A DNA stretch of 37,596 bases from a virus (Duplodnaviria > Caudoviricetes). The notes below the pieces were generated by a model. It worked only from the letters and a program-made list of their open reading frames with translations, did no database searches and was not told the DNA's origin. The position numbers were made by a program, and so were the translations under genes. The stretch's first letter is position 1. Every line of letters begins with the position of its first letter. Shown here in pieces: positions 1 to 37,596 of this stretch. The stretch is from the IMG/VR virus record IMGVR_UViG_3300037506_000023, positions 1 through 37,596 of that record; one strand, 5' to 3'.

Positions 1-87
1 GCGGGGCCTCCTTCTCGTGGGGTAGACTTACCTCAGAGAGAGGGGGGACGGTATGAGGGAGCGAATCGAGCGGTCCGAGTGGTTGAA
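1..87. repeat. Terminal direct repeat, left copy (assembly circularity overlap)
   Basis: 1-87 matches 37510-37596 except T18 vs G37527. Confidence 0.95.
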
Positions 88-325
88 CGCTCTCGCGTTG
101 GCGGTCGGCGCATTCGCGTTGCTTGGGCTGGCGCTGATGCTGTCGTCGTGTTCGTCAAAGGGCGTCGTACGTTTCCGCGTGGCGAACGAGACGCCGCACA
201 AGCTGACGTTCCGCACGAGCGCGGGTGTCTTCTCACGCTCGATCACGCTTGAGCCTGGGGTGGTATGGGACGGATGGGCGGACCCGCGCTTCGTCTCGTC
301 TCAGATCGTGGTGAGCGTGAAGTAG
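53..325 (+). CDS. Small lipoprotein, last gene of the late/lysis region across the circular junction
   Basis: Hydrophobic signal ending in lipobox LSSC; G-rich RBS upstream; beta-rich mature part. Confidence 0.7.
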   Translation: MRERIERSEWLNALALAVGAFALLGLALMLSSCSSKGVVRFRVANETPHKLTFRTSAGVFSRSITLEPGVVWDGWADPRFVSSQIVVSVK

Positions 326-530
326 CTTGCTTGTTCCAACTCCTACTCCCGCTCCAGCTCCAGCTCCAGCCCCAGCTCCAGCTCCAGCTCCAGCTTCCGC
401 TTCCGCTCCCGCTCCAGCTCCTGCTCCTGCTCCTGCTCCTGCTCCCGCTCCTGCTCCAGCTCCAGCTTCCGCTCCTGCTCCAGCTCCAGCTCATGCTCCT
501 GCTTCTGCTTCTAAGCATCGTTGCGATCAT
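243..530 (-). CDS. Ser-X (SW/SR/SG) dipeptide-repeat peptide
   Basis: ATG at 530 with GAGGA RBS; MIATMLR followed by about 29 S-X units; co-oriented with the leftward operon. Confidence 0.6.
   Translation of the reverse strand: MIATMLRSRSRSMSWSWSRSGSWSWSRSGSRSRSRSRSWSGSGSGSWSWSWSWGWSWSWSGSRSWNKQATSRSPRSETRRSAGPPIRPIPPQAQA
339..511. repeat. Degenerate hexamer tandem repeat (GCTCCA/GCTCCT/GCTCCC/GCTTCC)
   Basis: Visible directly; the minus strand reads AGC-NGR codon pairs. Confidence 0.95.
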
Positions 531-550
531 CACGTCCTCGTCTTCGTTTT

Positions 551-586
551 TGGTGGTGGCGTGGGGTCCTTCCCACGCCACCACTA
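551..586. other. Intergenic hairpin with a 13-bp perfect stem
   Basis: GTGGTGGCGTGGG (553-565) pairs with CCCACGCCACCAC (572-584); no downstream U-tract on either strand. Confidence 0.8.
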
Positions 587-597
587 CGGTAACCCGC

Positions 598-861
598 CTA
601 TTTCGCCGCTCGCGGAAGCTCGTGACGGTAAAGCGTAGAATCAACGATTGTGTCGAGTCGCACGTCCACCGGATCGGGGAACGGCTCTACCTCCGAGTAG
701 GTACCTTTCAGCAGAAACTCTCCCCATCGTCCGCTATCAGCGAGCCACGACGCATCGACGAGAGTGACCGTTGTGTCGTCGATTGCGGCCACGCGCCCGA
801 TGTAGTGCCATGTCACCGTGCGGATGACGACATGGTTGCCGATGCTAAGTACTTTGGTCAT
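598..861 (-). CDS. Small beta-rich phage protein, probable Sm-like fold
   Basis: GGAGG RBS; IGNHVVIRTVTWHYIGRVAAIDDTTVTLVDASW pattern resembles Sm/SH3-like barrels (recognition by eye). Confidence 0.7.
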   Translation of the reverse strand: MTKVLSIGNHVVIRTVTWHYIGRVAAIDDTTVTLVDASWLADSGRWGEFLLKGTYSEVEPFPDPVDVRLDTIVDSTLYRHELPRAAK

Positions 862-896
862 ACATCCTCCCTTTCTCTTACGTTTCACGGGTTTCT

Positions 897-1586
897 TTAC
901 AGCGTCACCCCGTCGTCGTCACCCACGGCGACTCGTTGTCGCGGCTCGCTCGTCTTCCAGACGCGGACGCCGGGGATACGGGCCTCGCTCTTCAGAGCGT
1001 TAACGACAGCGCGAACCTTCTTCTCGTCCACGACCTTGTATTCGCCGGGCACGACGGCGGCATCCTCGATCTCAAAGTGCCACTGATCGACGTAGTACAC
1101 GCCCTCGATGGTCGGGACGGACGACTCGACCGAGATCGGAGGTGCGATGATGGGGCGTTGCGCGAGGTTCGCCGCCGACGCGGTCTTGCCCGCCGCTTCA
1201 AGCCGGGCGATCTCCTGCTCTCGTCGAGCGAGCGCGGAGACTTCGGCTTGAACGCGAAGTTGCGCCTCCTTCTCCCGCCGCTCTCGTTCTTGGGCGGCGG
1301 TCCAATCCGCCATGGCGACCTTCGCCGCCTCGTCAAAGACCTTGAGCGGAGATTCGAGGGCCTTGCGCTGGAAGCGTGTCGTCTCAAGCGCGTCACGTTG
1401 CGCCTTGATGATCGGGTCGAACGTCTCCGCGATCTGGCCAAGCAGCTTCCGCACGCGGGCACGGGCGTTGACCACGGAGATGTAGTCTGCATTCGTCGCT
1501 ATCGTAATGTTCGTCGTCGCCGAAACGACCTCGGCGACCTCCTGACGTAAGACCTCGTGGATGCTCGGTTTCGTTTTCTTCGACAT
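897..1586 (-). CDS. Coiled-coil protein of the recombination module (Gp157/Gam-like C-terminus)
   Basis: Long helical charged region and C-terminal WHFEIED..VPGEY..VDEKKV..IPGVRV; adjacent to nuclease and SSAP; AAAGGG RBS. Confidence 0.65.
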   Translation of the reverse strand: MSKKTKPSIHEVLRQEVAEVVSATTNITIATNADYISVVNARARVRKLLGQIAETFDPIIKAQRDALETTRFQRKALESPLKVFDEAAKVAMADWTAAQERERREKEAQLRVQAEVSALARREQEIARLEAAGKTASAANLAQRPIIAPPISVESSVPTIEGVYYVDQWHFEIEDAAVVPGEYKVVDEKKVRAVVNALKSEARIPGVRVWKTSEPRQRVAVGDDDGVTL

Positions 1587-1588
1587 CG

Positions 1589-2188
1589 CTACCCTTTCGT
1601 CAATCGGTGTTTCTTGAGCCATCGCCAGAGACAGAGCGCGGAGATCCATTCGTCACGCGCCGGTTCGTGTTCGACGAGTTTCGGAAGGCCGTCGCCGCCG
1701 TCGAGATAGAGAGTCCAAAGCGCGGGATCGCCGAGCGAGGCGCAGTCGTCGGTCATGGCGTAGGCCGTGAGTTGGAGCCGATGCCACGGATACGACCGCC
1801 CCGTCTTGATGTCGAGAATCCCGGCGCGACCGTTGAGCTTGATGATCCTGTCGAGCGTCCCCGCGTACGCGAGCGACTCGGAGCGGACGATTCGCTCGAT
1901 ACCCATGATCTCGATCTTAAGCGCGTCCTTGAAGCGTCGCCACTGGTCGAGGTACGGAACGTAGCACGCATCGACCGTAAGCTCGTCGAGGTCGCGCCGG
2001 TCTTCCAGTTCGGTCGCCCTGTGAACGTCGGTTCCGAAATCTGCGCGGTCGCCCGTGAAGCGCGACACGTCGCCCATGGCTCCGACCTCGCGAAGCACAC
2101 GCGTCACGCGGGCGAATTTGCGCCCATCGGGGAGTGCGTAATCCTCCCCGACGAGCCTGATTGAAGGGTCGTCGTGGTCGCCGGACAT
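1589..2188 (-). CDS. PD-(D/E)XK family exonuclease
   Basis: GTDVH, E..V, YAGTLD, ILDIKTG and QLTAYA motifs. Confidence 0.85.
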   Translation of the reverse strand: MSGDHDDPSIRLVGEDYALPDGRKFARVTRVLREVGAMGDVSRFTGDRADFGTDVHRATELEDRRDLDELTVDACYVPYLDQWRRFKDALKIEIMGIERIVRSESLAYAGTLDRIIKLNGRAGILDIKTGRSYPWHRLQLTAYAMTDDCASLGDPALWTLYLDGGDGLPKLVEHEPARDEWISALCLWRWLKKHRLTKG

Positions 2189-2190
2189 GA

Positions 2191-3102
2191 CTACGCTTCC
2201 TCCGGCATAGCCTTGTCTTTCGGCCCCGACGAATCTTTCGCGACGTTCTCTACGTCGCCTGCGACGACGAGCGTATCGAGACGGTTCGACTGACGTTGTT
2301 CGCCGCTCTTCGTGTCGCTCCACGTCTCGACGTGATAGGTGATCGTGACGGGCAGCTCTTCGAGCTTCGCGTGCTTCGCGTCTTCGGCGGCGGTCTTCGA
2401 GTAGGTCGTCCACCGAATGTCACCCGCCTTGATCGTGTAGATCGTCTTGCCGTTAACGTTCGGCTTTTGCAGCACGTCGGAGATCGCGCCGGTCCAGGAG
2501 AGCGACTCGGGTGCGGGGTGCGCGGGAGTCGTCGCCGCCTTCGTCGCGCTCTTCGCTTGCGGCTTCTTCCGTGCGGTCGGCGATTGCGACGTCGCGACCT
2601 CGACGCCTTCGGCCTCGGCGACCATCTCCTCGGCGGGCGTCGCGTCGTACCCCGCGAGGGCGATCACGAACCCAAGCGGAAGGCGAAGGGCCTTGCTCGT
2701 TGCGCGTGTCTGAGCCATCGACCGGCGCGCGAAGTCGTCGCGTTGCGCCCAGAGCCGCTCGTCGGAGGTGCATTGTGCTTCCGCCGCGCCGACGAGGTTT
2801 CCCGCGAGCGTCCGCGCCTCGACGCGGGCCTCCCATCCGCCATCGACGCGCCGACACCAGACGAGGACAGGAAAGACGCCGAGCATGGAACCGAGCAGCG
2901 TCCAGCCCTCGACTCGGACGTGTTTCCTGCCAGAGATCGCGGTATAGAGCTTGCGCGAGTCGATCACGTCGGCAAGAGCCTTCGCTACGGCGGTCGCCTT
3001 GACCACGACGGCGGCGGGATCTTGCGTGCCGAAGAGAGTCGAGATATCGCGTGGTGTCGCGACGGGAGTTGCGACGACGATCTCGGATTGTGCGTCTGGC
3101 AT
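2191..3102 (-). CDS. Putative single-strand annealing (recombinase) protein with C-terminal beta domain
   Basis: GRKHVRVEGW, SMAQTRA.SKALR and GY.ATPAEEM motifs; adjacent to an exonuclease. Confidence 0.65.
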   Translation of the reverse strand: MPDAQSEIVVATPVATPRDISTLFGTQDPAAVVVKATAVAKALADVIDSRKLYTAISGRKHVRVEGWTLLGSMLGVFPVLVWCRRVDGGWEARVEARTLAGNLVGAAEAQCTSDERLWAQRDDFARRSMAQTRATSKALRLPLGFVIALAGYDATPAEEMVAEAEGVEVATSQSPTARKKPQAKSATKAATTPAHPAPESLSWTGAISDVLQKPNVNGKTIYTIKAGDIRWTTYSKTAAEDAKHAKLEELPVTITYHVETWSDTKSGEQRQSNRLDTLVVAGDVENVAKDSSGPKDKAMPEEA

Positions 3103-3139
3103 GGCTACCCTTTCGTGTTGGAGGAAAAGTGAGGTCGAT

Positions 3140-3167
3140 ATTCTACGAGCGACCCGCGACGGGTCAA
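3140..3167 (-). promoter_or_regulatory. Sigma70-like promoter for the recombination genes
   Basis: TTGACC-16 nt-TAGAAT on the minus strand; palindrome GACCCG-CGA-CGGGTC (3151-3165) overlaps the -35 box and spacer. Confidence 0.7.
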
Positions 3168-3424
3168 GGCTTCTTGCGAATGTCGACGATGGACATTGTG
3201 ACGTGAACGCCAAGGGCTTCGAGCCGAACCATGAGCGCGTCGAGGATCTCGTCCGACTCGCGTACGCGGATCGTGAGACGGTCGATCTCGTCGAGCGAGC
3301 GCACTTTCGCCGTGCCGACGAGCTCGACGTGGCGTTTAAGCGTCGCGACGTCGTCGCATCTCTGGATCTCGGCGACGATATCCGGGAGCGGCGTATGTTC
3401 GCTACCGCACGCGCATAAGGTCAC
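3164..3424 (-). CDS. Hypothetical protein
   Basis: GTG start with GAGGAGG RBS, overlapping the upstream stop (GTGA). Confidence 0.6.
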   Translation of the reverse strand: MTLCACGSEHTPLPDIVAEIQRCDDVATLKRHVELVGTAKVRSLDEIDRLTIRVRESDEILDALMVRLEALGVHVTMSIVDIRKKP

Positions 3425-3597
3425 TGCCGCACCTCCTCTTCGACGGTCGAGTCCGACGAGTGCTCTCCGTACTCGATTCGCGCAAGCATGGCAAGGAGAT
3501 CGGTACACGCGACTCGATATCCCTCGTGGTACGGGTCGGCTCCGCTCTGGATCGAGCGAAGCCGCTTGATTGCGCGACGTAGATCATTCGCGTTCAT
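3421..3597 (-). CDS. Hypothetical 58-aa protein (MNANDLRRAIKRL...EEEVRQ), absent from the ORF track
   Basis: GAGGAG RBS, ATG at 3597, TGA coupled to the next start. Confidence 0.65.
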   Translation of the reverse strand: MNANDLRRAIKRLRSIQSGADPYHEGYRVACTDLLAMLARIEYGEHSSDSTVEEEVRQ

Positions 3598-3790
3598 CGT
3601 GGATCTCCTCGATGCGGTCGAGCGCGTCGCCCTTGCACGCCGGACAGATCGCGGCGTCGTCGTCCACGAAGAAGACGCCGCCGTATTCGGAGAACACCTC
3701 GGCGGTCCAGGAGTGGCCGCTCTCGCAGCGGCAACGACCGATCCACACGCGGTATCGGCCGCTCTCGATGTGGCGGTCGAAGTTGGTCAC
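3584..3790 (-). CDS. Small zinc-ribbon protein
   Basis: CESGH...CPAC; GGGAG RBS; GTGA coupling. Confidence 0.65.
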   Translation of the reverse strand: MTNFDRHIESGRYRVWIGRCRCESGHSWTAEVFSEYGGVFFVDDDAAICPACKGDALDRIEEIHDERE

Positions 3791-3978
3791 GGCGACTCCC
3801 TTCGCGGCAGGGCCGCCGCGATGAGGTCTGCGAGGTGCTCCGAGCATGGCTGGCAGAGATGAACGGTTCGTGGCGTCTCCGAGATTGCCCACGGCCGCAG
3901 CGTGATCTCGATGACGTCGAGCGCACGGTCGCCACAGTCATCGCAACGACCGACGCCGGGGAGCGTGGTAACGTTCAT
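3787..3978 (-). CDS. Small zinc-finger protein
   Basis: CDDC...CQPC; GAAAGGA RBS. Confidence 0.65.
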   Translation of the reverse strand: MNVTTLPGVGRCDDCGDRALDVIEITLRPWAISETPRTVHLCQPCSEHLADLIAAALPRRESP

Positions 3979-3995
3979 GTCTGTCCTTTCTACTG

Positions 3996-4047
3996 GCGCG
4001 GAATTGCGCGTGAGCCCCCGGAGCACCGGGGGCGTGGCGCGCTATTC
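3996..4047. repeat. Intergenic hairpin repeat, copy 1
   Basis: 21-nt and 17-nt arms identical to 4346-4399, enclosing a different inner stem-loop. Confidence 0.9.
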
Positions 4048-4329
4048 GGTGGCACGAAGAACGAGATAGCCACGCGCATCGTCACGCGTGACCGCGACCG
4101 CGGCGGGCTCGAACTCACGAGCGATAGCGAGCACGTCGTCGAGCGTCTCAGGGCGCTCCCAGACGTCGGATTTTTCGCGCACGTCATCTTCTGATTCAAA
4201 TTCAAGCTCGAGGTCGCCAAACTCAGTCTTCGCCAAATGCGCGGGCGCGTACATCCACCAGCCGACCGGGTACTGCGCGCCGTACCGTATATCAGAATAC
4301 CACAGTTGGCCGACGACAATGTTGCCCAT
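4042..4329 (-). CDS. Hypothetical protein flanked by the two hairpin repeats
   Basis: AAAGGAGG RBS; ends GAA TAG inside repeat copy 1. Confidence 0.75.
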   Translation of the reverse strand: MGNIVVGQLWYSDIRYGAQYPVGWWMYAPAHLAKTEFGDLELEFESEDDVREKSDVWERPETLDDVLAIAREFEPAAVAVTRDDARGYLVLRATE

Positions 4330-4345
4330 GGCGGCCCTCCTTTGT

Positions 4346-4399
4346 GCGCGGAATTGCGCGTGAGCCGCTCCGACCGCGGAGCGGCGTGGCGCGCTATTC
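4346..4399. repeat. Intergenic hairpin repeat, copy 2
   Basis: Same arms as 3996-4047. Confidence 0.9.
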
Positions 4400-4846
4400 A
4401 GACGCCGCCTGGGCGACGCGTGTCTCCGCGTCGAGCGCCGTGACGACGCTCTGCGCGACCGCAGGGATGGCGGGCGCGAGCTCCGCGAGCAGCAAGACCG
4501 GGGCGGGGCGAAGACTCACGTCGCCAAGCCGCACCGACCCGCGCTGGCGCTGATGGTTGTGCCCGTCGTGGTACGAAAGATCCGCGTATCCAAGCGTCCA
4601 CAACCCGTCTACCACGAGGCGATTCTCTGACGCTTCGATGCGTGGCCAGCCCGGACCCTGCGAGCAGGTAGCTGTGACGCGCTCGCGAGTGATGTAGTGC
4701 TGACCAACCCTGAGCTCTCCACGCTCACGCACCAGGGGTTCGAGGATGCTGTCGAGCCTGACCGCCCACGCGTCGCGCGCGTCGTTGCGACGGACGAGTG
4801 CGCGTGCGATCATGTCGAGGACGTTGTTCGCTTCTGTCATTGCCAT
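4394..4846 (-). CDS. Hypothetical protein
   Basis: AAAGGAG RBS; ends GAA TAG inside repeat copy 2. Confidence 0.75.
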   Translation of the reverse strand: MAMTEANNVLDMIARALVRRNDARDAWAVRLDSILEPLVRERGELRVGQHYITRERVTATCSQGPGWPRIEASENRLVVDGLWTLGYADLSYHDGHNHQRQRGSVRLGDVSLRPAPVLLLAELAPAIPAVAQSVVTALDAETRVAQAASE

Positions 4847-4872
4847 GTCGTTCTCCTTTCCTGTCTACATAT

Positions 4873-4900
4873 ACTATACGTAATTGACCACGAAATGCAA
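4873..4900 (-). promoter_or_regulatory. Sigma70-like promoter
   Basis: TTGCAT-16 nt-TATAGT in an AT-rich intergenic patch. Confidence 0.65.
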
Positions 4901-4995
4901 CACGAAATCGTCCAGAAAATCGTGATGGGTCGAGTCACCCATCATGGGTGGCTATGGGTCGGCGTGGAGCGCGACGACGTCTGACGGCGGCCGGG

Positions 4996-5202
4996 TTACT
5001 CCTTTCGCTCCGCGACGGCGTCCGCAATCCCGCGCTGAATGAAGTGCGCGCACGCCGCGCCGAATCCAAGGTTGCGTTCGAGCGCGTAGAGGCGGACGTA
5101 TTCCGCGAGATCGACTCGTAAGCGGATCACGACGCGCTCGCTCATCTCGGCGTTGACCTCCACGGGCCGACCGGACTTCCTCTTGGGTGCTTCCATCGTC
5201 AT
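4996..5202 (-). CDS. Ribbon-helix-helix (Arc-like) DNA-binding protein
   Basis: KSGRP then ERVVIRLRVDLAEYVRLYALERN..FG: beta-strand-helix-helix pattern; AGGAG RBS. Confidence 0.6.
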   Translation of the reverse strand: MTMEAPKRKSGRPVEVNAEMSERVVIRLRVDLAEYVRLYALERNLGFGAACAHFIQRGIADAVAERKE

Positions 5203-5206
5203 TCTC

Positions 5207-5497
5207 CTAGCTTTGTCCCTGCGCGCCGTCGTCGCTCGCGACGATCCCGCGTGGGATGAATCCCTGTCTCCGAGCCCACGCAACCATACGCGTCTCGTAC
5301 TCGCCTCGGTCGACGAACTCCGTCTTGCCGTCGGCATTGTGGAGCGTGAACGTCTCATGCTCCGCCGCGAGAACGATGATCCAGCCGAGGCGGTTCTGTC
5401 GAAGCGACTTGACCGCCTTGTTGTCCTCGGCACGCCTCGCACGACCGATCTTTGCCGTGAGGGTCTTGATCCGCTCTTGGATCTCAGTTTTGGTCAT
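5207..5497 (-). CDS. Hypothetical basic protein
   Basis: AAGGAG RBS; tightly packed in the operon. Confidence 0.7.
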   Translation of the reverse strand: MTKTEIQERIKTLTAKIGRARRAEDNKAVKSLRQNRLGWIIVLAAEHETFTLHNADGKTEFVDRGEYETRMVAWARRQGFIPRGIVASDDGAQGQS

Positions 5498-6347
5498 GGC
5501 TATTCTCCTTCTGTATCGAAGATGACCACGGCTCGAAGGGCGGGTACTCCGTCGGCTTGCGAGACGGAAGCGCGGGCATCAACTCGTGGTCGACTTCAAG
5601 CGACGTCGGGCGCAGGATGTAGACCTTGTCGGGCTCGCAGATCCAGCGTTGCGCGTCGTCGAGAATCTCGTCGCCGTACTGAGCCGCCGTCGCGTCGATG
5701 GCGTCGCGCAGGATCTCGACCGTCGAGCCGAAGACGACGATGCCGAGTCGCGGGAGACGCAGGATCGAACACGGTCGTCCGTCGTCGCGAAGAAGGCGGA
5801 TCGAGCCGTCGCGTCGGTCGAGGACCGCGATAGCGTAGTCCGCCCCCGCGCCCTGGACGGCGCGATAGAACCCGCGCATCCCTTCCGGCGTGTCGACGCT
5901 CTTCCCCGCGTGCCGCTCGATCACGCGCAGGATCACCTCCGAGTCGCACTCGGACGCAAGCTTGACGCCCTCGCGGGATGCGAGAGCGCGATAGCCACGC
6001 ACGACGCCGTTATGGACCAGTGCGAGCGGCCCGAGCGCGCCGCTTCGCCCCGACTGGAACGGATGGTTGTTCTCGTTCTTCCCCGGCGAGCCATGGGTCG
6101 CGAGTCGACAATGGAGGATCGCGGAGCGCGCCCGCAGCGCGATGTTCCACGCCGGAGTGCGAACGAAGTGGATTGCCGGGATCGGCCCCTTGCCGACCGT
6201 CATTTTCTTCGCGCCGTAGTACCCCGCGAACCCCGTCGCGTCCGCCCCGCGTGATTGCGTCGCGACGAGAAGCTCAGTCACGAAGAGACGGAACGCCTCC
6301 ACCCTGTCGGTGGGCGGTTGACCCGCCCACCCCGCGATACCGCACAC
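5484..6347 (-). CDS. Class II (Ntn) glutamine amidotransferase domain protein
   Basis: GTG start gives M-CGIAG with N-terminal Cys nucleophile; RG.DATG, HCRLATHG, NNHPF, LVHNG and CDSE motifs; GGAGG RBS. Confidence 0.9.
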   Translation of the reverse strand: MCGIAGWAGQPPTDRVEAFRLFVTELLVATQSRGADATGFAGYYGAKKMTVGKGPIPAIHFVRTPAWNIALRARSAILHCRLATHGSPGKNENNHPFQSGRSGALGPLALVHNGVVRGYRALASREGVKLASECDSEVILRVIERHAGKSVDTPEGMRGFYRAVQGAGADYAIAVLDRRDGSIRLLRDDGRPCSILRLPRLGIVVFGSTVEILRDAIDATAAQYGDEILDDAQRWICEPDKVYILRPTSLEVDHELMPALPSRKPTEYPPFEPWSSSIQKENSHDQN

Positions 6348-6369
6348 TACGCCACCTCCACGATCTCGT

Positions 6370-6497
6370 ATCTCCTTCCTATCTACTCGTAATAGGACAC
6401 TGTATGTCCACAAAAGTCAACACGAATCGAACAATCCACTTGACGAGCGACGTAAAAAAGGTACTACGATATAGGGCGTGAAAGATAGGAAGGAGAT
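6370..6497. promoter_or_regulatory. Divergent promoter region bounded by a 15-bp inverted repeat
   Basis: ATCTCCTTCCTATCT (6370-6384) and AGATAGGAAGGAGAT (6483-6497); TTGACT (minus) and TTGACG (plus) -35-like boxes inside; -10 boxes imperfect. Confidence 0.6.
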
Positions 6498-6501
6498 CGG
6501 T

Positions 6502-7482
6502 ATGCCGGTCGGAGGCGCAACGTTCGATCATGGCCGTAGATTCGGCGTCGAGATCGAGGCGTACGGGCTGACGATGGATCGGGTTACGGAGGTCGTCGCG
6601 TCCGCAACAGCTCGAGGTTGTCAAGTCGTCGGGTACGGCGACGCGCATCGCACGATCCCCGCGTGGAAGGTCACGAGCGACGGCAGCGTACGCGGGGAGC
6701 ACACGTTCGAGCTCGTCTCGCCACCGCTTGCTGGCGCGGGGGGACTCGCGGACCTCAAGGCGGTCTTGAACGCGATCTCCCGTGCCGGAGCACGCGTCAA
6801 CCGCTCCTGCGGCCTTCACGTGCACCATGACGCGGCGGACCTCGATGTCACGCATCTCAAGGCCCTTGCAACGCTCTGGTGGCGGTTCGAGGATGTACTG
6901 CTCTACTTCGTCTCGCCGAGTCGCCGGGCGAACTCCTACGCACGCCCGGCGGTTGATCGTGGCTTCGGCTCCGCGTTCGGCCTCCCACGAACGGCGAGCG
7001 TCGCCGACGAAGTCTCGGCGTTCGCGGCGAAGATGTCGACGCGCCACCAGCGCAAGGACACGTTCGCGAACGCGGTCCAGCCGGACCGCTATTCGATGCT
7101 CAACTTCCAGGCCCTTGCGCGACACGGCACGGTCGAGTTCCGCGCCCACCAAGGCACGGTCAACTACGCGAAGGTCGAGGCGTGGATCGCGCTAACGCAG
7201 ACGCTCGTGACACGCGCCCGTCACGCTCGCGTCACGATTGCTCCGCGACTCGTCGGCGAATACGCAGCAGAGACGCGGTTTTTCTTTCGTGCGATCCACT
7301 GGGTCAATCTAACGGACCCCGTCATCATCCGAGCGAAGAATCATCTCCGAGAGCGGTTCAACGCCTTCCGGCGTGAGGGCTCGACCGCGCACGATGAGGC
7401 CGAGGTCGGCGAAGGCCCTCGCACGTCGGCGCAACTCCGCGAGGCGGAGGCGGCGCGAGCGGCGGTGAGGTCAACACTCTAA
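6502..7482 (+). CDS. Putative amidoligase (COOH-NH2 ligase, Amidoligase_2 type)
   Basis: FGVEIE, SDGS, ELVSPPL, CGLHVH, RY..LN and GTVEFR motifs; AAGGAG RBS before ATG 6502. Confidence 0.9.
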   Translation: MPVGGATFDHGRRFGVEIEAYGLTMDRVTEVVASATARGCQVVGYGDAHRTIPAWKVTSDGSVRGEHTFELVSPPLAGAGGLADLKAVLNAISRAGARVNRSCGLHVHHDAADLDVTHLKALATLWWRFEDVLLYFVSPSRRANSYARPAVDRGFGSAFGLPRTASVADEVSAFAAKMSTRHQRKDTFANAVQPDRYSMLNFQALARHGTVEFRAHQGTVNYAKVEAWIALTQTLVTRARHARVTIAPRLVGEYAAETRFFFRAIHWVNLTDPVIIRAKNHLRERFNAFRREGSTAHDEAEVGEGPRTSAQLREAEAARAAVRSTL

Positions 7483-7510
7483 TAGATAATAGAGCCTTCT
7501 TTCCTATCGA

Positions 7511-7547
7511 GGCCGCGTCGGGGTGTTCCCGGCGCGGCTTTTCTTTT
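7511..7547 (+). terminator. Intrinsic terminator
   Basis: GGCCGCGTCGGG/CCCGGCGCGGCT stem followed by a T-rich tract. Confidence 0.85.
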
Positions 7548-7574
7548 GACCCGGCGGTCGGCGAGCGTTAGGAT
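7546..7574 (+). promoter_or_regulatory. Sigma70-like promoter of the replication operon
   Basis: TTGACC-17 nt-TAGGAT. Confidence 0.75.
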
Positions 7575-7584
7575 TCGCGCTCTC

Positions 7585-7821
7585 GAATTCGTCGAGCCGC
7601 CGCTCACGCTACCCTTTCGACGAGTTAGCCTCGGCTCACGCGTCCAAAGAGAGCGGCGGTTCGACGGGTTCTTGATTTTCCCTTCGAGCGGTTGTATTGT
7701 GTCGACGCGTGATGGGGAAACAGAAATCGACTTCGTAGATCCGACGCCCGCTTCTGGTTCCGCCCGTCACGCAACCGAGCGAAGTCTTGGCGGGCGTTGG
7801 ATCTACGTGGTCGCGTTGCGT
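7585..7821 (+). ncRNA. Putative structured leader or small RNA (three long stem-loops)
   Basis: Stems 7585-7605/7651-7671, 7676-7682/7714-7720 and 7734-7752/7789-7807; non-WC pairs are G-U on the + strand; begins right after the promoter. Confidence 0.6.
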
Positions 7822-7831
7822 TGGAGGGTGG

Positions 7832-8830
7832 GTGAACTGGTATCGTGTTGACGTCGGGGCGCATGAGCACAAGAAAGTGCGTCGCGTCGCGGAAGAACTT
7901 GGTATCAAGTTGGCCGAGGCGTGGTGGATCGTGACGCGTGTGTGGGATCGAGCGGGCTTCTACGATTCGCGAAGCGGGATCGTCGATCTAACACCCGACG
8001 AGCTTCTGCGGGCGATGGCACTTCACGACGCGGGCGTTACCGGAGTGACCGCCGAGTCGCTCGTAGACGCATTACTACAGCACCGGGTTCTTGACCGAGA
8101 CTGCGACGGGAATCTCGTCGTCCACGGCTGGGCCGGACGTAACGGCGCGGCGACTCCGGCCGAGCGTGCAAGGGCGTTTCGGGAGCGGAAACGTAAGCGT
8201 AACGACGTAACGTTACGCGCAACGTTCGCGTGTAACGACAAGCGTAACGAACAGCGTAATAAGGAAAGTAACGTCTACGTACGTACGTACGAACGTACGA
8301 ACATACAAACGAACGGCTCCGCCGTCGTCGTTCCCCCAGTGGTCGAAATATCAGAAACCAACACTCAATCTACAGCGAGCGATCAAACGCGTTCGCGTCG
8401 AACGCCTCCGCGTTCGCGCTCACCGGAGGCGGTTGAAGTTGCTACGCAAACTCCTCCTCCGCTTCTCGGACTCACGCTCTACGAGCAGGACGTGAAGCTC
8501 GTTCGTCGGTGGGAGGAACTCTTCGCAGCGTGGAAGATCGCATACCCCGGCGTTGACGTCGTCGCCGAGATCCGGGAGGCGCACGCTTGGGAGGTGGCGA
8601 ACCCGACCCGCCGCAAGAAAGACCGGCCACGTTTCCTCGCGGCGTGGCTTGCGAGGGCGCAGGATCGGGCTCCGGTGTCGAACGCGGCGACGAGGGCGCG
8701 TGAACACGAGGCGCGTTTGCGACGCGAGACGGAAGCGCAGTTACGCTCCGAGGGTCGCTCGGAGGCGGAGATCATCCGGTATTTCGGCGGGGCCGTGCCC
8801 GTACCCGACGACGGCTCCCCGGCGTTTTAG
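7832..8830 (+). CDS. Phage replication initiator / replisome organiser
   Basis: GTG start with GGAGG RBS; N-terminal WYRVD..HKKV, V(H)GW..RN, AER.R.FRERKR; internal repeat region; C-terminal W..NP..RK..RFL..WL.RAQ domain. Confidence 0.75.
   Translation: MNWYRVDVGAHEHKKVRRVAEELGIKLAEAWWIVTRVWDRAGFYDSRSGIVDLTPDELLRAMALHDAGVTGVTAESLVDALLQHRVLDRDCDGNLVVHGWAGRNGAATPAERARAFRERKRKRNDVTLRATFACNDKRNEQRNKESNVYVRTYERTNIQTNGSAVVVPPVVEISETNTQSTASDQTRSRRTPPRSRSPEAVEVATQTPPPLLGLTLYEQDVKLVRRWEELFAAWKIAYPGVDVVAEIREAHAWEVANPTRRKKDRPRFLAAWLARAQDRAPVSNAATRAREHEARLRRETEAQLRSEGRSEAEIIRYFGGAVPVPDDGSPAF
8190..8316. repeat. Probable replication origin (iterons plus AT-richer tract) inside the initiator gene
   Basis: Multiple GTAACG copies, palindrome GTAACGTTAC and (TACG)n; lambda ori-in-O arrangement. 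Confidence 0.7.
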
Positions 8831-8839
8831 GAGAATTCG

Positions 8840-9544
8840 ATGCCCTCACTTGACAGCGTGAAAGACAGCCTCGGCCCGATCTTCGCGATCCTCGGGATCA
8901 CGTCGCCGACGGCGCAGGAAGAGTACGCGGCGGCGATGGCGAACGCGCTTCACTGGATGCCCGGCCAGCAGTTTCACGAGTGCGTCAAAACCCTTGCCAT
9001 CGAGATGCATGGCGGGCGTCGCCCCGTCCCCGCGCAAGTCGTGGCGATCTGGCACAAGCTCGCGGACAAGTTCGGTTGGAAGTACAAGCCACGTAAGAAG
9101 TGCTCTCGCTGCAACGACGCTCGCTTCGTCCGCGCCGCCGTCCGCGACCGCCGCTCGGGACATCTCTACGCCTCCGCGAAGCCCTGCTCGTCCTGCAACG
9201 GCTCTCTCGCCGTCGCCGCGAGTGAAGACTTCGACGGCCTCGACTGGAACGCCTACGCCGACGCTCCGCCCGTTTTCGACGGCCGCCCCGTGCAAGTGCT
9301 CTCTGTACGACTGCTCTCCGACGACGAACTCTCCCGCGAGGTCGCGGCGTTCTCGCCGAAGGGTGCGCGAGCGTCGCAAACGATCATCGCGGCGTTCCCC
9401 GATCTCGCGTCGAAGTACCCGAACGCGACGAATCTTGTTCAGGAGATCGCGTCGAGCGTGGAGACGGTCGCGTCGCCGTGCGTCGCCGAACGTGAGCCCG
9501 CAAGTACGATTTCGCTTGAAGAGTCCGAGGGTGACCCGTTATAG
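8840..9544 (+). CDS. Putative helicase loader-like protein with Zn motif
   Basis: Follows the initiator; CSRC...CSSC; P.PAQV motif. Confidence 0.5.
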   Translation: MPSLDSVKDSLGPIFAILGITSPTAQEEYAAAMANALHWMPGQQFHECVKTLAIEMHGGRRPVPAQVVAIWHKLADKFGWKYKPRKKCSRCNDARFVRAAVRDRRSGHLYASAKPCSSCNGSLAVAASEDFDGLDWNAYADAPPVFDGRPVQVLSVRLLSDDELSREVAAFSPKGARASQTIIAAFPDLASKYPNATNLVQEIASSVETVASPCVAEREPASTISLEESEGDPL

Positions 9545-9568
9545 TTCGTGCCGATTAGGGGGTAGCGA

Positions 9569-9994
9569 GTGACGCAAGACTTCATCGCGGTACACGACGG
9601 GCCGGAGTTGATCGCTTCGGGACGAATCTCCGGCGATCTTCCGCCGAAGGCGAACTCTCGCAAGATCGCGCGGCATGGTTCGCTGCTCCGCGTCATCAAG
9701 AGCCGCGAGGCTCTCGCTTGGGCGAAGCGTTTCCGCGCGCTCGCGCAAGCGACCCTGCTTAACTACCGCTTCAAGCCCGTCGAGGGCACGAAAGATAACC
9801 AGTTCGAGCTTCACGTAAGCGTAACGTACTCGTCGTGGCGTCGTGACGTCGAAATCGAACTGCTCAAGGACGTGATTCAGGACGCCGGGATCATCAACAA
9901 CGACCGCTGGATCACCCGTCTCGTCGTTGACCGGACCGTTGACCGTAGAACTCCACGAACCGAGTGGCGTCTTTTACGTCGGGGCGAGGCGTGA
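9569..9994 (+). CDS. rusA: RusA-like Holliday junction resolvase
   Basis: PPKANS, RRDVE..LLKDVIQDAGII.NDR, PRTE. Confidence 0.75.
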   Translation: MTQDFIAVHDGPELIASGRISGDLPPKANSRKIARHGSLLRVIKSREALAWAKRFRALAQATLLNYRFKPVEGTKDNQFELHVSVTYSSWRRDVEIELLKDVIQDAGIINNDRWITRLVVDRTVDRRTPRTEWRLLRRGEA

Positions 9995-10104
9995 AGACTC
10001 TTCCGAAGCCGTACTACGCCGACGAGGCCGTCGGGATCGAACTCAACGAGGCGTATTGTCGCGTCGCCGCGGGAAGGCTGGCGCAGTCGGTGTTTGCTTG
10101 GTAG
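9991..10104 (+). pseudogene. Internally deleted DNA methyltransferase remnant (37 codons)
   Basis: Reads VKTLPKPYYADEAV-GIELNEAYCRVAAGRLAQSVFAW: typical N- and C-termini of phage N4/N6 MTases with the catalytic core missing. Confidence 0.75.
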
Positions 10105-10112
10105 GGGGAGAC

Positions 10113-10700
10113 GTGGAGATTCAACCGCCCATCGTGACGTTGATTCCGGTTGCGAACCTCAAGCCGTGGCCTCAGAATCCGCGCAAGGGACACGCGGTTC
10201 AGGAGATCGCCAACAGCATCGAGGCTTTTGGGTATCTCTCGCCGATCATCGTCCAGAAGGGTACGAACCGAATCATCGCCGGGCACGGACGTCTTGAGGC
10301 GTTGAAGCTCAAGGGCGTCTCCGAAGTGCCGTGCATCGTCGCGGACATCGACGACGAGAAGGCCGACCTCTACACGCTCGCGGACAACAAGCTCACCGAG
10401 CGCGCGGAGTGGGACTACGAACTCTTGATCGAGCAGTTGCGAGCGTTGCCGCTCGATAAGGCGCTCCTCGTCGGCTTCGAGCAGAACGAACTCGACACAC
10501 TCTTGAATGTGGAGTGGGCACCCGAGAAGATCGAAGACCTTGAGGCGATGACGTGTACGCGGTCGATTGTTGTCACGGAAGAGCAGTACGGAACGATTCA
10601 ACGTGCCGTGCTCGCGATGCGTGATGCGAACAACGATCCCGAAGTGCCGGAGGGTCGCTGCGTGGAGTTGATCTGCGCCGACTATCTGGCGGGTGTGTGA
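10113..10700 (+). CDS. ParB/Srx N-terminal domain protein (DNA-modification-associated type)
   Basis: LKPWPQNPR, SIEAFGY..PIIV, IIAGHGR, LADNK. Confidence 0.85.
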   Translation: MEIQPPIVTLIPVANLKPWPQNPRKGHAVQEIANSIEAFGYLSPIIVQKGTNRIIAGHGRLEALKLKGVSEVPCIVADIDDEKADLYTLADNKLTERAEWDYELLIEQLRALPLDKALLVGFEQNELDTLLNVEWAPEKIEDLEAMTCTRSIVVTEEQYGTIQRAVLAMRDANNDPEVPEGRCVELICADYLAGV

Positions 10701-11260
10701 TGTTCGGCTCGCGTACCATCCAGAGGGGGGGAGCGACGTTGAAGACGGCGACTCGACTACCGGCGCTCTTGGTGTCGTACGTCTACCGCGAGCCGTTCCT
10801 GCGCGATCAAGCGAAGTACCGCTATCGCGATTGGGTGCTCGACTCGGGCGCGTTCTCGGCGTACGTATCGGGCGCGGTGATCGAGAACCGTGCGTTCATC
10901 GAAGAGGCGAAGCGGCTGCTTGCAACCGACAAGACGTTGACGGAAGTCTTCGCGCTCGACGTGATCGGCGATTACAAGACGAGTCTGCGGAACTGCGAGG
11001 AGGCGTGGGAGCAGGGCTTGCCCGCCATCCCGACTTATCACGCCGGAGAGCCAGAGAGTCACTTACGAGATATCGCGAAGCGGTTCCCGAAGATCGCGCT
11101 CGGCGGTGTCGTTGGGTCCAAAAACAAGCTGTCTTGGGCGAAACAGTGCTTCGCTCGCGTGTACCCGAAACGTATCCACGGCTTCGGCTCCGAGAAGGCG
11201 ATCATGGCTTTGAACCGCTCGGCGTCGGTGTCGTCATCCAGGGCGTTCACTCCTGCATGA
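10697..11260 (+). pseudogene. dpdA: DpdA-like (TGT family) 7-deazaguanine DNA transglycosylase, 3'-truncated
   Basis: LDSGAFS, LDVIGD, PTYH, IALGG and IHGFG present; the downstream S.D catalytic motif is missing and homology stops near 11212. Confidence 0.7.
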
Positions 11261-11367
11261 GCATGAGAGGTGTACGTTCGGATGGAGCGATGGTCACGTC
11301 ATCCATGCTGGGCGTACTACGTCACAACGACGCCGCCCGTGAAGAGTTTCTGAGGCTTACGCGATGA
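11212..11367 (+). pseudogene. folE: GTP cyclohydrolase I C-terminal fragment
   Basis: EPLGVGVVIQGVHSCMSMRGV...MVTSSMLG..R....AREEFL; no N-terminal part or start codon. Confidence 0.85.
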
Positions 11368-11792
11368 AGAACCCCATCGACGCCATCGAGACGAAGCTCA
11401 AGACGAACCTCGCCAACGCGAAGAAGCGCGAGGAGGACGCGAACGCTCGGATACAGACGACGAAGCCGCAGTCCGACGGATGGTTCAGCGCCCTCAAGGA
11501 AGTGGACCGCGCCCGGAGCAGCCTCATCGAAGCCGAGCACGAACTCGCGAGCTTCCAAGCGGCACGCCAACGCTTCCGAGTCGTCAACGGTGCGTCTCCG
11601 AAGAAGCACTCGATCACCGTCCCGATCTACGTCTTCTGCGTCGCTCACTCGAAGCCAGCGGAGCCGACGCCGACCATCGTCAAGCCGTTCGGTGATGGAG
11701 TCCTCGCCGTCTGCGTCCGCTGCGCCGAGATCGGTAACGCGCTCAAGGAACGACTTCAGGAGGAGATGATCTCCGGCGAGGCGAAACCGTGA
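11364..11792 (+). CDS. Hypothetical coiled-coil / Zn-binding protein
   Basis: ATGA coupling; CVAH...CVRC. Confidence 0.7.
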   Translation: MKNPIDAIETKLKTNLANAKKREEDANARIQTTKPQSDGWFSALKEVDRARSSLIEAEHELASFQAARQRFRVVNGASPKKHSITVPIYVFCVAHSKPAEPTPTIVKPFGDGVLAVCVRCAEIGNALKERLQEEMISGEAKP

Positions 11793-12046
11793 CGCTACCC
11801 CTCCTTCCGTTCGCAACCCCGATCCGCTACTTGGTCAACGAGCGGCGCGGAGACTACTTCGTTCGAGTCCAGACCACGCCGACGAACGGCGTCGCCACCT
11901 TCGTCTGGAAGGGTCGTTACGCCATCGGTCGTCCGTACGCCGAGGCTGAGTGGCGCAACGCAATGGACGCCGAGCACGCGATCTCCGAACTCGCGAAGGC
12001 GTACGCGATCAAGCTCCCGTTGCGCGACGGAACGGGGATAGGATAG
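11789..12046 (+). CDS. Hypothetical protein
   Basis: GTGA coupling, fills the operon. Confidence 0.6.
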   Translation: MTLPLLPFATPIRYLVNERRGDYFVRVQTTPTNGVATFVWKGRYAIGRPYAEAEWRNAMDAEHAISELAKAYAIKLPLRDGTGIG

Positions 12047-12055
12047 GCTTCTAGC

Positions 12056-12604
12056 GTGGCTCTGACAGAGAGACAGAGGAGATTCGCGGAGGCTTATTCT
12101 AAGCTCGCGAACGCGACCCGCGCCGCTATCGAGGCGGGCTATTCAGAGAAGGGCGCGCACGTTCAAGGGAGCTTGCTATTACGCAACCCTAAAGTGCAAG
12201 CCGCGCTCGGGGCGAAACGCATCAACCGTGGGATGCACGCCGAGAAGACGTACGAGAACATGATCGCGCTCGCGGGGATCGCGCTTGAAGAGGTTCAGAA
12301 AGCGAGAGCGTCGGGCGACTACAAGAGACTCTTCTTGGCGATTCAGAACGCGGACCGCACGCTCTCGACGCTCGGCAAGTGCGAGGGCTTGTTCGCGGCG
12401 GTCGAGGCGGCGAACATCAACGTGGCGAAGGTGGCCGTGAATATGCAGCAACTCGTTCAGGTCTTCGAGAAGCAGTATGCGCCACAACTCAACGGCGAGG
12501 CCGAGTCGGTGCCGACGCTAATGATCGAGACGACCTCCGCGCCGAAGATCGAGACGACGACGACCGTCGAAGAGAGCGGGGGCGGCGACGTGTCCGCCGC
12601 GTAA
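12056..12604 (+). CDS. terS: Terminase small subunit
   Basis: LTERQRRFAEAY...NATRAAIEAGYSEK.A...LLRNPKV. Confidence 0.9.
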   Translation: MALTERQRRFAEAYSKLANATRAAIEAGYSEKGAHVQGSLLLRNPKVQAALGAKRINRGMHAEKTYENMIALAGIALEEVQKARASGDYKRLFLAIQNADRTLSTLGKCEGLFAAVEAANINVAKVAVNMQQLVQVFEKQYAPQLNGEAESVPTLMIETTSAPKIETTTTVEESGGGDVSAA

Positions 12605-12605
12605 C

Positions 12606-15149
12606 GTGGACGCCGAACAAGAGAAGCTTTACCGCGCCGTCAAGCAGTCGCCGGAGTTCTTCTTCCGTGAGATCCTCGGGGCGACGCCGTACGCCGAACA
12701 AGTGCCGATCCTTGCCGACGTACGCGACTCCCGTCGCGTCGCGATCAAGAGCGGTCACTCGGCGGGCAAGGACTGGCTCGCCGCGAGACTCGCGCTATGG
12801 TTCCACGTCTCGCACTATCCAAGCATCGTCGTCGTGACGGGGCCCTGCTTTGATGACAAGACGGAAATTCTGACCGATGCAGGATGGAAATTATTCCGCG
12901 ACCTCAACAAGACAGAAAAGGTCGCGTCGCTTGTTGATGGTGAGATGCGGTTTGTAACGCCAAGAGATTGGATGAACTTCCCATCTCCTGGCGAAATGAT
13001 TGGTCACAAGGGGCGCGATCTTGACTTCCTTGTGAGCCCCAATCATCGGTTGTACGTTCGTAGAGAAGGATGCAACGGGCCGCGAGGCTCTTGGGGAATG
13101 CGTGAGGCGAGCGAGTGCTACGGGCAAACGCGTTTACGTTTCAGTCGCGAGGTCAAGTGGAGCGGCGTAGAGGACGCATGGAGCGAGCGGCATTACGAAC
13201 TGTTCGGGTTCTGGATGGCGGACGGATACGCTCGCGCAGGAGCGGACAGAGGCGGCCACAAGCGCTACGAGGTAACGCTAACTCAAGCGTTCTTCCCAGA
13301 ATATGCCCGTGATTTGCTGTTGACGCTTGGCGAGAAGGTGACGACGACGTCGCGTAAAAAACCGACTGGTTGCGAGCGGTGGCGCGATTCGTGGAACTAC
13401 ACCGTGCGCGGCAAGAAGTGGGCGTCCTTCTTCGTCGAGAACTTCTACCGTGGGCGCGAGAAGTTCATACCGGATTGGGTTCTAAACGCCTCGACGTCGA
13501 AACTGCGAGCGTTCATCAAAGGGTACTACGCTGGCGACGGCGACAAGAGCAAGAGCAACGGTGGAGTGCGAAGAATTCGCGTCTACGGCTCGAAAGAGTT
13601 AGCGGACCGCTTGCAGATAGCAGCGATGAAGGCCGGATACGTTGTCAACGTGCACGGCCCTAATCGTCGTAGGCGAGATACCGACTCGCTTGAATGGTCG
13701 TGCACGTTGATGGCCCGTGATGGGCACGCATTTCCGAATAGTCACGTCAACTTGTGGTATAGGCGTCGGTACACGGGTCGAATCTATTGCGTGAAGGTTG
13801 ATAGCGGCGTCATCATGGTTCGGCGTAACGGCGTTTATCATTGGAGCGGGAACACAGACAGACAGGTCCGCAAGGTCGTCTGGGGCGAGATCGCAGACGC
13901 CTACAAGAACTCGCGTGTACCTATCGGCGGAACGCTTTTGACGCACGAGCTTCAAAGCGGCGATCCGCGCCACTACATGATCGGCTACACGGCGACGAGA
14001 TCGGACGCTTTCCAGGGCTTTCACTCGGACAACGTGCTCGTCGTCGTGACGGAGGCGAGCGGCATCTCTCCCGAGATCTGGAAGGGCATCGACGCGCTCA
14101 TGACGGCGCGCGCTCACGCGAAGCTACTCGCCATCGGGAACGCGCTCTACGAACCCGGCAGCGAGTTCGCCGCCATGTTCGCGGAGAAGGCGGCGATCTA
14201 CAAGACGCACACTCTCGACTCGCGCAAGTCGCCGTACTGCTCGCCCGAGTGGATCGAGGAGATGCGGACGATCTACGGCGAAGGCTCTCCCGTATGGCTC
14301 GCGCGCGTCGAGGGCATCTTCCCGACGGACGTCGCCGATACGTTGATCCCTCTCGGCTGGATCGAACGCGCTCACTCGCGGTGGACGAACGAGGAGCCGC
14401 TTGAAGCTCCGGCGCTCGGCGTGGACGTCGCACGGTTCGGCTCCGACGAGACGGTCTTTTACGAGGCTCGCGGCCCGCGTGTACGTTGCGTCTACGTCGC
14501 GCAGGGACACGACCTCATGGACACCGCTGGGCGAGTCGCCGCGTGGATCAACGAGCAGAAGAAGACGGGAGGCGACGCCGCCGCGCGTCGCGTACGCATC
14601 GACGACACGGGACTCGGCGGAGGCGTCACGGATCGTTTGCGCGAACTTGGGCACTACGTCACGCCGATCAACTTCGGCGCGTCGGCGAGCGACTCGGAGC
14701 GATACGCGAACGCACGCTCGGAACTCTTCTTCACGTTACGCGAGAGGTTCCGTACGAACGAGATCGCGCTCGACCCCGCAGATCGTAAGCTCCTGCGTGA
14801 CGTCTCGACGATCAAGTATCGTATGACGTCGAAAGGACAGATCCAGCTTGAGTCGAAAGCCGACATGAAGAAGAGACTCGGGCACTCTCCCGACAGGGCC
14901 GACGCTCTCGCGCTCGCGTGTATCCCGCAGTCGATTGCGTCGGAGGTGTCGAGCGGTCGCGTGTCGAATTCGGGCTTGCTCGACTTCATGCGCGAACAGA
15001 CGCTTGCGCTACAGAAGAATTCCCGGCAAGATGCGTCGCGGGGTAAGATTCCCGTAGCGGGCCTTCCGGGGGCGGCGGAAATTTTGGAGAAGGGGCGCGA
15101 TGGCGAAGCGGATCGCCGGGCCGCAGAGTGGCACTCAAGATTCGGGTAA
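12606..15149 (+). CDS. terL: Terminase large subunit containing an intein
   Basis: Walker A SGHSAGKD, Walker B-like VVVTEA, GNA coupling region, nuclease GVDVARFGSD and SPDRADA. Confidence 0.95.
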   Translation: MDAEQEKLYRAVKQSPEFFFREILGATPYAEQVPILADVRDSRRVAIKSGHSAGKDWLAARLALWFHVSHYPSIVVVTGPCFDDKTEILTDAGWKLFRDLNKTEKVASLVDGEMRFVTPRDWMNFPSPGEMIGHKGRDLDFLVSPNHRLYVRREGCNGPRGSWGMREASECYGQTRLRFSREVKWSGVEDAWSERHYELFGFWMADGYARAGADRGGHKRYEVTLTQAFFPEYARDLLLTLGEKVTTTSRKKPTGCERWRDSWNYTVRGKKWASFFVENFYRGREKFIPDWVLNASTSKLRAFIKGYYAGDGDKSKSNGGVRRIRVYGSKELADRLQIAAMKAGYVVNVHGPNRRRRDTDSLEWSCTLMARDGHAFPNSHVNLWYRRRYTGRIYCVKVDSGVIMVRRNGVYHWSGNTDRQVRKVVWGEIADAYKNSRVPIGGTLLTHELQSGDPRHYMIGYTATRSDAFQGFHSDNVLVVVTEASGISPEIWKGIDALMTARAHAKLLAIGNALYEPGSEFAAMFAEKAAIYKTHTLDSRKSPYCSPEWIEEMRTIYGEGSPVWLARVEGIFPTDVADTLIPLGWIERAHSRWTNEEPLEAPALGVDVARFGSDETVFYEARGPRVRCVYVAQGHDLMDTAGRVAAWINEQKKTGGDAAARRVRIDDTGLGGGVTDRLRELGHYVTPINFGASASDSERYANARSELFFTLRERFRTNEIALDPADRKLLRDVSTIKYRMTSKGQIQLESKADMKKRLGHSPDRADALALACIPQSIASEVSSGRVSNSGLLDFMREQTLALQKNSRQDASRGKIPVAGLPGAAEILEKGRDGEADRRAAEWHSRFG
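12846..13853 (+). mobile_element. Intein with LAGLIDADG homing endonuclease (336 aa)
   Basis: Starts CFDDKTEILT; block B VSPNH; LFGFWMADG and FIKGYYAGDG; ends WSGN before Thr; removal restores VVTGP-TDRQV. Confidence 0.92.
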
Positions 15150-17052
15150 GCCTTCGGCGGTCGTTCGCGTCGTCGGCGGTCTAGCGAAACTCGCTAACCG
15201 GCTCGGCATCATCTCGACGCCTCCGGCCGCCATCGAGAAGGGCATGGCGAACTTCACCGAGGTCTTCCAGGGCGAAGGCTGGATGACGCCCAACACGCCG
15301 ATGGAGCCGAAGGAGCCGGAAGGCACGTCCCCGCGACGGTTCCAATATCAGCCGGGCATCAACATCTCGACGACTCCTCGCGGTAGCGACGAGATTTCGT
15401 TCCCCATGCTCCGCGCACTCTCGAACTACACGCTTGTCCGAATCGTGATCGAGCGCATCAAGGAGGCGATCAAAGCTCACGAGTGGGACATCGTAGCGGA
15501 CGTCGAGTCGCAAACGGCGAACTACGAGAGCGACATCGCGGTCGTGAAGGACTTCCTCGAAATGCCGGATCGTCGGCACACGTGGGATGCATGGGTCGGC
15601 GAGGTCTGTGAAGAGGTTCTTTCAATTGACGCCTTGGCGCTCTACGTCCACCGCGCTCGCGACGGCTCTCCCTGGGCGCTCGAAGTAATCGACGGCGGCA
15701 CGATCAAGCCGTTGATCGACGAGCGAGGGTTCGAGCCGCTCCCTCCCGTGCCGTCGTACGCGCAGTACCTCTACGGCGTCTCATATGCGGCGTTCACGAA
15801 AGACGAGATGCTTTACCGACCGCGCAACCGACGCGCTCACAAGATGTACGGATTCTCGCCCGTCGAGCAGATCATCATGATCGTAAACATGGGACTACGG
15901 CGAGAGATGCACACGCTCGCGCAGTTCACCGACGGCAATATGCCCGCCGCCTTCGCGAAGCTGCCGCCCGATTGGAGCGTCGAGAAGATCAAAGCGTACA
16001 ACGAGTACTGGAACGCGCTCTTGGCGGGCGACCCGCAGAACCGCGCAAAGCTTCGATGGATTCCCGGCGGCTCGGGCGTGGGGGACGTCCAGAAGTTCCA
16101 CGACGAGGAGGTCTTCGGCCTTAAGAACGAGTGGGACGAGTGGCTTGCACGGATCATCTGTTTCGCGTTCGGCATCTCGCCGCAAGCGTTCATTCAGATG
16201 ACGAACCGGGCGGTGGCGCAGGAGTTGGGCGACGTCGAGGCCGAGTACGGCTTCGCGAGCGTGAAACGGTTCATCGCGCTGCTTGTGAACGAGATCATCG
16301 ACGACGTGCTCGTGATGCCGCATCTACAGTTTCGATGGATCACGGATCGCGGGCGGATGGCGGCGAAGCGGATCGACCGTAACGAGAAGTATGTCAAGTC
16401 GTCGATCTTGTCCATCGACGAGGTGCGCGCCGAGGAAGGCAAGCCCCCTCTCGGCCTCAAGCCCGGAGTGATGACGGGGTCGGGTTACGTCCCGTTTCCG
16501 CCGGAAGCGTATATCACGCCGCCCTCTTGGGCGACGATGGCGAGCGAGTCGATGTCGGTTTCTCCAATCCCTGGGGCCGACGTCGAGACTCCGCCGACCG
16601 ACGAGAACTTCGGGGCGGCGCAAGTCGTCCCGGACTCGCAACCGTCGAACGAGCCGAGCGTCGATGGCTTCACGCCGGAAGTCGAGGACGTTCCGCTCGA
16701 AGCGATGGCGAAGGCGTTCGACGTGTGCCGTGACGAAGAGCTTCGAAAGTGGGAGCGGTTTGCCTTGGGACGCCTGGAAAGAGGGAGGGACGTTTCCGGG
16801 TTCGTTCCGCAGTACATTGTGCGCGAGGAGGCGCAGACAATCGAGCGGGAGTTGCGGAAGGCGAAGATGCCCGATCAGATCAGTAGCATCTTCTCGATGC
16901 GGCGGTATAAGGGGAAGCTCCCTCCGATTCGTCTGCGCCCACCGAGCACGGGTGAAGCTGGGCAGTTCCGATCCGAGATTGCGGCGGTGTTGAAACCGAT
17001 CCTTGAAGAGCACGCGCTCCGCGTGGCGAAAGAGAAGGGGGACAAGGTATGA
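15100..17052 (+). CDS. Portal protein with C-terminal extension
   Basis: Follows terL; YGFSPVEQI, IDEVRAEEGKPP. Confidence 0.9.
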   Translation: MAKRIAGPQSGTQDSGKPSAVVRVVGGLAKLANRLGIISTPPAAIEKGMANFTEVFQGEGWMTPNTPMEPKEPEGTSPRRFQYQPGINISTTPRGSDEISFPMLRALSNYTLVRIVIERIKEAIKAHEWDIVADVESQTANYESDIAVVKDFLEMPDRRHTWDAWVGEVCEEVLSIDALALYVHRARDGSPWALEVIDGGTIKPLIDERGFEPLPPVPSYAQYLYGVSYAAFTKDEMLYRPRNRRAHKMYGFSPVEQIIMIVNMGLRREMHTLAQFTDGNMPAAFAKLPPDWSVEKIKAYNEYWNALLAGDPQNRAKLRWIPGGSGVGDVQKFHDEEVFGLKNEWDEWLARIICFAFGISPQAFIQMTNRAVAQELGDVEAEYGFASVKRFIALLVNEIIDDVLVMPHLQFRWITDRGRMAAKRIDRNEKYVKSSILSIDEVRAEEGKPPLGLKPGVMTGSGYVPFPPEAYITPPSWATMASESMSVSPIPGADVETPPTDENFGAAQVVPDSQPSNEPSVDGFTPEVEDVPLEAMAKAFDVCRDEELRKWERFALGRLERGRDVSGFVPQYIVREEAQTIERELRKAKMPDQISSIFSMRRYKGKLPPIRLRPPSTGEAGQFRSEIAAVLKPILEEHALRVAKEKGDKV

Positions 17053-19829
17053 GTCAGATTCTTGTCGATCACGACGGCGGGCAAGTGCTCGAACTCACGA
17101 GCGTCAACACCGATCCGCCGCCGCCGTCCTTCAAGGGCGGCGTCCGTATCTACCGCAAGAACGGCGAGGGAGTGAAGATTCGCGAGTTCGGCAAGGACGC
17201 GCAAAGCATCCTCGTTGGACAGGACTCGGGCGACGGAGACGCCGTGCTGGTGGGCAATCGCGTCCGTGCGAACGGCAACAAGGTGTACGACTCGATTGAC
17301 GACGCGCTAAACGAATACGTCGGCATCACCACGGACCCGTTCACCGCGCAGCCGGGCACGACGGAGTCGAACATCGTGCTACCGAACGTCGCGCCGTTCA
17401 ACGCGGTCGCGGACGATTTCTACGTCGATTGGTACGTCGCGAGCGACGCCGGTTACGTTGCGACGCAAGGACGCGAGGCCGTGTTCGCGCGGGTCACGAA
17501 GTACGTCGCGGCGACGCGGACGTTGACCGTGCAGTCGGGGGACTTCACGAGCGGGCAAGGGACGATGGTGTTGTGTCAACCATTCGAGATGACGCTCGAT
17601 GCCGACATCGACGCGCCGTTGACCACGATGCCCGCAAACTTCATCTTGAACGGATCGGGGAAGACGATTCGCGGCGGGCTGTATATCACGGCGTTAGCCG
17701 CCGACATTCGCGATTGCGTCATCACGGATGGGATCGAAAGATCCATCGCGGCGGGCTCCGGCTTCATGGAGCTTACCAACGTGACGATGTTTCGACGTTC
17801 GACGCCGATTATCGGGCCGGACGCCATTCATGCGTTGTGCATCACGGGCGCTCTCGCGCGGGCGCACAAGACGATCCTCAACAACTGCAAGTGGATCGGC
17901 CGCGTCGAGAGTCGGGTCGGAAAGAACCATTGGGCCGGAGCGGGCAACGAAATGGAACCCGTCGATGATCAGCAGGGCGGCCTCTGTTGGGTGCTCTTCA
18001 ACGGCGTCTCCGGGAGCGCGTGCTCGTCGATGACGGCGCATATTCAGGGACGCTTCGGCGGGATGGTGTTCCTCAACGCGACAGGTGCCATGGGCTCTGC
18101 GTGCGACGTGCAAATGGTCATCACGCCGCCGCGCGACATCTTCCAGAAGGTGCTCGGGCCGTCGCAGATCGGCGCTCGCCGGTTCTCGTTCTTCGGCGGC
18201 ACGGGCGGACTGACGCTTTCGCCGTCGATCTCGGGCGGCATCCTTGACGTGACGCTGCTCGGCTTCACGCGCACCGCGCCGGGCACGGGCGAAGGCACGT
18301 CGGATACGATCTCCTACTCCGCGTCCTGGGCGCGAGGACAGAACTTCACGGGCACGATGACGGTAACGCTCGACGCTCCGCTTGAGCCGCGCATGAGGAT
18401 GTTCGGTTGCACGTTCGCCTCGGCGGTCGTGACGGACGGGTCGAATTACACTGGTTCCATCACCATCACCGGAACCGCCGTGAAGCGGGTGGACTCTCCG
18501 CACGGGGACTCGCACCGATTCACCTGGTGGGACATGGTGGCCTCGATGACATCCGGGATCCCGACCGTTGCTTGCACTTCCGGCGCTTGGCAGGTCGTTG
18601 GAGCCAACTTCTTCGCCATCAACACCGGCGCGACAAACACCATCTCGCTCGCTCCGACGATCACCTTCAGTGCCGCGCTCACGCACGACGGGACGCGTAT
18701 CGCGCTTGGGCAGTTCAACGGCGCAACCGTCAGCGACATGACCATGAACTGGTCCGGTGCGGTCAAGTCGATCAACCGGTCGAAGGGGATTAGCAACCCG
18801 CTGTGGCTGCCGAGCCTGGTACTGGCCGGTTCGTGGACGGTGTCCGGCGCATGGGACTACACGGACGACCTGGACGTCACCTCAGCGTTCATCGCAAACC
18901 AAGCGGTTGGTGGCACATTGACCGTTTCCGGCGCGATCGTCATCAAGCGGCATGGCTTCGCTGGCGATATCGCCGTGACGATCTCGACGGCGACCACGAA
19001 CGTCACGAACACTGTAACGCATATTGGCGGAAGGATCACGGAGACTCAATCGCTTGTACGAGCCTTCGCGTCGGGCGGAACCGCGACTCTGACGGGAGCC
19101 CTGCGCGTGCGCGGTCTCCTCGCGCAAGCAGGGTTGAACGTGCTTAACGCGGCGGCGGGGTCATTCGTCTCGGGACCGTCGAGCGTGACATTCGAAGGCT
19201 GCACGATCAACGGGGCGTTCACCGACTCGACGGGATCTGGAACGTTCACTTGGGTCGGCGCGTCGCTATTCTGGAAGCAGTGCCATTTCGACGGCGTGGT
19301 CAACCACAAGGGCAACACGCACTTCACGACCATTGAGGCATTCGGTTGTGCGTTCAACGGCAGCTCCGGAAACCTCTCGATCTCGACGACGCTCGGGACG
19401 CGTCCGACGACGTATCGGCTCTGGGGATGCTCCTACCGCGCGCGGATTGAAGGACTCACCCCGGACGTGTTACGTGCGTGGAGCACTCGCCCGGCGGCTG
19501 GCGCGGTCGTGGCGAACGACATCGTGACGCTCGACGCTTCGGCAAATGCGACGCCTGCTCTCGCGGGGACGGCGGTGCTTGATGGCGTCTCTCCCGATGC
19601 CGCTGCCGCGTTGGGCAACCCCGTCATTCTCGTCAAGGACGGCGACGTTTTCGTCAACACGGTCGCGGGAGTTCTCGCGGGCGATCACCTCATCAATGAC
19701 GCGGGCGGCGCGAACCCGCATCATGCTATCGCGGGAGCGCCAGTAACGGGACGTAACGTCGGCCGCGCTCTCGAAGCGCACGGCGCGACCTTCGCTGGAA
19801 AGACGTATACGGCGGTGCATCTCAGTTAA
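17049..19829 (+). CDS. Large beta-rich virion fibre/decoration protein
   Basis: Gly/Thr/Ser-rich beta-helix-like body; C-terminal ~110 aa resemble capsid cement/decoration domains. Confidence 0.55.
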   Translation: MSQILVDHDGGQVLELTSVNTDPPPPSFKGGVRIYRKNGEGVKIREFGKDAQSILVGQDSGDGDAVLVGNRVRANGNKVYDSIDDALNEYVGITTDPFTAQPGTTESNIVLPNVAPFNAVADDFYVDWYVASDAGYVATQGREAVFARVTKYVAATRTLTVQSGDFTSGQGTMVLCQPFEMTLDADIDAPLTTMPANFILNGSGKTIRGGLYITALAADIRDCVITDGIERSIAAGSGFMELTNVTMFRRSTPIIGPDAIHALCITGALARAHKTILNNCKWIGRVESRVGKNHWAGAGNEMEPVDDQQGGLCWVLFNGVSGSACSSMTAHIQGRFGGMVFLNATGAMGSACDVQMVITPPRDIFQKVLGPSQIGARRFSFFGGTGGLTLSPSISGGILDVTLLGFTRTAPGTGEGTSDTISYSASWARGQNFTGTMTVTLDAPLEPRMRMFGCTFASAVVTDGSNYTGSITITGTAVKRVDSPHGDSHRFTWWDMVASMTSGIPTVACTSGAWQVVGANFFAINTGATNTISLAPTITFSAALTHDGTRIALGQFNGATVSDMTMNWSGAVKSINRSKGISNPLWLPSLVLAGSWTVSGAWDYTDDLDVTSAFIANQAVGGTLTVSGAIVIKRHGFAGDIAVTISTATTNVTNTVTHIGGRITETQSLVRAFASGGTATLTGALRVRGLLAQAGLNVLNAAAGSFVSGPSSVTFEGCTINGAFTDSTGSGTFTWVGASLFWKQCHFDGVVNHKGNTHFTTIEAFGCAFNGSSGNLSISTTLGTRPTTYRLWGCSYRARIEGLTPDVLRAWSTRPAAGAVVANDIVTLDASANATPALAGTAVLDGVSPDAAAALGNPVILVKDGDVFVNTVAGVLAGDHLINDAGGANPHHAIAGAPVTGRNVGRALEAHGATFAGKTYTAVHLS

Positions 19830-19842
19830 CGGAGAACGAATC

Positions 19843-20106
19843 ATGCCGATGAACAGAGCGGACGTCGAGGCGAGGATCGCGGTCGAAGCTCTCGACTTCG
19901 CTGGCAAGGACTTGTCGGGCGCGGACCTTAGCGGCCTCACGCTCGACTACGCCAACTTCGCGGAAGCGACGTTGGTCGGAACGATCTTTACCGGAGCAAC
20001 CTTGTATCGTGCGAACCTCAGCGGAGCGGACGCGACGGGAGCGATCGGCTTCCTGCCGAACTCCGAGCAGTGCGACGAAGCGAACAAGACCGGACTCGTC
20101 ACCTAA
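19843..20106 (+). CDS. Pentapeptide-repeat protein
   Basis: KDLSG ADLSG LTLDY ANFAE ATLVG TIFTG ATLYR ANLSG; GGAG RBS. Confidence 0.85.
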   Translation: MPMNRADVEARIAVEALDFAGKDLSGADLSGLTLDYANFAEATLVGTIFTGATLYRANLSGADATGAIGFLPNSEQCDEANKTGLVT

Positions 20107-20116
20107 CGTGTGCCGT

Positions 20117-20149
20117 AGGCGACCGGATGATCGACGGGTCCGGTCGCCT
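20117..20149. other. Intergenic hairpin with an 11-bp perfect stem
   Basis: AGGCGACCGGA / TCCGGTCGCCT. Confidence 0.7.
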
Positions 20150-20166
20150 GGTATCTTGAGGGATGG

Positions 20167-20697
20167 ATGTCGCTGACGCCGGAAGAGAGGGAACGGATTC
20201 GAGAGACGGTCGGCCGCGTCTACGCGGACGGCTTCGCCGAAGGCATGGGGCAAGTCGCGCAACGGTACGACCTCGGCGACGCCGTTCCTCCAGCCGCGAC
20301 GACGATCTCACGGCCGCTTGAGCAGCGAATGGACGTTGTTACTGCCTCGGTCAATCGCTACCTCGACATGATCGACAAGAAGGCGGAGCAGTTACGAGCG
20401 GCGGGAGTGACGGGCGACGCGCTGGCCGCCCAAGTTTCCGACTACGCCCGTAACCTCGCCGAGTCGAAGTCGTCGCTGATCGCAGAGACGGAGCACGCGC
20501 AGGCACGACTCGACGGCGCGGGCGCGATCCTCGACGAAGCGGATCTTCCGCACAAGTGGCGGTTCCCGCACTTCGATCTCGGGTCGGATCACGAAGAATG
20601 CCCGGTGTGCGTGGCAATCAGGGAAGGAGCGCCATACAGCACGGATGAAGCGGAGCGCGAGGGGTTCCCCTCGTACCCTCATCCGGGCTGTGACTGA
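20167..20697 (+). CDS. Head morphogenesis protein (Mu gpF / SPP1 gp7-like), interrupted near the C-terminus
   Basis: IAETE, KW, CPVC...G and P.HPGC motifs; a plausible continuation runs in the +1 frame to 20791. Confidence 0.75.
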   Translation: MSLTPEERERIRETVGRVYADGFAEGMGQVAQRYDLGDAVPPAATTISRPLEQRMDVVTASVNRYLDMIDKKAEQLRAAGVTGDALAAQVSDYARNLAESKSSLIAETEHAQARLDGAGAILDEADLPHKWRFPHFDLGSDHEECPVCVAIREGAPYSTDEAEREGFPSYPHPGCD

Positions 20698-20787
20698 TCA
20701 CGGCTGGGTCTTGATTCCAATTGGCGAAGTGTCGAAGCCGGAGCAGTTTCCTCCCGTTGAGAAAGCGCCGAGATACGGACGCCGGGA

Positions 20788-21006
20788 ATGATGACCCAGC
20801 TCTTTGAACAAAAGATGCGGTGGCTTATGATCGAGATGGGCTTCACTTGGAAGAAGAAGCGCGGCGAGTTCGTGATGATCGGCGAGCCCGACGTGCGCGT
20901 CCCGCTCGAACTGGTGGAGAACGAGCAAGTGCGCTACGGCACGTTTCAGCGTGCGATGCTCGTTCACGTTCGTCGGCAGCGGGAGAAGCGGGAAGCGAAG
21001 TCTTGA
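20788..21006 (+). CDS. Hypothetical protein
   Basis: Fills the operon gap. Confidence 0.6.
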   Translation: MMTQLFEQKMRWLMIEMGFTWKKKRGEFVMIGEPDVRVPLELVENEQVRYGTFQRAMLVHVRRQREKREAKS

Positions 21007-21052
21007 CAGCGTGGCACGAATGGGATACGCCTTAAGGTAGTCGGGGGAATAG

Positions 21053-22561
21053 ATGACGGAAGCGAGAGAGGGCGAGAACGAAAGTGGCTTCGCTCTCTTC
21101 GTTCCAATCGCGAAGGTAGATCGCGAGCGGCGCGAGGTCTGGGGTTGGGCGACGCTCGAAACGATGGACCAACAAGGCGAGGTCGTGGACTACGACGCGA
21201 GCGTGAAAGCGTTCGACGAGTGGGGCCGAAACTTCGAGCGAGCGACCGGCGGCGTCTCGCGCGGGAACCTCCGAGAGATGCACCAACCGAAAGCGGTCGG
21301 AACCGTCATCGCCTCCAAGCCCGTGCCGGAGAAGCGCGGCATATGGGTCGGCGCGAAGCTCTCGCAGTCGTCGGACGGCGAGAACGCATGGCAGAAGGTG
21401 CTTGACCGCACGCTGACGGGCTTCTCGATTGGAGCGCCGAAGGCCGAGCGGAAGATGGAGTACGACTCGAAGCTCGGCAAGATGGTCAACCGCGTCGTCG
21501 GGTACAAGCTCTCGGAGTTGTCGCTCGTCGATAACCCCGCGTGCCCCGGAGCGGACATCAAGGAGATCAAGGTACAGAAGGGGATGCTCGACGTCATCGG
21601 AGACGAAGCGGAGCCGCGAGGCGAAGCGGTCGAGAAGACGTTCGAGGCCAACGCATACGTCGATGAGTCCGGGCGTGTCTGGAAATTGGTAGAAGGCCGC
21701 GTCGTCGCGGTGAATGAACGAAAGGGGCGAAACATGGGCGATCTGGAAAAGGCGAAGAAGAACATCGGTCCCTCGCAGCGAGAGCAGGGCGGTCCTCCCG
21801 GACCCGAACGCCCCGCCGTCGCGCAGGGGAACGAGCAGATGGGCTTCGCCGCCCCGAAGAGCGCCGCGTCCGCGAACGTTCCGCCCGCCGGGATCTCGCA
21901 CGAAGACGACGAGCACGCCGTCAGCGGCGAGGGTCAAGGTAAGGCGAGCGGCGTGATGTCTCAACAGCAAGGCGCGCCCACGATGCAAACGCCATCGCAG
22001 TCCGCCCCGCCTCCGGCCCCGGCCACGCCGAGCGGTACTCAAGCGCCGGTTCAACGGATGCCGTATTGTGCGATGTGCGGGAAGGCGACGCAGGGGCCGA
22101 TCCAGACGCCACCCGCGCCCGCCATGCCGATGCAGCGCGCCGCCGAGTCCGACGAAATCGAAGGACTCTCGAAGCTCGTCAAGGTCATCGAGACGACCGG
22201 CAGCGGCCTGTCGAAAGTCGCCGAGGCGATCAAGGCGACCGAGGGCAAGTTCGCCTCCGTCACGGCCGAACTGAACAAGACGATCACCGCGCTCTCGCAG
22301 CGCGTCACGACCATCGAGAAGACGCCCATGCCGGGCGGTCCGATGCGTACCGAACTTCCGGGCGGTGTCCGCCCGGTCGAGAAGGGCGCGACGACCAACG
22401 GCGATGAAGGCGTGTCGAAGTCGTACGCCGCCGCGCTTGAAAGGGTGATCGCGACGACGGGCGATCCGTTCCTGCGCGATCAGTTGTCGCGTGAACTGGC
22501 GAAGTCGGTCTTCGTTCAGGGGGAACGTGACGGCTCCTCGAAGAAGGTCTTGCTCGCGTAA
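21053..22561 (+). CDS. Prohead protease fused to scaffold
   Basis: VWGWA...DQQGE, LREMH, GFSIG, LSELSLVDNPA; P/Q/A-rich linker and coiled coil; in-frame internal ATG at 21734 with RBS. Confidence 0.88.
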   Translation: MTEAREGENESGFALFVPIAKVDRERREVWGWATLETMDQQGEVVDYDASVKAFDEWGRNFERATGGVSRGNLREMHQPKAVGTVIASKPVPEKRGIWVGAKLSQSSDGENAWQKVLDRTLTGFSIGAPKAERKMEYDSKLGKMVNRVVGYKLSELSLVDNPACPGADIKEIKVQKGMLDVIGDEAEPRGEAVEKTFEANAYVDESGRVWKLVEGRVVAVNERKGRNMGDLEKAKKNIGPSQREQGGPPGPERPAVAQGNEQMGFAAPKSAASANVPPAGISHEDDEHAVSGEGQGKASGVMSQQQGAPTMQTPSQSAPPPAPATPSGTQAPVQRMPYCAMCGKATQGPIQTPPAPAMPMQRAAESDEIEGLSKLVKVIETTGSGLSKVAEAIKATEGKFASVTAELNKTITALSQRVTTIEKTPMPGGPMRTELPGGVRPVEKGATTNGDEGVSKSYAAALERVIATTGDPFLRDQLSRELAKSVFVQGERDGSSKKVLLA

Positions 22562-22606
22562 AGAGCACGACTCGGATTCCAACAACCAACAAGCTCGGAG
22601 AGAGAT

Positions 22607-24058
22607 ATGAGTAACCCGCTCATCCCGGTGGCGGCGGTCACCGAGGAGACGCTTCAACTCGCGAAGACGGCCTTCGACGGAGGCGGCGACCCCACGGCGC
22701 GCCCCCTCCGTAAGACCTACGACACGTCGTTGAACCTCATCGGCGTAAATCTGGAAGCGCCCTCGAAGAAGCTCTTCCCGGTCTACTCGCCGCTACGGAA
22801 CAAGATCAGCCGTCAGCGCGCCCCCAACGGCGCGTCGGCGACGACGTGGAAGGCGATCACGGCGATTAACACGTCGAAGATTTGGCCCGGCGTGTCGGAA
22901 GGCAACCGTAACTCGAAGATCGTCACGGCGACCGAGGACAAGTCGGCGACGTTCAAGGAACTCGGCCTCGACGACGAGGTGACGTTCAAGGCCATCAACC
23001 GCGCTCGGAACTTCGAAGACCTCCGGGCGACGGCGTCGATCAACCTACTCTACGCTGTCATGATCGACGAAGAGAAGGTTCTCCTCGGCGGTCAAGCGAC
23101 GGACATCGGCGCGCCTTCCGCTCCGACGGCGGTCGCGGACGTGGGCGGCGGCTCGCTCGCGGCGGGCACCTACACCGTGAAGATTTCGGCCCTCGTTCTT
23201 CGCGGCTACGACAAGGCGGAGAAGGCGGGCGGCGCGGCTCTCGCGGACGGCGAAAGCGACGCTTCGGCGGCTTCCGCCGGTATCGTCCTCGCCGGTCCCT
23301 CCGACGCGCTTGACGTGACGTGGCCCGCCAAGAAGGGCGCGGTCGCCTACAACGTCTTCGTGGACAAGGACGGCGGCGGTTACAAGTACCAGTCGACGGT
23401 CTTCGTCAACGACATCAAGATCCAGACGTACACGGCGTTGACGGCCGCTCCGAACGCGACCGACGAGACGGGCAACGCTCTCGAATTCACGGGCATCATC
23501 GGCAGCATCGAAACGGACGCGGCTCTCCCGGCGACGCAGTTCGTTGACCAGGGCGGCGCGGCGTTGACGTCCGACACCGCCGGTGGCATCGTCGAATTCG
23601 ACGACGTGCTCAAGTCGATGTGGGACAACTTCCGCGTCGGCCCGGACGAGATCCTCGTCAACTCCGCTCAGGCTCGCGACATCACGAAGCTGATCGGAAG
23701 CTCCTCGAACCTGTCCTATCGCGTGGTGTTGCAGGACGGACAGCGTAACGTCGTCGGCGGCATCTACGTCGGCGCGTACCTCAACAAGTTCGCTTCGAGC
23801 TTCGCGGAAGGCGTGCCCAACGAGGTCACGATCAAGATTCATCCGAACCTCCCGCCGGGCACGATCCTCTTCGTCGTCCACCGTCTGCCGTACCCCAACA
23901 ACCAAGTCCCGAACGTCTGGGAAGTCGAGACGCTCCAAGAGTACACCCACTACGATTTTGCGCTGACCGCGCGGAAGTACGAATTCGGCATCTACCATGA
24001 CGAAGTGCTGAAGGGCTACTACTCCGCGTGTCAAGCCGCCATCGTGTGCGTGTCGTAA
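22607..24058 (+). CDS. Major capsid protein with an inserted Ig/FN3-like domain
   Basis: Follows the protease; strong RBS and codon bias; central APSAPT..GGSLAAGTY.V...VTW..GAVAYNVF segment. Confidence 0.8.
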   Translation: MSNPLIPVAAVTEETLQLAKTAFDGGGDPTARPLRKTYDTSLNLIGVNLEAPSKKLFPVYSPLRNKISRQRAPNGASATTWKAITAINTSKIWPGVSEGNRNSKIVTATEDKSATFKELGLDDEVTFKAINRARNFEDLRATASINLLYAVMIDEEKVLLGGQATDIGAPSAPTAVADVGGGSLAAGTYTVKISALVLRGYDKAEKAGGAALADGESDASAASAGIVLAGPSDALDVTWPAKKGAVAYNVFVDKDGGGYKYQSTVFVNDIKIQTYTALTAAPNATDETGNALEFTGIIGSIETDAALPATQFVDQGGAALTSDTAGGIVEFDDVLKSMWDNFRVGPDEILVNSAQARDITKLIGSSSNLSYRVVLQDGQRNVVGGIYVGAYLNKFASSFAEGVPNEVTIKIHPNLPPGTILFVVHRLPYPNNQVPNVWEVETLQEYTHYDFALTARKYEFGIYHDEVLKGYYSACQAAIVCVS

Positions 24059-24217
24059 TTCTTCGTCGTCCTTCAATGGGGTTCCTCCGACGGGGGAACC
24101 CCACCAAGGGCGTCGAAAGCGCGGAGTGCCCGTTGAAGAGCGCGGCCCGGAGTCGTCGGGATTCCTCGGCGGTCCGCCGCGTGGCGCGGTGCTTACGGTG
24201 CTTGAAAGGAGCCCTCG

Positions 24218-24859
24218 ATGGCGTCGCTGACGAACATCCAGGATCAGTACGAGATCGCGTTACAAGACTACGGCGACCGCGTCGAGGCGCTGCTCGGAGG
24301 AACGAACGTTCGAGACAAGTCCATAGCGACGGCGATCACGGAGTGGTACTCCGAGACGCTGCCGCTCATCAAGACGGTGCTCGTCGCGGCGAACGCGACG
24401 GGGCGTTACGCCGTGCCAGGCGACTGGGAGCAGTGGTCGCGGATCGTCTCGATTGAAACGCCCATCGACCTCAACCCGCCCGCGTACTTCTCGCAGGAGA
24501 AGCTCGCGATCCACCGTATCGAATCGGGGTTGATCTACGCGCTCTACCCGAATCCGTCCGGGAGCTTTCGCCTTTCGTACACGACGGTGCACAACGCGGC
24601 GGCTCCGACTACAATTCCGTCGTCTCACGAAAGCTGTATCGGCAAGTATGCCGCGTCGATGGCGTTGATCGACCTCGCGTCGTTCTTCGCCAAGACGGAG
24701 CACACGAACCTCGACTCGGTGAACTACCGGACGAAGGAGCAGGAGTCGCGCTCGGTGTCGAAGGAGTTACGCGCCGCCGCGATCCGCGAACTCGACTTCT
24801 CGGCGGCGAAGCAGTCCTGGAACGCCGACGTCGAGACGAAGTACGGAGGGTGGCGTTAG
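24218..24859 (+). CDS. Putative head-tail adaptor
   Basis: Position after MCP; YTT.H...TIP motif. Confidence 0.55.
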   Translation: MASLTNIQDQYEIALQDYGDRVEALLGGTNVRDKSIATAITEWYSETLPLIKTVLVAANATGRYAVPGDWEQWSRIVSIETPIDLNPPAYFSQEKLAIHRIESGLIYALYPNPSGSFRLSYTTVHNAAAPTTIPSSHESCIGKYAASMALIDLASFFAKTEHTNLDSVNYRTKEQESRSVSKELRAAAIRELDFSAAKQSWNADVETKYGGWR

Positions 24860-25369
24860 ATGCCCGACGAAATCAAGATCAACATGACAACGAACGAGAT
24901 CGTCGCCCTCTCGGAGAAGGTCGAGGCCGACGCCATCTCCGCGCTACGGAAGATGATCCGCGTCGTGCGCGATCAAGTCTTGAACTGGACGCCTCGCTAC
25001 ACGGGCAAGAGTCAGTCGATGATCCTCACGCGGGAGGAGGAAGGCGGGCGAGTCCAGTACGTCTACACCGATCACGTCGTCAACAAGGTCATGGAGGGCA
25101 ACCCGCACGCCGTCTGGAAGCGGTGGCCTCCGTTCGCGCCGCTCAAGGAATGGGCCATGCGAAAGGTCGGACTCGGGCCGAAGGAAGCCGCGAGGATGGC
25201 CGTCGCGATTCGCCGCAAGCTGAAGCTCTTCGGGATGCAGTTGCCGCTCAAGAACGACGGACGCGGCATGATGTTCAAGCGCACCTTCGACTTGATGAGG
25301 CAGACGAACTTCCATTGGGTCGTATTCCGTTCCGCCGTCCGTCAATCGCTAAGAGGGAGGACCACGTAA
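24860..25369 (+). CDS. HK97 gp10-like neck/tail-completion protein
   Basis: TPRYTG, V.EG..P.W.PFAPLKEW..RK, MFKRTF. Confidence 0.65.
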   Translation: MPDEIKINMTTNEIVALSEKVEADAISALRKMIRVVRDQVLNWTPRYTGKSQSMILTREEEGGRVQYVYTDHVVNKVMEGNPHAVWKRWPPFAPLKEWAMRKVGLGPKEAARMAVAIRRKLKLFGMQLPLKNDGRGMMFKRTFDLMRQTNFHWVVFRSAVRQSLRGRTT

Positions 25370-25370
25370 C

Positions 25371-26579
25371 ATGGCGACTTACCCCGACATCATGGAGCAA
25401 CTCGGCGCGGAGCTTCAAGCGCAGCGCGGGATCGAGGCGCTCTACGAGTGGTTAACGAAGGTTGACGGCGCGACGTACTTCAAGGACAAGATCAACGCGG
25501 CGTACAGCAACACCGTCGAGCTTGAAGATGATGCCGAGCTTGCGGCGAAGACATCGCTCGACGGGTCGATTGCTCCGAACGTTCAGACGCAACACCTCTC
25601 GCAAGTGACGGCGTTCGAGTCGTACTGGCTCGCGACGTTCTTGGCGGACGTCCAGAACGTGGGGGCGACGGACATCGCGGCCGGTCCGATCCAGTACGTC
25701 TACGACACGGCGCTCGAGGAGAACGGGCAAATTCAGATCAAGGACCGCGTGGGCTATTGGGCGTCGCTGATTAAGGACATGATCTCGAACGCGCAGACGG
25801 TGCTCGAAAACGTCGTCGCGCTCGGGGCGCTGACGGCGCAAGCGACGAATCAGGGAGTGCTCGTCGAGTCGGGCGCCTCGGGTGACGAGTATATGCTCGA
25901 CGGCACGCTCGTCTTCGAGGTCACCGACGAGACGGTCGGAGCGGTCGTCATCTCCGTGACGCTGGAACTGGAAGAGCAAGTGATCGACCAAGGGGCGTTC
26001 ACGAAGACGATCTCGGCGGAACGCTCGCTGACGGTGGCGAAGGAGTTCAACGAGGGGCAGACGGGGTTGACGATCACGCTATCGCTCGGGCCGGTCGTCG
26101 AGACGGGAGACAACGGGAACATTTTCTCGCTGACGACGGTCGCGAACCCGTCGGGAGACGACTCGAACTTCGGGAAGTATTACTTCGAGGTCGAACGCAT
26201 TACGGCGACCGACTTCCGCGTACGTTGGTATCGAGATGCGAACTTCATCGACGAGAACCTCGTGACGACCGTGGACGTCGCCGGAATCGTCGGGACGACG
26301 CCGCTTTCGATTCCCGGAGCAGCGGGCGGATCGACGATCTCGACGACGTTCGACAACGTGAACGCGGACGCTCATCTCCCCGTGGTCGGGAATAAGGACT
26401 CGGATATCGTCTTCGACATCAAGAGCCCTCGCATCGGCGACCGCTGGACGAAGGCGGTCACCAACACGAAGGCGGGGAACTTCCAGACGAAGATCGCGAA
26501 GCGGTGGAGGACGAGTCTTCCGTCGGCGGCGGTGCCGACGATCTCCGACGCGCTCGCGGCGAACGTAAGCATGGGATAG
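25371..26579 (+). CDS. Acidic virion structural protein of unknown role
   Basis: 402 aa, strong codon bias, located in the neck/tail module. Confidence 0.6.
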   Translation: MATYPDIMEQLGAELQAQRGIEALYEWLTKVDGATYFKDKINAAYSNTVELEDDAELAAKTSLDGSIAPNVQTQHLSQVTAFESYWLATFLADVQNVGATDIAAGPIQYVYDTALEENGQIQIKDRVGYWASLIKDMISNAQTVLENVVALGALTAQATNQGVLVESGASGDEYMLDGTLVFEVTDETVGAVVISVTLELEEQVIDQGAFTKTISAERSLTVAKEFNEGQTGLTITLSLGPVVETGDNGNIFSLTTVANPSGDDSNFGKYYFEVERITATDFRVRWYRDANFIDENLVTTVDVAGIVGTTPLSIPGAAGGSTISTTFDNVNADAHLPVVGNKDSDIVFDIKSPRIGDRWTKAVTNTKAGNFQTKIAKRWRTSLPSAAVPTISDALAANVSMG

Positions 26580-26583
26580 GACG

Positions 26584-26955
26584 ATGCCGCTGAACATCAG
26601 GCCCGGATTCTTGATCGACGTCGTACAGTATACGAAGCCGTCGATCCCCTGTCGGCTGCTCGACCGCGCCGGGCTGCCGAAGGACATCGGAGGCGCGGGA
26701 GTCCTACGGCTGATCGTCAAGACGGACCCGACGCTCGGCGACGCGTTCGCGCTCTTCGACATCACGCCGGCGGTGACGAGTTCGTCGCAAGGGCTCTTCA
26801 CGATCCCGTTCGTGACGGCGAACCTCGTAAGGCCCGGCCGATGGTCGGCGCAACTTCGGCACTTCCTCGCGCCGCCCGCGCCCGGCGACGTACCCGACGA
26901 CGCCTACGAGGGCACGATCTCGATACTCACCGCGCTGCGGAAGGTGGAACCCTAA
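26584..26955 (+). CDS. Small Ig-like structural protein
   Basis: Beta-sandwich-like pattern (G.FTIPF....L..PGRW.AQL). Confidence 0.5.
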   Translation: MPLNIRPGFLIDVVQYTKPSIPCRLLDRAGLPKDIGGAGVLRLIVKTDPTLGDAFALFDITPAVTSSSQGLFTIPFVTANLVRPGRWSAQLRHFLAPPAPGDVPDDAYEGTISILTALRKVEP

Positions 26956-27467
26956 TGGCGATGGTGCCCACGGTTGCGACCCTACGAACGGCGATTGCCG
27001 ATGCGGTCAAGCTCGCCATGAACTCGGGCGCTCCGTTGACGGTGACGACGGTTCACACGCGCCGCCGGTTCTGGCGGGACTACGACAAGTTTGTCTCGCT
27101 CTTCATCCGCGACGACGTGGGAGGAGACATCCCGGCGGATCATATCAACGGCTGGATGATCACTCGTAAGCGTGCCGTCGAGGTCGAGGCAGAAGAGCGG
27201 TGGAGGTTCCACCGTCTTCACACGTTCACGCTATACGGGTACTGCGGCCTCCAAGACGAGACGGTAACGGAGGAGACGTTCATCGACCAGATCGAGCGGA
27301 TCGCGGACAATCTTAGATTGAATCTCTCGGTCTTCGGCAACACCGAGCGCGTCGTCCCTGTCTGCAATCACGACCTTCTCGAGACGTACGACCTCGGAGA
27401 TGCGCGGTGTTGGTACGCCGAATTGAGCCTCACGACGGAAGCGACAGAGGTGAAGACCCTTGCCTAG
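26955..27467 (+). CDS. Putative tail terminator
   Basis: INGWMITR, F....E.I...LR; precedes the tail tube gene. Confidence 0.55.
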   Translation: MAMVPTVATLRTAIADAVKLAMNSGAPLTVTTVHTRRRFWRDYDKFVSLFIRDDVGGDIPADHINGWMITRKRAVEVEAEERWRFHRLHTFTLYGYCGLQDETVTEETFIDQIERIADNLRLNLSVFGNTERVVPVCNHDLLETYDLGDARCWYAELSLTTEATEVKTLA

Positions 27468-28461
27468 TCCAACGTTCACCGAGCGAAGACTCTACCGCCA
27501 AGCGGCGGCGCTTTTCGGATTCCAGGCGACGCCGGGGACGCCGGTCACGAACTTCACGACGGCGGCCTCACGCGTGCTCTGGATGCGTGATCTCTCGTTC
27601 AATCCAGGCCTCGTTAAGGAAGTCGCGGCCGGGGTGACGGGGACGGCTCGCGTGAAGACTGGGCAGCGGTTCATGAGGGAACGTCTCCCCGTGATCGAAA
27701 TGATCGGAAGCGCGAGTCCGAAGAATATCGAATGGCTCCTGCGGTCCTGGGGCGGAACGTGGTCGGGCGTCGGCACGCTCTCGTTCAACCCGACGGAAGC
27801 CATCAACGAATTCGCCACGCTCGGCATCGTCGAGAAGGCCCCTGCGGGCGTGGGCAACACGCAGAAGCTCGTGCGCGTCTGGGATTCGTGGATCCACCGG
27901 ATTGTGTTTTCGCTCCGGTCTGGCCTGTCGGTCTTGGACGCGCACGCTTACGCCGTTGCGCGAGAGTACGACGAGACGCCGCTTAACGCGCTCGGAGGGA
28001 TCGTCCTACCGGCCGCGATCTCCGGGTATATGCCTCCCGCCATCGACGTATTCGCGCCTCACCAGTTCCGACTCTACCGCGACCCTGCGGGGGCGAACGT
28101 CTCGATAGCGGTCGAGGAGTTGACGATTGATCTACAGCACGGGGTCAATCACGAGACATGGAACGACCCGGCCCCGCAGATCGTGAAGGACGGACCGACT
28201 CGCGTGTACATCTCCCTGCGCTCGCGTTGGATGGACGAGACGTATGAGATCCAGGACGACGCGAAGGGGCCGACGTCGACGTTTACGCGCTTCACGGCGG
28301 AGTTCTCCGCCGGATCGAAGGCGTTCGAGATCGACCTTCACAACGTGGACTTCACCGTATCGCCGACGGGTTGGGTGGACGGCCAGTGGAGAGAGTTTCT
28401 CGTCGAAGGAGAGGCGTTCCTCGACGGCACGGACTTCGTGGACATCACCTTGGCGCCGTAG
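27460..28461 (+). CDS. Putative tail tube (major tail) protein
   Basis: Q.TPGT N-terminus, beta-rich, upstream of the frameshifting chaperone. Confidence 0.6.
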   Translation: MPSPTFTERRLYRQAAALFGFQATPGTPVTNFTTAASRVLWMRDLSFNPGLVKEVAAGVTGTARVKTGQRFMRERLPVIEMIGSASPKNIEWLLRSWGGTWSGVGTLSFNPTEAINEFATLGIVEKAPAGVGNTQKLVRVWDSWIHRIVFSLRSGLSVLDAHAYAVAREYDETPLNALGGIVLPAAISGYMPPAIDVFAPHQFRLYRDPAGANVSIAVEELTIDLQHGVNHETWNDPAPQIVKDGPTRVYISLRSRWMDETYEIQDDAKGPTSTFTRFTAEFSAGSKAFEIDLHNVDFTVSPTGWVDGQWREFLVEGEAFLDGTDFVDITLAP

Positions 28462-28473
28462 GGTGGAGGAATC

Positions 28474-28950
28474 GTGGAACCAGCATGGGAGTGGACCAAG
28501 AACGGCGTGCGTCTCTTGCGGGACGAGTCGCCCGAGGATCTATCATGGCGCGCACCGAATCTCGGCGAACTCAAGGCATTCGACGAGACGCTCGAACGCG
28601 CCGTGTTCATCTACACTACGCTCGAACGCGCACGCGACGCCTTTTCGGAAGGTCGAGCGTCGTACGAACGAGCGACGGCGGAGATCCGGCACTTGATTGA
28701 GCAGATCAAGCTCGCGGGCGAAGAGGTCATTGATGCGTGCCGCTCCGTCGTGCGGTTCTTCCCGGAGGGCGTTTCCAAGACGCTCGCCGACTTCTTCGAC
28801 GGCAACGGAAACGCTTTCGTGAGGTTCTGTCGGGAGTTCGTCGAGACGCAGAAGCACCCAAGAGAGGTGCGAAAAAACTCATCGAGGGGGCGATCAGAGA
28901 AGTCGCGGCCGACGCCCCCCGAGACTGCGGTGAGTGTCAGCGGTTCTTAG
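28474..28950 (+). CDS. Tail assembly chaperone (G)
   Basis: GGAGG RBS; slippery A AAA AAC at 28872-28878. Confidence 0.75.
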   Translation: MEPAWEWTKNGVRLLRDESPEDLSWRAPNLGELKAFDETLERAVFIYTTLERARDAFSEGRASYERATAEIRHLIEQIKLAGEEVIDACRSVVRFFPEGVSKTLADFFDGNGNAFVRFCREFVETQKHPREVRKNSSRGRSEKSRPTPPETAVSVSGS

Positions 28951-29204
28951 TCGATCAGGAAGGAGAGCCCGTACGTCCACGCTTCGACGGGGAGTTGATC
29001 TCCGACGAGGATTGCAAGCGGTGTCCGTGGATCATGACGACGCCGCGCACGTTTCGATGGATGCCCCAAGCCCGTGCGCTCTGGGAGGAATGGAAGCACG
29101 CGAAGGCGACTGGGTTCGTGGCAAGACAACCGAACGTCGCGGACGCGCTCGCCTTCGAGGAGTTGGTGAGGGAGTTGGGACGGTATAGCGATGGCAGAAG
29201 ATAG
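28872..29204 (+). CDS. Tail assembly chaperone -1 frameshift extension (GT)
   Basis: The -1 frame is open from the slippery site (KLIEGAIRE...) to the stop at 29204, overlapping the next start. Confidence 0.75.
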   Translation, partial: KKLIEGAIREVAADAPRDCGECQRFLVDQEGEPVRPRFDGELISDEDCKRCPWIMTTPRTFRWMPQARALWEEWKHAKATGFVARQPNVADALAFEELVRELGRYSDGRR

Positions 29205-29745
29205 ACTCGACATCAGGGTGGGCGTGAGCGTTCAAGGCTTGGACGCCTCGAAGAGACAGACCGCCGACCTTGAGACGAAGGCGCGGAAGGTCAAGCAGGA
29301 CGTCACGAAGGCCGACCAGCAAGCGAGCGCGGTACAGCGTCGCGTTGAGAGTCTGCTTAAAGGACAGTTGAAACAAGCGGGGCGGTTCTTCCTCGCTAGC
29401 GCGTTGACGGAAGGCTTCGACGCGCTGATCCCAAATCAGGACCACAACGCATGGGCGAGACTCGGAACGCAGGTCGGAACCAACGTCGGGATCGGGCTCG
29501 TCTCCGGCGGACCGACGGGCGCGATTATCGGCCTCATGGTGTCGGGCATTCAGGTCTTGAAGGAAGGACTCTCGGCGCTCTCCGACGAGGTGAAGCAACA
29601 AAGCGAGAAGGCGCGAGTAGCGGAGAAGGCGATTCAGGACCTCTTCCGCAAGCTCGGCGAGGCCGACGAGGAGCGGCGCAGGACGTTCGACAAGCGCGTC
29701 AAGGACTTCGAGGACAAGCTCTACACCGAGTTGAGGATCGGATAA
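29191..29745 (+). CDS. Very short tape-measure-like protein (184 aa)
   Basis: Canonical position after G/GT; MAEDRLDIRVGV N-terminus, helical, central GGPTGAIIGL hydrophobic segment. Confidence 0.65.
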   Translation: MAEDRLDIRVGVSVQGLDASKRQTADLETKARKVKQDVTKADQQASAVQRRVESLLKGQLKQAGRFFLASALTEGFDALIPNQDHNAWARLGTQVGTNVGIGLVSGGPTGAIIGLMVSGIQVLKEGLSALSDEVKQQSEKARVAEKAIQDLFRKLGEADEERRRTFDKRVKDFEDKLYTELRIG

Positions 29746-30792
29746 ATGGCAACGTGGGTCATCGACGTTAATAACGGCGAGTATCAGTTCCCGGTCGCCT
29801 CGCGCTGGGCGATCTCCGACCGCGCAGAACTCAAGGAGAACGGGGAGACGGACTACATTGAAACCGTGCTCAACGTCGAGGTCGAGCTTGTTCCGAGCGT
29901 CGGGTCGGCCGACCCCGCCGAAGAGGTGACGACCGCCTTTCAACTTCTACGCTCCGTGATGATCGACGACACGGCCCCGAAGCGGATTCGGTTGATGAAG
30001 GATGCCGTCGTCGAGTACGACTTCCAGCCATCGGAAGGCATCGGAACGCCGAAGTGCCGCGACCTCGTACAGATCACGACAGGGGGCGACCACGCGACTC
30101 ATGTTCGGGCGCAACTCTCGATCTATCACAAGCGGGAGGGCAGCGCCGGCGGCGTATTCGATCTCTCGCGTGAGGTCAGCGAGGAGGCATACGGCGGTCT
30201 TCTGATCCGTAAGCGCTGGTACGTTCGAGCGCGGGCGAAGACCATCGAGAAGGCGCGTGCCGCGTGCGTGAAGTACAAGCCATCGCCGAAGCCGCTCTAC
30301 GAGATGGCGCGGGAGTTGATCGAGCAGAACGGCTATGAGATCGAGTGGATCTGGGAGCGGGCGGCGGATCTCAAGAACGGCACCGTGGTCCAGGAGACGG
30401 TCGAGTTCCTCCCTGCCGGGCAGGGATTGACGCCCGATCCCGTGGTCGGGGCGACTCCGTTCTATCACCGCCGCCGGTCGTCGGCGGGTTACGTTCGCGT
30501 CTCCGTGACGGTGCAATCGCAGTCGAGGGACGCCGTGATTGCGCCGACGCCTCACCTCGCGGACTCGGATACGGTCAAGCGGGATCGGACGCAGGAGACG
30601 GGAGGCCACCCCGTAATCTGCGTTGATCGCGTGAAGGGCATCTTCCAAGCCGTGTTCGTGGAGTTCTATTGGGTGTCGAACAACACGTTCCCGCAGTTGA
30701 ATCACTCGTCGCACGCTCGTGCGTACCCGAACCCCGTCATCCCGAACGGGCCGATAGGTGGAACGGCAGGAAGGATCGGGACGGGTAGATGA
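29746..30792 (+). CDS. Tail tip / distal tail protein
   Basis: Position after the tape measure; beta-rich. Confidence 0.5.
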   Translation: MATWVIDVNNGEYQFPVASRWAISDRAELKENGETDYIETVLNVEVELVPSVGSADPAEEVTTAFQLLRSVMIDDTAPKRIRLMKDAVVEYDFQPSEGIGTPKCRDLVQITTGGDHATHVRAQLSIYHKREGSAGGVFDLSREVSEEAYGGLLIRKRWYVRARAKTIEKARAACVKYKPSPKPLYEMARELIEQNGYEIEWIWERAADLKNGTVVQETVEFLPAGQGLTPDPVVGATPFYHRRRSSAGYVRVSVTVQSQSRDAVIAPTPHLADSDTVKRDRTQETGGHPVICVDRVKGIFQAVFVEFYWVSNNTFPQLNHSSHARAYPNPVIPNGPIGGTAGRIGTGR

Positions 30793-33152
30793 GTGAAGGC
30801 AAGCACGTTGGGACGTTCCAAGGAATCCCCGTCCAAGCGGCGCGGATCGAACGCAAGCCCGGCCTCTCGCCCGACTTCGGCACGCTCGAGTTCTTCCTCG
30901 AACACCTCAAGGGAGCGGACGTCGAGGCCGACTTCCGCTTGTGGGGCGCGGCCGGGTTCAAGGAGTCGGCGGGGCCGTTCACGATGCACGTTCTCGCGTC
31001 GGCACGAGGTCCAGGGAAAACAACGACGAGCGACGCGACACCGAATGGGATCAAACGCGGCGGCGCGTTGACGCTCAAGACGCGGTTGAACAACCAGCAG
31101 ACGAGCGACTCGAAGGTGACGCTGACGCCGCTCTTCCTTACGTCCTCGGCCATCGAGGAGATGCAAGAGGACATCGACGAGAATGTTCCGCACACGAAGG
31201 GCCGCGTACGGATGACGGTTACGGATATCCGCTACTGGTGGCGGGAGTTCGGCACGCCGGTCTACGGACGCTACAACATGGTGCTCGACAACGCGCAGAT
31301 CGACGCCGCGACGGTGGACCCGTCCACGGGCGAGCCTTGGTCGATCTTGAAGGTGATCGACTACCTCTGCGTCTGCCTCCCCGGTCAACCGCGTGTCACG
31401 TTCTCGAAACGTATTCTGGCGAGCGACCCGAACCCGCCGATGAACCTCGACATGAAGATGGAGTTGCCCGCCGTCTGGCTGGAACGACTGCTCCTTGCCT
31501 ACGGCTGGGAGCTTCATCTCTCAAATAACTCGAACGTCTATATTGCGCGACGTGGAGACGAACACACGCTTGACTCGTTCCCATCGACGCCCGGGGGAAG
31601 CCCGCGTGGACTCGGTGTTGAGAAGAACTACCGGAAGAAGACGCAGTATATTCTCGAACGCCCGGAGGCGGCGGTTGTTGTTGGTGGCCAGCGCGAGCGC
31701 CGCGTGCGAATGGCGTACGAACCGGCGTTCATCGACGAAGACAACGAGGTTCGACGGATGGCCGATCTCCCCGCTCTCTGGGGTTACTCTGTCGAACAAG
31801 CCCGCGCGTCGGCGTGCCTTAAGAGCGAGAAGGCGTACGCGGACATCCCGGCGCGGGACATCATCCAGAAGAACGCCCGAACGAAGATCGCGCAGAAGGA
31901 CTTCTTCAAGCTCTACGCGCCGTCGGCGCTCTTCGGGAATCAAGGGCTCTTCGGCTCCGGCCCCGTGTCGTCGGGGACGACGCGCGACTACTGGCGCTTC
32001 GAGAAACGCAAGCACCCGTTCTTTCCCGCGCAGGACGCATGGTGGACGCCGAACGAACTCGCCGCGATGGGCGTCTCGAACAAGACCCCGGCCTCGGCGG
32101 TGCTAGTGAAGACGGGCGCGATCATCCGGGCGAACTTGATCCGCCAGCGGTACTACCCGAGCGCGGACGACGTTCAGAGTCAGTACGAGGCGTGGAGACA
32201 ACGGCAGAACGAGGCGAAGAACGCGCTGCTGCAACAGCTGAGTCAGAAGCGGCAGGAGGCGGCGGCGATCTCGGCGTCGGAGCCAGATTGGGAATCCATG
32301 TCGCAATTCGACAAGACGAAGGCGACGCTATCACGCGGACAGGATCGTCTCCTCGAACTAATCGACCGGGACGTCGCCTACATGAACCGGCAGCAGGAGA
32401 AGGGACTCGCGGAGAAGAAGCAGATACAGCAACGCATCGCGAAGGAAGCGGCCGCGATTGGAAAGCAGATCGACGAGATCAACGAGTCGCTCGACGAGAA
32501 CGCCGTCAAGGTGTCGGCCATTGTCAACAGCGTGGCGAAGTACGGCTTCGCACGCTTGTGGGTCAACGTCCCATGGGGAATCGTCGAGGAAGGCGAGGCG
32601 GAGTTCGACCCAGAGACGGGGCTTGTCATGTTTCAAGACATCGTTGGAATCATGGAAGCGCCCTCGACGTACGACCGCGAGTCGATCAATTTGATCGCCG
32701 ACGGGATCGTGGAGGTGACGTTCGGCACGAAGGTCTTCCGGCATCACCCGGCCGATTGGTCGATCTGGACGTTCCGCGCCGTAGACGGCGAGAAGCCAGC
32801 GCTTGTTCGAATCTCGGAGGCGTCGAACCTTCGCCCATATCGAATCGAGGACGAAAACCTCGTGGTGCATGAGAACGAGGCGGGCGTCGCGCTCAACGCG
32901 GACGAAGCGGCCGAGCGAGCGGCGGACCTCGCCGCGTCCGTGCTCGGAAGCACGACGAAGCAGGACGGCTACGCCTACTCGTATCCCGGCTTCTGGAACG
33001 TCTCAACGTCCGACGATATCAACTCCGTCGGCTGGGAGTGGGACGGCGACGTGGCGCACACGTTGATTCAAGCGAACTTCCCGGAGCACTTCTCATTCTC
33101 GACGTCGCTGGCTCGCAAGCGCGAGCGGGAGAAGCTGATCTATGGCGGGTAA
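30789..33152 (+). CDS. Tail hub / baseplate protein with internal coiled coil
   Basis: 787 aa; LERLL..YG hub-like segment; heptad region at about residues 465-580. Confidence 0.5.
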   Translation: MSEGKHVGTFQGIPVQAARIERKPGLSPDFGTLEFFLEHLKGADVEADFRLWGAAGFKESAGPFTMHVLASARGPGKTTTSDATPNGIKRGGALTLKTRLNNQQTSDSKVTLTPLFLTSSAIEEMQEDIDENVPHTKGRVRMTVTDIRYWWREFGTPVYGRYNMVLDNAQIDAATVDPSTGEPWSILKVIDYLCVCLPGQPRVTFSKRILASDPNPPMNLDMKMELPAVWLERLLLAYGWELHLSNNSNVYIARRGDEHTLDSFPSTPGGSPRGLGVEKNYRKKTQYILERPEAAVVVGGQRERRVRMAYEPAFIDEDNEVRRMADLPALWGYSVEQARASACLKSEKAYADIPARDIIQKNARTKIAQKDFFKLYAPSALFGNQGLFGSGPVSSGTTRDYWRFEKRKHPFFPAQDAWWTPNELAAMGVSNKTPASAVLVKTGAIIRANLIRQRYYPSADDVQSQYEAWRQRQNEAKNALLQQLSQKRQEAAAISASEPDWESMSQFDKTKATLSRGQDRLLELIDRDVAYMNRQQEKGLAEKKQIQQRIAKEAAAIGKQIDEINESLDENAVKVSAIVNSVAKYGFARLWVNVPWGIVEEGEAEFDPETGLVMFQDIVGIMEAPSTYDRESINLIADGIVEVTFGTKVFRHHPADWSIWTFRAVDGEKPALVRISEASNLRPYRIEDENLVVHENEAGVALNADEAAERAADLAASVLGSTTKQDGYAYSYPGFWNVSTSDDINSVGWEWDGDVAHTLIQANFPEHFSFSTSLARKREREKLIYGG

Positions 33153-34632
33153 GGACAAACGGTCGAACTTCCGACGGTTCGCGACGCAGACGCCGCAGCG
33201 CGATCACGTCGGGCAATCGGACGCGATCTTCAAGGCGGTGGACCTCTCGCTTAAGCCGACGTCGAACGACCGGATGGCGAAGCTTGGGCACTATCAACAG
33301 ACCTATCTCGGCAGCGTCTACGACTACGATCCCGTCACAGGACGAACGCGAGTCGCCGACGGAGCCCACGTCAACGACGAACGCGGACACGTCCCGCTAG
33401 AACCCGACAACGTGGTCATGCGCGACCACGACGGGGGCAAGGATCGGGTCTGGGCGCTGCGGTTGATCGCCGATCATGACAACAAGTGGCAGGAACAACG
33501 CCACCGCTCGACGGACGTGATCGACCAGTGCGACAAACAGAACTGGGCGCACTTGTCCGATCTTGTGTGGGTCAAGAAGCTCGGCGCGACCTCGCGTATG
33601 GGTCTGAACGACGCCGGGATCTCGGCGAAGCTCCTGAACGTGAAGGCGAAGACGGACCTCGGCGCGCTCATGCTCAATATCGGCAAGAAGGCGGGCTTTG
33701 TCACGGATGGCAACTTCGCCGGGCAATTCTGGCATAACCATCACCTCTCGCCGATTGGCGAAGCGGCCGAGCCTCCCTGCGCCGAAGTGATCCGTAAGCA
33801 GATGACGTTTCGCGGCGATTCCGTTTGGGACATGAACGGCGAACTCGTGACGTGGGCCTTCGACGACGAGAAGGGCACGCCGCAGGGCGATACTTGGGTC
33901 GGCAATCACTGGATCTCCGACCCGTCGCCGATCCCTCCGAAGGGCGAGCTAAACCCGGAGGCGAAGTCGAATCAACCGACGCTTCCGCGCCGGTTCGACA
34001 AGGGCATTTGGGTATGGGTGAAACATCCGACGTACTACATTCCCAACGGCTCGAACGGCTACGACTACACGGGCGTCCCTCCGACGTGCCAGCCCGTGCC
34101 GACGACGACCTATGGAGCGGACACCGGAGAATATCGGCCTCCCGTGCCAACGTACCAATGCGGCTATCAAGTCGGCGCGTTCGAGCCCGGCTATATCACC
34201 GGCGTCACGGCGAGTTTCATGCTGCCGGAGAAGACGCCGAATCTCGACCTTCGACTCGTGATCCCGTTCCGTATGCCCGTCGCGCTCGCGCTCGGAGAGG
34301 CGATGCGTTTCTCGGTCTTCTACAAGTACGCGCTCAAGTGCGGCGATCATCTTGGCGACGGCGTTCCGTACGCCGAAGTCCCGTTCGTGCTCGCGTTCAA
34401 CAACACGCTCGGCGTCGCGCCGGATACGCTCCTCACGGCGGCGATCAACTTCGCCAACATCGGGGACGAGAGCGGGCAGATGGGCGGGCTCTTCAAGGTG
34501 CACTTCATGCGGCGCAGTGATGACGGCGTACTCAAAGACTTCCTGCTCGCCGACGACATGAGAATGGCGATTCGCTCGGCGGGTCAGCCGCGCCCGGCGG
34601 TCGATCAACGACAAGTGGAGGTTGAAGCGTAA
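33142..34632 (+). CDS. Tail tip / baseplate protein
   Basis: Tail module position; C-terminal beta-sandwich-like region. Confidence 0.45.
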   Translation: MAGKDKRSNFRRFATQTPQRDHVGQSDAIFKAVDLSLKPTSNDRMAKLGHYQQTYLGSVYDYDPVTGRTRVADGAHVNDERGHVPLEPDNVVMRDHDGGKDRVWALRLIADHDNKWQEQRHRSTDVIDQCDKQNWAHLSDLVWVKKLGATSRMGLNDAGISAKLLNVKAKTDLGALMLNIGKKAGFVTDGNFAGQFWHNHHLSPIGEAAEPPCAEVIRKQMTFRGDSVWDMNGELVTWAFDDEKGTPQGDTWVGNHWISDPSPIPPKGELNPEAKSNQPTLPRRFDKGIWVWVKHPTYYIPNGSNGYDYTGVPPTCQPVPTTTYGADTGEYRPPVPTYQCGYQVGAFEPGYITGVTASFMLPEKTPNLDLRLVIPFRMPVALALGEAMRFSVFYKYALKCGDHLGDGVPYAEVPFVLAFNNTLGVAPDTLLTAAINFANIGDESGQMGGLFKVHFMRRSDDGVLKDFLLADDMRMAIRSAGQPRPAVDQRQVEVEA

Positions 34633-35960
34633 TGCCCGACATTCTCCATATGATGTTCTGCGAGGCGTCCTACCCGGAGAAGGGTTTCTCGGCTCAGTGG
34701 CCGGAGCTTGCGGGCGCGGGGATTCCTCCCGCCGCCGTCACGGGCTTTCGGCGGCTCTGGGCCGAGTCGGGCGGATGGTACGAACGCAGCAAGACGGGGC
34801 CGCGCCGCCCGATCTCCGACTTCCACGGCCGAACGCTCTTCGTGGATGACGTCTTCGGGGACGACGCGATTGCGGCGCGAACGGACCCGAGTCTACCTTA
34901 CAAGACCATCGAGGCGGCAATTGCGGATGCTCTCGCGGGCGACGCGATCCTCGTCGGGCCGGGCACCTACACGCTCGCGGCCGGAATCACCATCCCGGAC
35001 GACGTGCTCTTGCGAGGCGTCGGCGTCAACGTCGTCACCATTCAGATGACGGGCGTCACCGCCGACACGACGCTCGTGACGATGGGCGACAACAGCCGAG
35101 TCGAAGACGTTACGCTCCGGCTGACGTCCGCGCAACATCACACGCTCAAGGGCGTGCTCTTCCCCGGCACGACGACCGAGACGGCTAGACTTCGAACGAC
35201 CGTCGTCGAGGTCGATAACTCCGGCGCGGGTGCGGGCGCGTCGAACGTGTACGGAGTTCACTCGAACGGTACGGGCGTGCCTGGCGAAGAGATGACGACG
35301 ATCCGAGCGTGTACGATCAACGTCCAGTCAACCGGCACGGGCGCGAAGCGCGGCGTGCTTGTTGATACAGCCTCGCGCCTGATCTTGCGGGACACAAACG
35401 TCGTGTGCGAAGGCGCGGGTGGAGGAACGTTCTACGGAGTCGAAACGAACCACGCAAGCGCGATTGCGACTCTGATCGTCGGGCGCGTCCTCGGGACGAC
35501 GGCGGATATCTCTCGCACGCTCGGGACGCTCTCGCTCGCGGCAACTCATCTTGCGAACGCGCTCGTCAACGGGTTGTCGTTCACGCCGAAGATCGCGTCG
35601 AACAACCTCTACGTCGGCGACGACGCCTCGCTGCCGTCGAACGCGACGCGGTACTTTCATATGGGCATCGGTCAACTGTCGGCGTCTGAAGTCAAAGTAC
35701 GCATCCCGCGAGCGACGGTAATTCAATCGCTCGTGCTTCGGGCACTTACGGCCCCGGGCGTCGGCAAGACGGACACCGTCACCGTCCGCAAGAACGGAGT
35801 CGATACAACGTTGACCGCGTCGCTTGTTGGTGCGGCCGTCTCCGCGCAGGATCTTGCGAACGCCGTCTCGTTCGCGGCGGGGGACGATCTCTCGATCAAG
35901 ATCGTAACCGCCATCGCGACGGCAACCTCCGATCTATCGTGTTCGTTGGAGCTTTACTGA
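34632..35960 (+). CDS. Tail spike / receptor-binding protein with parallel beta-helix
   Basis: FVD...GDD...PYKTIEAAI..A.AGD.ILVGPGTY beta-helix cap; C-terminal beta-sandwich. Confidence 0.75.
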   Translation: MPDILHMMFCEASYPEKGFSAQWPELAGAGIPPAAVTGFRRLWAESGGWYERSKTGPRRPISDFHGRTLFVDDVFGDDAIAARTDPSLPYKTIEAAIADALAGDAILVGPGTYTLAAGITIPDDVLLRGVGVNVVTIQMTGVTADTTLVTMGDNSRVEDVTLRLTSAQHHTLKGVLFPGTTTETARLRTTVVEVDNSGAGAGASNVYGVHSNGTGVPGEEMTTIRACTINVQSTGTGAKRGVLVDTASRLILRDTNVVCEGAGGGTFYGVETNHASAIATLIVGRVLGTTADISRTLGTLSLAATHLANALVNGLSFTPKIASNNLYVGDDASLPSNATRYFHMGIGQLSASEVKVRIPRATVIQSLVLRALTAPGVGKTDTVTVRKNGVDTTLTASLVGAAVSAQDLANAVSFAAGDDLSIKIVTAIATATSDLSCSLELY

Positions 35961-36217
35961 TGCCGAATTACGTCTACGAAACAGATCTCGCCGGACTCAA
36001 GGCGAGCGTCGAGACTGCTCTCGTCGGGAAGAAGGTCGAAAGCGTGAAGTTGATTCATGGCAAGGTCTACGTCGAGGTAGCGGAGAAGCTCGACGAGACG
36101 GATCAAGCGACGGTCGCGACGCTTGTTCGCACCGCGCCGATCAAGCTGGTTGTAAAAGACGAGAAGGTCGAGACGCCCACGAAGGAGGTAGTCGACGACG
36201 AGGCGAAGCCGTTATAA
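35960..36217 (+). CDS. Hypothetical protein (possible fibre chaperone)
   Basis: TGATG coupling to the spike gene. Confidence 0.6.
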   Translation: MPNYVYETDLAGLKASVETALVGKKVESVKLIHGKVYVEVAEKLDETDQATVATLVRTAPIKLVVKDEKVETPTKEVVDDEAKPL

Positions 36218-36238
36218 TCGGGACGAGAGGGAGAGACG

Positions 36239-36589
36239 ATGGACGGGAACTCCGCCTTGATCGCCGCCGTTGCGACTCTGATACCGTCGCTCGTGATCGG
36301 CGTCATCGGGTGGTTCATGCGTACGTTGATCGCGGACCTCAAGGCGTCCATTCGTAGCGCACGAATCGAGATCGGGGAGCTTCGTAAGGCGCAATCGACG
36401 CAGACCGCCCTTTTCGACGACATCCGCTCGACGATTGCTACGATGCAGCTTGAGACTGCGAGGGAGCTTCACAAGCACCACTCGGACGTTCACGCACGGA
36501 TCTCGAAGATCGACAAGGACGTCGCGGAGCAGAAGGCGACGCTCAAGCAACATATCACCGACTCGGAGCATGGAAGGAGGCGCGTTTGA
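36239..36589 (+). CDS. Membrane protein with one TM segment and a coiled coil (lysis module)
   Basis: N-terminal TM LIAAVATLIPSLVIGVIGWFM, then heptads. Confidence 0.65.
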   Translation: MDGNSALIAAVATLIPSLVIGVIGWFMRTLIADLKASIRSARIEIGELRKAQSTQTALFDDIRSTIATMQLETARELHKHHSDVHARISKIDKDVAEQKATLKQHITDSEHGRRRV

Positions 36590-36936
36590 GAATCGTGATA
36601 GTGGCCGTGCTAATGATGGCGGCGGCGCTCGTCGCGTCCTGCGTGACGTCGGCTCGGGTGTCGCGTAAGTACGGCGAACTTGCCGCGTTGAAGCGTGTCG
36701 AGCTTGGACTCAAGAGTGAAGACCCGCTACCGGCTGACGTGGACAAGCGACTCCACGAGCAAGCGGAGACGGAGGCGGAGGCGGAGGCGGCGCAGGAGCG
36801 TAACGAAGGCGTCGGCCTCGTCGGACAGATCGCGCAAGCCGTCGGGACGGGGAACGTCGTAGGAGGCATCCTGGGGGCAATCGGACTCGGGATGCTCGGG
36901 GTTCGCAGCGTCAAGAAGATGCGAGGTGCGGCATGA
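36586..36936 (+). CDS. Lipoprotein with a C-terminal TM segment (u-spanin-like topology)
   Basis: Signal peptide and lipobox LVASC; C-terminal VVGGILGAIGLGMLGV followed by a basic tail. Confidence 0.55.
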   Translation: MRIVIVAVLMMAAALVASCVTSARVSRKYGELAALKRVELGLKSEDPLPADVDKRLHEQAETEAEAEAAQERNEGVGLVGQIAQAVGTGNVVGGILGAIGLGMLGVRSVKKMRGAA

Positions 36937-37184
36937 TCGAACTCTACGCGACGGGAAGCGCCGTCGTTCTGGGGCAAGTGCAAGTCGTCAAGCGACTCCT
37001 GCCGGATCGCTTCCACCGCTGGCTTCCGGCGTGTGCCTTGGCGTTTGGCATCGTCTGGGGGCTGACGCTTCCGGGACGACCGCTCGTCGAACGCATCTTC
37101 GGAGGACTCGGCGCTGGCATTGGGGCGGTCGGAGCGTTCGACGGAGTACGCGCAACGGTCGAGAAACCGACGGCAACGACGTAG
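36933..37184 (+). CDS. Putative holin
   Basis: 83 aa; VQVVK....RWLP..AL.FGI and GL.AG..A.G.FD pattern with 2-3 TM segments. Confidence 0.7.
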   Translation: MIELYATGSAVVLGQVQVVKRLLPDRFHRWLPACALAFGIVWGLTLPGRPLVERIFGGLGAGIGAVGAFDGVRATVEKPTATT

Positions 37185-37189
37185 GACGG

Positions 37190-37259
37190 TGCGGGCTTAG
37201 GCTGGTGCCTGGGGGCGGCTCATACCCGCTCACGCGAGGTTCGATTCCTCGGTCCGCTA
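37190..37259 (+). tRNA. tRNA with CAT anticodon (Met/fMet-like)
   Basis: Acceptor GCGGGC/GTCCGC, D arm AGGC-TGGT-GCCT, anticodon loop CT-CAT-AC, T arm CGAGG-TTCGATT-CCTCG; CCA not encoded. Confidence 0.85.
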
Positions 37260-37269
37260 CTAGAATGAG

Positions 37270-37467
37270 ATGACACCGGGCAACGGACATGATAAGCCGT
37301 TCCTCGTGCCACCCCGTGCGATGGTGCGGGCGACGCTCGAATGGTGCGCGTCGATGGTGAATTTCCGAGCGGACGTTTTGTGGGCGCAAGGAGAGAAGGC
37401 GCTAGCGACGGAGCTTCATGCGTTCGCGGCGGAACTACGCGCCATCTCGAAGATGCTTCCCCCGTAG
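37270..37467 (+). CDS. Hypothetical protein
   Basis: 65-aa ORF on the late strand; weak RBS. Confidence 0.45.
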   Translation: MTPGNGHDKPFLVPPRAMVRATLEWCASMVNFRADVLWAQGEKALATELHAFAAELRAISKMLPP

Positions 37468-37509
37468 CCCACCCTAATGGCCTCGCGTCGTTTCTCTCTC
37501 GATGGCGGC

Positions 37510-37596
37510 GCGGGGCCTCCTTCTCGGGGGGTAGACTTACCTCAGAGAGAGGGGGGACGGTATGAGGGAGCGAATCGAGCGGTCCGAGTGGTTGAA
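37510..37596. repeat. Terminal direct repeat, right copy
   Basis: Matches 1-87 with one mismatch. Confidence 0.95.

Follow-up and report, generated by a model that had tools for sequence, protein, structure and literature searches.

The window analysed here is the whole of IMG/VR virus record IMGVR_UViG_3300037506_000023 (37,596 nt; Duplodnaviria, Caudoviricetes), a phage genome record that covers the entire virus record, with an 87-nt terminal repeat and 62.6% G+C. The phage is uncultured, and the source runs of the record are freshwater metagenome, with no RNA run listed among them. The second DNA run leaves both hairpins described below uncovered and so shows no variants in them. A minus-strand operon carries genes for an SSAP candidate, an exonuclease and a coiled-coil protein, and a plus-strand region carries a replication initiator (rep) gene preceded by a 349-nt gap. 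The N-domain of the SSAP model matches Rad52 over 118 residues with a Z of 7.8 and an rmsd of 4.8, a middling score. No integrase or CI-type family was found among the 52 ORFs (PHROGs). The genome had been described in an earlier, sequence-only reading as having no obvious CI repressor, which holds for CI-type families, but a minus-strand ORF of 66 aa (4996-5196) is ribbon-helix-helix (RHH)-like, with a score of 0.94 to a cluster with 79% RHH_1, and this sole repressor candidate found in the genome may encode an RHH regulator. The features on which the analysis draws are as follows.

897-1586, minus: coiled-coil gene, without a named family
1587-1599, minus: target 1, SD-to-start interval of the coiled-coil gene (helix scan rank 1)
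1589-2188, minus: PD-(D/E)XK exonuclease gene
2191-3102, minus: SSAP candidate gene (model with a Rad52-like N-domain and an OB-fold C-domain)
3104-3115, minus: target 2, SD-to-start interval of the SSAP gene (helix scan rank 4)
3140-3167, minus: sigma-70-like promoter (10/12) ahead of the SSAP-exonuclease-coiled-coil operon
7483-7831: 349-nt gap between the rightward (plus-strand) amidoligase gene and rep
7509-7548, plus: intrinsic-terminator-like hairpin after the amidoligase gene
7546-7574, plus: sigma-70-like promoter P7546 (9/12), predicted start near 7581
7581-7680, plus: predicted RNA of ~100 nt, hairpin 1
7606-7619, plus: candidate seed (7606-7613 open, 7614-7619 mostly in a weak inner helix)
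7672-7700, plus: second promoter-like site (8/12), between hairpins 1 and 2
7734-7807, plus: hairpin 2 (19-bp stem with two G·U pairs, 36-nt loop), just ahead of the rep RBS
7823-7831, plus: possible weak target, rep RBS (9 bp with G·U; rank 15)
7832-8830, plus: replication initiator (rep) gene
9557-9567, plus: possible weak target, RBS of the RusA-like gene (rank 10), behind a promoter-like site at 9516-9545
9569-9994, plus: RusA-like gene (Pfam score under the cut-off)

The best three sigma-70-like sites in 1-13000 (3140-3167, 7546-7574 and 9516-9545) have a 7-nt word in common, which overall occurs no more often than by chance (6 found, 7.1 expected). The 3140-3167 site also bears a perfect palindrome across its -35 box.

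A structured gap and a repeated word

The outer stem of hairpin 1 (7585-7605/7651-7671) comprises 21 bp, including three G·U pairs, and leads into an 8x1 internal loop and a weak inner helix; it is the longest uninterrupted stem in the genome with both strands considered. The non-Watson-Crick pairs of the two long stems are G·U on the plus strand (three in hairpin 1, two in hairpin 2), and the folding z of hairpin 1 is -5.6 on the plus strand versus -3.8 on the minus strand. Hairpin 1 is bordered upstream by the terminator-like hairpin and downstream by a U-rich tail (7672-7679) and the second promoter-like site. The promoter claimed at 7546 in the sequence-only reading is present as a 9/12 site, while the proposed coupling of the RNA to transcription of the replication operon is unsupported: since the U-rich tail and the promoter-like site at 7672 follow the stem, hairpin 1 may be a stand-alone gene of ~100 nt rather than a rep-coupled leader. 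Between hairpins 1 and 2 lies an eight-codon ORF (7712-7738, plus), whose start region could pair over 9 nt with the 3′ half of loop 1 (p 0.03-0.07 versus shuffles).

Exact copies of the word CGCTACCCTTTCG stand at 1587-1599 and 7607-7619, and a further copy at 3103-3115 differs from it at a single base (matching over the 12 nt of 3104-3115), which confirms the three positions and match lengths (13/13 and 12 nt) first reported for it. On the minus strand, the gap between copy and ATG is 0 nt at 1587 (ORF 897-1586) and 1 nt at 3104 (ORF 2191-3102). Each of these two copies spans the SD-to-start interval of its gene, and the one at 1587 also forms the end of the exonuclease gene, with its final codons and its stop. 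This is the only word of at least 11 nt common to two start regions among the 43 start regions of the phage. The third copy is antisense, non-coding and placed within the 21-bp stem structure of hairpin 1. It had been placed in an unpaired loop, which holds for 8 of the 13 bases (the MFE structure leaves 7606-7613 and 7618 open), but the other five (7614-7617 and 7619) are paired in the weak inner helix, and opening the seed costs 3.6 kcal/mol for 12 nt and 5.9 kcal/mol for 13 nt. The additional pairing of the seed with the rusA RBS (9557-9567) can be read from the sequence as described, over 11 nt with two G·U pairs.

Another repeat of RBS-like character is a perfect 15-bp inverted repeat (6370-6384/6483-6497), whose two copies lie on either side of the 98-bp region of divergent promoters that separates the glutamine amidotransferase gene from the amidoligase gene; an invertible segment or an operator pair is possible.

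Chance expectation and predicted targets

For exact matches, whose count against expectation had been suggested as a check, a further copy of this 12-mer is expected ~0.003 times per genome. When up to two mismatches are allowed, three matches are unremarkable (reached in 20/100 shuffles), and three same-strand copies are likewise found for 11 further 12-mers outside the tandem repeat. The null model consisted of 3000 simulations of the 1827 non-coding bases, in which a 12-mer common to two start regions appeared in 2/3000 runs and a 12-mer from any start region in 19% of runs. The unusual feature of the word is the position and orientation of the third copy (2/3000). Given 2/3000 on the one null and 19% on the other, the three-copy pattern is rare within one genome, yet picked post hoc out of a very large scan. 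The match is real, well placed and non-random and lies in a real structured element, all within one genome only.

A genome-wide scan for contiguous helices with hairpin 1, with opening costs charged on both sides, returned 1512 sites, among which the coiled-coil site ranks first (-12.9 kcal/mol) and the SSAP site fourth (-9.9 kcal/mol); net binding at both is modest. Start regions account for 6/15 of the top hairpin 1 hits versus 0/22 for hairpin 2, used as a control. Ranks 2 and 3 fall on non-coding strands. The rank 2 site is 11792-11809, where the plus strand has a second seed-like word at the start of ORF 11789-12046 and the minus strand a strong SD that no start codon follows; this seed-like word is probably due to chance.

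Allowing wobble, the complement of the seed core is found seven times in the genome, including five times at RBSs (5/43 genes), four of them belonging to DNA-metabolism genes and one to a late gene. The background at start regions of other phage loci is 9/820, crudely called, and the crude start caller recovered 4/25 here, the fifth wobble-complement RBS coming from the direct listing. Because RBS mirror images reaching at least five start regions are found for 4/43 in this phage, two of them being the targets themselves, extra targets beyond the coiled-coil and SSAP genes are suggestive only. The case for a wider regulon (rusA, rep) is weak, and such extra targets, of which the rusA RBS had been offered earlier, amount to no more than an RBS mirror image can give.

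Related loci and known RNA systems

In the collections searched, no close relative was found. BLAST of 7400-7900 against GenBank phages gave one 52-nt match at chance level, BLAST of the leader against related loci gave nothing convincing (best E 0.023), and searches with the SSAP, amidoligase and capsid returned only distant phages. The initiator search yielded six matches including itself, with the four close ones covering only its C-terminal quarter. The region ahead of the initiator gene was inspected in 26 of the 39 loci with this C-terminal domain in common. A layout of promoter-like site, long stem with large loop and RBS is present in L006 (stem at 4067-4122), L010 (9020-9066), L171 (2431-2536), L176 (3995-4051), L185, L187, L193 (911-987) and L196 (4458-4526) and absent in others, and hairpin 2 resembles these recurring long stems before the rep genes of distant phages. 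In such phages, a short upstream ORF precedes the large-loop stem, which is often followed by a U-tract before the RBS, and changes between L176 and L185 appear to preserve the stem.

None of 14 distant rep leaders has an exact match of at least 11 nt to an opposite-strand RBS in the available DNA of its locus, and no antisense copy was found in a long-stem loop for 75 other distinct SSAP start regions (flanks of up to 10 kb). In an IMG/VR pattern scan, the word followed by ATG was found in 33 loci, with an opposite-strand copy of the core in 0 and a same-strand copy in 2; one exact 17-nt match falls within an apparent gene end. Loops antisense to start regions over at least 10 nt were counted in 9/272 long stems (233 loci) versus 15/1347 cross-locus controls, and over 12 nt in 3/272 (our own hairpin counted) versus 2/1347. 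Being distant and incomplete, these loci leave an antisense mechanism neither confirmed nor excluded, and nothing in them hints at a widespread family linked to SSAP genes.

Among described phage RNAs, hairpin 1 can be compared with the c4 antisense RNA of phages P1 and P7, catalogued as Rfam RF01695 (PMC2864571), which according to the review consulted blocks translation by pairing around the RBS, with the pairing sequences likely held in loops (PMC12197685). Hairpin 1 would likewise be a short structured phage RNA, predicted to pair around an RBS (12-13 bp from SD to start, with 8/13 seed bases unpaired), but it is rod-like with a single seed of 12-13 nt, and it would best target recombination genes encoded on the opposite strand at a distance of 4.5-6 kb rather than an antirepressor (icd/ant) in the adjoining operon. 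The gene downstream of hairpin 1 is the replication initiator, and no antirepressor family occurs among the 52 ORFs. Rfam gave no match in the window or in ten related loci, and the c4 covariance model RF01695 gave none at E<=5 in 1-13000 and none at gathering score in the whole window. Hairpin 1 would work like P1/P7 c4, yet with no Rfam match and no antirepressor target it is not a c4 member.

The CI RNA of satellite phage P4 is described as pairing with seqA and seqC, which flank it on the same transcript, leading to termination (PMC4825925). Like CI, hairpin 1 sits at the 5′ end of an operon with a replication gene; unlike CI, it has no clear flanking partners, and its pairing within its own operon is weak, with loop 1 within shuffles. 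A different precedent is the start-associated sequences (SAS) of cluster K mycobacteriophages, in which a 13-bp word, asymmetric and reported in 11-19 copies per genome, covers the RBS of non-structural genes, with some genomes carrying one opposite-orientation copy unlinked to a gene start (PMC3203893). The word described here is also asymmetric and takes the RBS position of non-structural genes, but only two copies at starts are exact (five with a relaxed motif), its sequence is unrelated, and the 17-bp inverted repeats that flank SAS are not seen. RBS words of at least 12 nt are repeated in 10/79 SSAP loci, and strongly repeated, SAS-like RBS words were noted in L019, L033, L061, L072 and L077, with more than 10 copies in L033. 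Outside phages, the Cuckoo/CcsR sRNAs of Alphaproteobacteria display a C/U-rich anti-SD stretch in a hairpin. The anti-SD stretch of hairpin 1 also lies in a hairpin, but it has no Rfam match and its seed is single and in an internal bulge; there is no tandem anti-SD hairpin, as hairpin 2 has no start region in its best 22 genome matches. As the SD-to-start spacer is mirrored along with the SD, in contrast to Cuckoo/CcsR, the hairpin 1 seed would be specific to two genes.

Readings of the third copy

The best single explanation, to which we attach moderate confidence, is that hairpin 1 is a trans-acting anti-RBS sRNA of ~100 nt that damps the recombination operon, c4-like but unrelated. This retains the core of the sequence-only reading while leaving unsupported the fully open seed, the coupling to rep, the extra targets and the repressor-free genome. 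The RNA would be made from P7546, starting at 7581, with the terminator-like hairpin at 7509-7548 shielding the unit from transcription arriving from upstream, and it would be stable because of the 21-bp stem. The 8-nt bulge would nucleate on the target spacer and the weak 4-bp inner helix would then melt, giving a 12-13 bp duplex over the SD up to the start codon that would block 30S binding and thereby lower translation of the SSAP and coiled-coil genes. At target 1, translational coupling could blunt repression because the site covers the stop codon of the exonuclease gene. Weaker action via G·U pairs may extend to RusA, rep and one late gene. Since a similar promoter (10/12) precedes the SSAP operon, the RNA would be a delayed brake rather than a rep-coupled switch: P7546 and the SSAP operon promoter would fire together, and the stable RNA would accumulate and damp the recombination genes after a delay, as a timer. 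Alternatively, the RNA could keep the recombination genes down in a carrier state. If true, phage gene control would gain an RNA timer, in the form of a phage RNA that silences in trans the recombination operon of the phage itself. Most phage sRNAs covered by the review are cis-antisense, act on host genes or target antirepressors (PMC12197685), and a literature search, with subscription journals mostly outside its scope, found no paper on such a system.

A further-reaching version is unlikely in our view. Hairpin 1 would then be the first of a new family of single-seed anti-RBS phage RNAs that shut off their own DNA-metabolism regulon (SSAP, coiled-coil, RusA and initiator) through a private RBS dialect read by one U-rich seed via G·U wobble, with an RNA rather than a CI-type protein timing the end of the early programme.

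The strongest rival, possible though doubtful, takes the two gene copies as an ordinary shared RBS, arising as a start-associated repeat or a module-junction duplication, and the third as a duplicate, vestigial or due to chance, within a structured leader that serves some other purpose ahead of rep, for example attenuation or processing. RBS repeats are common in related loci; the word serves as a plain RBS in L190 and L192, two loci that have that gene in common, and precedes ORFs of 51-232 codons in L199, L202, L203 and L221. This genome has another orphan RBS duplicate, the perfect 15-nt repeat at 6370-6384 versus 6483-6497 flanking a divergent promoter region, long stems directly ahead of rep RBSs recur in distant phages, and the null for any start region is 0.19. 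What a duplicate leaves unexplained is why the copy should be the one word common to two start regions, and why it lies antisense and at the sole large bulge in the longest stem (2/3000).

Quite unlikely is self-control in the style of P4 CI or P1 c4, in which hairpin 1 or 2 would pair with the rep RBS in cis or trans to give a translational block or premature termination, and so RNA-based immunity, with the recombination matches secondary. The rep start region is first of 43 for both loops by raw duplex energy, and loop 2 versus rep reaches p 0.014-0.022 against shuffles, but loop 1 versus rep lies within shuffles (p 0.08-0.39), and loop 2 scores equally well with an unrelated late gene. In one transcript window, a fold pairing the seed with the rep RBS differs by no more than ~1 kcal/mol from the two-stem fold, yet it is dominant in only 3/30 end choices. 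Hairpin 1 does lie upstream of a replication gene, as CI is described to do (PMC4825925); an upstream seqA-like partner is absent among exact matches of at least 10 nt, however, and an integrase is absent among the 52 ORFs. A cis switch on the rep RBS was also considered and rejected, as it hinges on the transcript ends and loop 1 is within shuffles.

Binding of a phage protein to the word, either as a DNA operator for the RHH-like product of ORF 4996-5196 or as an RNA site for a translational repressor, is very unlikely. Three of the sites follow closely on promoter-like sequences, the genome has an RHH-like gene, and the SAS repeats of cluster K, which in some cases include one copy in opposite orientation, have been proposed as possible binding sites in the account cited (PMC3203893), but the word is non-palindromic, its orientation relative to transcription varies by site and there are only 2-3 copies. 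Scarcely credible is the alternative raised in the sequence-only reading, that the third copy is the true RBS of a translated 42-codon minus-strand ORF (7479-7607): the SD spacing before its GTG is usable and its stop codon overlaps the amidoligase stop, but its codon score is non-coding (-0.10 versus +0.03 to +0.25 for ten small probable genes), on the minus strand most of its SD and start codon is base-paired within the stem, no minus-strand promoter-like site of at least 8/12 lies upstream, and it has no PHROG family and spans a promoter and a terminator, so that it is probably not a gene. A bridge RNA or guide array was rejected, with no IS110 recombinase or like family found (52 ORFs with PHROGs, 30 with Pfam) and with loops that are unrepeated.

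Several other elements were observed in the genome. A tandem array of 6-nt units lies between converging genes (332-509), its plus strand open as an Ala-Pro repeat. The terminase large subunit gene (12606-15149) carries a LAGLIDADG domain, likely an intein, and contains a 19-bp stem with a 36-nt loop at 13641-13714. An element of ~50 nt is present in two copies (3996-4046 and 4346-4399) with conserved arms and differing central hairpins; the copies flank ORF 4042-4329 and precede RBSs on the minus strand, and processing sites or cassette borders are possible. An 11-nt word of this element is found again in the 3′ half of loop 1.
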